64,000 nucleotides of DNA from Actinomycetes bacterium (GTDB lineage: Bacteria; Actinomycetota; Acidimicrobiia; Acidimicrobiales; RAAP-2), in NCBI GenBank assembly GCA_021790675.1, contig JAJYGN010000063.1, positions 3,458 through 67,457 of the forward strand, read 5' to 3'. Numbering within the stretch: position 1 is the first letter of the stretch; the number at the start of each line of letters is the position of its first letter. The translations under genes and the position numbers were made by a program. Below, piece after piece: positions 1 through 64,000 of the stretch. The notes below the pieces were generated by a model. That model did no database searches, was not told where the DNA came from, and saw nothing but the letters and a program-made list of their open reading frames with translations.

Positions 1-85
1 GCGACGCGTTGAGGAGAAGTGCACGGCGCCACACTAGAAAGACCACTCGCTTCACGGAGGTCAACCCCGTGATTCTTAACTCAAT

Positions 86-3583
<3,498 letters not shown>

Positions 3584-3631
3584 TGCCCCATCAGGCTATG
3601 CGGTCGCGTACCCAGTTACTACGCTGAGAGC

Positions 3632-4171
3632 GTGAAGATCTACACGCGCGGTGGAGACAAGGGCATGACCGGTCTCTTCTTCGGCGGGCGCGTGGCCAAG
3701 ACCTCGGCCCCGATCGAGATCAATGGCGCCGTCGACGAGGCGCAGGCGGCCCTCGGCTGGGCGCGTTCGCTCAGTGAGCCGACGAGCCGGATCAACGACC
3801 TGCTGGTGTCGCTGGAGCGTGACCTGTGGGTGCTGATGGCCGAAGTGGCCACGCTCGAGGAGAATCGCCGCAAGCTGGTCGATGGATCGACGCGCGTGAC
3901 GGCGGCGATGATCACGCGACTCGAGGAGCTGATCGACGAGCTCTCGGCCGACACCGAGATGCCCGACGAGTTCGTGGTGCCGGGCGAGACCCAGCTGTCC
4001 TCGGCCCTCGACGTCGCCCGCACGGTGATCCGGCGCGCGGAACGACTGGCGGTCGGCCACCCGATCGAGGGGTCCTTCGTGATCGCGTACCTGAATCGCC
4101 TCAGCGACCTCGCCTGGACGATGGCGCGCTGGGTCGAGGGACCCGAGCACCGCACCGCCCGAATCCGCTAA
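3632..4171 (+). CDS. PduO-type cob(I)alamin adenosyltransferase
   Basis: Start reassigned to GTG 3632 (KIYTRGGDKGMT); motifs GAVDE, FVVPG, ARTVIRRAER, YLNRLSD; TACGCT 6 nt upstream; divergent from metH. Confidence 0.93.
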   Translation: MKIYTRGGDKGMTGLFFGGRVAKTSAPIEINGAVDEAQAALGWARSLSEPTSRINDLLVSLERDLWVLMAEVATLEENRRKLVDGSTRVTAAMITRLEELIDELSADTEMPDEFVVPGETQLSSALDVARTVIRRAERLAVGHPIEGSFVIAYLNRLSDLAWTMARWVEGPEHRTARIR

Positions 4172-4184
4172 CCAAGGAGAGGTC

Positions 4185-5684
4185 ATGACCCGACACGCCC
4201 GACTCGTACGGCCCGATGAGGGTCGCGAATTCGCGGCGATCGCCGTGCCGGTACTCGTCGACGGCGATGGCGCCTTCGTGTCCGAAGCCGTCGTCGCGGC
4301 CCTGCCGGACGCGGGTCTCGTGCCGACGCTCTCGAGCGAGTGGTGCAGCGCGCACGGCCTGACGGAGTCGGCGGGCACGGCGGTCGTCTTGCGCAGACTC
4401 GCTGGACCGATGGTGGTGCTCGCCGTCGTGGGCGCCACCTTGAACGACCTGGAGTCGTACCGGCGCGCCGGAGCGGCGGCCGTTGAGGCCGCGGGCGAGG
4501 TCGACGTGGCCTTCTTTTTGCCGACCGATGGTGTCGAGCATCCCGAGGAGGTGGCCCAGGCCCTCGTGGAGGGTGCACTGCTCGCCTCGTATCGCTACCT
4601 CGATGACTCGGAGACCACGTTCGCGGTCGTGCCAGTGGGAGCGCCGCTGCCGAGCGTGGACGCTCACGACGCGGTGGATCGGGGACTGGCGCGCGCGGCG
4701 GTCGTAGCTGACGCGGTCAACTGGGCCAAGCAGCTCATCAACACCCCGGCGAACGCGATGACCCCGCGCGACCTCGCGCGCGCCGTCATCGAGCGTCTTG
4801 ACATCAGCCACGTCACGACGCGGGTGTGGAACGAGGACGACGTGGCCGCCGAACGCTGCGGGGGCGTGGTGGGCGTTGGCCAGGGCTCGGTCCACCCGGT
4901 GCGCCTGGTCTTTGCCACCTACGATCCCGAACCCGGCGCCACGATGCCCCACGTGGCCCTCGTGGGTAAGGGCGTGACATTCGACTCGGGGGGCCTCAGC
5001 CTCAAGCCGGCGGCCGACATGCACCTCATGAAGACCGACATGACCGGCGCGGCCGTCGTGATGGCGACTGTGGCGGCCGTAGCGAGCCTGGGCCTTCGCG
5101 TTCGCGTGAGCGCGATCGCGCCCATGGCCGAGAACGTCGTCGGCGAGAACTCGATCAAACCCGGCGATGTGGTGACGATCCGCAATGGCCTCACGGTCGA
5201 AGTGCTCAACACCGACGCCGAAGGGCGCCTCCTGCTCGCCGACGGACTCAGTTTGGCGGTCGAGGCCGAACCCGACGCGATCATCGACATCGCGACGCTG
5301 ACCGGGGCCCAGCGCGTCGCTCTGGGCAACGACGTGGGGGCGATGTACGCGACGACCGACGAGCTGGCGCGCTACGTCTCGTCGGCGAGCGCGCGCAGCG
5401 GCGAGCCCTTCTGGCGCATGCCGCTGACCGCCTCGTACCGCAGCCAGCTAGAGAGCTACGTGGCGGACCTGGCCAACATCGGCAAGGCCGGCCAGGCGGG
5501 CTCGGTGGTCGCCGCTCTGTTCCTCGAGCGGTTCACCGCGGGCGTTCCCTGGGTGCACCTCGACGTCGTCGGGCCGGCGCGGGCGGAGGCGACGAAGGGT
5601 TACACGACCAAGGGCGCGACGGCTTTCGGTGCGCGAACGCTCATTCACCTGCTCGAGGCGGTTGCGGACGAGTCGTCGCGCTAG
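4185..5684 (+). CDS. pepA: Leucyl aminopeptidase (M17)
   Basis: LVGKGVTFDSGG, MKTDMTGAA, NTDAEGRL, DIATLTGA motifs; AAGGAG RBS. Confidence 0.93.
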   Translation: MTRHARLVRPDEGREFAAIAVPVLVDGDGAFVSEAVVAALPDAGLVPTLSSEWCSAHGLTESAGTAVVLRRLAGPMVVLAVVGATLNDLESYRRAGAAAVEAAGEVDVAFFLPTDGVEHPEEVAQALVEGALLASYRYLDDSETTFAVVPVGAPLPSVDAHDAVDRGLARAAVVADAVNWAKQLINTPANAMTPRDLARAVIERLDISHVTTRVWNEDDVAAERCGGVVGVGQGSVHPVRLVFATYDPEPGATMPHVALVGKGVTFDSGGLSLKPAADMHLMKTDMTGAAVVMATVAAVASLGLRVRVSAIAPMAENVVGENSIKPGDVVTIRNGLTVEVLNTDAEGRLLLADGLSLAVEAEPDAIIDIATLTGAQRVALGNDVGAMYATTDELARYVSSASARSGEPFWRMPLTASYRSQLESYVADLANIGKAGQAGSVVAALFLERFTAGVPWVHLDVVGPARAEATKGYTTKGATAFGARTLIHLLEAVADESSR

Positions 5685-6273
5685 GCACGCGCCGCACCCG
5701 CTGCGCGCGCGTGGGGACCTCACGCCCTCGCGAGGTCGACGGCTGGTCGCGCCCGTCGCCGCGACCGACGAGCACCGTGGCCACAAGCTCTTCGTCAACG
5801 ATGCCTGCCCAGTCGAGCACTTCGCGCTCGTGGCGGAAGTTTCCCCACAGGGCGGCCTGAAGTCCCGCCTCCTCAATCAGCAAGAGGAGGGCCATCGTCG
5901 CCATCGCCGCGTCGCTCGTCCAGTAGGGGACGGTCCACGCCTCGCGCCGCGCGAGGTCCGAAGTGGCCTTGTCGGGCTCGGCGTAGCGCGCGAGGTAGTC
6001 CTGGGGACGCGTCGTGACGAGCACGACGGCGCCCGCGCGTGAGACGCCGGCGTAGCGGGGCGAGCCCTCGCGCCAGGCGGCGTCGGTGGCGACGTTGAGA
6101 TAGTCGATCACGTGCTCGCGGCCCAGCGTGTTCATGCGCACGCCCGCGCTGTTGCCCGCGGTCGGTGCCCACAGGGCGTCGGCGCAGCATTGGTCGAGCC
6201 AGTCGAGGTCTATGGGCGTAGCGTCGAAGGAGCGCACCATGCGCCGACGCGCCAGGAGTTCACGCAATTCCAC
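5641..6273 (-). CDS. Nitroreductase family protein
   Basis: N-terminal RRRMVRSF and APTAGN motifs. Confidence 0.85.
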   Translation of the reverse strand: MELRELLARRRMVRSFDATPIDLDWLDQCCADALWAPTAGNSAGVRMNTLGREHVIDYLNVATDAAWREGSPRYAGVSRAGAVVLVTTRPQDYLARYAEPDKATSDLARREAWTVPYWTSDAAMATMALLLLIEEAGLQAALWGNFRHEREVLDWAGIVDEELVATVLVGRGDGRDQPSTSRGREVPTRAQRVRRVPSATTRPQPPRAGE

Positions 6274-6347
6274 GCGTCGGGTCTAGCAGGCGGGCGAACC
6301 AATTGTTAAGTGGACCGGTAGGATTTGCCCACCGAGAAGGAGGAACG

Positions 6348-7514
6348 TTGGCCACCCCCCGAGAACTACTAAACGCCGCCAAGGCCGAGATTCGCGAAAT
6401 CGACCCCCACGACGTGGCCGCGAACCTCGAGAACTACCGCATCCTCGACGTGCGCGAACCCGACGAGTACGAACAGGGCGCGGTTCCCGGCGCAGTGCAC
6501 ATCCCGCGCGGTCAGCTCGAGTTCTCCGTCGAGGCGCGTCTGCTCGATAAGGACGCCTCCGTCGCCGTCTACTGCGCGGGCGGGGTCCGTTCGGCCTTCG
6601 CGGCGCGCACGCTCCAAGAACTCGGTTACACGAACGTGGTCTCGGTCATTGGCGGCTTTAACAAGTGGAAGGACGAGGGCCTGCCCTGGTCGACGCCGCG
6701 AGCCTTGACCGCCGATCAGCGCAACCGCTACCAGCGCCACCTCCTGCTGCCCGAGGTGGGCGACGAGGGCCAGATGAAGCTGCTCGACGCCAAGGTCCTC
6801 CTCCTGGGGGCGGGCGGTCTCGGCTCGCCCGCCGGGCTCTACCTGGCCGCGGCCGGCGTGGGCACCATCGGCATCATTGACATGGACGTGGTCGACGCGT
6901 CGAACCTGCAGCGCCAGGTGCTGCACAACATGGACCGCATCGGCATGCGCAAGGTCGACAGCGCCAAGGCGACCCTGACTGCGATCAACCCCGACCTGAA
7001 GGTCAACACCTACGACGTGCGTTTGGGTGCGGACAACATCCTCGAGATCATCGACGGTTACGACGTCATCGTCGACGGCACCGACAACTTCCCGACGCGC
7101 TACCTGGTCAACGACGCGGCGCTGCTGAAGAACATTCCGGTCGTTCATGGGTCGATCTTCCGCTTCGAGGGCCAGGCGACGATCTTCAGCCCCTACGTGG
7201 GCCCGTGCTATCGCTGCATGATCCCCGAGCCGCCGCCGGCCGAGCTGGCGCCCAGCTGCGCGGAGGCCGGAGTGCTCGGTGTGCTGCCGGGCATTATCGG
7301 ATCGATTCAGGCGATCGAGACGATCAAGCTCATCCTCGGCCTCGGCGACCCCCTGATCGGGCGGCTGTTGACCTATGACTCGATGGACGAGAGCTTTCGC
7401 ACCTTCCGCGTGCGCCGTGACCCCAACTGCCCGGCCTGTGGCGAGAACGCGGGTCCGATTCAGATCGCCGAGTACGACGATCTCTGCATGCCCCACGTGG
7501 TGGTCGGGGCCTAG
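6348..7514 (+). CDS. moeB: Rhodanese-MoeB/ThiF fusion (molybdopterin synthase adenylyl/sulfurtransferase)
   Basis: TTG start after AGGAGG; N-terminal rhodanese (LDVRE, YCAGGVRS), then RYQRHLLL, GAGGLG, SNLQRQ and two CxxC pairs. Confidence 0.93.
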   Translation: MATPRELLNAAKAEIREIDPHDVAANLENYRILDVREPDEYEQGAVPGAVHIPRGQLEFSVEARLLDKDASVAVYCAGGVRSAFAARTLQELGYTNVVSVIGGFNKWKDEGLPWSTPRALTADQRNRYQRHLLLPEVGDEGQMKLLDAKVLLLGAGGLGSPAGLYLAAAGVGTIGIIDMDVVDASNLQRQVLHNMDRIGMRKVDSAKATLTAINPDLKVNTYDVRLGADNILEIIDGYDVIVDGTDNFPTRYLVNDAALLKNIPVVHGSIFRFEGQATIFSPYVGPCYRCMIPEPPPAELAPSCAEAGVLGVLPGIIGSIQAIETIKLILGLGDPLIGRLLTYDSMDESFRTFRVRRDPNCPACGENAGPIQIAEYDDLCMPHVVVGA

Positions 7515-8029
7515 ACCCTCACCACCAGCGTGCCGGCGAATTTGTCGTGCAGGGTCTGTTTGCGCGCGTCAAAGAGCGGGAACAGGCAGTCGATGAGGGC
7601 GATCACGGTGGGAATTGCCGCGTAGGACGTCGGCAGGGTGACGTCGAGCACGCTGTAGATCGCGATGAACCCCCAGCGGCGTAGCGCCTGGCTGCTCGTG
7701 ATCGCCGCGCCGGTCAACGCGTCGCGCACGGCCGTGTCGACGACGCGATTGCCGATGGTCTGGCCTTTCACCGAGGCGAGGAAGTGCACCATGTAGGCCC
7801 CCTGCACCGCCAGCGCGGCCAGGGCGCCTACGTAACGACCCGTGACGTCGGCCACGAGCAGGAAAGCAATCGACGAGGGGATGAACAAGAGCAGGTTGTC
7901 GACCATGGTCGCCCCGACTCGTCGCCACCAGCCTGAGAGCGCGACCGCGCTCGTCGGCGCTGCGACGGGGGTTCCACAGACGGGGCAGAAGGCGCCGTCG
8001 ACCTCGCTTCCGCACTGGGCACAGTTCAT
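7511..8029 (-). CDS. Zinc-ribbon + RDD family membrane protein
   Basis: CAQC..CPVC N-terminus; WWRRVGATMVD, GQTIG, KQTLHDKFAGT. Confidence 0.88.
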   Translation of the reverse strand: MNCAQCGSEVDGAFCPVCGTPVAAPTSAVALSGWWRRVGATMVDNLLLFIPSSIAFLLVADVTGRYVGALAALAVQGAYMVHFLASVKGQTIGNRVVDTAVRDALTGAAITSSQALRRWGFIAIYSVLDVTLPTSYAAIPTVIALIDCLFPLFDARKQTLHDKFAGTLVVRV

Positions 8030-8099
8030 CTGACCATTGTGGTCGCTGGCGCCGGGGGCTCCGGTGATGCTGGGGCGACGTAGAGCGTAAATTGGCCAG

Positions 8100-9680
8100 A
8101 TGGCTGAGGAACGGGTGACTGATTCGGGTATTGAGATTCATCCGGTCTACGGACCCGAGGACCTCGCGAGCTTCGACGAGGCCAGCGCCCTCGGGTCGCC
8201 GGGACGCTATCCCTTCACCCGGGGGGTGCATCCCACGATGTATCGCGGCCGCCTCTGGACAATGCGCCAGTACGCGGGATTCGGCACGGCCGAGGCCACC
8301 AACCAGCGCTTCAAGTTCCTCCTCGGCGCGGGCCAGACGGGACTCTCGTGCGCCTTCGACCTGCCGACGCAGATGGGATTCGACGCCGATCATCCGCGGG
8401 CCGAGGGCGAAGTTGGCAAGGTGGGCGTGGCGATCTCTTCGATCGACGACATGCGCCTGCTCCTGGCCGACCTGCCGCTCGATGAGGTGACCACGTCGAT
8501 GACCATCAACGCGACGGCCTCGACGCTCCTGCTGCTCTACCAGCTCGTCGGCGAGGACCAGGGGGTCGCCGGACACCAGTTGCGCGGGACGATCCAGAAC
8601 GACATCTTGAAGGAGTACGTCGCGCGCGGCACCTATATCTACCCGCCGCGCCCGTCAATGCGCCTGATCGTGGACACCTTCGCCTACTGCGCGAAGGAGA
8701 TGCCCCAGTGGAACACGATCTCGATCTCGGGCTATCACATTCGCGAGGCCGGCTCGACCGCGGTCCAAGAGATCGCCTTCACTTTGGCCAACGGCGTCGC
8801 CTACGTCGAGGCCGCGTTGGCGGCGGGCCTCGCCCTGGAGGACTTCGCGCCGCGGCTTTCGTTCTTCTTCAACGCGCACAACAACCTCTTCGAGGAAGTG
8901 GCCAAGTATCGCGCGGCGCGGCGCCTGTGGGCCTCGATCATGGCCACGCGCTTTCACGCGACGGATCCCAAGGCGATGATGTTGCGCTTTCATACTCAGA
9001 CCGGCGGCTCGACGCTGACCGCCCAACAACCCGAGAACAACATCGTGCGCGTCACCGTCCAGGCCCTGGCCGCGGCCCTCGGTGGCACCCAGAGCCTGCA
9101 CACCAACGGGTTCGACGAGGCGCTGGGACTGCCTACCGAGCGCGCCGCGCGCCTCGCGCTGCGCACCCAGCAGATCCTGGGTTACGAGTCCGGAGTCGCC
9201 GATACGGTCGATCCGCTCGCCGGGAGCTACTACGTTGAGTCGCTCACCAACGAGGTGGAGTCGCGTGCCCGCGAGTACCTGGCGGCGATCGACGAACGTG
9301 GGGGAGCGGTGGCGGCCATTGAGGCGGGCTACATGCAGAACGAGATCGAGACGGCCGCCTACGAATTCGCCCGCGCCGTAGACCGCGGCGACAAGGTCGT
9401 GGTCGGGGTCAACCGCTTCGCCGATGGCGAGTCGAGCGCCGCCGACGTCTTTCCGATCGACCCACAGAACCAGCGTGACCAGGTGCACCGGGTGCGCGAG
9501 CTCAAGGCCGCGCGCGATCAGGACGGCGTCGACACGGCCCTTCGCGACCTTGAGACCGCCGCGCGCGGCTCGGCCAACGTCCTCTATCCGATGAAGGTGG
9601 CCCTCAGTCGGCGGGCGACCCTCGGTGAGGTGTCCGACGTCCTACGCGGGGTCTTCGGCGAGTACCACCCGCAGAGTTAG
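8100..9680 (+). CDS. Methylmalonyl-CoA mutase family, substrate-binding subunit (split type, no B12 domain)
   Basis: [41 protein letters not shown]; no DxHxxG B12 domain. Confidence 0.93.
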
Positions 9681-9973
9681 GCGCGATCAATCGGTGCCGC
9701 GAAGTGGGTCACCTGGGGTACCTCGACGTACCAACGGTGGGTGAGCGTTCGCCAGGACTCGAAGAGGTCGCTCTCGCGAAAGGCCAGGTGGGCCTCGACC
9801 GACTCCCAGCGCACGAGCAAGAGGTAGACGGAGGGGTCCTCGACCTGGCGGCGCACCTCGGCGCCGTGACAGCCGGGCGCGGATTCGATGATGGGCAGGG
9901 CACGCGCCATCGAGGCCTCAAATTCCGCGGCGGCGTCGGCGGAGATTCTCAGTAGGGCGTGCTCGACTTTCAC
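9677..9973 (-). CDS. Antibiotic biosynthesis monooxygenase (ABM) family protein
   Basis: 98 aa; [17 protein letters not shown] pattern. Confidence 0.85.
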
Positions 9974-11124
9974 GCGCGCTCCATCAGCCTCGCGCGAAGT
10001 CGCGCGTCGAGGGCGATTCCCGCGCCGGTGTGCGCGAGGGCTTTCGCACCGTCGATCACCGCGCGGTCGGCGCTGTCGCTGACGCAGGCGGCCGTGAACT
10101 CGGGCTGGTGGTTGACGGCGCCGTGGGTGTCGATGGCCAGCAGCGGGTGGATCGAGGGAACCGCGAGCGAGACGTTCGCCATGTCAGTCGAGATCGTCGG
10201 CAGCGCCTCGCCGGCGTCGTCGGCGCGAAAGCGCCGTCCGAGGTCCTCGGCCGCTCGCCGGTAGTGGGCGAGCATGTCCACGTCGGAGACCATGTGCGAG
10301 AACGCGCTGCCGAGCTCCTCGACGGAGAGCTGCGCGCCGGTCGCGAGGGCGCCGGCGCGAAAGCAGGCGTCGAGTTGTGTGCGGAGCTCGGCGAGGCGCT
10401 CGCTGGTGCTCGAACGGGCCATGAAGCGACCCACCACGTGCGCCGGGATGATGTTGGCGGCCGAGCCGCCCTCGAGCACGATGCCGTGAACCTGGTCGCC
10501 GCGGCGCAGTTGCTGGCGCAGCAGGCCGATCGCGACCTGAGCGATGGTGAGAGCGTCGAGTGCGTTCACTCCCTCCCACGGGGCGGCCGACGCGTGGGCG
10601 TCGCGACCGTGGTAGGTCACGTCGAAGTGGTCGACCGCGAGGCACGCGGCCTCGAGACGGTCCTCGGGCCACGGGTGCACCATCATCGCGGCGTGCGCGT
10701 CGTCGAAGTAACCCGCGCGCAGCAGGTCGATCTTGCCGCCGCCGCCCTCCTCCGAGGGCGTGCCCAGCAAGATGACGGTGAGATCGAGCTCGTCGGCCAC
10801 CGCGGCAAGGCCGATGGCGGCGCCGAGGGAGGACGCGGCGATGATGTTGTGCCCGCAGGCGTGGCCCACGTCGGGCAGCGCGTCGTACTCCGCGCACAGC
10901 GCGACGTGCAGGCTCCCCGAGCCCTTGATGGCGCGAAACGCGGTGGCGAGTCCGCCGGCACCACGCTCGACGTCAAAGCCCGCGGCCTGCGCCGCGCGCG
11001 CGACGGCCTCGGCGCTTTCGTACTCCTCGTAGCCCAACTCGGGATGCGTGTGGACGAAGTGACTGACCTCGAGCAGCGCCGGCGCGGCCGCGTCGATCGC
11101 CGCGGTGATGGCGTCGGTGGTCAT
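9970..11124 (-). CDS. M20 family amidohydrolase
   Basis: [39 protein letters not shown]. Confidence 0.92.
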
Positions 11125-12863
11125 TCGATGGTCACCACGACGTCGCCGGTCGCCACGGAGTCACCCTCGGTGACGCGCACCGCGCTGACCACGCCGGCGC
11201 GTTCGGCGGCCACGGCGTTCTCCATCTTCATGGCCTCGAGGATGACGACCGTCTCGCCCGCCTCGACGCTCTGGCCGACCGTGACGTTGACCTTGACGAT
11301 GGTTCCCTGCATGGGGACCGTGACGTTGCCCGAGCCGCTGCCCACGACGCCGGCGTGGTGCTGTCGGCGGGGCTTGGCGGCGGTGCTGACCGCGGCGGTG
11401 CCCTCCTCCGGATTCACCCACAAGGTGACGTTCACGCGCCGACCGTTCACTTCGGCCGTCACGTCGCGGCGCACGCGCGCGTCGGTCTCGCCGAGCGCGG
11501 GGGGCGCGCTCGTGATGCTCGAGAAGTCGAGGGTCTCTTCGACCCACTTCGTTGAGTGCGTGCCCTTGACGAAGTCCTCGCTCGACAGGATGATCGTGTC
11601 GGCGGGCAGGGTCGTCGCGACTCCTTCGATCACCGTCTCTTCGATCGCGCGCAGCAGTCGGCGACGAGCGCGCTCACGGTCCTCCGCCCAGACGATCAGC
11701 TTGCCGATCAGGTTGTCGTAGTACTGCGAGACGGCGTCGCCCGCGCCGTAGCCGGCGTCGAGGCGCACGCCTGGTCCACCGGGCTGCTCGAAGCGGGTGA
11801 TCAGTCCCGGTGACGGGCTGAAGCGGCCGCCGGCGGCGTCCTCAGCGTTGATGCGCACTTCAATGGCGTGGCCGCGACGCACGATGTCGGACTGGCCGAA
11901 CGTCAGCGCCTCGCCTGCGGCGACGCGTAGCTGCCACTCGACGAGGTCGAGTCCGGTCACCAGCTCGGTCACGGGGTGCTCGACCTGGAGGCGCGTGTTC
12001 ATCTCGAGGAAGTAGAACTCGCCGTCCTGGTAGAGGAACTCGACGGTGCCGGCGTTGACGTAGCCACAGGCGCGCGAGACCTTGACCGCGGCCTCGCCCA
12101 TGGCGACGCGCACCTCGTCGGGGAAGTTGGCCGCCGGCGACTCCTCGACCAGCTTCTGGTGGCGGCGCTGGGCCGAGCAGTCGCGCTCACCCAGCCAGAG
12201 GGTGTTGCCGTGGGTGTCGGCGAGCACCTGCATCTCGATGTGTCGTGGCCAGGTGAGGTAGCGCTCGACGTAGCACTCGGGGCGACCGAAGTAGCTCTGG
12301 GCCTCGCGCTGGGCGCTCTCGAGAGCCGCCTGGGCGTCCTCGGGCGCGTGGACCACCTTCATCCCGCGTCCGCCACCGCCGTAGGCGGCCTTGATGGCGA
12401 CCGGCCAGCCGAACTCGTTGCCGAAGGCGACGACCTCTTCGGACGTGGCGAGCGTCTCGCTGCGTCCGGGCACGCCCGCGACCCCGGCGCGCTCGGCCGC
12501 GATGCGTGAGGAGATTTTGTCACCCATGACTTCGATGGCCTCGGGCGGGGGGCCGATGAAAGTCACGCCGCGCGACGTGATGGCGCGCGCAAAGTCGGTG
12601 TTCTCGCTGAAGAAGCCATACCCCGGGTGCACGGCGTCGGCGCCGCTGGCCTCGATCGCCGCAAGGATCGCTTCGGTGTTGAGATAGCTTTCGGCGGCGG
12701 TTGTTCCGCCGAGCGCGTAGGCCTCGTCGGCCAGACGCACGTGCAGCGCGTCGCGGTCGAGCTCGGAGTAGACGGCGACGGTGGCGATGCCCATCTCGCG
12801 GCAGGTGCGCATGACGCGGACCGCGATCTCGCCCCGATTGGCGACCAGGACCTTCTGTAACAC
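11121..12863 (-). CDS. accA: Acyl-CoA carboxylase alpha subunit (biotin carboxylase + BCCP)
   Basis: GTG start after GGAGG; [23 protein letters not shown], biotinylation motif EAMKM. Confidence 0.94.
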
Positions 12864-12925
12864 GCACACCTCCGCAGTGATTTCTATTTTTCTACCACTT
12901 ACCTTCCAAACCCTAATCTTTGAGG

Positions 12926-13657
12926 GTGAACTCACTCGTCTGGCGCGTCGAACACGTGACCGAGGTTGACTCGACCAACGACGCCGTCGTCGAACGCGCC
13001 CGCGCGGGCGAGGCCGAGGGCCTGGTGCTCGTCGCAGATCACCAGAGCCGCGGCCGTGGACGGCTAGGGCGTACCTGGGACGCGCCGCCGGGCTCGGCGC
13101 TGCTGTGCTCGCTCCTGCTGCGGCCCGCGCTCGACGACGACCAGGCCCAGTGGGCGGTCGGTGCCGTTGCGCTGTCGGCGCGTGCGGCGCTAGCGCGCTT
13201 CGGGTTGGCCTGCGAAATCAAGTGGCCTAACGACCTGCTCGTGGACGACGCCAAGATTGCCGGGATCCTCGCGGAGCTCGTCACGGCGCCCTCGCGCGGG
13301 GTCGTCGTGGGCCTCGGCCTCAACCTGAGCGACAGTCCCCCCGACGTCGGTGCGACCCACCTGACGCGCCACCTTGATACTGCACCGTCGGCACGCGAAC
13401 TTCTCGACGTCGCCCTGGAGGAGCTGAGTGCCCGACGTGACTGGCTGGACTCGTCTGACGGGCTCGCGCGCCTCGCCGCGCAGTACCGCGAGGCCCTGGC
13501 GACTATCGGTCAGCGCGTCGTCGTGCACCAACGCGAAGGGTCATGGACGGGGACCGCACGTGACGTCGACGACATGGGTCGCTTGATCGTGGACGGCGCC
13601 GATGGCGTGCGTGTCGTCGCGGCGGGCGACGTCGTGCACCTGCGAGCCGACCGATGA
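12926..13657 (+). CDS. birA: Biotin-protein ligase (no HTH)
   Basis: [27 protein letters not shown]; TAATCT 6 nt before GTG 12926. Confidence 0.93.
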
Positions 13658-14574
13658 CGCGCGCCACGCGGGTTCTTGTGACCGGTGCGGCCGGCCAGGT
13701 CGGCGTCGACGTGGTGGACACGCTGCGCGCGCTGCCCGTGCCCGGCGCCGACGAGCACTATTGGGCCGACGCACGCGGCGTCGACGTCGGCGAGTTCGAC
13801 GTGCTCGCCCTCACGCGTCACGACGTCGACTTCACCGACGAGACCGCGCTGGCCGCGGCGGTGGACCGCGCTCGCGCCGACGTCATCGTGAACCTGGCCG
13901 CCTACACCGCGGTGGACCGCGCCGAGGCCGACACGGCGACCTGCTACGCGGTCAATGACGCCGCGGTGGGCGCCCTGTCGCGCGCGGCCGGCGAGGTTGG
14001 TTCGCACCTGATCACGATCTCCACCGACTACGTCTTCGACGGCGCCAAGGGCGCGTCCTACGTCGAGGACGATCCGACGGGTCCCCTCAACGTCTACGGC
14101 GCCTCCAAGCTCGCCGGCGAGCGTCGCTGCTCGGATCGCGACACGATTGTGCGCACGTCCTGGGTGATGGGAGTGCGGGGGCGCAACGTGCTTCGCGTGA
14201 TCGCCCAGCGGGCGGCGAGCGGAGACACCGTGCGCTTCGTGAGCGACCAGATGGGCACGGTGACCGTGGCGGCGGACCTCGCGCGAGCGCTCGTGGTGCT
14301 CGTGCGCGAGCGGCCGGGCGGCACGTGGCACGTGGCCAACGAGGGGGCAACGACGTGGTTCGACGTGGCTACCTTCGCCGGTCGCGAACTGGGACGCGGT
14401 GACGACTTCGCAACGGCGATCTCGACGGCGGACCTCGTGCCCGCGCCGGCGGCCACCCGTCCGGCGCGCGCCGACCTCTCGACCGAGAAGTTCCTCGCCG
14501 CGGGCTTCCGACCGCCGCCGCCGTGGCGCGACGGTGTCGCTCGCCTGCTTGCCGGCCGGGACGGCTCATGGTGA
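13654..14574 (+). CDS. rfbD: dTDP-4-dehydrorhamnose reductase
   Basis: VTGAAGQVG, AAYTAVD, STDYVFDG, YGASKLAGE. Confidence 0.93.
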   Translation: MTRATRVLVTGAAGQVGVDVVDTLRALPVPGADEHYWADARGVDVGEFDVLALTRHDVDFTDETALAAAVDRARADVIVNLAAYTAVDRAEADTATCYAVNDAAVGALSRAAGEVGSHLITISTDYVFDGAKGASYVEDDPTGPLNVYGASKLAGERRCSDRDTIVRTSWVMGVRGRNVLRVIAQRAASGDTVRFVSDQMGTVTVAADLARALVVLVRERPGGTWHVANEGATTWFDVATFAGRELGRGDDFATAISTADLVPAPAATRPARADLSTEKFLAAGFRPPPPWRDGVARLLAGRDGSW

Positions 14575-15410
14575 GCCCCACGATCAGCGCGGTCGTCGTG
14601 GACTATCGGGCGGGCGAGGCGCTCGCGCACTGCGTGGCCTCGCTGCGGGCCAACGGCGTCACCGAGGTCATCGTCGTCGACAACGCCGAAACCCCCGAGA
14701 GCGTGCGCGTCCTGGCTGGCGACGCCGCTACGGTGGTCGCGGCCGGTGTGAACCTCGGCTATGGACGTGGCGTGAATCGGGGCGCGGCTCTCGCCACGGG
14801 CGAGTATCTGGTCGTCTCGAATCCGGACATCGTCGTGCACGAGGGCGCGGTGGCAATCCTCGTCGCCCACCTGTCGGCCCACCCCGAGGTGGGCGTCGTG
14901 GCGCCGCGCATCGAGCGACCCGACGCGAGCATCTATCCCTCCCAGCGGGTCTTTCCCAACGTCTGGCTGGCCGGGGCGCACGCTCTGCTCTCACCGGTGT
15001 GGCCCGAGAACCCCGCGACGCGCCGCTACCGCGCGGCGCGCGTCGACGGCACGGTCGAGTGGGTCTCGGGCGCCTTCTTCGTCATGCGCCTCTCCGACTT
15101 CGAGGCGGTAGGCGGTTTCGATGAGCGTTTCTTCATGTTCGCCGAGGACATGGATCTGTGCTGGCGGGTGCGCGAACGCGGCCTGGGAATCGCCGCGGTC
15201 AACGAGGCCGTCGTCACCCACGCCGAGGGCCTGTCGCGGCGCCACGCGACGCGCGCGATGCTGGTGGCCCATCACGTCAGTGCCCTGCGCTTCGAGGCCT
15301 ACCACGCGCGCGGCTGGCGACGGCTCCTGGTGCCGGTGGCGGCGATCGTCCTGGGCGTGCGTCTCGCAGTCGCCCTGGTCACGACGGGCGCGGCGACCCA
15401 CACGGAGTAG
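14568..15410 (+). CDS. GT2 glycosyltransferase (WbbL-like rhamnosyltransferase)
   Basis: VVDN, NLGYG, NPD, WVSGA, GGFDERFFMFAEDMDLC; follows rfbD. Confidence 0.88.
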   Translation: MVSPTISAVVVDYRAGEALAHCVASLRANGVTEVIVVDNAETPESVRVLAGDAATVVAAGVNLGYGRGVNRGAALATGEYLVVSNPDIVVHEGAVAILVAHLSAHPEVGVVAPRIERPDASIYPSQRVFPNVWLAGAHALLSPVWPENPATRRYRAARVDGTVEWVSGAFFVMRLSDFEAVGGFDERFFMFAEDMDLCWRVRERGLGIAAVNEAVVTHAEGLSRRHATRAMLVAHHVSALRFEAYHARGWRRLLVPVAAIVLGVRLAVALVTTGAATHTE

Positions 15411-15411
15411 A

Positions 15412-15674
15412 CTTGCGAGGGGCTGCGGGTGGTTCTGTGGTTGAAAGTCGAGGCCAGCCGCGGGCAAAGCGACCCACGTAAGGCGTCTTTTGGACGCTGA
15501 GCATGGCGCGGTTTAGAAGTAAGTCCTGCCGGACGGCGGTCAAAGTGGCCGCCGGACGAGCCGGTGAAGTGTGCGAACCGCCCCCGAAGAGCGCGAGCTG
15601 TCGGGGGTCGCACGGACACCGCCGCAGGCAGGTGTGGGGTCAAAGACCAGGTCAGACACGCGCAGCCCCGTAAG
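15412..15674 (+). ncRNA. raiA-motif large structured ncRNA
   Basis: Closing stem GGGGCTGCG (15419-15427)/CGCAGCCCC (15661-15669). Contains in order the blocks I recall from the raiA motif: GTGGTTGAAAGTCGA, GGCAAA, CCACGTAAG, GAGCATGG, TTAGAAGTAAGTCCTGCC, GCAGGC, GTGTGGGGTCAAAGACCAGGTCA. Confidence 0.92.
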
Positions 15675-15706
15675 AACGTCCCGGTGACCGGTAGGGTGAA
15701 TCCAAC

Positions 15707-18373
15707 ATGAGTGTATTTGGCAAGATGCTTCGGGCCGGTGAGGGCAAGCGCGTGCGCCAGCTCGCCGAGCTGGTGGGACCGATCAACGACCTCGCCGGGG
15801 AGATGGCGGGCCTGACCGACGGCGAATTGCGGGCCAAGACTGATGTCTTTCGCGAGCGCTTGGCCGAGGGCGAGACTCTCGACGACCTGCTGATCGAGGC
15901 CTTCGCCGTCGTGCGTGAGGCCGCCACGCGCGTGCTGGGTCAGCGCCACTACGACGTGCAGCTGATGGGCGGCATGGCCCTGCACTTCGGATGGATCGCC
16001 GAAATGAAGACTGGTGAGGGCAAGACCCTGGTCTCGACCCTGCCCGTCTACTTGAACGCCCTGGCGGGCAAGGGCGTGCACGTCGTGACCGTGAACGATT
16101 ACCTGGCCACGCGCGACGCCGACTGGATGGGCCAGGTTCACCGCTTCCTCGGACTGACCGTGGGCCGCGTCGGGCCGGACCGGCCGGACTTCGATGACAA
16201 GCGCGAGGCCTATCACAGCGACATCACCTATGGCACGAACACCGAGTTCGGCTTCGACTACTTGCGCGACAACATGGCCCGGCGCGCCGAGCACATGGTC
16301 CAACGTGGGCACAACTACGCCATCGTCGACGAAGTCGACTCGATTCTCATCGACGAGGCGCGCACCCCGCTGATCATCTCGGGCCCCGCTTCGGACGTGA
16401 CCAAGCTCTACTACCAGTTCGCCTCTATCGTGCGCACCCTCGTGCGCGACGTCGACTACGAGGTCGACGAGGAGAAGAAGACCGTCATGCCCACCGAGGA
16501 GGGCATCGCCAAGGTCGAGAAGCAGCTCGGCGTGACCAACCTCTACGACGAGGTGGCAACCAACTACGTTCACCAGCTGGGCCAGGCGCTGCGCGCCAAG
16601 GAGCTCTTCCACCGTGACAAGGACTATCTGGTCGACGGGGGAGAGGTGAAGATCGTCGACGAGTTCACGGGGCGCACGCTGGATGGGCGACGCTGGTCCG
16701 ACGGCCTGCACCAGGCCGTCGAGGCCAAGGAACGGGTCCGCATCCAAGAGGAGAACCACACCTGGGCGACGGTCACCTTGCAGAACTACTTCCGTCTCTA
16801 CGAGAAGCTCGCGGGTATGACCGGCACCGCCGAGACCGAGGCTGCGGAGTTTTCTTCGACGTACAACCTCGCGGTGGTCCCGATCCCGACCAACCGGCCT
16901 TCGATCCGCGTCGACCAGCCCGACCTCATCTTCAAGACCGAGGAGGCCAAGTTCGAGGCCATCGTCGAAGAGGTCCGCGAGCGCAGCGATCGCGGTCAGC
17001 CGATTCTGCTGGGCACCGCGTCAGTGGAGAAGTCCGAGCTGCTCTCGCGCGCCCTCTCTAAGGCCGGCGTGGTCCACGAGGTCCTCAACGCCAAGCAGCA
17101 CTTCCGCGAAGCCGAGATCGTTGCTCAGGCCGGTCGCAAGCACGCGGTGACCGTGGCCACCAACATGGCCGGGCGAGGCGTCGACGTCATCCTGGGCGGC
17201 AACGCCGAAGGCCTGGCGCGACGCGACACCCTGGCCAAGGGCCTGGTGCCCGGCACCGAGGAGTTCGACGCCGCCTACGGGGCGTCGCTCGCCACCTTCA
17301 AGGTCCAGTGCGAGCAGGAAGGTGACGAGGTCCGCGCCCTCGGGGGACTCTTCGTGCTCGGCACCGAGCGCCACGAATCGCGGCGCATCGACAACCAGCT
17401 GCGCGGACGCTCGGGCCGTCAGGGCGACCCCGGCGAGAGCCGCTTCTACCTCTCGCTCGAGGACGAGCTGTTGCGCCTCTTCGCCACCGGCGCCGTCTCG
17501 TGGGTGATGGAGCGGGCCCTGCCCGAGGGTGAGGCCATCGAGGCCAAGATGGTCACCAAGGCCATCGAGCGCGCCCAGAACACCGTCGAGGGCCGCAACG
17601 CCGAGATTCGCAAAGACGTCTTGAAGTACGACGAGGTGATGAACGAGCAGCGCAAGGTGATCTACGCGCGTCGCCAGCAGGTGATCGCCGGCGAGGACAT
17701 TCATGACGCGACCATCGCGATGATCGAAGAGCAGGTGACCCGAGCGGTCACCGAGCGCCTCGACAGCGAGTACGCCGAGGAGTGGGATCTGCCCGCCCTC
17801 CTGGTGGACCTGCAGACCTACTATCCGACGCGTCTCGACGTGGCGACCCTAGAGACCTACGACGACCGCGATGACGTGGTCGCCCTGGTCGTGGATGAGG
17901 CCGTGAACCTCTACACGCAGAAGTGCGAGGCCTTCGCGGGGGGGCTGGAGATGGCCAAAGAGATCGAGCGCGACGTCATGCTCCAGATCCTGGACCAGCG
18001 CTGGCGCGACCACCTCTCGGACATGGACTACTTGCGCGACGGCATCCACCTGCGCCAGGTGGCCCAGCAGGACCCACTGACCGCGTGGCAGAAGGAGGGG
18101 TACTTGATGTTCGAGCACCTCCTTGCGGCCGTTGATAGCGACTTCGTGCGCTACATCACCCACGTCGAGGCGGTGGTCGAAGAGGAGGCCACTGTCGACG
18201 CGGGTCTCGAGCGCGCGATCACCAACGCGGTCGAGATTGCCCCGGGTGCCGTGGACCTGCCCGGTCACGGAGCCGCGGCACCGGTCAAGCGCGAAGGCGA
18301 GAAGATCGGTCGCAACGAGCCGTGCTGGTGCGGCTCGGGACGCAAGTTCAAGCAGTGCCATGGCCGACCCTAA
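15707..18373 (+). CDS. secA: Preprotein translocase ATPase SecA
   Basis: MKTGEGKT, DEVDSILIDEARTPLIISG, TNMAGRG, GRSGRQGDPG, C-terminal SEC-C motif GRNEPCWCGSGRKFKQCHG. Confidence 0.98.
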   Translation: MSVFGKMLRAGEGKRVRQLAELVGPINDLAGEMAGLTDGELRAKTDVFRERLAEGETLDDLLIEAFAVVREAATRVLGQRHYDVQLMGGMALHFGWIAEMKTGEGKTLVSTLPVYLNALAGKGVHVVTVNDYLATRDADWMGQVHRFLGLTVGRVGPDRPDFDDKREAYHSDITYGTNTEFGFDYLRDNMARRAEHMVQRGHNYAIVDEVDSILIDEARTPLIISGPASDVTKLYYQFASIVRTLVRDVDYEVDEEKKTVMPTEEGIAKVEKQLGVTNLYDEVATNYVHQLGQALRAKELFHRDKDYLVDGGEVKIVDEFTGRTLDGRRWSDGLHQAVEAKERVRIQEENHTWATVTLQNYFRLYEKLAGMTGTAETEAAEFSSTYNLAVVPIPTNRPSIRVDQPDLIFKTEEAKFEAIVEEVRERSDRGQPILLGTASVEKSELLSRALSKAGVVHEVLNAKQHFREAEIVAQAGRKHAVTVATNMAGRGVDVILGGNAEGLARRDTLAKGLVPGTEEFDAAYGASLATFKVQCEQEGDEVRALGGLFVLGTERHESRRIDNQLRGRSGRQGDPGESRFYLSLEDELLRLFATGAVSWVMERALPEGEAIEAKMVTKAIERAQNTVEGRNAEIRKDVLKYDEVMNEQRKVIYARRQQVIAGEDIHDATIAMIEEQVTRAVTERLDSEYAEEWDLPALLVDLQTYYPTRLDVATLETYDDRDDVVALVVDEAVNLYTQKCEAFAGGLEMAKEIERDVMLQILDQRWRDHLSDMDYLRDGIHLRQVAQQDPLTAWQKEGYLMFEHLLAAVDSDFVRYITHVEAVVEEEATVDAGLERAITNAVEIAPGAVDLPGHGAAAPVKREGEKIGRNEPCWCGSGRKFKQCHGRP

Positions 18374-19517
18374 GGCGGAGAACGCCCTACGCGACGCCCA
18401 GGCCAGCCTCGACCAGCTCGAGGAGCGCTGGCGCGCAGCGAGCGACTACTTGAAGATCGAGGCGAACCGGGCTCGCCACCGCGAACTCGCGGTGGCTGTC
18501 GAGGCGCCGAACCTCTGGGACGACCAGGACCACGCGCGCGAGGTCACGACCGAGTTCGGCCGGCTCAGCGCTGATCTCGAGTCCTTCGACCGACTCGGTA
18601 GCGCCCTTGAGGACTGCCGGGTACTGGTGGACTTCTCGCGCGACGCGATTGCCGAGGGCGAGGCCGACTGGTCGTTGCTCAACGAACTCGAGGGCGGCGT
18701 CACCTCCCTCGAGGCCGCGCTGACGGCCCTGGAGGTCCAGAGCCTCTTCTCGGGCCCCTACGACGAGAACGACGCGATCGCCGACCTGCACGCCGGCGCC
18801 GGCGGCACCGACGCCCAGGACTGGACTGAGATGCTGCTGCGCATGTACGTGCGCTGGGCGGAGCGGCGCGGATTCGGCGTTGAGATTGATGAGGTCACCG
18901 AAGGCCAAGAGGCCGGGCTGCTGTCGGCGACGTTCATCGTCAAGGGTCGCTTCGCCTACGGCTGGCTCTCGGCCGAGCGCGGCGTGCACCGGCTGGTGCG
19001 CATCAGCCCCTTCGACTCCCAGGCCCGCCGTCAGACCAGCTTCGCGAGCCTCGATGTCACGCCGCTGCTCGCCGACAACGCCGCCGAGGTCGAGATCGAC
19101 GAGAAGGACCTGCGCGTGGACACCTACCGCTCTTCGGGCGCGGGCGGCCAGCACGTCAACAAGACCGACTCGGCGATTCGCATCACCCATCTGCCAACGG
19201 GCATCGTGGTGAGCTGTCAGAACGAGCGCAGCCAGCACCAGAACCGCGCGCGCGCCCTCCAGATCCTCGAGGCCAAGCTGGCCGAGCGCGCCCGCGCCGA
19301 GCGTCAGGCCGAGATGGACGCCCTCTCGGGCGAGCGTGGCGACAACGCGTGGGGCTCGCAGATCCGCAGCTACGTCCAAGCGCCGTATCAGTTGGTCAAG
19401 GACCATCGCACCGACCACGAGACCGGCAATGTCGACGCCGTGCTCGACGGGGACCTCGACGGGTTCATGGAGGCCGAGCTGCGCCGCCAGCGCTTCCGCG
19501 AGGGCGCGCGATCCTGA
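18360..19517 (+). CDS. prfB: Peptide chain release factor 2
   Basis: SPF peptide anticodon, GGQ, WGSQIRSYV; likely ATG 18360 overlapping secA end; single frame. Confidence 0.96.
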   Translation: MADPKAENALRDAQASLDQLEERWRAASDYLKIEANRARHRELAVAVEAPNLWDDQDHAREVTTEFGRLSADLESFDRLGSALEDCRVLVDFSRDAIAEGEADWSLLNELEGGVTSLEAALTALEVQSLFSGPYDENDAIADLHAGAGGTDAQDWTEMLLRMYVRWAERRGFGVEIDEVTEGQEAGLLSATFIVKGRFAYGWLSAERGVHRLVRISPFDSQARRQTSFASLDVTPLLADNAAEVEIDEKDLRVDTYRSSGAGGQHVNKTDSAIRITHLPTGIVVSCQNERSQHQNRARALQILEAKLAERARAERQAEMDALSGERGDNAWGSQIRSYVQAPYQLVKDHRTDHETGNVDAVLDGDLDGFMEAELRRQRFREGARS

Positions 19518-19645
19518 GAATCTCGAATTCGCATCCTCACAAGGTGCCGGTGGCACGGACGTGCTCGGGGGCGAAACTAGAATGGCGTCATTAGTGATCT
19601 CGGCGCGGTGCGCGCCCTTCGACGTCCTGCCCAGGGGGTACCCTC

Positions 19646-20347
19646 GTGATTCGATTTGAGCACGTCTCCAAGACGTACAAGAACGGCACCCCGGCACTCA
19701 AGGACATCAACCTTGACATCGAGAAGGGCGAGTTCGTCTTTCTGGTCGGCGCCTCGGGTTCGGGCAAGACGACCTTCCTGCGACTCTTGCTGCGCGAGGA
19801 GCTGCCTGACTCGGGACGCATCCTCGAAGCCGGCCGCGACATCGGCAAGCTCTCCAAGTGGCGCGTGCCCTATCTGCGGCGCAACATCGGCTGCGTCTTT
19901 CAGGACTTTCGCCTTCTGCCCAACAAGACGGTCTTCGAGAACGTCGCCTTCGCCCTCGAGGTGATCGGGCGCCCGCGCTCGACCGTCGAGTCCCAGGTCC
20001 CCCAGATCCTCGAGTTGGTCGGCCTGACCGAGAAGTCCAAGAACCTCCCCAACGAACTCTCCGGCGGCGAGCAGCAGCGCGTCGCCGTGGCGCGCGCCTT
20101 CGTCAACCGCCCCCTGATCCTGCTCGCCGACGAGCCCACGGGCAACCTGGACCCGACGAACTCCGAGTCGATCATGGCCCTGCTCGAGCGCATCAACCGC
20201 ACGGGCACCACGGTCGTGATGGCGACCCACGACAAGGCGTTGGTGGACCGCATGCGCCGGCGCGTCATCGAGCTCGACCGCGGTGAGATGGTCCGCGACC
20301 AGGTGCGCGGTGTCTACGGCATCGACGAGTCCACGGTGGTCATCTAG
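19646..20347 (+). CDS. ftsE: Cell division ATP-binding protein FtsE
   Basis: [35 protein letters not shown]. Confidence 0.95.
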
Positions 20348-21201
20348 TGCGCGTCTATCTTCGCTACGCCGTCAAAGAGACGCTGTCGAACCTCTGGCGC
20401 AATCGCATGATGACGATCGCGGCGGTCTTGACGGTCGCGGTCTCGCTCTCGCTGGTGGGAGCGGCGCTGTTGCTGAAGCAGAGCGCGGCCCAGGCCTCGG
20501 CCCAGTGGCAGCAGGGGACCCGCGTGACAGTCTGGATGCAGCCCACCGCGACCGCGGGCGAGCTCTCGAGCGTTCAGAGCCAGCTGGCCAACTCGCCGAT
20601 CGTCAAGGACTGCACCTATTTCAGCCAGGCCCAGGACTACGCCGAGGCCAAGCAGCTGTTGCCCAAGTCCGAGTGGGACGTCCTCAGCGTCAAGGCGATG
20701 CCCTCGTCGTATCGCTGCGTGCCGGTCGTGCCGTCGGACGCCTTCGCCATCGAGAGCACCTTCTCGAATCAGCCCGGCGTCTACAAGGTCACTGCGCCCG
20801 AGCAGCAGATCCGCGAGATGAATCACGCGATCCGCATCCTCCAGGTCGTCTTTCTGGCCCTGGCCGGCGTCTTGTTGCTGTCGGCGACCGTGTTGATCCT
20901 CAACACCATCCGCATGGCGATTTTCGCGCGCCGCCGCGAGGTCTCGGTGATGAAGCTGGTGGGCGCGACCAACTGGTTCATTCGCGTCCCCTACATCACC
21001 GAGGGCTTCATCCAGGGCCTGCTCGGCTCGGGGGTGGCGATGCTCGCGGTGTCGGCGCTGCACATGTGGTATCCGCTGCACAACGAGTTCGCCCTTGACG
21101 CGGCCGCCCTGTGGGGAACCAACATCGTGGTCTTGATCGTGGGCGTCGTGATCGGATCGGTCGGATCGGCGATCGCGATCCGCCGCTTCCTCGACGTCTA
21201 G
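20347..21201 (+). CDS. ftsX: Cell division permease FtsX
   Basis: Four TM segments; NTIRMAIFARRREVSVMKLVGATNWFIRVP; coupled to ftsE. Confidence 0.95.
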   Translation: MRVYLRYAVKETLSNLWRNRMMTIAAVLTVAVSLSLVGAALLLKQSAAQASAQWQQGTRVTVWMQPTATAGELSSVQSQLANSPIVKDCTYFSQAQDYAEAKQLLPKSEWDVLSVKAMPSSYRCVPVVPSDAFAIESTFSNQPGVYKVTAPEQQIREMNHAIRILQVVFLALAGVLLLSATVLILNTIRMAIFARRREVSVMKLVGATNWFIRVPYITEGFIQGLLGSGVAMLAVSALHMWYPLHNEFALDAAALWGTNIVVLIVGVVIGSVGSAIAIRRFLDV

Positions 21202-21593
21202 CTCTCGCCGGCGAAGTCGATCGCCAGGGAGTTGACGCAGTAGCGCAGACCCGTGGTCGTGGGCCCGTCCTCGAAGACGTGCCCGAGGTGACCGCCGCAG
21301 CGCGAGCAGAGGATCTCGGTGCGGGTGCGCCCCAGCGAGTGATCGGGCCGCTCGACGATGGTGTCCGGCTCGCACGCGTCAAAGCTGGGCCAGCCGCAGT
21401 GCGAGTCGAACTTCTGGTTCGAGGTGAACAGGACCTGTCCGCAGCCGCCGCACGAGTAGACGCCCTCGTCGGTGACGTCGAGCAAGGATCCGGTGAAGGG
21501 GGCTTCGGTCGCCGCCTCTCGCAGCACCTGGAAGCGTTCGAGGGGCAACTGGCTGCGCCACTCGTCGTTTGACTTGGTCACGGGGAAGTCCAT
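21198..21593 (-). CDS. msrB: Peptide-methionine (R)-S-oxide reductase
   Basis: Start reassigned to ATG 21593; KFDSHCGWPSF, HLGHVFEDGP, RYCVNS. Confidence 0.95.
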   Translation of the reverse strand: MDFPVTKSNDEWRSQLPLERFQVLREAATEAPFTGSLLDVTDEGVYSCGGCGQVLFTSNQKFDSHCGWPSFDACEPDTIVERPDHSLGRTRTEILCSRCGGHLGHVFEDGPTTTGLRYCVNSLAIDFAGES

Positions 21594-21616
21594 GGCGTCA
21601 GCGTACCGGTGCCGAC

Positions 21617-23542
21617 CTAGAGATAGCGCGAGTGAGGAGCCTCGGGCAGCGGGTGGGGGAATTCTGGTTGGTCGGACAGCATCCGCGCGAAGGCACTCGC
21701 CAATCCGGCGGGGTCGAGGCCCAACTCGGCCAGCAGCTGGTCGGGCCGGTGGTGCTCGAGGTAGGCGCGCGGCACGCCGAGGATGCGCGTCGGAGGGAAG
21801 GGAAGGCCCCGCTCCTGGGCGCGGTTGCGCACCGCGGCCACCATCAGTGTGCCGGCTCCGCCGTGACGGGTGCCGTCCTCGACAGTGACGATCCGCGCGT
21901 GGTTCAACGCGTCGTCGATCATCGACGGGTCCGGAGGCAGCACGCGTACGTCGTAGAGCGTGACGTGTGACGCGTCCACACCCATCAGCGAGAGCGCCCG
22001 GTAGGCCGATGCGGTCATCTTGCCCACCGCGAGCACGCACAGCGAGCCGTCACCGCGTGCGATCTCGCGTGCCTCGAGCCCCGAGCCCACTTTTGCGTCG
22101 AGGGGCTGGGGCAGCGTCTTGGGAAAGCGCAATGCGCTCGGCGTGGACAGTGACAGCGCCGTGGCGAGCATCCCGGGGATCTCCTCGGCGCACGAGGGCG
22201 CGAAGATGGTCATGTTGGGGATCGCGAGGCACAGGGCGATGTCCAAGAGTCCGTGGTGGCTCGGGCCGTCGTCGCCGGTGATCCCGGCGCGGTCGAAGAC
22301 GAAGACGACCGGCAGGTTCAACAGGCCCACGTCCAGATGGGCCTGGTCGAAGGCGCGCGAGAAGAAGGTCGAGTAGACCGCGACCACGGGGCGAAGCCCG
22401 CCCATCGCCATGCCCGCCGCGGCCGTGACCGCGTGTTGCTCGGCGATGCCCACGTCGAAGAACCGCTGGGGGAAGAGCTCTTGGAAGCGCAGCAGGCCGG
22501 TGGGACCGGCCATCGCCGCCGTGATCGCCACGACTCGCTCGTCGAGGTCGGCCAACGCCACCAGGGCCTCGCCGAAGGCCTCGGTGAAGGACTTGGGCGG
22601 CACCTCCTCGTCGTTGAGCTTGGGCGGCAGCTTGTAGTCGTGCATACGCAGGTCGTCGCTGGTCGCGGGCTCGTAGCCGCGTCCCTTCTCGGTCAGGACG
22701 TGCACCAGGATCGGCCCGTCCCATCGCGCGGCGCTGGTCAGCGCCGTCTCCAGGGCCTCGATGTTGTGGCCGTCGATGGGTCCGACGTAGCGTACCCCGA
22801 GGTTCTCGAAGAAGGTGTGGGGGGTCACCATCTCGCGCACCACTGAGGTCATCACGTCAACGCCCATGTAGGCGGCCTTGCCCACGCGCGGCAGGTGAGG
22901 GACGAGGCGACGGATGCGATCGCGTAGCGACACGTAGGTCTTGTTGAGCCGCAGAGCAGTCAAGCTCTCGGAGAGTTTGGAGATTGTGGGCGCGTAACTG
23001 CGGCCGTTGTCGTTCAAGACGATCACGACGCGCTGGTTTGAGTGCCCGAGGTTGTTGAGAGCCTCGTAGGCCATGCCGCCGGTAAGCGAGCCGTCGCCCA
23101 CGACCGCTACTACGTGGCGAGTGCCGCCGCGTCCGATCAACTCGCGACGCTGTTCGAGGGCCACGGAGATGCCGTGGGCGTAGGAGAGCGCAGTCGAGGC
23201 GTGCGAGGACTCGATCCAGTCGTGCTCGCTCTCGGAGCGATTGGGGTATCCGCTGAGCCCTCCGCGGCGGCGCAGGTTCTTGAACCCGTAGCGTCGTCCG
23301 GTCAGCAGCTTGTGGACGTAGGCCTGATGACCGGTGTCAAAGAGCAAGATGTCGCGTGGGGAGTCAAAGACACGGTGCAGCGCGACGGTCAACTCGACCA
23401 CGCCCAGGTTCGAACCCAGGTGCCCGCCGGTCTTGGTGACGCTCTCGATGATGAAGTCGCGGATCTCGCGGCTCAGGGTGTTGAGCTGGCGATAGGACAG
23501 GCCCTTGAGGTCGGCGGGTGTGTCAATCGACTCCAGAATCAC
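21617..23542 (-). CDS. dxs: 1-deoxy-D-xylulose-5-phosphate synthase
   Basis: GGHLGSNLG, GHQAYVHK, GDGSLTGG..NDN, DVGIAEQHA, DRAG. Confidence 0.96.
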   Translation of the reverse strand: MILESIDTPADLKGLSYRQLNTLSREIRDFIIESVTKTGGHLGSNLGVVELTVALHRVFDSPRDILLFDTGHQAYVHKLLTGRRYGFKNLRRRGGLSGYPNRSESEHDWIESSHASTALSYAHGISVALEQRRELIGRGGTRHVVAVVGDGSLTGGMAYEALNNLGHSNQRVVIVLNDNGRSYAPTISKLSESLTALRLNKTYVSLRDRIRRLVPHLPRVGKAAYMGVDVMTSVVREMVTPHTFFENLGVRYVGPIDGHNIEALETALTSAARWDGPILVHVLTEKGRGYEPATSDDLRMHDYKLPPKLNDEEVPPKSFTEAFGEALVALADLDERVVAITAAMAGPTGLLRFQELFPQRFFDVGIAEQHAVTAAAGMAMGGLRPVVAVYSTFFSRAFDQAHLDVGLLNLPVVFVFDRAGITGDDGPSHHGLLDIALCLAIPNMTIFAPSCAEEIPGMLATALSLSTPSALRFPKTLPQPLDAKVGSGLEAREIARGDGSLCVLAVGKMTASAYRALSLMGVDASHVTLYDVRVLPPDPSMIDDALNHARIVTVEDGTRHGGAGTLMVAAVRNRAQERGLPFPPTRILGVPRAYLEHHRPDQLLAELGLDPAGLASAFARMLSDQPEFPHPLPEAPHSRYL

Positions 23543-23610
23543 CCCTTGATCCTACCGGTGGGTATGTAGAGAGCGATGGCCGGGACGAAAGGCCCGGTAC
23601 GCTCTCGTCC

Positions 23611-25005
23611 ATGGCGAAGCCCCTGGTTGAGACCGACGTGATCGAGCGCGTACTGGGTGCGGCGCGGGGATTCGGCGACTTCGCCGAAGTCTTCGTCGAA
23701 GATCGGGTGACCTCGTCGGCCTCCCTGGACCAGGGGCGCATCGAGGAGCTGAGCAACGGCCGCGACCGCGGCGCAGGCATCCGCGTGGTGGTGGGCGAGA
23801 CGACCGGCTTCGCCCACACGGCCGATCTGTCCGAGACGGGCTTGATGGCGGCGGCCACGGCCGCCGCGACCATCGCCCAGCGTGGCGGCGGCGGCGCGCG
23901 CCGCGTGGCGCTGGGCACCCGGGCCGATCACGCCCGTCTGGCCGAGGTTCTGCCCAGTGACGTCGACAAGGCCGCCAAGGTCGCGTGGTTGCGCGCGGCG
24001 AACGACGTGGCGCGCAGCGAGGGCGCTCAGATCACCCAGGTCCAGGTGGGACTGGGCGACTCGTCGCGTCGCTTCCTCGTGGCCAACTCCGACGGCGTCT
24101 TCGCCTCCGACCACCAGGTGCGCACGCGCTTCATGGTCTCGTGCGTCGCCCAGGGCGACACCGGGATGCAGACCGGCTACAAACCCTTCGCCACAACCCG
24201 GGGCTACGAGGCCTTGACCGATGACGTCGTGGCCGACGCCGCGCGCCAGGCCGCGCGCCAGGCGCTGACGAAGCTCCGGGCTCGTCCGGCGCCCTCGGGG
24301 GATTTACCCGTCGTTCTCGCCGGCGGATCCGGGGGGATTCTCTTTCACGAGGCCTGCGGCCACGGACTCGAGGCCGACGCGATTCTCAAGCGGGCGTCTG
24401 TCTACGCGGGCCGCGTGGGCGAGCAGGTCGCGAGCCCACTCGTCACCCTGGTCGATGACGGTACCGTCCAAGGCGAGTGGGGCTACCTCGCGATCGACGA
24501 CGAGGGCTACGCGGGAACGCGCAACGTCCTGATCGAAAACGGGGTGCTCACCGACTACATGTGGGATCTGCTGCGGGCTCGTCGCGAGGGCCGGGCGTCT
24601 TCGGGTAACGGGCGACGCCAGAGTTATCAGCATCTGCCAATGGTGCGCATGACCAACACTTACCTGATGCCCGGCGCCGACGACGCCGACGAGATCATCG
24701 CCCAGACCCCCTACGGCGTCTACGTCGCCCAGCTCGGCGGCGGCCAGGTCAACACCGCGACCGGTGACTTCGTCTTCGGCATGACTGAGGCCTATCTCAT
24801 CGAGAACGGGGAAATCACCGCTCCGCTACGCGATTGCAATCTGATCGGCAACGGTCCCGAGACCCTCGCGCGCGTCGACGCGGTCGCTGCGGACTTCTCG
24901 ATGACCCCGGGGACCTGTGGCAAGAACGGCCAGTCGGTGCCGGTGGGAACGGGTCAGGCCACAATGCGTCTTTCCAGCGTCACCATCGGGGGGACGGCGG
25001 CGTGA
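23611..25005 (+). CDS. tldD: TldD family metalloprotease
   Basis: HEACGHGLEAD, RMTNTY, GTCGKNGQ; ATG 23611. Confidence 0.92.
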   Translation: MAKPLVETDVIERVLGAARGFGDFAEVFVEDRVTSSASLDQGRIEELSNGRDRGAGIRVVVGETTGFAHTADLSETGLMAAATAAATIAQRGGGGARRVALGTRADHARLAEVLPSDVDKAAKVAWLRAANDVARSEGAQITQVQVGLGDSSRRFLVANSDGVFASDHQVRTRFMVSCVAQGDTGMQTGYKPFATTRGYEALTDDVVADAARQAARQALTKLRARPAPSGDLPVVLAGGSGGILFHEACGHGLEADAILKRASVYAGRVGEQVASPLVTLVDDGTVQGEWGYLAIDDEGYAGTRNVLIENGVLTDYMWDLLRARREGRASSGNGRRQSYQHLPMVRMTNTYLMPGADDADEIIAQTPYGVYVAQLGGGQVNTATGDFVFGMTEAYLIENGEITAPLRDCNLIGNGPETLARVDAVAADFSMTPGTCGKNGQSVPVGTGQATMRLSSVTIGGTAA

Positions 25006-26357
25006 GCGAGTTGATGGAACGGGCTCGCCGCCTGCTCGAGAGCGGCCGCGGCGACGAGCAGATCGAGGTTTACCTCTCGCGCGGCGTCGACACCGACGTC
25101 GAGGTCTACGAGGGCAGCGTCGAGAAGCTGACGACAGCCGCGTCAGCCGGCGTGGGGATCCGCATTCTGGTCGATGGCGCCGGCGGCGCCCGCGTGGGAA
25201 CGGCATGGGCGGGTTCGCTCGACGAGGGGGCCGTCGCCGACGCCCTCAATCAGGCCCGCGACAACGCGCGCTTCGCGACCGAGGATGAGTTTCTCGCCTT
25301 CGCGCGCCCCGACGGTGTCGCACCGGCCGGAATGAGCCTGCGCGACGAGTCAGTGATCACCACACCCCTTAACGACAAGATTTCTCTGGCCGTCGAACTC
25401 GAGCGGCGCGTGCGCGCGGGCGATCCGCGCATCCGCCAGGTCGAGAGCGCCGCTTACAGCGACTACGTGATCGAGGGCGCCTTAGCCTCGAGCGTCGGCG
25501 TTGAGGCGAACTACGCACGCTCGGGCGCCTACCTCTCGGTTGAGGCGATCGCGAGCGACGGAACGAGCGACCAGACGGGCTACGGGCTCTCCGCGGCCCG
25601 CCGCCCGCAGGATCTGGATCTTGACGCGGCGGCCACCGATGCGATCATTCGCTCGACTCGCATGCTCGGGGCCACGCGGCCGAGCACCCGGCGCACCGTG
25701 GTCGTCTTCGATCCTCGTACCGCCGCCACCGTGCTGGCTATCATCGGCGGCGCGCTGAGTGGCGAGGCCGTCGTGCGGGGCCGCTCGTTCTTCGCCGGGC
25801 GCCTCGGCGAGGTGGTCGCCGCGAGCGCCGTCACCGTGGTCGACGATCCGACCGACGCGCGCCACTTCGCGGCGAGCAACTTCGATGGCGAGGGCCTCGC
25901 CTGCCGGCGCAACGTGCTGATCGAACGCGGCGAGCTGCGCGCGTTCGTCTACGACACCGTCTCGGCGCGCCGCGCGGGCACGACCTCGACGGGTAGTGCG
26001 GTGCGCGCGGGAATCGCGGGTACGCCGTCTGCGGGGCCGCGCGCTCTGGTGATGTCATCGGGTTCCCACAGTCAGGAGGAGATCCTCGCAGCGGTGGGCC
26101 AAGGTCTCTACGTGGACTCCCTGACCGGGGTGCACTCGGGGGTTAACCCGATCTCCGGTGACTTCTCCGTGGGCGTGACCGGCCTCATGATTCGAGACGG
26201 GCAACTGGGCGAGCCGGTGCGCGAGGTGACGGTGGCCTCCACGTTGCAGCGCATGCTTCTCGACGTGGCCTATGTCGGCGCGGACACGACGTGGCTGCCG
26301 GGGGTGGCCGCCGGTCAGAGCTTGGCGATCGCCGACCTCGCGATTTCGGGCTCCTAG
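25002..26357 (+). CDS. pmbA: PmbA/TldE family protein
   Basis: GTGA-coupled to tldD; FDGEG, VNPISGDFS; lacks HExxxH. Confidence 0.9.
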   Translation: MSELMERARRLLESGRGDEQIEVYLSRGVDTDVEVYEGSVEKLTTAASAGVGIRILVDGAGGARVGTAWAGSLDEGAVADALNQARDNARFATEDEFLAFARPDGVAPAGMSLRDESVITTPLNDKISLAVELERRVRAGDPRIRQVESAAYSDYVIEGALASSVGVEANYARSGAYLSVEAIASDGTSDQTGYGLSAARRPQDLDLDAAATDAIIRSTRMLGATRPSTRRTVVVFDPRTAATVLAIIGGALSGEAVVRGRSFFAGRLGEVVAASAVTVVDDPTDARHFAASNFDGEGLACRRNVLIERGELRAFVYDTVSARRAGTTSTGSAVRAGIAGTPSAGPRALVMSSGSHSQEEILAAVGQGLYVDSLTGVHSGVNPISGDFSVGVTGLMIRDGQLGEPVREVTVASTLQRMLLDVAYVGADTTWLPGVAAGQSLAIADLAISGS

Positions 26358-26593
26358 TCGGAGCTGGCCGGCGCGGCAGGCGCCGACGCGGCCGCAGGCG
26401 CCGCGCTCGTCGAGGTGCCGCGGCTGTCGTTCTTGTAGAACCCGCTGCCCTTGAAGACGATGCCGACCGCGGAGAAGACCTTCTTCAGTTGGCCCCCGCA
26501 GGCCTCACAGGTCGTCAGCGCGGGGTCCGAGAACCGCTGGACGGCTTCGACGCGCTGGTGGCAGGCCTGGCACTCGTATTCGTAGGTTGGCAT
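26354..26593 (-). CDS. FmdB-family zinc-ribbon protein
   Basis: MPTYEYECQAC...CEACGG...FKGSGFYKND. Confidence 0.9.
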   Translation of the reverse strand: MPTYEYECQACHQRVEAVQRFSDPALTTCEACGGQLKKVFSAVGIVFKGSGFYKNDSRGTSTSAAPAAASAPAAPASSD

Positions 26594-26691
26594 CACTTCT
26601 CCCAAACGAAGTTGCTACGAGCGAAGTGTACCGTCCCGCCGCGCGGGCCCGGTCAGGGAAGCCGCGCGAGCCCGTTCTGTAGCATGGCCCG

Positions 26692-27195
26692 GTGGACGAT
26701 TTCCACCAACTGCGCCGTTCGCCCCGCGAGGGCGCCTTCCCCCGGGACCTGAGCTCCTCGGAGGTCAGCGCGCGGCGCGCCCTGGCGCGCGGGCGCGTCT
26801 ACATGTTGGCCGCGACGACCGCGGCGGTGGCGGCCAACACCATCAATAAGGGTGACGTCCTGGCAACCGCGCGGGTGGCCGGCGTCCAGGCGGCCAAGCA
26901 GGCCTCCATGCTTTTGCCGATGGCCCACGCCGTGATGGTGGGCAATGTCTACGTGAACTTCCTGATCGCCGACGCCTACATCGAGATCGAGGCCAGCGTG
27001 GACACGGTGGACCGCACCGGCGTGGAGATGGAGGCCCTGGCGGCGGTCAGCGTCGCGGCTCTCACGATCTACGACATGTGCAAGTCGTCGGATCGGACGA
27101 TGACGATCGAGAACATCGCGCTGTGGGAGAAGTCTGGTGGCCGATCCGGCTCGTGGCGTCGCGACGACGCGGACGATGCCGAGGCGGGATCGTGA
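26692..27195 (+). CDS. moaC: Cyclic pyranopterin monophosphate synthase
   Basis: KGDVL, TGVEMEAL, IYDMCK, KSGG; N-terminus divergent. Confidence 0.9.
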   Translation: MDDFHQLRRSPREGAFPRDLSSSEVSARRALARGRVYMLAATTAAVAANTINKGDVLATARVAGVQAAKQASMLLPMAHAVMVGNVYVNFLIADAYIEIEASVDTVDRTGVEMEALAAVSVAALTIYDMCKSSDRTMTIENIALWEKSGGRSGSWRRDDADDAEAGS

Positions 27196-27220
27196 TCGAG
27201 GTAGCGGAGGTGATCCGATA

Positions 27221-29149
27221 GTGGCGACGTCGCGTGCCGCAGAGGAGAGTCGCGAACGGCTAGTGGCGCTGGTGCTGCTCTTGCAGAGCGCGACCCGTCA
27301 GAACCCGCTCACCCAAGAGGCGATCGTTCGCGAGCTGATGGTCGACGACGCGTCGGACAAGGTCATACGCAAGGTGCCCGCGTACCAGGGCAGCGACAGT
27401 GCCATTCGCCAGAAGTTCGAGCGCGACAAGGCCAAGATCCGCGAACTCGGATTCCAAATCGACACCGTCGACATGGACGGTGGCGGTGTGGGGTACTGGA
27501 TCGATCCCGACAGCGCGACGGCTCCGCGCATCGACTTCACCGAGGCCGAAGGACGCGTCGTCAGCCTGGCGCTGCGTTTTTGCGGGTTTGGCGCCGCGGG
27601 CGCCTTCAGCCTGTTCAACGAGGGCCCGGCGAGCGAGGGAGGTCTCGAATTCACGAACTACTACACGCCGGTGCTGCGGGCGCTCAACCTGCGCCGCGTG
27701 CTGCGCTTCGACTACCGCAGCGCGAGCGAGAAGTCCCGCGTCGTCGAACCCCTGGCAATCGGCGTCTTCGAGGGCGCCGCCTACCTGGTGGGTCGTGTCC
27801 ACGGCACCGAGGAGATCAAGGGCTATCGAATTACCCGGATGACCAGTATGCCGGTTGTTCTCGAGACCACTTTCGAGGTTGACGACGAAGCGCGTGACCT
27901 CGCCCGGGCCTGGCGGCCCGAGTACGCGAAGGTCCTCGAACCGATCGACGTGGTCGTGAACACCAGCGAGAACTACGCGGAACTCTTGCAGCGCCAGTTT
28001 GCCAACGCGTTTCGTCAACCTTCTGACGACGGCACCGTTGATGTGAGCATCGCGTTCGAGAGCCCGCGCGACGCGATGCGCTTCCTGCTCGACGCCGCCG
28101 ACCGAGTCCGCCTGCGCTCGCCCAAGTCGCTGCGTCGCGAGCTGGCCGATTGGTTGCGCAGGGTCAACCGCGGCGAGGTGCCCGACCTCAGCGGCGTCTC
28201 GTTCGCCCCGAGCGCCACCAATGACTCCCTCGGCCAGACGCTCCAACTGCTGCATGCGGTCTATCTGGCCGACGGAGGTCTGCGCATCAGCGACCTGGCG
28301 CACCGCTTCTCGCTCGCGCCCTCGATGGTTCGTCGCGTCATGGACCGCCTGGTCACCTTCGAGCCCATGGCCGGCGCGTACGGATTCCCCGCGCACGTGG
28401 TCAAGGAGTGCGATGACTGGGACGACGAGGCCAACGACGACTCGCTCTACCTGGTGGAGTCCTTCGGGCGCGACGGAAGCCACGAGCCCGCACCGCTGTT
28501 TTGGAGGGATCTCTTCGAGCTCAACATCGCCCTGCGCGAGGCGGCTCGTGTCTATGAGGATCCGGCGATTGATTCGGCGATCCGCAAAATCGAGGCGGCC
28601 ATCGACGGTTTCGTTCAGGTCGAGACGGCGACGGAGTCCCTGCTCGACGACCTGCGCGCCGCGATCGAGAATCACGAGCAGATCAAGATCGACTACACCC
28701 CCAGCGAGGCCGAGCGCGCCGAGACCCGGGTCATCGAGCCGCGGGACCTGCGGATCCTCAACGGCCACGCCTACGTGCGCGCCTACTGCTCGACGCGTGA
28801 GGGCTGGCGTACGTTTCGCGTGGATCGAATCGGGGCGATCCTCGCGAAGTCACCCGCGGACTCTTCGCATCCCGATGACACCGTCGCCAACTGGCTGACC
28901 CAGGTCGGTGAGGTCGGCGACGAGGTCGTTGTCGTCATTGAGCCGGGACTGCGCTGGCTGTTCGAGCCGCTGCCCAACGCGCAGTGGCGGGCACTCGACG
29001 ACGGCCGCGTGGCGGTTGCCTTCCGCACGAACGACCAGGCGTTCCTCGATCACCTCCTGCTGCGCGCCGGACCCGGCGCCGTGGTGGCCACGCCGGCCTA
29101 CGCCAAGGCGGGGCGCGCTCTGGCCGCGCGGATCGCCGAGCGACTCTAG
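27221..29149 (+). CDS. Fused PafB-PafC-like transcriptional regulator, 2x(HTH-WYL-WCX)
   Basis: PafB-type HTH (RERLVALVLLL...RQKFERDKAKIRELG), WYL1 (FDY..RVVEP..AYLVG..GYRITRM), second HTH (LRISDLAHRFSL), WYL2 (IDY..RVIEP..AYVRAYC..RTFRVDRI); start GTG 27221 after GGAGG. Confidence 0.88.
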   Translation: MATSRAAEESRERLVALVLLLQSATRQNPLTQEAIVRELMVDDASDKVIRKVPAYQGSDSAIRQKFERDKAKIRELGFQIDTVDMDGGGVGYWIDPDSATAPRIDFTEAEGRVVSLALRFCGFGAAGAFSLFNEGPASEGGLEFTNYYTPVLRALNLRRVLRFDYRSASEKSRVVEPLAIGVFEGAAYLVGRVHGTEEIKGYRITRMTSMPVVLETTFEVDDEARDLARAWRPEYAKVLEPIDVVVNTSENYAELLQRQFANAFRQPSDDGTVDVSIAFESPRDAMRFLLDAADRVRLRSPKSLRRELADWLRRVNRGEVPDLSGVSFAPSATNDSLGQTLQLLHAVYLADGGLRISDLAHRFSLAPSMVRRVMDRLVTFEPMAGAYGFPAHVVKECDDWDDEANDDSLYLVESFGRDGSHEPAPLFWRDLFELNIALREAARVYEDPAIDSAIRKIEAAIDGFVQVETATESLLDDLRAAIENHEQIKIDYTPSEAERAETRVIEPRDLRILNGHAYVRAYCSTREGWRTFRVDRIGAILAKSPADSSHPDDTVANWLTQVGEVGDEVVVVIEPGLRWLFEPLPNAQWRALDDGRVAVAFRTNDQAFLDHLLLRAGPGAVVATPAYAKAGRALAARIAERL

Positions 29150-29175
29150 CGACCGTTGTGGCCCAAGGGGGCCAC

Positions 29176-30240
29176 GTGCTGCGCATCTTCTCGCGTCGAT
29201 CGCTCGACGTTCGATACTTCACCGACGACCCCGCGCGCGAGCTCGAGGGGCTGCGCCCGCAGGGTCCGGGCTGGTGGTTGCGCGGGGCGGGCGACACCAC
29301 CGATCCCGAGTGCGTGCGCGGCGTCCTCGCGTCGAGCGAGAGGGCGAGCGTGGTGGGCTACGACATCGTCCTCGCGGCGCCGCGGCCGGTGTCGGTCCTG
29401 CTCGCCATCGACGAGCCCTCCGGTGCGGCTCTGGTCGCCGCGCACCGTCACGCCGTGGCAGAAGCACTGGGATATCTGGAGGAGCGTGGACTGACCGTGC
29501 GTTCCCAGCTGGCCGGGGAGCGTTACGACCTCGCCGCACGCTGGGAAAGTGTGGTGGCCTTCACGCACGGGGTCAACCGCCACGGTGAGCCTCACCTCCA
29601 CGACCACGTTCTGGTCGGCGCCCGGCCCACCGGCGAGGACGCGGTGCTCGATCGCCGTGGCCTCTCGGTGCACGCCGGGGCAGCGGACGCCCTCTATCTC
29701 GCCACGCTGCGCCACGAGGTGAACGCCCGGACCTCGTGGCGGGCGTGGCGCTCCTTTCAGGGCGTCGAGCACGTCGTGGGAGTCGACGAGGGCTATCGGG
29801 TGCTGTGGGGAGGACATCACGAGGGTCGTGGCGAGAAGATCCACTGGTCCCGCGAGGAAGCGCGCGCGGCCTGGCGCGACGACCTGACGCGCTATCAGCT
29901 CGAGGTGGCACCGTCCGCGCCGGCTCGCACCTTTGACGCGCACGCCTTCGCCGCGTCCTTCGAGGGGGCGCTCAGCGTAACGCGTCGTCACCTCGTGCAA
30001 GCCTGGGCCCACGCGTCAACCTTTGGTGAACGCGCCACCCGTATCGACGCCGGACTCGACACACTCGCGCCCGAGCTGTTCCATGAGCGCGGCGTGCGCG
30101 AGGCATCGATAACGGTGACTCGCGCTCGCAGCTTGGCGCCCTCAATCTCACGCCAGCACGTACTCGATCGAGCGCGCGAGACGGCGCGTCACCGCGAGCG
30201 AGAGCGCGACTCGCGCGCCGGCTCGGAGCGTTCGAGGTAG
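29176..30240 (+). CDS. Minimal MOB_F/TrwC-type HUH relaxase-domain protein (no helicase)
   Basis: 354 aa; motif I Tyr (DVRYFTDD), motif II YDIVLAAPRPVSVL, AAHRHAV, motif III FTHGVNRHGEPHLHDHVLV; AAGGGGG upstream. Confidence 0.85.
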   Translation: MLRIFSRRSLDVRYFTDDPARELEGLRPQGPGWWLRGAGDTTDPECVRGVLASSERASVVGYDIVLAAPRPVSVLLAIDEPSGAALVAAHRHAVAEALGYLEERGLTVRSQLAGERYDLAARWESVVAFTHGVNRHGEPHLHDHVLVGARPTGEDAVLDRRGLSVHAGAADALYLATLRHEVNARTSWRAWRSFQGVEHVVGVDEGYRVLWGGHHEGRGEKIHWSREEARAAWRDDLTRYQLEVAPSAPARTFDAHAFAASFEGALSVTRRHLVQAWAHASTFGERATRIDAGLDTLAPELFHERGVREASITVTRARSLAPSISRQHVLDRARETARHRERERDSRAGSERSR

Positions 30241-31490
30241 CGCGAGAAGCGCGCGTCACGATGAGCCGGGGTCAGTTCGATCCAACTCATGGTCTTGTCT
30301 GGCGCGAGCCCGAGGGCGTGGCCGGGCCGCCCACGAGCCAGGTTCGCCACGCTGGCCCGGTCGCGCTCGACCCAGCTGGTGGTAGTGCCGCCAGGGCGAC
30401 CCCAGGTGCGCCTCTGGTGCGACACGCTGGGCGTCAGGTGACGTCCGGCCAGGTGGTGGAGGAGTTCGAGGGTCGCACGATCCGCCACTCCCGGCAGGAC
30501 GACGGTGGTGGCGAAGAGGGAGACAAACCCGTCTGCGGCACCGCCCCAGCGCGCGCGAGCCTGGCTGAGGTCCTGGAGGCAGGCCATTGTCACCACCCCC
30601 TGGCCGCCTCCTTCGGAGACGACACCGGCGAGTCGCGGCAGCGGAGCTACATTGGCGACCTCATCGAGAGCCAGCAGCAGCCGCGCACCCCCTCCGTGAC
30701 GGTCGTAGGTGGAGTGGATGACGTGCTCGACGAGTCCGACCACGAGCGGAACGCTGAGCGCTTGGTGGCGGCTGGGCGCCACCACGTGAAGTTGGTGCGG
30801 TCCACGCAGGAACTCGTCGACGTCGAGCGGCGCCGAGCGCGCCGCCTCACGCGCGGCGTCAGTACGCACTCCGGCGAGCAGACCCGAGGTTGTCGACCAG
30901 ATTCCTGATCGTTCACGTTCTTCCGTGGCGAGCACTCCGCTGAGCAGTGAGACCGACGGATGACTGTCTCCGTAGCGCTCGCGCAGCATGTCATGCGCGT
31001 CGAGCGCACGTCGTTGATCGATGCGCGATGCAAGTTGTCCCAATGACTCGCCGTTCAGTGAGGCGGCGTGCAGTAGGGGAGCGAGTAGTGCGCTCGCTCG
31101 CTCGGTCCAGTGGTCGTCACCGCGTTCACCGCGACCGCGCTGCGCAACGTCGATGAGGCTGCGTGTCGCCAACATCGCGCCGTCCCAGTTACGTGCCTGA
31201 TGAATAGGTGAATATCCGACACGATGCACGCCGGGTGGCGTGCGAATCGTGCCGGACGGATCGAACAGCAGCGTGGCGCCATCACCGCGCGCGCCCGCCA
31301 TAATGTCGACGACGTCGTCTTTGGTCGACGTGACCAGAGCACTGCGTGTCGTCGAGAGCAGGTTCGGTATTACGAGTGACGACGTCTTGCCGCTTCGACT
31401 CGGACCAAGTACGAGCGTCGAACGTTCACTCCCACTGAAGACGTCGCCGTTGCGACCTCGTCCGAGATAGATGCCACGATCTTCGATCAC
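30189..31490 (-). CDS. VirD4/TraG-TraD-like type IV coupling ATPase lacking N-terminal TM segments
   Basis: Walker A GPSRSGKT, TSTKDD, Walker B LLALDEVANVAPLP, SEGGGQGV, LQDLSQARARWG; start GTG 31490 or TTG 31508. Confidence 0.87.
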   Translation of the reverse strand: MIEDRGIYLGRGRNGDVFSGSERSTLVLGPSRSGKTSSLVIPNLLSTTRSALVTSTKDDVVDIMAGARGDGATLLFDPSGTIRTPPGVHRVGYSPIHQARNWDGAMLATRSLIDVAQRGRGERGDDHWTERASALLAPLLHAASLNGESLGQLASRIDQRRALDAHDMLRERYGDSHPSVSLLSGVLATEERERSGIWSTTSGLLAGVRTDAAREAARSAPLDVDEFLRGPHQLHVVAPSRHQALSVPLVVGLVEHVIHSTYDRHGGGARLLLALDEVANVAPLPRLAGVVSEGGGQGVVTMACLQDLSQARARWGGAADGFVSLFATTVVLPGVADRATLELLHHLAGRHLTPSVSHQRRTWGRPGGTTTSWVERDRASVANLARGRPGHALGLAPDKTMSWIELTPAHRDARFSRYLERSEPARESRSRSR

Positions 31491-31784
31491 GAAAAACAAA
31501 CGTCGCAAAAAGTGTCGAAATGCTTGACATTGGTGTGTAGACCGAGTGAACTTTTAGATGTCCTTCTGCGGAGGAGGTTCACGTTCGCCGGATGTGTTGC
31601 TAGCAGTCCATTCGGAGAGCGCTTCACCGCGAGGGACCGTGCACTGCGGTCGGTCGTCGTACAGCGAGGACGCTGGGCGATACACGAGCGAGTTCACGTT
31701 TGTCAGTGGGGTGTCAAGAGGCGAATCACCACGGTGGTGATCGCGATTCCACGCTGATTCAACGTTGAGTCCCAAGGAGGGAAA

Positions 31785-32075
31785 GTGGCAACTGCCGCGA
31801 AGAAGAAGGCTCCGGCCAAGAAGGCTCCGGCCAAGAAGGCCGCCGCCAAGAAGGTAGCCAGGAAGGCTCCGGCCAAGAAGGCTCCGGCCAAGAAGGCCGC
31901 CGCCAAGAAGGCTCCGGCCAAGAAGGCTGCCGCCAAGAAGGTAGCTAAGAAGGCTCCGGCCAAGAAGGCCGCCGCCAAGAAGGCTCCGGCCCGCAAGGCC
32001 GCCGCCAAGAAGGCTCCGGCCCGCAAGGCTGCAGCCAAGAAGGCTCCGGCCCGCAAGGCTGCAGCCAAGAAGTAA
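31785..32075 (+). CDS. Histone H1-like (PAKK/AAKK repeat) basic protein
   Basis: 96 aa almost entirely K/A/P/R; strong AAGGAGG RBS; followed by hairpin. Confidence 0.88.
31799..32072 (+). repeat. Coding tandem 15-bp repeats (AAGAAGGCTCCGGCC / AAGAAGGCCGCCGCC variants)
   Basis: Directly visible; encode [10 protein letters not shown] pentapeptides. Confidence 0.9.
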
Positions 32076-32094
32076 CTCGTCTCCTAGGAGAATC

Positions 32095-32128
32095 GCAACT
32101 GAGGGGGTCTTCGGGCCCCCTCAGTTGC
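32095..32128. terminator. Hairpin, probable bidirectional terminator
   Basis: GCAACTGAGGGGGTC-TTCG-GGCCCCCTCAGTTGC, 15-bp stem with UUCG loop between convergent genes. Confidence 0.8.
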
Positions 32129-32693
32129 CGTCTGGGCGTAAGTCGTCGATCACGTCGACGTCCCACGACCACGGCGAATTTGAGATGACAGAGCAGTTCA
32201 GACCGAGGCGTTGCGCCTCGAGACGGTGGTGAGCCAAAGAGTTCGCTCCGTAGCTGAAACGAAAGTCGAGTCCGGTCGCAAGCGCCAGAACGTTGGTCCC
32301 GCGTCCGTGGCGATCCGCGACCAGGGTCACCCCCTCGATGGGTTCGAAGTCTCCGAGACCCGTGGGATCGGCGAGGTCCGCGTGGACGATCATCAGCCGA
32401 TCGAACGTCGCGTTAAGGCGCGCGTACGCGTCGGTCACAGCGCCCGAGAGCGTGCGCGCCGATGTCATGATCGTCTCCACCGATAGCGACGCGGCGAACG
32501 CGGCCACGTCGTGATCCTCGGTCACCACGTACGTCGGGCGCACTCGCGCGGCTTCGATCACCCCGCGCGCAAGACGCCAGACGAGCGCGTCGACGTCGAG
32601 CGCCCCCGCGCGGCGAAGACGTTGCTTGGCTGCGGTCACGCGTTTGAGCGGAACCACGACGGCGAGATCTCGTGAGTAGTCGTGTCGGGTCAT
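32121..32693 (-). CDS. cofC: 2-phospho-L-lactate/PEP guanylyltransferase (F420 biosynthesis)
   Basis: VVVPLK..AKQRL, ADL, GRGTN, FSYGANSL..H, DVD..DDL. Confidence 0.82.
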   Translation of the reverse strand: MTRHDYSRDLAVVVPLKRVTAAKQRLRRAGALDVDALVWRLARGVIEAARVRPTYVVTEDHDVAAFAASLSVETIMTSARTLSGAVTDAYARLNATFDRLMIVHADLADPTGLGDFEPIEGVTLVADRHGRGTNVLALATGLDFRFSYGANSLAHHRLEAQRLGLNCSVISNSPWSWDVDVIDDLRPDGN

Positions 32694-32727
32694 CGACGTG
32701 CATGCTAGGACTCACTAGCCTGACGTC

Positions 32728-33384
32728 GTGGCGTCGGTCGTCGATCTCTTGTGCAACGAACGTGCACTGATTGCCCGTGGTGACGTCGTCGTCGGACTTG
32801 ACGAAGTGGGTCGCGGATCACTGGCCGGCCCGCTCGTTGTGGGCGCGGTCACGCTCAGCGTCGTGAAAGATCCCCCGGAGGGACTCGACGACTCCAAGGC
32901 TCTCAGCTCCCGTCAGCGCGAAGCTCTCGTCCCCGATCTCGAGCGATGGTGTGACGAGTGGTCTCTGGGATGGGTCAGCGCGGAGGAGATCGACGAGTGG
33001 GGCCTGGCGATGGCGCTGAGCGTCGCGGCCACCCGAGCGCTAGACGGATTGACCCGCAGTCCGAGCTTCGCTCTGGTCGACGGCCCCCACAACTTCTTAC
33101 GCGCGCCGCGCGAGGTCTCCTTCGGGGTCGATGCGCCCCCGGCCGGCTACGCCGATCTCGCCCACACGACCATCGTGAAGGGCGATTCGGTCAGCGCCGT
33201 GATCGCCGCCGCGTCGGTCGTCGCCAAGGTCCGCCGAGACCAGTACATGCGCGAACTGCACGCGCAGTGCCCCCTCTACGAGTGGGAATCCAACAAGGGC
33301 TACGGCAGCGCGGCCCACCTAACGGCGCTGCGGGCACTCGGGCCCTCGATCCACCATCGTCGGAGCTGGAAACTGCCTAATTAG
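32728..33384 (+). CDS. rnhB: Ribonuclease HII
   Basis: GLDEVGRGSLAGP, DDSK, VDG, KGD, AASVVAKVRRD, NKGYG, HRRSW. Confidence 0.95.
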   Translation: MASVVDLLCNERALIARGDVVVGLDEVGRGSLAGPLVVGAVTLSVVKDPPEGLDDSKALSSRQREALVPDLERWCDEWSLGWVSAEEIDEWGLAMALSVAATRALDGLTRSPSFALVDGPHNFLRAPREVSFGVDAPPAGYADLAHTTIVKGDSVSAVIAAASVVAKVRRDQYMRELHAQCPLYEWESNKGYGSAAHLTALRALGPSIHHRRSWKLPN

Positions 33385-33445
33385 GGCCGTGTTCTGCTCC
33401 TGGCGAGCGGGTCGATTAGGTGCCACGGGGTAGGATTAGCGCACT

Positions 33446-35473
33446 ATGTCTTCGCTGCTCTCGGTAACAAATTTGAAGGTCCAATTCTCGTCCCGGCAGA
33501 ACTTTGTCACCGCGGTCGACGACTTCTCACTCACCATCAATCCCGGTGAGTGCGTGGGTCTCGTGGGCGAGTCCGGATGCGGCAAAACGACGACGGGACT
33601 GGCGATCATGCGCCTGTTGCCCAACAACGGCCACATCGCCGGCGGCACGATTGAGCTCGACGGTGTTAACCTCGCCACGCTGTCGGAAAAGGAGATGCAG
33701 TCCCAGCGCGGTAACGCGGTGGCTCTGATTCCCCAGGACCCGATGAGCTCATTGAATCCCACGATGAAGATCGGCCGCCAGATCGGTGAGGGCCTGCGGA
33801 TCCACACCGGCGCGAGCGAGGCCGAGGCCCGCAAGCGGGCCCTCGAGGTCCTCGAGATGGTCGACATGCCTCGCCCGGCTGAGCGGCTCGACCAGTACCC
33901 CTTCGAGCTCTCGGGTGGGTTGCGCCAACGTGTCATTATTGCCATGGGTCTCGTATGCAACCCCAAGCTGCTGATCGCGGACGAGCCGACGACCGCCCTC
34001 GACGTCACGATCCAGGCCCAGATCCTTGACCTCATCGACAACCTGAGAGTGCAGCTCAATATGGGTGTGCTGTTGATCACCCACGACATGGGCGTGATCG
34101 CGGGGCGTAGCGACCGCGTCGTCGTGATGTACGCGGGCAAGCGCGCCGAGCAGGCCGCGACGATGGAGCTCTTCCACCGGATGCACCACCCCTACACCCA
34201 GGCCCTGTTGGCCTCGATGCCCAACCTGGAGAACGCTTCGAAGCACGAGCTGGCATCGATCGCCGGTCTTCCCCCGGACCTCTCGCGCGAGATTATTGGC
34301 TGCCGTTTCGCTCCGCGCTGCGCGTACGCGACCGACGAGTGTCGGGCGACCGAGCCGGACTTCACGGTGGCCGACGAGCATGGTTTCGCGTGCTTCCACC
34401 CGGTCAACGGCCCGGCTCCGGTCGTCGTGCGCTCGCGCGAGGCAGTCGTCGCCTCGGGAGCGTCGCGCAAGGAGCTCCTGCGCGTCGAGGGACTCGTCAA
34501 GGAGTTCCCGATCAAGGCCGGGTTGATCCGCCACAAGGTGGGGGCTCTTAGCGCCGTGTCGAACGTGAGTTTCTCGATTAACGAGGGTGAGACGTTCGGG
34601 CTGGTGGGCGAGTCGGGCTGCGGCAAGACCACGATCGGGCGCATGGTGGTAGGGCTGGACCGGCCCACGGGCGGCGAGGTCTATTTTGACAACAAGCTCG
34701 TCTCGGCGAAGGGCCACAGACCGTCGCGTGAAGATCGGCGCGAGCGTCAGATGATGTTCCAGGACCCCTACTCCTCGCTGAATCCTCGTATGAAGGTGGC
34801 CCAGATCCTCGCTGAGCCTCTTCAAGTTCAGCATGAGGGCACCCGCGCCGAGCGCAGTGAGCGGGTGTCAGAGCTGCTGCTGTCGGTGGGTCTCGAGCCG
34901 CGCGCCGCGGACCGCTACCCCCACGAGTTCTCCGGTGGCCAGCGCCAGCGCATCGGCCTGGCACGCGCCCTGGCGCTGAACCCGCGGCTGATCGTGGCCG
35001 ACGAGCCGGTTTCCGCGCTCGACGTCTCGATCCAGGCCCAGATCCTGAACCTGATGAAGGACCTCCAGAAGGGTCACAACCTTTCGTACGTGTTCGTCTC
35101 CCACGACCTCGCCGTCGTGTACTACATGGCCGACACCATTGGCGTCATGTACCTGGGCAAGATCGTCGAGATCGGCGACGCCGAGTCAGTCTTTCGCACG
35201 CCGGCCCACCCCTATACCCAGGGTCTGCTCGACGCCGTTCCTGTTCCCGAGCCGGAAGAGGCTCGTGCTCGCCGCGGCCGTCAGGTCACGGGCGAACTGC
35301 CCTCACCGGTGAACCCGCCGTCGGGGTGTCGTTTCCGCACCCGTTGCCCACGAGCCCAGGACATCTGCGCGATCGAAGAGCCGATGTTCCAGACCTTCGG
35401 ACCCACTCAAGAGGCGGCGTGCCACTTCCCGCTGCGCACGCCGGTCACTCTCACGGCGTCGCGTAGCGCCTAG
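33446..35473 (+). CDS. Fused OppD-OppF peptide ABC transporter ATPase
   Basis: Two GESGCGKT/SGG/DEP cassettes, each with HPYT and a Cys-rich C-terminal domain. Confidence 0.93.
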   Translation: MSSLLSVTNLKVQFSSRQNFVTAVDDFSLTINPGECVGLVGESGCGKTTTGLAIMRLLPNNGHIAGGTIELDGVNLATLSEKEMQSQRGNAVALIPQDPMSSLNPTMKIGRQIGEGLRIHTGASEAEARKRALEVLEMVDMPRPAERLDQYPFELSGGLRQRVIIAMGLVCNPKLLIADEPTTALDVTIQAQILDLIDNLRVQLNMGVLLITHDMGVIAGRSDRVVVMYAGKRAEQAATMELFHRMHHPYTQALLASMPNLENASKHELASIAGLPPDLSREIIGCRFAPRCAYATDECRATEPDFTVADEHGFACFHPVNGPAPVVVRSREAVVASGASRKELLRVEGLVKEFPIKAGLIRHKVGALSAVSNVSFSINEGETFGLVGESGCGKTTIGRMVVGLDRPTGGEVYFDNKLVSAKGHRPSREDRRERQMMFQDPYSSLNPRMKVAQILAEPLQVQHEGTRAERSERVSELLLSVGLEPRAADRYPHEFSGGQRQRIGLARALALNPRLIVADEPVSALDVSIQAQILNLMKDLQKGHNLSYVFVSHDLAVVYYMADTIGVMYLGKIVEIGDAESVFRTPAHPYTQGLLDAVPVPEPEEARARRGRQVTGELPSPVNPPSGCRFRTRCPRAQDICAIEEPMFQTFGPTQEAACHFPLRTPVTLTASRSA

Positions 35474-35603
35474 TTCTCGCAGAGTTCCCATACTCGACGG
35501 AATCGGACGAGGTCGTCCGACCGTTGCCCGTGCCCTTCAACGTCCTTCGTGGCTTCACCCACGCGAGTTCGGTACTCGAGGCGTCCTCGGCGCGACACGT
35601 CGT

Positions 35604-35960
35604 TCACGTCTCGCGCAGATAGTCGGCGAGACTCTGGAGAGACGAGTCCAGTCTCGCGACGTGGTCATCGGCGGTGATCGCGTCGGTCACATTCTCGGCG
35701 ATGATGTCCACCCTGGTGCCTCCCTCCACCATGGTGGCCTTCCAGGTCATGGTCATGGTGCCCGCGAAGCGGGGATCGTCGGTGACGAAGTCCACCGCCT
35801 GGACGACTCTCACTCCCGGGATGACGGCGAGGACGTTCGCCTCGATGACATCGGTAGTGGCCGTTGTCTTGCCGAGCGAACCGGCCGGGTTGTCAAAGCT
35901 CAAGACCATGCGATACGTGCCACCGGGGCACAGATCGAATCGATCGAACCTTCCGGACAT
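35604..35960 (-). pseudogene. 5'-truncated SRPBCC/AHSA1-like gene
   Basis: MSGRFDRFDLCPGGTYRMVL...VQAVDF...FAGTMTMTW...GTRV resembles the C-terminal part of SRPBCC proteins; the N-terminal region is not recognisable upstream. Confidence 0.6.
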
Positions 35961-36123
35961 AGCCGCGAGATATCCGGCTCTTCGCAAGTGAGCGGGGTCT
36001 GGTGGACTTTTGACTGCCCGTACCTGCGATTGCTGCTTCCACCACCCCGGCACTTCGGAGACTCCCGGATACCCATTCGGCGCTGACGTGTTGGGACAGA
36101 TGTGTATGCCCGGTGGGGCCGCC

Positions 36124-36666
36124 CTACTCAACCCTCTTCTGGGTTTGCTTGAGGATCTCGTCAAGTTCGGATCGCTCGACCGCCGCTCGCAGGGCGACGC
36201 CGTGCGCGGCGAGCGCGACACCCCCACCTTGGTCCCGGTCAATTGCACACAGTGCCACTTTGACTGTTGCCCCGGCTGCCCTGAGTTCCCGGCAACCAGC
36301 TACAAGTGCCCCGGCGGTGGTCACGACATCCTCCACCGCGACGACTCGCAGGCCGTGTACCGATATGCCTTCGACCGCCTTGCGGGTGCCGTAGTCCTTC
36401 GGGGCTTTGCGCACGAAGACGGCAGGCAGACCGCTGACCTGCGATAAGACGGTGACGAGCGGTATACCGCCCATCTCCATGCCGGCCAGGACGTCACAGG
36501 GCTCGAGCAAGTCGACCATGGCGTTGGCCACGTCGAGCAAGAGCGCCGGGTCGGACTCGAACAGGTACTTGTCAAAGTACTCAGTGCTGGTTACTCCTGA
36601 GCGCAGAACGAACTGACCGTGTAACTGGCACGTCTCGAGTAGCCGGCGGGCGAGGACAGAAGACAT
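36124..36666 (-). CDS. pyrE: Orotate phosphoribosyltransferase
   Basis: GQFVLRSG, YFDKY, VRKAPKDYGT, PRPP motif VEDVVTTAG. Confidence 0.9.
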   Translation of the reverse strand: MSSVLARRLLETCQLHGQFVLRSGVTSTEYFDKYLFESDPALLLDVANAMVDLLEPCDVLAGMEMGGIPLVTVLSQVSGLPAVFVRKAPKDYGTRKAVEGISVHGLRVVAVEDVVTTAGALVAGCRELRAAGATVKVALCAIDRDQGGGVALAAHGVALRAAVERSELDEILKQTQKRVE

Positions 36667-37094
36667 GCCCCAAGATTGTCATACGCTGCACCACCCAACG
36701 ACGACAAGAGAAAGTCTCGACGTCGCCTGACTCTCAACGGCGGTCGAGGGACGGGCCAGTGGGGTACTGCGCGACCCGCCCGGTGCGGATTGCTTGCTTC
36801 TGTGAATGCTGCACCCCGCTCATTTCCGAAGACCCAGATAACCGTGCTGCCAAGGCGTGCACGTCGACGAGAGCGGAAACGACCGTTTCCAGTGAGGAGG
36901 GGATCACCCGTTGGCTTCGGTCGGTTCGAGGCACCAGGAGGGTAGGCCAACGCCGGTCGCCCGCTGGAAGGGGCACTGGGCGCCCTGACGGGCAGCACCG
37001 GTTGGTTTCACGTCAGCCACACTCGGCTGTGACTCCTGGTCCCAGTCTTCACGCGGTGGCTGGACCGCTCTGAAGAGAGCCTCGAAGTGAGGCT

Positions 37095-38051
37095 CTAGCG
37101 CTCGATCAGGCGAACTTCGAAGGCGTCGCGCAGGGCGTCACCGATGTAGTTGATTGAGACGACCACGAGGATGAAGATCGTCGCCAGCGGGAACACCTCC
37201 CACCAGTAACCGTTCTGGATCTGGACCGATCCGGCCTGGAGCATGGTGCCCCAGTCCGTCTGCGGCGTCTGGATCCCGAGGCCGAGGAAGCCCAGGGCTG
37301 AGAGGAAGAGGATGGCGTCGGCCACGGAGAACGTAGCCACGGTCACGATGTTGCTGATTGAGTTCGGGAATACGTGACGGCGGATGATGTGCATCTTGCC
37401 CGCTCCCATGGCAGTGGCCGCTTGGGAGTACTCGAGATTTCGGATCAGGAGAGCGTCTCCTCGGATGATACGGGCGTTGCCCCACCACAGCGAGAATCCG
37501 ATGATGCCGATGAGGAACGTCGTCGAACGGCCGAAGATCGAGATCAGCGTGATGAGGAGGAACAGGTAGGGGATTGAGAGGAAGGCGTCGAGAATACGCA
37601 TCATGACCGTGTCGGTGAAGCCGGCCATGAAGCCCGAGATCATGCCGTAGACGGTGCCGATGACGATGGTGATGAATCCCGAGAGGAAGCCCAGGGTGAG
37701 CGAATACTCGCCGCCGTAGAAGATGCGTCCGAGCTCGTCGAAGCCAGAACTGTCAGTGCCAAGGGGATGCGCCCACGACGGCGGCTGATTCCAGGGGATG
37801 TTGAAGGTCGCGGCCTGGTTCGTCTGGTTCGTGGGGTGCAGCCAGGGCACGAGGTAGCACGAGGCGGTGACGATGAAGAGGAATATGACTGAGGCGACCG
37901 CGAGCTTGTTGTGCGAGAAGATCGCCAGGCGCTGGCGCCAGAGGGGGATGATCTCGTCGTCTGTCTTGGGGATGGCCGGTCGGACATCGCGCGACGTTGG
38001 GAGCCGATCGATCGCCTCGTGGAGAATCTCAGAGCTGATCTGTTCGGTCAT
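37095..38051 (-). CDS. oppC: Peptide ABC transporter permease (OppC)
   Basis: HPLGTD..G.D, YSQAATAMGA..IIRRHVFPN, LGFLGLG, DWGTML. Confidence 0.92.
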   Translation of the reverse strand: MTEQISSEILHEAIDRLPTSRDVRPAIPKTDDEIIPLWRQRLAIFSHNKLAVASVIFLFIVTASCYLVPWLHPTNQTNQAATFNIPWNQPPSWAHPLGTDSSGFDELGRIFYGGEYSLTLGFLSGFITIVIGTVYGMISGFMAGFTDTVMMRILDAFLSIPYLFLLITLISIFGRSTTFLIGIIGFSLWWGNARIIRGDALLIRNLEYSQAATAMGAGKMHIIRRHVFPNSISNIVTVATFSVADAILFLSALGFLGLGIQTPQTDWGTMLQAGSVQIQNGYWWEVFPLATIFILVVVSINYIGDALRDAFEVRLIER

Positions 38052-39019
38052 CGAGCGTTCCCTTCAATGCGAATGCGCGGGTTGACGAGACCGAGCGCGA
38101 TGTCGGCGAGAAGGTTACCCGCGAGCGTGAAGATCGCCACCAGCAGCGTGATCCCGAGAACGATTGGGACGTCGGAGTTCGTGGCGGCGAAGACCGTCTG
38201 GATGCCGAGCCCCCCGTAGTTGAAGACGCTCTCGATGATCAGTGCGCCTCCGAAGAGGCCGGGAATCGACAGGCCAAGGATCGTGATGATCGGTCCGAGG
38301 GCGTTGCGGAAGGCGTGGCGGAAGAGGACCCGGAGGTTCGAGCATCCCTTGGCCTTGGCGGTGCGCACGTAGTCCTGGACCAGAGTTTCGAGAATCGTGC
38401 CACGCATGAAGCGGCTGACTCCGGCCACCGAGAGCAGAGTCAGACAGCCGACCGGGAGGGCAAAGCCCACTGGATCGGTGAAGATCGCCCACGGGGCGAC
38501 ACCCGATGGGGGCGAGGAGGGCAGGTGCAGGGTGTGGAAGCTGAAGGCGTCCAGGGCCAGCATGCACAGCAGGAACGAGGGCATCGCGTAGAGGATGAAC
38601 GCCGTGCCGGTCGCGGAGTAGTCGAAGACGGTGTTTCGACGCGAGGCCTGGATGATGCCGAGCGGCAGCGAAATGATCAGCGTCAGAATCAGGGCGCTGA
38701 GGGCGAGCCAGAGTGTGCGGGGAACGTAGAGCGCAATCACGCCCCAAACCGACATGTTCTGCTTGTAGGAGTGCCCCAGATTGAAGTGAAAGATCAGCTG
38801 CGTCAGGTATGTCCAAAAGCGGACGAAGAACGGGTGATTCATGCCGTTTTGTTGTGCCCATATCGCCAGATTGGCGGGAGTCGCGTGGGTGCCGAGAACG
38901 GCATACGCCGGCGCCATGATTCCATTGGTTTGGAAGTACGGCAGTGAGAATGTTACGAAAACCACGATGAGCAGAACGAGCAGCGACTGAGCGATCCTGC
39001 GAAGAATGTAATTCAACAC
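38048..39019 (-). CDS. oppB: Peptide ABC transporter permease (OppB)
   Basis: YILRRI, QDYVRTAKAKG, HAFRNA, IESVF. Confidence 0.92.
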   Translation of the reverse strand: MLNYILRRIAQSLLVLLIVVFVTFSLPYFQTNGIMAPAYAVLGTHATPANLAIWAQQNGMNHPFFVRFWTYLTQLIFHFNLGHSYKQNMSVWGVIALYVPRTLWLALSALILTLIISLPLGIIQASRRNTVFDYSATGTAFILYAMPSFLLCMLALDAFSFHTLHLPSSPPSGVAPWAIFTDPVGFALPVGCLTLLSVAGVSRFMRGTILETLVQDYVRTAKAKGCSNLRVLFRHAFRNALGPIITILGLSIPGLFGGALIIESVFNYGGLGIQTVFAATNSDVPIVLGITLLVAIFTLAGNLLADIALGLVNPRIRIEGNAR

Positions 39020-39078
39020 GGGCCGAGTCTATCAGCGGGCTAATCGGGCACCTTGTCGCCCGGGCCCTCGGATGCGAA

Positions 39079-39114
39079 AACAAGAGAGGGGCCCTTTCGG
39101 GCCCCTCTCTTGTT
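39079..39114 (-). terminator. Intercistronic hairpin/intrinsic terminator after oppA
   Basis: Perfect 16-bp stem AACAAGAGAGGGGCCC-(GAAA on minus strand)-GGGCCCCTCTCTTGTT with T-run on the minus strand. Confidence 0.85.
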
Positions 39115-39138
39115 ACGAGTGATGCGTGCTGCGACTGC

Positions 39139-40953
39139 TTAGTAGTGCAAGTACTCCGGCTGCAAGTTACCCAGCGGGTTCGGCGTGAAGCCAATCTTGC
39201 TCTTGAGCGTCTTGATGGTCTCACCTACCGCCGAGTTACCGGCCGGCATGTACAGCACGGGCAACTGCTGGGCGGCGTACTTGGCGTAGGCCGTCAGGTT
39301 CGCGGTGCCAAAGACCGTCGCGTTGACCAGCTTGGTCATCGTCGGGTCGTTGTACGAGCCGGGGTTGAAGCCGCTGTCCGGGGTGAAGAGGGACTCACCG
39401 GTCGGCAGGAAGTCAGGTGCGTATATCCAGCCACCGCCCCACCAGCACAGTTCGAAGCCGCCGCCGCCGTTGCAGGAACCGATCACGTTGTTGAACGTGG
39501 TGGTTGAGTACGACATGTTGATGCCAATGGAGTTCCAGTTGGCGATGTCAGCCGCGATCTCCTTGTCGTAGGCCGGGTAGCCGCTCAGGTAAATCATCTT
39601 GAGGTTGAGCGTGTAGCCCTGGGTGATTCCCGCGCCACACTGACTCGAACCCGTCCCCGGGCTGGTGCAGGTCATGACGCCGTTCTGCATCGTCCAGCCG
39701 TGTGAAGTCAGGAGAGCCTTTGCTCCTGAGAGGCTAAACGGATACGGGTTGGGGAAGGGTGCACTCAGCGACTTCGGCGCGATGGTGGGCACCGGGCTGT
39801 AGTTAGCCTGGCCGTAACCCTTGAAGATGTTAGTGATGATCCCGTTCTGGTCCATCGACATCTGGATGGCCTGGCGGATGTAGAGCTGGGCAATGGCGGC
39901 CGACTTCGGGTCCTTGGAACTGAAGTTGAACGGCGCGTAGTTAAAGCCCCAGTTCGTGCCCGTCGACATGTTGTAGCGAGTCGAAAGGTTGCCCCAGTTC
40001 GGTCCCACCTTGCCCGGCGCGGGGGCCGGAGCGGTCAGAACGCCCGGGTCAACATAGCCAAGGTCGATCTTGCCGGCCTGGAGGTCGTTCTCTTCAGCCT
40101 GCGTGGAGGTGTAGGCCACGAGCTTGAAGAACTTGACCATCGCCTTCTGCGGGCCGGAGTAACGCGGGTTCGGCTGGAACGTCGCGTTGCCGAGGTTGTC
40201 GAAGCTCGTCAAACGCCACGGGCCGTCAACGCCGCTCTGCCACATCTTGCCCGTGTAGGTGTTGGTCTTGCCGGACTGGGCGTCGAGGTAGGCCTCAACG
40301 TTCTTGCAAGCCACCTTGGTCGAGGCAGCGCCGTAGGCGCCACCGGCGCAGTTGGCCTTGCCACCGGCAGTGCGGTCCCACGAGTTGGGCATTGGTGTGA
40401 TCATCGACAGGTTGTTGTAGAGCAACCACGTCGGGTTCAGCGGCTTCGTGAAGTGCAGGACCACGGTGTTGCCGTGTCCGGAGGCGCTCTTGATCAGCGT
40501 GGGGATGCTCAGCGAGCCGTTGAATCCACAGTACGACGTCGGGTCGGCGTTGTACATGTTGAGGAAGAACATCACGGACTGGGCGTTCACGGTCTGGCCG
40601 TCAGCGAACTTCCAGCCCTTCATCGTGATGGTCGCCGTCCTGTTGTTATTGCTCATCTTGGGCAAGAAGGCGGTGGACAACTGAGGCTGGACAGCAACTG
40701 AGCCGCCAAGACCGAACCAATACAGGGGGCGGAACATCAGCTCCTGGAACTGGTTGATCGTGCTCACCGAAAAATAGGCGCAACCCATGTACGGGAAGAT
40801 GTAGTTCGGGTTAGCACCCGCACCCTCCGCGAACGTGATCGTCCCTGATGGGGCCGCCGCCCCACTCACGGTTGGAGCAATGAGACCCATGGACAACGCA
40901 CTGGCGACTGCGCCAATGGTCATCCCGAGTCGGAGTTTGCGTCCTAATTGCAT
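39139..40953 (-). CDS. oppA: Peptide ABC transporter substrate-binding protein (family 5)
   Basis: Start ATG 40953 after GGGAGG; signal peptide; WKFADG..V.A, VDGPWRL, IRQAI..D. Confidence 0.9.
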   Translation of the reverse strand: MQLGRKLRLGMTIGAVASALSMGLIAPTVSGAAAPSGTITFAEGAGANPNYIFPYMGCAYFSVSTINQFQELMFRPLYWFGLGGSVAVQPQLSTAFLPKMSNNNRTATITMKGWKFADGQTVNAQSVMFFLNMYNADPTSYCGFNGSLSIPTLIKSASGHGNTVVLHFTKPLNPTWLLYNNLSMITPMPNSWDRTAGGKANCAGGAYGAASTKVACKNVEAYLDAQSGKTNTYTGKMWQSGVDGPWRLTSFDNLGNATFQPNPRYSGPQKAMVKFFKLVAYTSTQAEENDLQAGKIDLGYVDPGVLTAPAPAPGKVGPNWGNLSTRYNMSTGTNWGFNYAPFNFSSKDPKSAAIAQLYIRQAIQMSMDQNGIITNIFKGYGQANYSPVPTIAPKSLSAPFPNPYPFSLSGAKALLTSHGWTMQNGVMTCTSPGTGSSQCGAGITQGYTLNLKMIYLSGYPAYDKEIAADIANWNSIGINMSYSTTTFNNVIGSCNGGGGFELCWWGGGWIYAPDFLPTGESLFTPDSGFNPGSYNDPTMTKLVNATVFGTANLTAYAKYAAQQLPVLYMPAGNSAVGETIKTLKSKIGFTPNPLGNLQPEYLHY

Positions 40954-41148
40954 ATTGAATTGCCTCCCAGTGCCACCGGAGTGGTCACAATTGCTTTGCT
41001 TACCCATCTCAGATGGACTCGTGGCAACTGTATCGGCTGGTTGGGGGTCAAACAAGTTCATACCCCCTCTTGAGCGCGGACTTTTTTGGCGCCTGAATGT
41101 CGAACTTTTCAAGCGGTAGTTGGCCTTTGGCCCAACATTGCGATTTGG

Positions 41149-42057
41149 TTAATTGCTGGAGGCGAGAACGCTGGTGACGATGGACGTCGCGTCGACGCTG
41201 CGAAATGTGAACCCGCTCTCCAGGAGACGGGTCGGAACGACGCGTTGACTGGCGAGGAGTGCGCCGTCGACGAGCCCTTCACCGAGGGCTATTGCGAGTG
41301 CCGCGCGTGGCACTGCGAGCACGGTCGGACGTCGCAGGGCGTTACCCATCACGTGGGTGAAGTCGGCGTTGGTGAGGGAAGTGGGCGCCGTGAGATTGAA
41401 GGGTCCGCGCAACTCGTGATCGAGGAGCCACACGATGGCACGGACCTCGTCGGTCAGCGAGATCGGACTGAGCCACTGGCAACCGCGCCCCAATCGTCCG
41501 CCCAAGCCGAGGCGGAACAGGGGCAGCTGACGCGCGAGCGCGCCGCCGTGGACGTCGAGGACGATGCCGGTGCGCACGTGCGCGACGCGCACGCCCGACG
41601 GCGCGCGCTCGGCCGCGGCCTCCCAGTCCACGCAGAGCCGGGCGAGGAAGTCCTCGCCTGGCGAGGAGGTCTCGTCAAGGATCTCGTCGCCGCGCGAGCC
41701 GTAGTAGCCAATCGCCGAACCGTTGATCAAGGTGGTCGCCCCGAGGGCCTCGAGGGACCCGACGATCACGTCGGTGGCGTTGAGGCGCGAGGTTCGAAGA
41801 AGATCCTTGCGGGTCTCGCTCCAGCGCCGGTCGCCGATACCGGCCCCCGCGAGGTTCACCACGGCGTCGAGCCGTCCCGTCCGGCGCGCGTCGTCGGTCT
41901 CGAGCATTCCGCGCGCGGGGTCCCAGCGAATTGATGGTCCACTCGTTATGGGGCTCTCGGGTCGCACGAATCGCACGACCTCGTCACCACGCGCGGAGAG
42001 CTCGCTCGCCAGCGCCGTGGCGATAAACCCGCTCGCGCCGCTTAGGCCGACGCGCAC
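41149..42057 (-). CDS. TIGR01777 family NAD-dependent epimerase/oxidoreductase
   Basis: GASGFI, VVNLAG, SAIGYYG, FLARLCVDWE, RTGIVL, SQRVVP. Confidence 0.92.
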   Translation of the reverse strand: MRVGLSGASGFIATALASELSARGDEVVRFVRPESPITSGPSIRWDPARGMLETDDARRTGRLDAVVNLAGAGIGDRRWSETRKDLLRTSRLNATDVIVGSLEALGATTLINGSAIGYYGSRGDEILDETSSPGEDFLARLCVDWEAAAERAPSGVRVAHVRTGIVLDVHGGALARQLPLFRLGLGGRLGRGCQWLSPISLTDEVRAIVWLLDHELRGPFNLTAPTSLTNADFTHVMGNALRRPTVLAVPRAALAIALGEGLVDGALLASQRVVPTRLLESGFTFRSVDATSIVTSVLASSN

Positions 42058-42848
42058 GTGTCCTGCCAGAGAGTTGCGAGCAGTTCGGCCAGTTGATCAG
42101 GGTTCGCCAGGTGGGCGCCGTGGCCCGCGCCCGTCATCTCCACAGTGCGAATGGCGTATCGGCTCGCGAGGAGGGCCGATAACTCGCGGTAATAGGGTGC
42201 GAGCACTCCGTCACCGTGGACGTACGTCGCACTGGTAGCCAGGTCAGTCAGGTCGAAGGGCGCGTTCGCGCGCACGCTGCGCAGGTCGGCCAGAAGGGCG
42301 GGTCCGTCGAGTCGCCGGGACTCCTTTTCGGCGTCGCTCAGGCGCTCCCACGCGCTGCGTGACACCATGCGCTTGAAGAAGACCTCGGCCTCCTCGCGAG
42401 GATCCTCCCCGAGGATCGACCGGGAGTGCTCGCGGGGCAGGACCCAGGGCAGGGGGGATTCATAGGCGACGGCCAGGTCGACGAGCGCGGGCTCGGCGAG
42501 GGCGGCGCCCAGCGCCACGACGCCGCCCACGCTGTGGCCGAAGATGAGGACGCGGGCGTTTTCGCGCTCGGCGCGGATCAGCGCGAGCAGATCGGCCACG
42601 TGCTCGTCGTGAGTTCCCACGCCCAGCGCGCGCGAGCCCTGATAGCCCCGTCGGTCGTAGGTCACCAGATCGAACTGCTCGAGGCGGCGCGCGATGCGCG
42701 CGAACGATCCTCCGCGATCGAGGCCGCCGTGGACACAGATCACACTGGCCTGAGGATGGGTGACGCGCCGTTCGGCGACCGCGAGGCCCGGTACCGGCGG
42801 CGAGGGCATCGCGCGCAGTCCTCGCAGAGGTTGCATCGCGGTGTCCAC
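42042..42848 (-). CDS. Alpha/beta hydrolase
   Basis: HGG, YDRRGYQGS, GHSVGG, GAGHGAH; TAAGTT 6 nt upstream of GTG. Confidence 0.88.
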   Translation of the reverse strand: MDTAMQPLRGLRAMPSPPVPGLAVAERRVTHPQASVICVHGGLDRGGSFARIARRLEQFDLVTYDRRGYQGSRALGVGTHDEHVADLLALIRAERENARVLIFGHSVGGVVALGAALAEPALVDLAVAYESPLPWVLPREHSRSILGEDPREEAEVFFKRMVSRSAWERLSDAEKESRRLDGPALLADLRSVRANAPFDLTDLATSATYVHGDGVLAPYYRELSALLASRYAIRTVEMTGAGHGAHLANPDQLAELLATLWQDTCASA

Positions 42849-42919
42849 GGCGCGAACTTACCTGCTCGACCCGCGGACCGGCCACGTTGAATCCGCGAGC
42901 CTCGGCCTAGGCTGGGCGC

Positions 42920-45900
42920 GTGACTGCCCCCTCCGAACCTTCCTCGTCGGCGCACAAGGGGTCCTTCGGGCCCAACGCGTGGCTGGTCGACGACATGTAT
43001 GACCGTTTCCTGCTCGACCCCGACTCGGTGTCGCCGAGCTGGCGCGAGTTCTTTGCCGACTACCAGCGCTCGACTGTGCCGACCGTGACCACCTCGGTGC
43101 TGGCCGCCCCCGCGGCCCCCGCGGCCCCCGCGCCAGCGAAGGTCGCTTCAGGAGAAGGCGCTGTGGCCCTTCGCGGCGCCTCGGCGCGCATCGTGACCAA
43201 CATGGTCGCGAGCCTGGGCGTGCCCACCGCGACGAGCGTGCGCACCGTCGCCGCTCGCCTGCTCGAAATCAATCGCACCGCGCTCAACGAGAACCTGGCG
43301 CGCAGCAGCGGCGCGAAGGTCTCCTTCACCCACTTCATCGCCTACGCGGTCGTCAAGGGCCTCGGCGCAGTGCCCTCGATGAACTCGACCTTTGTCGAAG
43401 CCGTCGACGCCAAGGGCACGCCCGGCGTGGTCCATCACGAGCACATCGGCCTCGGGCTCGCGGTCGACGTCGAGCGGGCCGACGGCACGCGCAATTTGCT
43501 GGTGCCGGTCATTCGCGACGCGGACACCCTGGATTTTCGTGGATTTCTTCTCGCGTACGAAGACCTCGTGCGCAAGGTCCACGCGGGCACCTTCGGCGCA
43601 GACGACTTCGTCGGGGCGACCGTTTCCCTGACCAATCCCGGGACCCTCGGCACCGTCCAGTCCGTGCCGCGACTCATGCCCGGCCAGGGCGCGATCATCG
43701 GAGTGGGAGCCCTCGCCTGGCCGGCTGGCTTCGAGGCGGCGGATCCGCGCACCCTCGCCGAGATAGGCGTCGGCAAGGTCATGTCGCTCACGTCGACCTA
43801 CGACCATCGGATCATCCAGGGCGCGGAGTCGGGGCTGTTTCTCAAGTACGTTGCCGAGTGTCTCACGGGCGGACACGCCTTCTACGAGGAGATTTTCTCG
43901 TCCCTGGGAGTTCCCTACGAGCCCGCGCACTGGGCCAACGACCGCAACCCGGGTCACGAGGACAACGACGAGCGCACGCTCAAGCACATCCGGGTCCAGG
44001 AGCTCATCAATATGTATCGGGTGCGCGGGCACCTCTACGCGCACCTCGACCCCCTGCACGCCGACCCGCCGCCGCTGCACCCCGAGCTCGAGATCGACGC
44101 CTACGGGCTGACGATATGGGACCTGCAGCGCTCCTTCGTCGTCGCCGGCCTCGCCGGCAAGCGCGAGGCCACCTTGGCCGAGATCCTGTCGATCCTGCGC
44201 GACGCCTATTGCCGCACGATCGGTATCGAGTACGGCCACATCATGGACCCCGCCCAGAAGCGCTGGATCCAAGAGCGTGTCGAGGGAGTGCGCGTGACGA
44301 CGACGCGTGACCAGCAGCACCGGATCCTGCGCGCGCTCAACGAGGCCGAGGTCTTTGAGCGCTTCCTGCATTCGCGCTACGTGGGCCAGAAGCGCTTCGG
44401 CCTCGAAGGCGGCGAGTCGACGATCGTGGCCCTGCACACCATTCTCGACGCCGCGGCCGAAGAGGGCCTCAGCGAGGCCGTCATCGGCATGGCGCATCGC
44501 GGCCGGCTCAACGTGCTGGCCAACGTCGTGGGCAAGTCCTACAGCGACATCTTCTCCGAGTTTGAAGGCAATCTGGATCCCGAGAGCGTCCAGGGCAGCG
44601 GCGACGTGAAATATCACAAGGGCGCGCGCGGCGCCTACGTCAGTTCCTCGGGCGCGGAGATCGCCGTGTCGATGGCCTCGAACCCGTCGCACCTCGAGGC
44701 GGTCAGTCCCGTGGTCGAGGGCGTGGTGCGCGCCAAGCAAGACCTCGTTCTCACCCCGGACGACGGCTCGAGCTCGGCGATGCCCTCGGGGCGCTTCCCC
44801 TACCTGCCGATCCTGATTCACGGCGACGCGGCCTTCGCGGGCCAGGGCGTGGTCGCTGAGACCCTCAACCTCTCGCAGCTCTCGGGCTATCGGGTTGGCG
44901 GGGCGATCCACATCGTCATCAATAATCAGGTGGGGTTCACGACCGCTCCGGACTCGGCGCGGTCGAGCTTCTATCCCACTGACGTCGCCAAGATGATCCA
45001 GGCTCCGATCTTCCACGTCAACGGCGACGATCCCGAGGCCTGCGCGCGCGCGGCCCAGCTGGCCTTCGATTACCGCGAGACGTTCCGGCGCGACGTCGTT
45101 CTCGACATTGTCTGCTACCGCCGTCACGGCCACAACGAAGGTGACGACCCGAGCTACACCCAGCCCTTGATGTACAAGATCATCGACCAGATGCGCTCGG
45201 TGCGAAAGATCTACACCGAGACCCTGGTGCGTCGGGGCGATATCTCCCTCGAAGAGGCCGAGGCCGCCCTCGACGCGTTCAACGCCCGCCTCCAGAGCGT
45301 GCTCGACGAGGTGCGCACCGTCCCGGTGCCGACACTCTCGGGTGTGCCCGTGGCCGAGGTGCCGGCCGACGTTGCGGCGCCCGCGACGGGCGTCGCGCGC
45401 GACGTGCTGCTCGACGTGGCGCGCGCCACGATGACGGCTCCCGCGGGCTTCGTGATCCACCCCAAGCTCGAGCGCCAGTTCACCCAGCGCGCCAACGCCC
45501 TCGAGGCCGGCGAGGTCGACTGGGCCCTGGGCGAGGCGCTGGCCTTCGGCACGCTCGTGATGGAGGGCACCAACGTGCGACTCATGGGTCAGGACTCGCG
45601 GCGCGGGACGTTCTCGCACCGCCACGCGGCACTCTTTGACTACGACAATGGCTCCACCTTCGTGCCCCTGTCGCACCTCGAGGGGGCGACGGGCTTCTTT
45701 ACAGTGCGTGACTCCCTGTTGAGTGAGTACGCCGCCCTCGGCTTCGAGTACGGCTACTCGGTCGAGGCCACCAACACCCTGGTGGCCTGGGAGGCGCAGT
45801 TCGGCGACTTCGTCAACGGCAGCGAGATCATTATTGACAACTTCCTGGTGGCCGCCGAGGACAAGTGGGGCCAGCAGTCGAGTCTGGTGATGCTCTTGCC

Positions 45901-46534
45901 CCACGGCTACGAGGGCCAGGGCCCCGAGCACTCCAGCGGACGACTCGAGCGGTTCTTGTCGCTGTGCGCGCGCAACAATCTGCGCGTGGCCCAGCCCACG
46001 AGCGCCGCGCAGTACTTCCACCTCCTGCGCAGCCAGGTCCGTCGCGAGCACGTCACACCGCTGATCGTCTTCACGCCCAAGTCGATGCTGCGCGCCGCGG
46101 CGGTGCGCTCGCCGCTGGCTGACTTCGAGTCGGGCCGCTTCGAGCGGGTCCTCGACGACCCCGCGGTCGAACGCGCCGCGGTCACGCGTGTCGTCCTCGC
46201 GACGGGCAAGATCGCCCACGAGGCGATTCTCCGTCGTGACGAGGTCGGCGCCCACCACGTGGCGATCGTGCGAGTCGAGCAGATCTACCCCTGGCCCCAC
46301 GACGACCTCGACGCGGTGTTCGCGTCCTACCCGGCGTTAGAGGAAGTGGTCTGGCTCCAGGAGGAGCCGACCAACATGGGTGCCTGGCCCTTCGTGCACC
46401 ACCAGGTCCACGCGCAGCTGCGCGACATGACGGTGCGCCACGTAGCGCGCGCGGAGTCGGCCAGCCCAGCAACGGGCAGCTCCTTGGTGCACGCGGCCGA
46501 ACAGGCCGACCTGCTGGCCCGGGCGATTCTCTAA
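42920..46534 (+). CDS. kgd: Multifunctional 2-oxoglutarate decarboxylase/dehydrogenase (E2-E1 fusion)
   Basis: FGPNAWLV, acyltransferase domain (TYDHRIIQGAESG), KRFGLEG, GMAHRGRLN, HGDAAFAGQG, WEAQFGDF. Confidence 0.96.
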   Translation: MTAPSEPSSSAHKGSFGPNAWLVDDMYDRFLLDPDSVSPSWREFFADYQRSTVPTVTTSVLAAPAAPAAPAPAKVASGEGAVALRGASARIVTNMVASLGVPTATSVRTVAARLLEINRTALNENLARSSGAKVSFTHFIAYAVVKGLGAVPSMNSTFVEAVDAKGTPGVVHHEHIGLGLAVDVERADGTRNLLVPVIRDADTLDFRGFLLAYEDLVRKVHAGTFGADDFVGATVSLTNPGTLGTVQSVPRLMPGQGAIIGVGALAWPAGFEAADPRTLAEIGVGKVMSLTSTYDHRIIQGAESGLFLKYVAECLTGGHAFYEEIFSSLGVPYEPAHWANDRNPGHEDNDERTLKHIRVQELINMYRVRGHLYAHLDPLHADPPPLHPELEIDAYGLTIWDLQRSFVVAGLAGKREATLAEILSILRDAYCRTIGIEYGHIMDPAQKRWIQERVEGVRVTTTRDQQHRILRALNEAEVFERFLHSRYVGQKRFGLEGGESTIVALHTILDAAAEEGLSEAVIGMAHRGRLNVLANVVGKSYSDIFSEFEGNLDPESVQGSGDVKYHKGARGAYVSSSGAEIAVSMASNPSHLEAVSPVVEGVVRAKQDLVLTPDDGSSSAMPSGRFPYLPILIHGDAAFAGQGVVAETLNLSQLSGYRVGGAIHIVINNQVGFTTAPDSARSSFYPTDVAKMIQAPIFHVNGDDPEACARAAQLAFDYRETFRRDVVLDIVCYRRHGHNEGDDPSYTQPLMYKIIDQMRSVRKIYTETLVRRGDISLEEAEAALDAFNARLQSVLDEVRTVPVPTLSGVPVAEVPADVAAPATGVARDVLLDVARATMTAPAGFVIHPKLERQFTQRANALEAGEVDWALGEALAFGTLVMEGTNVRLMGQDSRRGTFSHRHAALFDYDNGSTFVPLSHLEGATGFFTVRDSLLSEYAALGFEYGYSVEATNTLVAWEAQFGDFVNGSEIIIDNFLVAAEDKWGQQSSLVMLLPHGYEGQGPEHSSGRLERFLSLCARNNLRVAQPTSAAQYFHLLRSQVRREHVTPLIVFTPKSMLRAAAVRSPLADFESGRFERVLDDPAVERAAVTRVVLATGKIAHEAILRRDEVGAHHVAIVRVEQIYPWPHDDLDAVFASYPALEEVVWLQEEPTNMGAWPFVHHQVHAQLRDMTVRHVARAESASPATGSSLVHAAEQADLLARAIL

Positions 46535-47652
46535 TGGCGACGCGCACGCGCCCGAGGGTCGTGGTCGACGGCTCGAACCTGGCGACCGAGGGCCGAACCC
46601 TGCCCAGCCTGGCCCAGCTCGACGACGCGCTGGCCGCCTTCATCGACGAGAACCCGACCGCCGAGATCATCGTCGTGACTGACGCGAGCTTCTCGCACCG
46701 CGTCGAGGTGAGCGAGCGCTCGCGCTTCAAGGAGCTCGAGCTGGCCGGACGCATCGTGACCCCGCCGGCCGGTGCGATCGGCCGCGGCGACGCGTTCATC
46801 TTGAAGATCGCAGACCGGATCAACGCCGTCGTCTTGAGCAACGACTCCTTCCAGGAGTTCCACGACGAGTACCCCTGGCTCTTCGACGTGGGCCGGCTCA
46901 TCGGCGGCAAGCCGGTGCCGATGGTCGGATGGGTGTTCACGCCGCGTCTACCGGTGCGCAACGTCAAGAAGCCCCGCGCGGTGAAGAAGCTGGCCGTCGA
47001 ACTGCCTGGCGGCGCCCAGCCCACCATCGGCACGACGCTCACCCCGGTAAAGAAGGCCACGAAGCGCGCGGCGAAAGCCCCGGCCAAGGTCGCCAAGAAG
47101 GCGACCAAGGCCCTCAAGGCCGACAAGGTGGAGAAGGCCCCGGAGAAGGCCCCCACCGCCAAGGCCTCCGCGGCCAGGGCCCCCGTTGAAAAGGCCCCGG
47201 TCGAGAAGGCCCCGGCCGACAAGACGGGTCGTGTCACCAAGAAGGCGCCCGCGCGCCCGGCCAAGCGGGCCGTCAAGGCCGTCCCGGCCGAACGGGAAGC
47301 CCCGGTCGCACCGGCCGACGGCCAGGAGTCGCTCGAGAAGCCCACGGCGACCCCCGTCCTGCGACGCGGGCGTCAGCCGGTCAATCCCGAGGCGAGCTTC
47401 GCTCAGTTCCGCGCCGCCCACAAGGTCGGTACCCGTGTAGAAGGTGACGTGACCGCCTTCACCTCCCACGGGGCCGTCATCCGCGTGGCGACCAAGGGCG
47501 GCGGCTTCGTCGAGTGCTACGCGCCGACCACCCTGCTCGGCTCGCCGGCACCGGCGCGGGCGCGCGACGTGCTTTCGCGAGGCGATCGCGTGAGTTTTCG
47601 CCTCGTGACCGTCGACGACGAGCGCCGGATCGCGGAGTTGTCGCTCCTATGA
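46534..47652 (+). CDS. Zc3h12a/Regnase-like NYN RNase + Lys/Ala/Pro-rich linker + C-terminal S1 domain
   Basis: VVVDGSN, VVTDA, GDAFIL, VLSNDSF acidic motifs; C-terminal KVGTRVEGDV..F.SHGA.....ARDVLSRGDRV.F..V.VD..RR.AEL S1 pattern. Confidence 0.8.
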   Translation: MATRTRPRVVVDGSNLATEGRTLPSLAQLDDALAAFIDENPTAEIIVVTDASFSHRVEVSERSRFKELELAGRIVTPPAGAIGRGDAFILKIADRINAVVLSNDSFQEFHDEYPWLFDVGRLIGGKPVPMVGWVFTPRLPVRNVKKPRAVKKLAVELPGGAQPTIGTTLTPVKKATKRAAKAPAKVAKKATKALKADKVEKAPEKAPTAKASAARAPVEKAPVEKAPADKTGRVTKKAPARPAKRAVKAVPAEREAPVAPADGQESLEKPTATPVLRRGRQPVNPEASFAQFRAAHKVGTRVEGDVTAFTSHGAVIRVATKGGGFVECYAPTTLLGSPAPARARDVLSRGDRVSFRLVTVDDERRIAELSLL

Positions 47653-48077
47653 GCCTGTCGATGAACCCCGCGTTCTGGCTGCCGCACCGTCCGCCCTTTC
47701 TTTTGCTTGACGAGATGATCACCATCGAGCCGGGTCATCGCGCGAGTGCCCGATGGCGTCTCACCGGCGAGGAGTGGTTCTTCGCGGGTCACTTCCCGGG
47801 CCGGCCCACTACGCCGGGGGTGCTGATGCTCGAGTCCATCGCCCAGTGCGGCGCGGTCGCGGTGCTCTCCGACGAGCACTACGCGGGACGACTGCCGCTC
47901 TTTGGGGGCGTGGAGCGCGCGCGTTTCCGTCGACAGGTGCTGCCCGGTGACACGCTGGTGCTCGAGTGCGAGATGACGCGGCTCTCCGCGCGCGGTGGCA
48001 AGGGCCACGGCACGGCCACGCGTGACGGCGAGCTGTGCGTCGAGGCCGACATCATGTTCGTCCTCGCTGACGCCTGA
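47649..48077 (+). CDS. fabZ: 3-hydroxyacyl-ACP dehydratase
   Basis: LPHRPPFLLLD, FFAGHFP, PGVLMLE, RFRRQVLPGD. Confidence 0.92.
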   Translation: MSLSMNPAFWLPHRPPFLLLDEMITIEPGHRASARWRLTGEEWFFAGHFPGRPTTPGVLMLESIAQCGAVAVLSDEHYAGRLPLFGGVERARFRRQVLPGDTLVLECEMTRLSARGGKGHGTATRDGELCVEADIMFVLADA

Positions 48078-48093
48078 TGTCGGTGGGGGCCTC

Positions 48094-48846
48094 GTGAAAG
48101 TCGTTACGTGGAACGTCAATTCGCTCACCGCGCGCTACGCGCGCGTCACCGAGTGGATCACGGCGAACGCCCCGGACGTGGTGTTGCTCCAAGAGACCAA
48201 GATGACCGACGCGAAGTTCCCGACCGCGGGATTCGCCGAACTGGGCTACGAGTCCGCCCACTACGGCCAGGGCCAGTGGAACGGCGTCGCGGTGCTCTCG
48301 CGTGTGGGCCTGGAGGACGTGTCGCGCGGATTCGGTGACGAGGACCCCGAAGCGCGCCTGATCGGCGCGACGTGCGGGGGCGTGCGCGTCTACTCGTGCT
48401 ACGTGCCCAACGGGCGCGCCCTGGACAACGACCACTACGCCTACAAGCTGCGCTGGCTGGCGGCGCTCGCCGCGCTGCTCGCCGAGAGGACCCAACCCAC
48501 TATCGCTGGCGGCGACTTCAACGTGACCCCGACGGACCTGGACTGCTACGACCCGGCCGCCTTCGTGGGAGCGACCCACGTCTCGGCGCCCGAGCGCGCG
48601 GCCCTGGCCGCCATCGAGGCGACGGGTCTGGTCGACATCACGCGCCGTCTGCACCCCGAGGAGACCATCTACTCCTGGTGGGACTATCGCAACGGGGCCT
48701 TCCACCGGGGCTGGGGGCTGCGCATCGACCTGCTCTACCTGGATGAGTCGCTGGCCGCGCGCGCGAGCGCCAGCTACGTGGACCGCAACGCGCGCAAGGG
48801 CGAGAAGCCCTCGGACCACGCCCCGGTCGTCGTCGAGATCGACTAG
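48094..48846 (+). CDS. xth: Exodeoxyribonuclease III
   Basis: TWNVNS, LQETK, YVPNG, GDFNV, SWWDYR, GLRID, SDHAP. Confidence 0.95.
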   Translation: MKVVTWNVNSLTARYARVTEWITANAPDVVLLQETKMTDAKFPTAGFAELGYESAHYGQGQWNGVAVLSRVGLEDVSRGFGDEDPEARLIGATCGGVRVYSCYVPNGRALDNDHYAYKLRWLAALAALLAERTQPTIAGGDFNVTPTDLDCYDPAAFVGATHVSAPERAALAAIEATGLVDITRRLHPEETIYSWWDYRNGAFHRGWGLRIDLLYLDESLAARASASYVDRNARKGEKPSDHAPVVVEID

Positions 48847-50381
48847 AACGCGACCGGCAAGCGCGCTTCGATGACGGTGGGCCCGGACGTCGCGTAGGAG
48901 CGTTCCAGCGCGTCGCACAGTTCGTGGGCCGTCGTCACCGTGGTCGCGGTGACGCCCAGGGAGCGTGCGAGTCCCGCGAGGTCCAAACGGGGATCGCCCA
49001 GGTCGAAGAGCCGCTCGCTCACCGCGTCGGCGCCGACCGCACCGACGCGGCGTCGCTCGAGGTCGAGGATCGCGTAGCGCCCGTTGGCGAGAGCCACCAC
49101 CGTCACGTCGAGGCGCTCGCGCGCCATCGTCCACAGCGCCTGGGGGGTGTAGAGCATGGAGCCGTCACTCTCGAGGGCGAGCACGCGCGTCCCGCTGGCC
49201 ACCGCGGCGCCGACGGCCACCGGGAGCCCGTAGCCGATCGCCCCGCCGGTCAGCGTCATCCAGCGATGCCGTGGCGCGAAGCGGCAGGCCCCGAAGAGGT
49301 GCACGCCGCTCGTGTTGGACTCGTCGGCGACGACGACGCCCGCGGGCAGCGTGGCGGCCACGGCCGTTGCGAAGCTCTGGGCGTTGAGGTCTCCGTAGGG
49401 GCGCGCCGGAGGTTCGCCCACCGGGACCTCGATGGGCGCGGCGCCCGTTGCCGCGGCGAGGGCCGCGAGCGGGCCGGCGACGTCGCCGCCGGGGCCGACC
49501 AGCGTGATCACCTCGCAGTCGTCGCGTGTCAGGCGACTCGCCACGTCGGGGTAGGCGAAGAATCCGACCGGCGCGGGCGCGCCGACGAGTACGAGGGAGT
49601 CGATCTCAGCAAACTGGTGCAGGGCGAACTCGCTCAGGTAGATGATCCGCTCGGGATCCACGACGCCGGCGCCGCGCTCGACGATCGCTGGGAAGGTCTC
49701 CATCATCAGGCGCGCGCCGCTCGCGGCACAGATCTGACCCGCAAGCTTGAGCGCGGTCGCGTCGAGGCGCCCCCCGAGGAGGATTGCGCTGCGCGGCCCG
49801 AGAGCGCGAACGCAGCGCGCCAGTGCGTCGGCGTCGACGCCGGGTGCCATCGGGGGAGCGGCGAGAGGCGCGGGACCGGGCTGGACCTCGCTCCAGGAGG
49901 CGTCGGCCGCCAGCACCAGGGTGGCCACGCGCCCGGGCGGGCCGACGGCCGCGGTGATCGCGGCCGCGGCATCGCGCGCCACGTCGTCGGCGCGCTCGCT
50001 GCGCGTGAACCAGCCCTCCAGGGCCGAGGCCACCGCGGCGATGTCGCTCTGGAGCGGTGCGTCGAGGGAGGCGTGATAGGTGGCGTGGTCGCCCACGATG
50101 TTCACCACGGGCGAGTGCGCGCGTCTCGCATTGTGCAGGTTGGCCCAGCCATTCGCTAGTCCTGGACCGAGGTGTAGCAGCGTCGCCGCGGGTCGGCCGC
50201 TGACGCGCGCATAGCCGTCGGCGGCGCCGGTGGCCACCCCCTCGAAGAGGCACAGGACCGCGCGCACGTCGGCGTCGTCGAGTCCCGCGACGAAGTGCAT
50301 CTCCGAGGTGCCGGGGTTGGCGAAGACCACGTTTACGCCGTTGGCCGCGAGCGTCGCGAGCAGCGCGCCGGCGCCGTTCAC
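48843..50381 (-). CDS. ThDP-dependent acetolactate synthase large-subunit-like protein
   Basis: FANPGTSEMH, LFEGVATGAADGY, LTGGAIG, ESDGS..N. Confidence 0.88.
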   Translation of the reverse strand: MNGAGALLATLAANGVNVVFANPGTSEMHFVAGLDDADVRAVLCLFEGVATGAADGYARVSGRPAATLLHLGPGLANGWANLHNARRAHSPVVNIVGDHATYHASLDAPLQSDIAAVASALEGWFTRSERADDVARDAAAAITAAVGPPGRVATLVLAADASWSEVQPGPAPLAAPPMAPGVDADALARCVRALGPRSAILLGGRLDATALKLAGQICAASGARLMMETFPAIVERGAGVVDPERIIYLSEFALHQFAEIDSLVLVGAPAPVGFFAYPDVASRLTRDDCEVITLVGPGGDVAGPLAALAAATGAAPIEVPVGEPPARPYGDLNAQSFATAVAATLPAGVVVADESNTSGVHLFGACRFAPRHRWMTLTGGAIGYGLPVAVGAAVASGTRVLALESDGSMLYTPQALWTMARERLDVTVVALANGRYAILDLERRRVGAVGADAVSERLFDLGDPRLDLAGLARSLGVTATTVTTAHELCDALERSYATSGPTVIEARLPVAF

Positions 50382-51772
50382 GGCAGCGGTCGTTCGTCGA
50401 GGTGGCGGTAAGGGTTGAGCAGGTGGCGCGGGTCGAAGGCGTCCTTCACGCGGCGCTGCAGGTCGAGTAGCGCCGGGTCGGTCAGTGCGCGGTAGTGGCC
50501 GGCCTTGTCCCGGCCTAGGCCGTGCTCACCCGAGATCTGACCACCCAGGTCGAGGCCGAGCGCGAAGAGGTCGCGTACCAGCTGAAAGCGTGCGTCGTCG
50601 TCGGCCAAGTACACCGAGAGGTGCACGTTGCCGTCACCCACGTGGCCGCAGCCGGGTATGAAGGCGCCGTAGCTCTCGGCGAGGACGGCGACCTCGCCGA
50701 GGAGCGTCGTGACCTTCGAGCGGGGCACGACGACGTCGAGAATCTCGTTGGCCCCCGCCGCCTTGGAGACCCAAAAGACGCGTTCTCGCGCCTCGATCAG
50801 GCGCGCGGCGGCACCCTCGGCGAGCACGTAGACCTCGAGGGCTCCGGCGCCGTCGAGTTGGGCCGCGAGATCGGCGACGTCGCGCTCGAGCTGCTCGCCG
50901 GTGCGCGTCTCGAGCACGACGACGAGGTAGGCGGCGCACTTTGCGGCGACCTCGGCGCTGACCCCGAGGTCTAGGCCCGTCGCCCCGGTGATCGCTCCCA
51001 TCGTGATGAGATCGATGTACTCGAGCATCGACGGCTGCAGCCCGGCGGCGACGATGCGCGGCACTACCGCTGTCACGGCGTCGAGGTCGGCGAAAGGGAC
51101 GAGCAGGGTCGCGCCGTGGGCGAGGCGCGGTGAAAGCGCCAGGGTGACCTCGGTGACGAGGGCCAAGGTGCCCTCGCTGCCGATGATGAGCTGGGTCAGG
51201 TCGTAGCCCGAGGAGTTCTTCACCACCGGCGCGCCGGTGCGCAGGACCGTTCCGTCGGCCAGGACGACCTCGAGTCCGAGGACGTGACGGCGCGTCACCC
51301 CGTGGCGCACCGCGCGCATCCCACCGGCGTTGGTGTTGACGTTGCCGCCGAGAGAGCCCGAGAGCTCACCCGGATGTACCGGATAGCGCAGTCCGCTCCC
51401 GGCGAGGGCGTCGTTGAGCTCGCGCAAGGTGATGCCGGGTTGCACGACCGCGACGTGGTCGTCGAGGTCGAGAGAGACGACGTGATTCATCTGGTCGAAA
51501 CAGACCACGAGGCCGCCGGTCACGGGAGTCGCCCCGCCGGAGAGTCCGGTGCCCGAGCCGCGCGCGGTGATTGGCAGGTTGTGTCGGCTGCACAGCGCGC
51601 ACAGCTCGGCGACCTGCGCGGTACTGGTGGGTCGCACCACCGCGAGGGGATCACTGGGAACCGGGTGGAGCGACTCGTCGTGCAGGTCGTCGGGACGGTG
51701 GGTCGGTGAGAAGGTGGCCTGGGACTCGTCGACGATGTCGAGCAGCTCAGCGCGAAGCGTCGTGACGTCCAT
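50378..51772 (-). CDS. FAD-linked oxidase (GlcD/D-lactate dehydrogenase family)
   Basis: ARGSGTGLSGG, TNAGG, GSEGTL, GHVGDGNVH, SGEHGLG. Confidence 0.9.
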   Translation of the reverse strand: MDVTTLRAELLDIVDESQATFSPTHRPDDLHDESLHPVPSDPLAVVRPTSTAQVAELCALCSRHNLPITARGSGTGLSGGATPVTGGLVVCFDQMNHVVSLDLDDHVAVVQPGITLRELNDALAGSGLRYPVHPGELSGSLGGNVNTNAGGMRAVRHGVTRRHVLGLEVVLADGTVLRTGAPVVKNSSGYDLTQLIIGSEGTLALVTEVTLALSPRLAHGATLLVPFADLDAVTAVVPRIVAAGLQPSMLEYIDLITMGAITGATGLDLGVSAEVAAKCAAYLVVVLETRTGEQLERDVADLAAQLDGAGALEVYVLAEGAAARLIEARERVFWVSKAAGANEILDVVVPRSKVTTLLGEVAVLAESYGAFIPGCGHVGDGNVHLSVYLADDDARFQLVRDLFALGLDLGGQISGEHGLGRDKAGHYRALTDPALLDLQRRVKDAFDPRHLLNPYRHLDERPLP

Positions 51773-53354
51773 CGTCAGGCCACGCTAGTGCGGGCGACGC
51801 CTCCAGCTCGGCGCGAATCGCCGCCAGGCGGGCGCGCCGCGCGTCGCCTTCGAGGGGCGCGTTGCGCCGGGCGATTCTCTCGATCGCCGCCTGCACCGGC
51901 TCGAGGAATCGCGAGGGGGACCGGTCGGGGTAGCGGGGATCGTTGCGGCCCCGATTCCAGGTGATGAGAAGGGTTTCCTCGGCCCGGGTCAGCGCCACGT
52001 AGGCCAGGCGGCGTTCTTCGGCCAGGTCGCCCGCGCTCGTCGCGTTGTAGTGGGGCAGCAGGCCCTCGGCCCAGCCGATCGTCGCCACGTGGCGGAACTC
52101 GAGTCCCTTGGCTCGGTGGATCGTTGAGAGGGTCACGGCGTCGGCGTGGTCGTCTTCGAGCCGGCGGTCACCACTCATGAGGTCCGAGGCTGGCGCGTGA
52201 TCGAGACCGCTGCGCTTGTGGGGGATGGCGGCCGCGTCGAGTTGGCCCGCCACCACGTCGAGTTGGGCGTTGGTGCGCGCGAGCACCGCCATCGAGCGCC
52301 AGGGGCTCTGGGTTCGGTGCGTCGCCGCGAGCCAGGCCGCCACGTGGCGGGCCTCGTCCTCGTCGGTGTCGTAGCGGCGCACCTTGGGGATCTCGCCGTC
52401 GTCCTTGGCCGGCTCGATGCCCGCGGCGCCGTCCTCGAGAAGCGTGTTGGCGACTTCGACGATGTGCGCCGTCGAGCGGTGATTGCGTGTGAGATCGAGT
52501 ACCAGAGTGTCGGGCCAGGTGCTCAGGATCTCCTCGATCAGGCGCGGCGCCGCGCCGTTGAACCCGTAGATCGACTGGTTCGGGTCGCCGACGCAGAACA
52601 GGTCCGGGTCCTCGCCGGCCATCTCGCGCAGCAGCGCGAACTGCAGGGGGTTCATGTCCTGGGTTTCGTCCACTGAGAGTGCACGGGTGCGGTGGCGAAA
52701 CGAGGCGCGCACCGTCGGCTCCTCGCGCAAGAGGGTGATCGCCTCGCCGAGCAGGAGATCGAAGTCGAGCACGCCACGGCTGCGGCACAGCCCGACGTAG
52801 CGGTCCAGGGCCTCGGCGAAGTGCGCGAGGGGCAGCGGCGGGTCGCGATGCAGGCGCCGCGCGTACTTCGCGTATGAGGTCCCGTTGTAGCCCTGGCCGA
52901 GAGCCCAGCCGATCTCTTGTTCCAGTCGCGGCACCTGCCACTCGTCGACCGACTCGCCCGCCGCGCGCATCTGCGCGGCCAGAGCGCTCACCAGGCGGCG
53001 GCGCTGGGGCTCGATCACGAGTGGTCGCAAGTGCTGGTCCTCGCGGTACTGATTGACGATGGTCATGGCGGCGCGGTGGAACGTTCCGGCGCGCACGTCG
53101 CGTACGCCGGCGCGCGCCAGTCGGCGGCGCAACTCGTCGCCGGCCTTGCGCGTGAAGGTCATGACGAGCACCTGGTCCGCGTCGAGCTCGCCCGAGGCGA
53201 TGCGCCGCAGCAGGCGCAGCGTCAGCACGTGGGTCTTGCCCGAGCCCGCGCTGGCGCGCACGAGCAGGCGACGCGCCGGCGACATGACGGCCTCGCGCTG
53301 CTCGGGGGTGAGACCGTCGAGCAGGTCGGTCGAAAAGGTCGCCTCGCCAGCCAT
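51747..53354 (-). CDS. UvrD/Rep-family SF1A helicase (short form)
   Basis: LTPEQ, ASAGSGKT, TFTRKA, DETQD, GDPNQSIYGF, NHRS, ARTN, STIHRAKGLEF, EERRLAYVALTRA. Confidence 0.92.
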   Translation of the reverse strand: MAGEATFSTDLLDGLTPEQREAVMSPARRLLVRASAGSGKTHVLTLRLLRRIASGELDADQVLVMTFTRKAGDELRRRLARAGVRDVRAGTFHRAAMTIVNQYREDQHLRPLVIEPQRRRLVSALAAQMRAAGESVDEWQVPRLEQEIGWALGQGYNGTSYAKYARRLHRDPPLPLAHFAEALDRYVGLCRSRGVLDFDLLLGEAITLLREEPTVRASFRHRTRALSVDETQDMNPLQFALLREMAGEDPDLFCVGDPNQSIYGFNGAAPRLIEEILSTWPDTLVLDLTRNHRSTAHIVEVANTLLEDGAAGIEPAKDDGEIPKVRRYDTDEDEARHVAAWLAATHRTQSPWRSMAVLARTNAQLDVVAGQLDAAAIPHKRSGLDHAPASDLMSGDRRLEDDHADAVTLSTIHRAKGLEFRHVATIGWAEGLLPHYNATSAGDLAEERRLAYVALTRAEETLLITWNRGRNDPRYPDRSPSRFLEPVQAAIERIARRNAPLEGDARRARLAAIRAELEASPALAWPDDGRHDASR

Positions 53355-53413
53355 GGTCCCCCCGACGCTACCGGGCGCCCGTGACGCCGTCGGCGCGTCG
53401 GTAACCTGATGGG

Positions 53414-54154
53414 GTGCTCAAAGCCCTCGGAGACGGAACTCTCTTTGGCGAGGCCTTCGGCGAGGGCCCGGTTCGCGTCATCTGGCTCCACGGCTGGGCC
53501 CGTCGCGGCCAGGATTTCACGGCCGCTGCCCGTGAGCTGGCCGAGCGGGGGATCGCCTCGCTCGCGATCGATCTGCCGGGCTTTGGCGCCTCGCTGGCGC
53601 CGACGCGCGCCGGGGGCGCGCGATACTACGCCGACCTGGTGGTCCCGGCGATACCTGAGGATGGCAGCCTCGTCCTGGTCGGCCACTCCCTGGGCGGGCG
53701 CGTCGCCGTGGTGCTCGCCGCCGCGCAGCCCGAGCGCTACCGCGAGGTGATCCTCGTCGGCGCGCCGCTGCTTCGCGGAGCCCCCGGGAAGTCACCTTGG
53801 CGCTACCGGCTGGTGCGCGCGCTGGCGCGTCGTCACCTCCTGTCGCCCGCGCGCCTCGAGGCCGCGCGCCAGCGCTTCGGTTCGCCCGACTATCGCGCGG
53901 CCAGCGGCGTGATGCGTGACGTGCTGGTCACCATGGTCGCCGAGAGCTACGAGGACGAGCTGTCGCGCCTCGCGGTCCCGCTGCACCTCCTCTGGGGTGC
54001 CAACGACACCGAGGCCCGCGTTGACGTCGCGCAGCGGGCCATCACCATGGTCGGCGCGCCGGCGCGCCTGACGGTGCTCGAAGGCGTGGGCCACCTGGTG
54101 CCCACGGAGTCTCCCGAGGCGCTCGTGCGCGCGGTTCTCGAGGCCCTCGCGTGA
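53414..54154 (+). CDS. Alpha/beta hydrolase
   Basis: LHGW, DLPGFG, GHSLGG, WGAND, GHL. Confidence 0.9.
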   Translation: MLKALGDGTLFGEAFGEGPVRVIWLHGWARRGQDFTAAARELAERGIASLAIDLPGFGASLAPTRAGGARYYADLVVPAIPEDGSLVLVGHSLGGRVAVVLAAAQPERYREVILVGAPLLRGAPGKSPWRYRLVRALARRHLLSPARLEAARQRFGSPDYRAASGVMRDVLVTMVAESYEDELSRLAVPLHLLWGANDTEARVDVAQRAITMVGAPARLTVLEGVGHLVPTESPEALVRAVLEALA

Positions 54155-55707
54155 TCGTCGCGATTCTCGGATCGATCGGACTGGCGCTCGCCTTCGCGGC
54201 TCAGATGGCGCGGTGGCTGCGCGTCCTGCAGCGAGAGCACTACGACCCGCACGCGATGATCCGCTTCCTCGGGCGTTGGTCCTCTCCACCGGTGGGGCCC
54301 GCGAGCGCACCCTCGCGCGTGCGCGACCGGCGCCCGGTCACACTCAGCCACATCCTGGTCGTCGTCTTTCTCGTCGCACTGATCCTGCACAGCGACGCCC
54401 TCGTGGTGGCGGTCACGATCGTCTACGGCCTCTTCGCGCCGACGGGGCTCGGACTGCGCGGTCGCACCGGCGCGCTGCGCTTCACGCGCCGCCTCAGCAC
54501 GATCGCGGCGCTGGTCGTGGCCGTAGGTGTCGTCGTGGCTACGCTCGGCGCGTTCGCGCCGCGGCCGTGGCTGCTCGGGGCCGCCGTCGTGTGGGCGGTG
54601 CCAATGCTGATCAGCGCGGCGACGCGCTCACTTGGGCCCTACGAGCGCCGACGGGCCCGGGCCTTCGTCGAGTCCGCACAGCGCCGTCTCGCCGCCGTTG
54701 GACCTCGCGTCGTGGGCATCACCGGCTCCTACGGCAAGACCTCGACCAAGAGCCACCTGGCCGATCTGCTGGCTGGCACCGGCGTGGTAGCTTCGCCGGC
54801 GAGCTACAACAACCAAGCGGGTTTGTCGCGGGCGATCAACGAGAACCTCGCCGACGGCACGCGCGTCTTCGTCGCCGAGATGGGCACCTACGGCCCCGGC
54901 GAGATCCGTGAACTGTGCGCCTGGTGTCCGCCGGAGATCGCGATCGTCACCGCCATCGGCCCGGTGCACCTCGAGCGGATGGGCAGCCTGGACGTGATCG
55001 AGACGGCGAAGTTTGAGATCACCGAGCGCGCGTCGACGGTCGTGGTCAACGTCGACGACACGCGCCTCGCCGGCTGGGTGGGTCGTCTGCGCGCCACCGG
55101 CAAGACGGTGGTGCGCGCGAGCGCGCGTGCCGGCGACGCCGATGTCGTGGTCACTTCCGGTCCTCGCTGGCGTGTCATCATTCGCGGCGAGGAGGTAGGC
55201 GAACTCGAGGCTCGCGCTGGTCTACAGGCGTCCAACGTCGCCTGCGCCCTCGCCGCCGCGCTCGAGCTCGGCCTGGCGCGCGGCGAGGTGATCGAACGCC
55301 TGAATGGCCTTTCGAGCGTGGCCCATCGCGCCCAGGTGGGACTCGCTCCCTCGGGGGTCACGGTGATCGACGACACGTTCAACGCCAACCCGGCGAGCGC
55401 CGAGGCGTCACTGGCGTTGCTCTTCGGCCTCGACGTGCCCGGCCGGCGCGTCGTCGTCACGCCGGGACTGATCGAGCTGGGCAACCTGCAGCCCGGCGCC
55501 AACATCTCCCTGGCCCAGAAGGTGCTGGCACGTGGCGGTGAGCTCGTTGTGGTCGGGCGCACCAACGCGCTTGAGCTGATGCGCGGCGCCGAGAATCACG
55601 CTCGGCGAGTGGACCGGCGCGAGCAGGCGGTTACCTGGGTGCGAGAGTCACTAGGGGCGGGCGATGCGGTGTTGTATCTCAACGATCTGCCCGACCACTA
55701 CCCTTGA
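54151..55707 (+). CDS. murF: MurF-type Mur ligase with N-terminal membrane segments
   Basis: GITGSYGKTSTK, SYNN, EMG, IDDTFNANP, VTPGLIELG, C-terminal NDLPDHY. Confidence 0.85.
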   Translation: MIVAILGSIGLALAFAAQMARWLRVLQREHYDPHAMIRFLGRWSSPPVGPASAPSRVRDRRPVTLSHILVVVFLVALILHSDALVVAVTIVYGLFAPTGLGLRGRTGALRFTRRLSTIAALVVAVGVVVATLGAFAPRPWLLGAAVVWAVPMLISAATRSLGPYERRRARAFVESAQRRLAAVGPRVVGITGSYGKTSTKSHLADLLAGTGVVASPASYNNQAGLSRAINENLADGTRVFVAEMGTYGPGEIRELCAWCPPEIAIVTAIGPVHLERMGSLDVIETAKFEITERASTVVVNVDDTRLAGWVGRLRATGKTVVRASARAGDADVVVTSGPRWRVIIRGEEVGELEARAGLQASNVACALAAALELGLARGEVIERLNGLSSVAHRAQVGLAPSGVTVIDDTFNANPASAEASLALLFGLDVPGRRVVVTPGLIELGNLQPGANISLAQKVLARGGELVVVGRTNALELMRGAENHARRVDRREQAVTWVRESLGAGDAVLYLNDLPDHYP

Positions 55708-55731
55708 GTACTTGATGATGAGGCAGGTAGC

Positions 55732-56835
55732 GTGACGACGGCAGTTCTCTTCGGCGGGCCGAGCCCGGAACACGACATCTCCATCCTGACTGGACTGCAG
55801 GCGCTGCGCGAGCTCGAGCGCTCCCGCGAGGTCGTGGGCATCTACTGGACCAAGACCGGCGCCTTCTACAGCGTCGCCGCGGGCGTCGAGGCCGAATCGT
55901 TCATCGACGGATTGCCGCGCGGATCGAGCGAACTGGCCCTTCGCGTCGGTGACGGCGGCGGCTTTGTCGCTACGGCCGGTCGCCTCGGGCGCGAGCGGCG
56001 CCTCGATTTTGACGCGGTCGTCATGGCGACCCACGGCGGCCCCGGCGAAGACGGCTCGCTCCAGGCCGCCCTCGACCTGGCCGGCGTCGCCTACAGCGGG
56101 CCCAGCGTCGCTGGCGCCGCGCTCGGCATGGACAAGTGGGCCTTCGGCGCGGTGGTCGCCGCGGCCGGCCTGGCCACGCTGCCGCGCGCCCTGCTCAGCC
56201 CCGAGACCGCGACGCTGGATTTCGCCGGGCCCTACATCTTGAAGCCGCGCTTTGGCGGATCCTCGATCGGCATCGACGTCGTAGCCGACCTGGCCACGGC
56301 TCAGGCGCGCCTCGCGACGAACACGCACCTCGCGCGCGGCTGCGTGGTCGAGCCCTTTCGCAGCGACCTGGTCGACGTGCAGATCGCCGTGCGGACGTTT
56401 CCCGCGATTGACCTCTCGGCGATCGAGAGGCCCATTCGACGCAGCGAGAACGCTGAGATCCTCAACTACCGCGACAAGTACGTCGGCGGCGAGGGGATGG
56501 TGTCGGCGCCGCGCGAGCTGCCCGCGCGCTTGGCGCCGGGCCAACGCGAGCAGATTGAACACGCCGCCCGAGTCCTCGTCGAGGCGGCGTCGGTGCGCGG
56601 CGTGGCGCGCATCGACTTTCTGGCCAGCGACGACGAGCTCTACGTCAACGAGATCAACACGATCCCCGGCTCGTTGGCCAAGCACCTCTTTGTCGACCCG
56701 CCCCTCGCCTTCTCGCGGCTACTCGAGGATTTGGTCACCGAGGCGTCCACCCGGCCCGCGCGCCACTTCAGCGCGGCCGGCGCCGACGGGACCGTGCTGC
56801 GCAGTGCCGGCTCCATCGCCGCCAAACTCGCGTAG
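55732..56835 (+). CDS. ddl: D-alanine-D-alanine ligase
   Basis: FGGPSPEHDIS, HGGPGEDG, MDK, KP.FGGSSIG, YRDKY, ARIDF, NEINTIPG. Confidence 0.92.
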   Translation: MTTAVLFGGPSPEHDISILTGLQALRELERSREVVGIYWTKTGAFYSVAAGVEAESFIDGLPRGSSELALRVGDGGGFVATAGRLGRERRLDFDAVVMATHGGPGEDGSLQAALDLAGVAYSGPSVAGAALGMDKWAFGAVVAAAGLATLPRALLSPETATLDFAGPYILKPRFGGSSIGIDVVADLATAQARLATNTHLARGCVVEPFRSDLVDVQIAVRTFPAIDLSAIERPIRRSENAEILNYRDKYVGGEGMVSAPRELPARLAPGQREQIEHAARVLVEAASVRGVARIDFLASDDELYVNEINTIPGSLAKHLFVDPPLAFSRLLEDLVTEASTRPARHFSAAGADGTVLRSAGSIAAKLA

Positions 56836-58383
56836 GCGCGGCACCGCGGCCAGGGCCGTCGCCAGGGTGTCGCTGTAGGGGTCGAGCAGGCGGCCGCGCT
56901 CGATTGCCCAGAACGCCAGATCGACGTCGCCGGCTACGAGCGCCCAGCGCGATAGGGCCAGGGCGGCCCACTCGCCCTCGCGCACGAGCCGCGCCCAGTG
57001 GCCCTCGGCGAGGAACCACTCGAAGCCGCGCAGTGCGCTAGCGAGCGGCTCGCCCTGGACGAGCGAGAGCGCCTCGACAAGCGTGGCGTGCCCGCCACTC
57101 GCACGACCCTCGGCGACCAGGCGGTGGAACTCCTCGACGTCGCTGTCGACGTCGTGGGTGAGATAGAGCCCCGCGGAGCTGACGGGGTGCAGTCGCGGGC
57201 CCCGCTCGTCGACGCCCAGGCTGCGACGAACCGCACTCGCCGTGTTGGCGAGCGTGCGCACGGAGGCGTCTGCGTCGGCGTGGGCCAGGACGCGTGTACG
57301 TAGCCGGTCGCCGGTGACCGGTTCGTGCCGGTGCAGCGCGAGGTAGGCCACCATCTCGACGCAGCGCCGGCGCAGAGTGGCCGTGAAGGGCTCGGCGAGG
57401 CCGACCACTACCGGTTCGGCGCGCAGCAGTTCGACGCGCACCGTGCGGCCCGCGGCAGCGCTCGGTGCCGATCCCAGAACGAGAGTCTCGCTGGCGCGCG
57501 CGGCGCGCACGCGCGCCACTACCACGGCGTGCTCGGCGAGTGCCGCATCGACCGGCGGGCCGTCGTAGAGGACGAGGGTCGAGCCCAATGTGCGCGTCGC
57601 CAGGTGGCGCAGCAGCTCGTCCTCGGTACGGGCCAGTCGCAGGGTGCCACCGCGGTGCGCGGCCACGCAGCCGTCGGCGATCTCCTCGGCGGTGCTCGTC
57701 GCCGGCACCCTCAGGCGTCCCCCTTCGCGGGCGAAGGACACGACGGTTCCGTCCTCGTCCTCGTCGAGGACGAGGACGCACAGCGCGGCCTCTTCTTCCA
57801 CGGCGAGGAAGGAGTAGTCGCCAGAGAGGCGCACCACGCCGTCACGGCGGCCGCGCAGGAGATGGTTCACGCCGGCGAGGAGTCGGGGGTTGCCGCGGCG
57901 TAGCAGCGCAATGGTGCCATCGACGTCGTCGTCGTTCTCGCCGACCTCTCGCAGGGCGTCGCGCCGTCGACGAGCGGCGATCGCGAGGGCCACTGGACTG
58001 ATCGCTCCGACGGGGGCGTGGCCGTGGCCGTGAGAGCCCGCTGCGACGAGTGAGCTCATAGACGCGGAGCCCGACGCCCGCGAGGGGGCGTGGGCGAGGC
58101 CCGGTGCCAAGAGGAACGCCGCGATCGTCACGACGAGGCCGGCCAGCCAGGCACTGCCACCCGCCCCGGCGCTCTCGCCACGGCGAAGCCGGGCGACCTG
58201 ACGAAGGACCTGAACGAGGAAGGCGAGCCAGAACAGCGAGAGGCCCACCAGCAGCGCTCGCACCACGGACCCGTCGGACAGGCCGGCCGCCACGCGCCAC
58301 TTGTCGACGACCACAATGGGTACCAGCACGAAGTACAGCGCGAGGGCGACGCCGTGGAGCGGACCAGTGGCGAAGCGCTTCAC
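56719..58383 (-). CDS. Membrane protein with C-terminal winged-HTH + BTAD (SARP-like) domains
   Basis: Likely start GTG 58383 coupled to upstream TGA; three hydrophobic N-terminal segments; EMVAYLALH, SAVRRSLG, SDVEEF, ALSLVQGEP, GRLLDPYSD; overlaps the ddl 3' end by 117 bp. Confidence 0.75.
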   Translation of the reverse strand: MKRFATGPLHGVALALYFVLVPIVVVDKWRVAAGLSDGSVVRALLVGLSLFWLAFLVQVLRQVARLRRGESAGAGGSAWLAGLVVTIAAFLLAPGLAHAPSRASGSASMSSLVAAGSHGHGHAPVGAISPVALAIAARRRRDALREVGENDDDVDGTIALLRRGNPRLLAGVNHLLRGRRDGVVRLSGDYSFLAVEEEAALCVLVLDEDEDGTVVSFAREGGRLRVPATSTAEEIADGCVAAHRGGTLRLARTEDELLRHLATRTLGSTLVLYDGPPVDAALAEHAVVVARVRAARASETLVLGSAPSAAAGRTVRVELLRAEPVVVGLAEPFTATLRRRCVEMVAYLALHRHEPVTGDRLRTRVLAHADADASVRTLANTASAVRRSLGVDERGPRLHPVSSAGLYLTHDVDSDVEEFHRLVAEGRASGGHATLVEALSLVQGEPLASALRGFEWFLAEGHWARLVREGEWAALALSRWALVAGDVDLAFWAIERGRLLDPYSDTLATALAAVPRLREFGGDGAGTAQHGPVGAGRAEVARGPGGRLGDQILE

Positions 58384-58949
58384 GAGCGCGGCGCGAGGCG
58401 CCAGGACGTGGCGCTCGTGGTGCTCGCGGTGATCAGCAGTTGGCAGGTCTGGGATCTGTCGATCACGACGAGGTCGGCGAAGGACGTGTTCGCGCGGGGG
58501 CAGACCAGTCGCGTCGCCACTGGGGCGCTCGCCCAGATCTCCCAGGTTCCGGGGCCGTTCAGGGGAACGTCCACGACCTGTCCGCCGGCGAGCACCCCGG
58601 CTACGACGCCGTTCGAGACGCTGGCGCCGACGCCGGACCCGCTTGAGCTCTCGTTCGAAGCGGTCGCGGCGGAGAAGTTCGTCGCGTGCGTCGCCGGTCG
58701 CGACGGCTTCGTCGACGCCGGGGGAGTCCTCGGAGCTCGCCGCAGCGTCGAGGTGGTGCTCGCCGGCGCGAGTGAGGTCGTCGTCGGGATCGACGCTGGA
58801 CTCGTCGTTGGAGCCACGTCGACGCTGACGTGGGGGGAACGCTGGGCCCGCGCCGACGTGGTCATCGAGAAGAGCATCACGAGTAACAAAACGGGGCTCG
58901 ACCACATCACGAGCTGCGCGCCCCAGCGAGATGAACTCGTTTGCGTCAT
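58380..58949 (-). CDS. Secreted Ser/Thr-rich hypothetical protein
   Basis: Signal-peptide-like N-terminus ending ARA, S/T/P linker, small C-terminal beta-type domain with 2 Cys; start uncertain. Confidence 0.65.
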   Translation of the reverse strand: MTQTSSSRWGAQLVMWSSPVLLLVMLFSMTTSARAQRSPHVSVDVAPTTSPASIPTTTSLAPASTTSTLRRAPRTPPASTKPSRPATHATNFSAATASNESSSGSGVGASVSNGVVAGVLAGGQVVDVPLNGPGTWEIWASAPVATRLVCPRANTSFADLVVIDRSQTCQLLITASTTSATSWRLAPRS

Positions 58950-59006
58950 CGGCGTTCCACGGTATCGGGAGACGGTCGGGCTGGTCTGTGGACGAAAGAC
59001 CCAAGC

Positions 59007-59702
59007 TCACACGAGACACCGACGGGCGAATCGTTGGAGCTCGCCGCGCAGTGACGTCGGCGAACTGTGGTCGGCCTGGGCCAGGTCGCGCAGGGATCGC
59101 CCCTCGAAGACTCGGGCGTAGGTCAATCGCGCCAGACGGTCCTCGGGTCCGCCGCGGTAGCTAGCGAGGCGCGCCTCGAGGGTCGAAGACATCTCCGCGG
59201 CCACGTCCATCACGTCAAAGGCCGAGACCTGGGCGACTGCTCCCTTCTCCTTGAGGAGCCAGCGGCGAAGGCGACCACGAAGCGCCGATAGCAAGTCCGG
59301 CGCTGCGTAGGCGCGGTGCTGACCCGCCCAGTCCACGAGGAGCTCGCTCAGAAACCCGAGGGCCACCGCGAAGGTCTCGCCGGGATCGACGATGATGCCC
59401 TGGCCGAAGCGCAGTTGACGGCACACGCTCACCACACCAGGCACCAGCGTCTGAAGGAGAGCGCGGTGCACGCGGGGGTCGGACGCCTCCTCGAGCAGGG
59501 CGGTGACGATCTCGGCTCGTTCGAGGACCGTCCGCCCACCACGGATCTCGAGGGCGCTCACGACGTCGTAGAGGTCGTCGAGACCCTCGAGTTTGAGGTC
59601 GGGGTGACGGTCCCGCAATCGTGCGAGCGCGGATACCGCGTCGGGGGAGCGGCCGGAGCGTTGCCACTCCCGCCGTAGTTGGGCAATGAGGTCAGTGGTC
59701 AT
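59007..59702 (-). CDS. Hypothetical protein with sigma-70 region-4-like C-terminal HTH
   Basis: ATG 59702; ALLQTLVPG helix; C-terminal ARVFEGRSLRDLAQADHSSPTSLRGELQR resembles region 4. Confidence 0.6.
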   Translation of the reverse strand: MTTDLIAQLRREWQRSGRSPDAVSALARLRDRHPDLKLEGLDDLYDVVSALEIRGGRTVLERAEIVTALLEEASDPRVHRALLQTLVPGVVSVCRQLRFGQGIIVDPGETFAVALGFLSELLVDWAGQHRAYAAPDLLSALRGRLRRWLLKEKGAVAQVSAFDVMDVAAEMSSTLEARLASYRGGPEDRLARLTYARVFEGRSLRDLAQADHSSPTSLRGELQRFARRCLV

Positions 59703-59836
59703 GACCCCCAGTCCACGAGGGGTCGCGCACCGAAGGGCTCCTCTGCGCGCACCGTGCCGACGTCCATTTCCCACGCCGACGAGAATGACTTGGCGAACGC
59801 ACCGCGCCGCGCACATAGCGGATCTAGGCTGCGGCC

Positions 59837-60178
59837 ATGGACATCGAAACCTTCTACGAGCAGAACGAGGCGCGACGCGAGAGCGCGGAGTTCGAGTTCG
59901 GAAGCGAGTGGACCGACGCGTCGGGCAACGAGTACGAACTGTCCTGGGTCGAAGCGACCGGTGAGCTCTACCTGATGGTCGAGCCCGACGCGCTGATCAA
60001 TGAGGACATCTTCGGAGATTTCCTCGTGTCGGACGAGGAGATCAGCGAGCTCACCGTGGTGGTGATCGCCAAGGTCGCGTCACTGGCCGCGATCGAGGAC
60101 CAGCTCGAAGGGTGGGAGGACGCAATGCTCGAGGAGAACTCCCTCGAGTGGCTCCACGAACGCTTCGCCTCCGCCTAG
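59837..60178 (+). CDS. Acidic hypothetical protein
   Basis: 113 aa, D/E-rich, host-like codon usage, TAGGCT 6 nt before ATG. Confidence 0.75.
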   Translation: MDIETFYEQNEARRESAEFEFGSEWTDASGNEYELSWVEATGELYLMVEPDALINEDIFGDFLVSDEEISELTVVVIAKVASLAAIEDQLEGWEDAMLEENSLEWLHERFASA

Positions 60179-61838
60179 GAGACTGTTGAACAACGCCGAT
60201 TCTGGGCGTATGTTTCATGGTGCAAGTCCGGGACATGTCTGAACCAAAGCGCCGACGTGAAGAGGGTTGAAGTCGGCCACCCTGGTGGGCAGCGCCCGTG
60301 AAGTGGTCCCTTTCTTGACGGCCTGGACTTGCGCCGTCCCCTCACGTGGTGAGAAGCGTCCAGGTGCCGTCAAAGGCGAGCCCGAGATTGACCAGACGTC
60401 GCAGGTTGATGGCGGCGACCCGGGTCGAGAGGCCCATCTGGTTCTTTTCGACGCCGCGGTATCTGACGCGCCGTGAAGAGCCCCTCACGAGCCACGCGAG
60501 CGATCGTTCGACCATCGGACGATATTTTTGATAGTCCGAAATGAACTCTCTGTCGCACCAGGCCCGACGAGACTCGACGAGCTCTGCGTCATGAGCAGTG
60601 AGCGTGAGATGACGGCCGTTGCGAGCGTTCGTGCAGCGTGATCGCAGTGGGCAACTCGTGCAGCGCACCCCGAACGTCGCGTAGCGACGCGGGGTGATGG
60701 CGACGACGTGTCCAGCCGGACAGGTGGCCGTTCCCGCGTCCTCGTCGACGACGAAGTCGTCACGGTGGAATCCACCCGGCACCGCCGTGTTGGAAGGGAA
60801 GGGCTTGATCGCTCGGTGGTGGCCGGCCTCTTTCAGAGCCGCGAGGGTCTCGCCCGAGCCGTAGGCAGAGTCGGCGAGGATCTGGAGCCCGGGCCCTTCG
60901 CCCTCGAGCAGCGCCACCCCGGTCGGACCGTCGGGCGTGTTCGCCGGGGTGAGAGCCGCGCCGGTAATGAGTCCGGTCTCGGGCTCGACGGCCAGGTGGG
61001 CCTTGTAGCCGTCGCGGTAGTCGCTGCGACTCTTGTGCATGTGGCGGGCCTCGGGGTCGACCACGGAGATGACGCGGTCCTTCGCGACCCCGCGCACGAT
61101 GCGCCAGAGACCCTCGTCGTCGAGCTCGACGTCCTGGCCCGCGACGAGGCCCAGCAGTCCGAGCGCCGCGCCAGCCTCGGGGCCCTCGACCTCGGCGCAC
61201 GCGTCGAGGAGACGAAGCGCGTCAACGACCAACGCGTTCACGAGCTCGCCTCGCGCCACCTCGTCGTCCCAGCCAATTGCTGGCTTGCCCGCGGCGTCGT
61301 AGTCGAGGGCGAGGAGGGTGACGTTGCTCGCCGCGGGCACGATGCGGCGCACGCGCCGGATCGCCGCGACCAGTTGGGTGACGGTGTCCTGGGTCGCGAC
61401 GGCGTCATCGAGCAGTGTCGAGTCGAGCGCCCGGCGGGTCTTGCCCGTAAGAACCCCGGTGGCCTCGACCACCGCGCGCACCGCCTCGAAGATCGCTCGG
61501 GACGCTCGGAGTTGCGCAGGCGCGTTCGCCAGTAGGTGAGGACCGAATAGTCAAAGCCCGCCTCGTCGAGGGCCAGTCCGCAGGCCACCTTCCAGCTGAT
61601 CCGGTCGGTCAACGCCCGCGCGGCGTCGCGGTCCGAGAGACCTTCGAGGGCCTGGAGGACCATGACCGAGGCCACCGTGTCGGCAGGAATCGAAGGTCGG
61701 TCCCGCTTGGAAATGAACAGGTCTTCGAACATGGCGTCGGGGAACAGCTCGTGACGGTGGTCGGCCAAGAACGCCTCGACGCTCCCTTGGGGCACGAGTT
61801 GTCGGCAGAGTGCCGCCGCATCGAGCAGTTCACGGTTG
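60179..61838 (-). mobile_element. IS1182-family element, partial (5' end missing)
   Basis: Probable terminus GAGACTGTTGAACAA directly after CTAG (60175-60178); transposase follows; left end replaced by IS256. Confidence 0.8.
60342..61838 (-). pseudogene. IS1182-family transposase, frameshifted and 5'-truncated
   Basis: N-part (RPSIP, LQALEGLSDR, WKVACG) and C-part (LDST, DRVISVVDPEARH, GYKAH, ADSAYG, R..VER) are in different frames; one base missing near 61495 (PER/IFEAVR). Confidence 0.85.
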
Positions 61839-63230
61839 GATCACGTCCCGCCGAGTGGTGTAACTCCGATGGAGCACTTCTCGATGCGTGACCATCTTGT
61901 CATTTGACCTTGGTGAGGGCAACCTTCGCCGGAGGTAGTGCGTCACTCTTCAACTGATCCATGGACTCGTGGGAAAGGTAACGACGCTCTGAGACGCTCC
62001 ATTCGTCGTGCTGTTCGACACAGACCGCGGTGATGAGACGCAACGCCGCGGCGTCGTTGGGGAAGATCCCGACCACGTTGGTGCGTCGCTTGATCTCGGC
62101 GTTGAGGCGTTCGAGCGAGTTGGTCGACCAGATCTTCTGCCAGTGGTTCGTCGGGAAGTGGCGAAAGGCCGTGATGTCTTCGGCGGCGTCCTCGAGCATC
62201 TCGGTGACCAGTGGGAACTTGCGCTTCATGGTGGCCGCCACTTCTTTCACCTGTCGTTCGACGTGCTCGGCGTCGGGCTGGGCGAAGATCGTCCTCACCA
62301 TGGCGGCAACCATCGATTGCTGGGTCCGTGGCACCTTCACGAGCACGTTGCGCATGAAGTGCACCCGACAGCGCTGCCAGGAGGCCCCGGGAAAGACCTT
62401 CGCGATCGCTGCCTTGAGGCCCAGATGCGAATCGCTGATCACGAGCTGGACGCCATGCAGTCCGCGTTCGCGCAGGCTCTGCAGGAACTCGGTCCAAAAG
62501 GCCGCGTCCTCCGAGTCGCCAATGGACACGCCCAGCACCTCGCGACTGGCGTCCTCGGCCACACCGGTGGCGACCACGACGGCCCGGCTGACGACCCGTC
62601 CGCCCACGCGGGCCTTGACGTAGGTGGCGTCACAGAGCAGGTAGGGAAAGGCCAGGTGAGAGAGACTGCGAGTGCGAAAGGCGTTCATTTCCTCGTCGAG
62701 CTGCGCGCAAATTCGCGAGACCTCGGACTTGGAGATCCCCGCGCCCACGCCGAGTGCCATCACGAGGTCGTCGACCTTGCGCGTCGAGACCCCGTGCACG
62801 TAGGCCTCCATCACCACGGCGTAGAGGGCCTGGTCGATGCGTCGGCGCCGCTCGAGCACGCTCGGAAAGAACGAGCCCTTGCGCAGCTTGGGAATCTTCA
62901 GCTCCACGTCGCCGGCCTTGGTCGAGACCAGCCGCGGTCGCGATCCGTTGCGTTGGGTGGTGCGAGCCAGAGAACGCTCGTGGCGTTCGGCCTGGACGAC
63001 CTCGGTCGCCTCGGCGTCGATCAACGCCTGATAGAGGAAGCTGACCATCTGGCGAACGAGGTCGCCGCTCTCGTCGCTTTGAAGTGCGCCGAGCACCTCG
63101 GACAGGTCAAAATCATGGTGGGTCATCGGAGTATTCCTTTCGTGCCTTGCTATGGACACATCAAGAAATACTCCGGTGGCCCGTCTTCACGAAGGACCGG
63201 GTAAATTACACCACTTCAGGGGACGTCAAC
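61839..63230 (-). mobile_element. IS256-family element
   Basis: Imperfect terminal inverted repeats GATCACGTCCCGCCGAGTGGTGTAA / TTACACCACTTCAGGGGACGTCAAC flanking the transposase. Confidence 0.9.
61900..63159 (-). CDS. IS256-family (Mutator-like) transposase
   Basis: RNG, IPKLR, GVSTRKV, DATYVK, ISDSH, WQRCRVHF, STNSLERLN; true start may be MTHHDF at 63126. Confidence 0.95.
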   Translation of the reverse strand: MSIARHERNTPMTHHDFDLSEVLGALQSDESGDLVRQMVSFLYQALIDAEATEVVQAERHERSLARTTQRNGSRPRLVSTKAGDVELKIPKLRKGSFFPSVLERRRRIDQALYAVVMEAYVHGVSTRKVDDLVMALGVGAGISKSEVSRICAQLDEEMNAFRTRSLSHLAFPYLLCDATYVKARVGGRVVSRAVVVATGVAEDASREVLGVSIGDSEDAAFWTEFLQSLRERGLHGVQLVISDSHLGLKAAIAKVFPGASWQRCRVHFMRNVLVKVPRTQQSMVAAMVRTIFAQPDAEHVERQVKEVAATMKRKFPLVTEMLEDAAEDITAFRHFPTNHWQKIWSTNSLERLNAEIKRRTNVVGIFPNDAAALRLITAVCVEQHDEWSVSERRYLSHESMDQLKSDALPPAKVALTKVK

Positions 63231-63626
63231 ATGACCGATCCCGCGATCAGTAGTGCCACACCTGAGGCTTGCAGGCGAAGTCCGCCAGAAGCAAGATGAC
63301 GTATCCGGGATCGCGAAAGCTCATCGAGGCGCAGATGTTCAGCTACGGAAGCGGCATCGTGCGTGGTCATTGCTTGAAGACGTAGAGAACAGTTCATCAC
63401 CGATCGACTCGGAGCCGTTGTACGACCCATCGGCTCCTCGCCCGGGGCTGACCGGCGCGTAGCGCGCGGTCGGCCCATCGGGCCAAGTGTGTGATCCCCA
63501 GAATCCCCGACGTGAGTCCTGTCGAGAGGAATCTGCCGAGCTCTCACGAAACATTGTGTTCGAAAGAGGCCAGAAAACGTCCTATTCCTATGGGGGATGA
63601 ATGTCTCATCCCTCGTAAGGAGAGAC

Positions 63627-63938
63627 ATGAGACTGCCCATCGACACGACCACCGTGAAGTTTGCGGCCGCTGGACCCGCTGAACCCGTCCTCGACTACGA
63701 GACCAGGGCACCGAAGTTGGACGAGAACGGCGTCGCACTGTTCAACGTGCCGCTCTTCGCGGCTGGCACGGGAATCAAGGACTCGATCACCGTGAAGGTG
63801 GCGGGAGAGCCCAAGGGTCTCGCCGAGTTCACCCTCGTGAAGGTGACGAACCTGGTCGCGAGCACCTGGGAGGTTGGCACGAACCACGGGGTCAGTTTTC
63901 GTGCTGACCGCGTCGAGGCCGTGAAGGTCGGCGCGTAG
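63627..63938 (+). CDS. SCO3933/Pra-like protein of actinomycete integrative elements (AICE)
   Basis: AAGGAG RBS; MRLPIDT...P..D....K.D..G..L......I.VKVAGEP.......V....L.A..W.....GVSFRA..V pattern. Confidence 0.72.
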   Translation: MRLPIDTTTVKFAAAGPAEPVLDYETRAPKLDENGVALFNVPLFAAGTGIKDSITVKVAGEPKGLAEFTLVKVTNLVASTWEVGTNHGVSFRADRVEAVKVGA

Positions 63939-64000
63939 TGGGCCGGCTCCTCGTCTTCCTCGTCGTTGCCACTCTGGTTCAGTTCGTCCTCGCGTGGGCG
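63938..64000 (+). CDS. Start of a membrane protein, possibly FtsK/SpoIIIE-type Tra (truncated by window)
   Basis: TAGTG coupling; MGRLLVFLVVATLVQFVLAWA is hydrophobic; identity inferred only from AICE gene order. Confidence 0.35.
   Translation, partial: MGRLLVFLVVATLVQFVLAWA

Follow-up and report, generated by a model that had tools for sequence, protein, structure and literature searches.

The window, that is, the whole stretch of DNA analysed here, comprises 64,000 nt of contig JAJYGN010000063.1 (assembly GCA_021790675.1; Acidimicrobiales; RAAP-2), and the genes of interest lie in it between moaC and the cofC and rnhB genes (Table 1). A previous sequence-only reading had described four genes at this locus as a single module. 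Their coordinates were confirmed, including the 26-bp gap that separates the PafBC gene from the relaxase gene on the same strand and the 52-bp overlap of the convergent relaxase and ATPase genes, and domain matches verified the housekeeping flanks. Also in agreement with that reading, neither an integrase at the locus nor att-like direct repeats bracketing it were found. However, its statement that VirB4 and T4SS genes are lacking holds for the window and fails for the genome, where a channel operon occupies a second site.

Table 1. Coordinates of the features at the locus, numbered from the first letter of the window
Feature	Position	Strand	Remarks
Fused PafB-PafC regulator, double WYL	27221..29149	+	642 aa; domain matches
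Promoter-like motif CGACCGTTG 5' of the relaxase	29150..29158	+	exact in 32/36 genus loci
Helicase-less MOB-F (TrwC-type) relaxase	29176..30240	+	354 aa; PF08751, invariant residues, fold
Anchorless VirD4-family coupling ATPase	30189..31508	-	439 aa from TTG; PF02534/PF12696
Degenerate copy (7/9) of the CGACCGTTG motif 5' of the ATPase	31497..31505	-	
Upstream region of the H1-like gene, with a TTGACA promoter-like site and a conserved, structured leader	31524..31784	+	
PAKK-repeat histone H1-like gene	31785..32075	+	96 aa
Hairpin resembling a terminator, between H1-like gene and cofC	32096..32127	.	read from sequence

The grouping of all four genes in one module is not sustained, the PafBC protein being an ordinary, known fused regulator (discussed below) and the H1-like gene probably an independent neighbour because a conserved promoter-like site and leader, both its own, precede it. 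Moreover, this gene lies apart from the ATPase in several other families. Folding of the conserved region between the ATPase and the H1-like gene yields an RNA-like leader, for which an Rfam search gave no real match. A string resembling the F nic site at 31708 was considered as an oriT and discarded, being not conserved and lying where the conserved region folds as this leader; no conserved nic-like site was found near the locus.

The relaxase contains a TrwC domain (79.6 bits with PF08751, whose cut-off is 25), shows the TrwC fold and scores 74.6 with the NCBIfam MobF model, under its cut-off of 100. Residues Y14, H131, R135, H142, and H144, which we take to occupy the corresponding places in the TrwC numbering, are invariant in 55/55 relaxases, and the TrwC domain, the catalytic Tyr, and the three-His metal site place the protein in MOB-F. 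Motif I holds one Tyr in its own genus, and the C-terminal tail is Arg-rich. No C-terminal superfamily I helicase was found in its 354 aa (no AAA_30), and relaxases of other families carry decayed helicase remnants, indicating a stepwise decay. According to the accessible text of PMC12857230, MOB-F systems need the helicase domain for transfer.

The coupling ATPase keeps Walker A/B and has the TrwB fold, as expected for a VirD4-type ATPase, so the earlier claim that both mobility proteins retain their catalytic motifs is upheld. Its start is more likely the GTG at 31490 than the TTG, given the start positions in relatives and the spacing of the motif. By hydropathy, an N-terminal membrane anchor is present in 0/37 genus sequences, and both VirD4 genes of the genus are without one. 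Relatives from mobile elements are likewise anchorless by hydropathy, with one borderline case, and thus the ATPase was not trimmed by the host. Of the suggestion that both proteins are trimmed, the part on the relaxase, which has lost its helicase, stands, whereas the part on the ATPase does not, its anchorless form occurring also in integrase-bearing elements. The closest plasmid ATPases, from small plasmids of Rhodococcus and Mycobacterium, were rejected as a direct model because of their longer, partly hydrophobic N-termini and, for Mycobacterium, the adjoining MOB-P relaxase.

The relaxase is present in 36/36 genomes of the genus and 110/120 of the family, the ATPase in 109/120 of the family, and the gene order is fixed in relatives at both loci. 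A TrwC match accompanies the ATPase in 14/14 further ATPase-positive genomes, one with fragments only and one broken. For close pairs, dN/dS ranges from 0.10 to 0.30 for the relaxase and from 0.07 to 0.14 for the ATPase, far below 1, and the channel genes give 0.03-0.15 for the nearest pair. Trees of relaxase and ATPase, like all trees here quick searches with SH-like support only, show no supported conflict with housekeeping trees among 18 genomes. Also, single-copy relaxase and ATPase genes with intact catalytic residues are kept across 35/36 genera, with frames intact and motifs invariant at 25-55% identity, and more than one ATPase copy is rare in the family (3/121 genomes). The relaxase and the ATPase are vertically inherited core chromosomal genes, and the integrase, bounding att repeats, and patchy distribution that define ICEs and IMEs are not seen at the locus. 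Host co-option rather than random decay, already favoured by the sequence-only reading, is supported by this presence, synteny, low dN/dS, tree congruence, and residue invariance. That the locus is a relic of an ordinary integrated element with no host function is highly improbable; its mobile-element ancestry is clear, the helicase decayed stepwise, and channel genes are occasionally lost, but the dN/dS values, the intact frames, the motif conservation over such divergence, and a locus free of integrase and att repeats all speak against it.

A second fixed locus in the same genome, beside senX3-regX3, carries five genes for a pilin-like protein, a VirB6-like protein, SCO6880, VirB4, and a second VirD4. 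VirB4 was called by profile (AAA_10, above cut-off), SCO6880 by a profile match just below cut-off, and the VirB6-like and pilin-like proteins by hydropathy, position, and homology to proteins of the loci L112 and L105. The genome therewith holds the gene set of a monoderm conjugative T4SS (VirB4, VirB3-like, VirB6-like, and coupling protein). As judged from VirB4, 55/60 genomes of the genus and 108/120 of the family have the channel locus. In the order, VirB4 occurs in 60/60 ATPase-positive genomes versus 36/161 others, counts that represent one clade and not independent cases. The channel locus lacks two genes that some ICE relatives carry, one for a cell-wall hydrolase and one of 215-259 aa, and no VirB8-like gene was found in it; five NlpC/P60 genes occur elsewhere in the genome (87% complete), in which neither the ICE mid-genes nor ComEC gave a match. 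In genomes G022 and G329, most of the channel operon is deleted and relaxase and ATPase are intact, an assembly error being possible, and in G027 and G033, which lack the second VirD4, the ATPase of the locus is the only coupling-type gene found. In family f15, the relaxase lies directly divergent from the pilin in 5/5 genomes; AU tests placing these relaxases with the chromosomal or the mobile group gave p values of 0.51 and 0.58, favouring neither placement, and the trees differ.

The two loci share an upstream motif of nine bases, CGACCGTTG, found as an exact match 5' of 32/36 relaxases and 28/36 pilins of the genus and in 0/362 control upstream regions, and the copy upstream of the ATPase matches at 7/9 positions or more in 32/34 genus loci. 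In its own genome, the motif stands near the start of 13/1948 genes; it is found in the recA promoter there and in 4/5 other genomes, and before dnaB there and in 3/5 others. Its occurrence also 5' of integrases, an ICE relaxase, hicAB, mshA, and rex means that it marks a wider regulon. Outside the genus, it is patchy (relaxase 23/80, pilin 3/23, and ATPase 4/58), and a profile built on the genus motifs mostly had no success there. A second motif, of ATGAAA repeats, precedes 16/80 relaxases, 11/23 pilins, and 7/58 ATPases and 0/123 housekeeping genes (upstream regions, forward strand); it is a lead only because it matches poorly genome by genome.

As for the PafBC protein, a profile search finds two WYL plus WCX domains, and residues 57-548 match the natural fusion 6SJ9 (E 3.4e-15). 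It is encoded by the sole WYL gene of the genome. As in the PafBC class, HTH-WYL-WCX occurs twice in the protein, and the genome has target promoters. PafB-PafC fusions are already known, and the accessible text of PMC6789036 describes that of Arthrobacter aurescens as a natural fusion with two WYL/WCX units, like the one here. In other genera, pafB and pafC are separate genes. Unlike the A. aurescens gene (6SJ9), the present one does not adjoin pafA; the gene that we take, from its sequence, to be pafA lies on another contig. The target promoter given in the accessible part of PMC8635444, tGTCgg-N10-tA-N3-T, precedes recA in this genome and in 3/5 others under a strict pattern. However, it is found 5' of 0/37 relaxases, 0/37 ATPases, and 0/36 pilins, and no LexA box precedes any of the three in this genome, so that control of these units by PafBC or LexA was discarded. 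This bears on the stress module of the sequence-only reading, in which PafBC would sense ssDNA made by the relaxase or would induce the pair for damage handling. In 25/33 loci from several families, pafBC does precede the relaxase by at most 331 bp, a link that outlasts relaxase-ATPase adjacency, the shared motif is found in recA promoters, and in two genomes the pair has outlived the channel. Nonetheless, 0.65-5.5 kb separates pafBC from the relaxase in 6/33 loci, the link is absent in 2 and in G159, and the relaxase's own motif lies in the gap, which together with the missing regulator motifs makes such a module quite doubtful. PafBC is probably a long-standing neighbour and not a part of the machine.

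These data are best accounted for by a domesticated, split conjugation machine, predicted to move chromosomal DNA, to which a probability of about 0.5 is assigned. Both loci are inherited vertically under purifying selection, with catalytic motifs retained; they co-occur and, in this genus, share an upstream motif. The pair and the channel operon are both fixed and conserved in the same genomes and therefore likely constitute one host-owned machine, relaxase and ATPase being the DNA-processing half and the five-gene operon the channel half; the predicted cargo is single-stranded chromosomal DNA, passed to neighbouring cells. Chromosomal mobilisation in trans, the last option of the sequence-only reading, is strengthened by the matching channel operon of this genome. 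A single regulator or an alternative sigma factor would turn on relaxase, ATPase, and channel operon along with recA and dnaB. The relaxase would then nick an as yet unlocated chromosomal site and stay bound via Tyr14, a host helicase would stand in for the lost domain, and the soluble ATPase would connect this complex with the VirB4/VirB6/pilin channel, the Arg-rich tails being putative export or docking signals. The recipient could use the strand in recombination, either to repair DNA or to exchange genes. Against the machine stand the lack of a detected oriT, the lost helicase domain, the two anchorless VirD4 genes of the genus, the persistence of the pair after channel loss in G022/G329, the wider regulon of the motif and its patchiness outside the genus, the co-occurrence within one clade, the hydrolase and 215-259 aa genes missing from the channel locus, and the similar Streptomyces cmd cluster, which had no effect on plasmid transfer. 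More tentatively, a clade of at least 21 families may have made full relaxase-based conjugation into split core genes that act as a permanent, host-regulated chromosome donor, with a soluble coupling ATPase that is perhaps exported and with channel-less elements hitch-hiking.

Elements with the same ATPase subfamily, channel-less in the DNA fetched, reside in the same genomes. The host pair and channel could then serve, gate, or block mobilisable elements, as a lent channel, a decoy relaxase, or a dominant-negative coupling protein, without moving the own chromosome, and the motif 5' of integrases and an ICE relaxase and the lack of a detected host oriT are consistent with this. It is unlikely, however, in view of the single-copy retention with intact catalytic residues in 35/36 genera, the rarity of extra ATPase copies, and a slow, tree-congruent evolution unlike an arms race. 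On the other hand, the ATPase tails resemble those of the relaxase, ending in Arg in 43/44 sequences of other genera and 29/38 of the genus versus 3/23 and 13/34 for the second VirD4, and T4SS signals are described in the accessible text of PMC3297438 as positively charged C-termini. With the Streptomyces cmd cluster as precedent (PMC2782261, accessible text), relaxase and ATPase might be cargo or adaptors of the channel in protein export, or the channel might do a CmdA-F-like job in segregation and development, with no DNA leaving the cell. The invariant relaxase active site and the TrwC match in each of the 14 further genomes render this a slightly weaker candidate still, and the overlapping opposite-strand C-termini in the genus constrain the tails.

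Concerning known systems, a literature search, limited mainly to open-access papers without supplements, returned no paper on either locus. The split machine shares with TrwC-TrwB of R388 and TraI of F and pKM101 the HUH fold, the catalytic Tyr with three His, and the VirD4 fold with Walker A/B, but its chromosomal core genes are convergent, with one motif-I Tyr (in the genus), helicase-less and anchorless products, and no oriT found. The domesticated machines already known, archaeal Ced/Ted and the Patescibacteria T4SS, lack the relaxase always or nearly always in their accessible descriptions. Ced/Ted (PMC9905601) likewise moves cellular DNA with a minimal T4SS, made up of pilin, VirB6-like, and VirB4-like proteins; however, Ced is described there as importing DNA with no relaxase, whereas here the relaxase is core and is kept with the coupling protein, and export is therefore the predicted direction. 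The Patescibacteria system is also chromosomal, lineage-wide, and of monoderm type, with a relaxase in only 103 genomes of its data set according to the accessible text of PMC12102498. From comparison by description, Streptomyces cmdABCDEF is a conserved, VirB4-like membrane cluster on the chromosome of Actinomycetota, with its ancestry in plasmid transfer, with sporulation and segregation phenotypes and unaffected plasmid transfer, the accessible text mentioning no relaxase (PMC2782261). The Neisseria gonococcal genetic island resembles the machine in relaxase-initiated export of chromosomal ssDNA, but is F-like and island-borne with its own oriT (PMC12857230, accessible text), in contrast to the split core genes here. 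Here nicking enzyme, coupling ATPase, and minimal channel are all core across many Acidimicrobiales families, and this would, if the reading is correct, represent a host-controlled bacterial mating system with a very small T4SS, of seven genes. Moreover, in these genomes a relaxase or T4CP match is no sign of a mobile element.

Finally, the pair likely descends from an integrative mobilisable element and the channel from an ICE. In integrase-bearing elements whose fetched DNA lacks channel genes, an ATPase of this anchorless subfamily adjoins an intact relaxase-helicase, and the ICE-like element L113 has a five-gene operon of the same kind near a relaxase-helicase. Actinobacterial T4SS-type ICEs (Ghinet et al., PMC3218068, accessible text), with L105/L106, L113, L114, and L249-L258, resemble the machine in MOB-F relaxase, VirD4, short VirB4, SCO6880, and VirB6-like protein; in contrast, the genes here occupy two fixed sites and are vertically inherited, without integrase, att, or cargo. 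In L112, the VirB6-like protein resembles SCO6881, and the two-helix pilin-like protein corresponds to DUF6112 in L112 and L105.

The relaxase and the VirD4-type ATPase of the window are a real gene pair and not an ordinary island. All four genes of the module lie where the sequence-only reading had placed them. A domain search matches the relaxase to TrwC and the convergent gene to VirD4 families, and their AlphaFold models resemble TrwC/TraI (pLDDT 93) and Cag-beta/TrwB (pLDDT 80), respectively. The relaxase is present in 36/36 genomes of the genus, being in pieces in one of them, and the order WYL gene, relaxase and convergent ATPase is kept in all 36, with cofC and the H1-like gene also in place on every contig that extends that far. 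At the family level, 110 of 120 genomes carry the relaxase and 109 the ATPase (66 and 65 of the 67 high-quality ones), and the same order is observed in 20/20 other fetched genera, with frameshifts in two. Residues Y14, H131, R135, H142, and H144 are invariant across 55 relaxases. Of 61 ATPase rows, 58 show Walker A and 59 show Walker B; the rows without a motif include frameshifted pieces and an ICE protein. Close pairs have a dN/dS of 0.10-0.30 for the relaxase and 0.07-0.14 for the ATPase; measured to the nearest relative, the two genes give 0.14 and 0.067, comparable to rnhB (0.12). Also, the trees of both genes for 18 genomes show zero supported conflicts with housekeeping trees, the supported splits being only 3 and 6. 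No att-like repeat bounds the module, as had been noted before. Core presence, fixed order, dN/dS far below 1, and this absence of repeats favor host co-option, in agreement with the earlier proposal, and a mere relic would be highly improbable.

Across the order, the ATPase is detected in 60/221 genomes and 21/76 families at E < 1e-80, a cut-off of our choice that leaves aside three weaker matches, and in a sample of 151 genomes from the class the 8 matches all fall inside Acidimicrobiales. Moreover, a TrwC match accompanies the ATPase in 14/14 further positive genomes, in one as fragments only and in another broken. In one locus (L251, genome G198), the ATPase orthologue is divergent from lsr2, also a nucleoid protein gene, paralleling the H1-like neighbor of the window.

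The sequence-only reading had reported no T4SS around the module, which holds for the window; the genome itself does carry a T4SS-type operon, on contig C87, where a search of the genome revealed a second VirD4. This gene is the last of five, following a 94-aa two-helix pilin-like protein, a VirB6-like membrane protein, a SCO6880-family protein, and a 383-aa VirB4-like ATPase. The site is constant across 38 fetched loci of the genus, within contig reach, and VirB4 occurs in 55/60 genus and 108/120 family genomes. VirB4-VirD4 is found in 20/20 other genera, and the complete five-gene run in 15. The dN/dS against the nearest relative is 0.03-0.15, and the channel-locus tree shows 2-3 supported conflicts with housekeeping trees among 10 splits, compared with 1 between housekeeping sets. 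The second VirD4 lacks a membrane anchor in this genus and is missing from three of its loci; no dedicated cell-wall hydrolase was found inside the channel locus. Most of the operon is gone in two genomes, G022 and G329, which nevertheless keep both relaxase and ATPase. Both deletions (L313 and L314) begin mid-pilin gene, and that of G022 joins the pilin in frame to the end of the second VirD4.

This operon is likely the partner of the window's pair. VirB4 is present in 60/60 ATPase-positive genomes, which are related by kinship and are not independent cases, versus 36/161 of the remaining genomes of the order. In the genus, the motif CGACCGTTG is exact upstream of the relaxase in 32/36 and of the pilin in 28/36 (at least 8/9 positions in 36/36), and degenerate upstream of the ATPase (at least 7/9 in 32/34); it is exact in 0/362 regions upstream of 11 other genes. 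Profile scores on the relaxase, pilin, and ATPase sets are circular, since the motif was spotted by eye in those very sequences. In the genome under study, which is 90% coding, 33/78 sites are intergenic and the motif stands near the start of 13/1948 genes. It also lies upstream of genes that we take to be recA, dnaB, integrases, hicAB, mshA, and rex, and its occurrence beyond the genus is patchy. Several start codons lie ~7 bases from the motif, a spacing that would suit a -10 element read by an alternative sigma factor; the genome has 10 sigma-70 family matches. Also, AT-rich CATGAAA repeats, a candidate regulator site or oriT accessory site, are common to the relaxase and pilin upstream regions in some other genera (L121/L126, L143/L161, and L112). 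Finally, in family f15 of the order the relaxase is directly divergent from the pilin in 5/5 genomes; no helicase motif is recognizable in these five relaxases, trees do not settle their orthology, and three of the loci share an LPG-synthase neighbor with pafBC-relaxase loci of other families.

Based on these sequence comparisons, the most probable reading is that pair and channel would constitute a candidate domesticated, split, relaxase-based conjugation machine, with DNA transfer predicted, at a probability of about 0.5. Several results count against it: no oriT was found, G022 and G329 keep the pair after losing most of the channel, the second VirD4 is anchorless in this genus and at times missing, the channel locus has no dedicated hydrolase, and in the comparable case of the Streptomyces cmd cluster plasmid transfer is unaffected (PMC2782261). 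No description of either locus was found in the literature searched. A role in protein export, or one like that of cmd, is unlikely. T4SS signals include positively charged C-termini (PMC3297438), and the ATPase ends in Arg in 43/44 sequences outside the genus (frameshifted and mobile rows excluded), with tails resembling those of the relaxases.

ICE-like elements of the order combine a relaxase-helicase with an operon of the same gene set, one (L113) having exactly the five channel genes and another (L105) adding NlpC/P60 and a 259-aa gene. Six other, integrative elements (L249, L250, L252, L254, L256, and L258) carry a MOB-F relaxase-helicase in tandem with an anchorless VirD4 of the window ATPase's subfamily, a strong helicase domain being found in 5/5 scanned. 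A tyrosine integrase occurs in two of them and a serine recombinase in another, and no channel genes lie in their fetched DNA; they are candidate users of the host channel. Handling of mobile elements as the function of pair and channel is rather unlikely. The earlier claim that both proteins were trimmed holds for the relaxase, whose helicase scores 37-59 bits down to nothing at the chromosomal site, compared with 167-189 bits in mobile copies. It does not hold for the ATPase: mobile elements carry the same anchorless form, and therefore the missing anchor is not a host trim.

The WYL gene, the only one in the genome, matches the natural PafBC fusion 6SJ9; such fusions occur naturally (PMC6789036), and other genera have pafB and pafC as separate genes. 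The PafBC motif, taken from PMC8635444, is present upstream of recA and absent upstream of relaxase, ATPase, and pilin, so that PafBC control is not supported and a PafBC stress module is quite unlikely. In 25/33 loci, no more than 331 bp separate pafBC from the relaxase (the two lie further apart in 6, and pafBC is absent in 2); it is an old neighbor that perhaps marks the insertion site, and nothing points to control. The recA open frame is long (710-731 aa) in this genome and three others, and an intein is possible. A TTGACA site of its own precedes the H1-like gene, together with a structured leader that matches no Rfam family and is almost restricted to this genus.

Locations of the channel operon and of further features in the window and elsewhere in the genome
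Feature	Location	Remarks
Channel operon, five-gene minimal T4SS	L066:5946-10680 (fetched locus), contig C87	between senX3-regX3 and ROK kinase
Structured leader of H1-like gene, conserved	window 31524-31784	compensatory changes in 35/71 predicted pairs, 13 sequences
Further shared-motif genes: 3 integrase-like, 2 hicAB-like pairs, dnaB, mshA, rex (presumed names)	contigs C56, C91, C41:73132, C79, C47, C27, C90	
recA promoter	C65:13085-13213; also loci L320-L324	LexA-type box, CGACCG(A/T)TG motif, and PafBC-type promoter stacked
Pup-proteasome cluster with pafA (presumed names)	C109:17697-24002	followed by what we take to be signal-peptidase-like and tat-like genes, not pafBC
Island-like end of window	window 56722-64000	two transposase-like genes, GC falling to 0.60; small gene presumably resembling actinomycete integrative-element proteins
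Integrase-like ORF	C41:73132	beyond the island-like end
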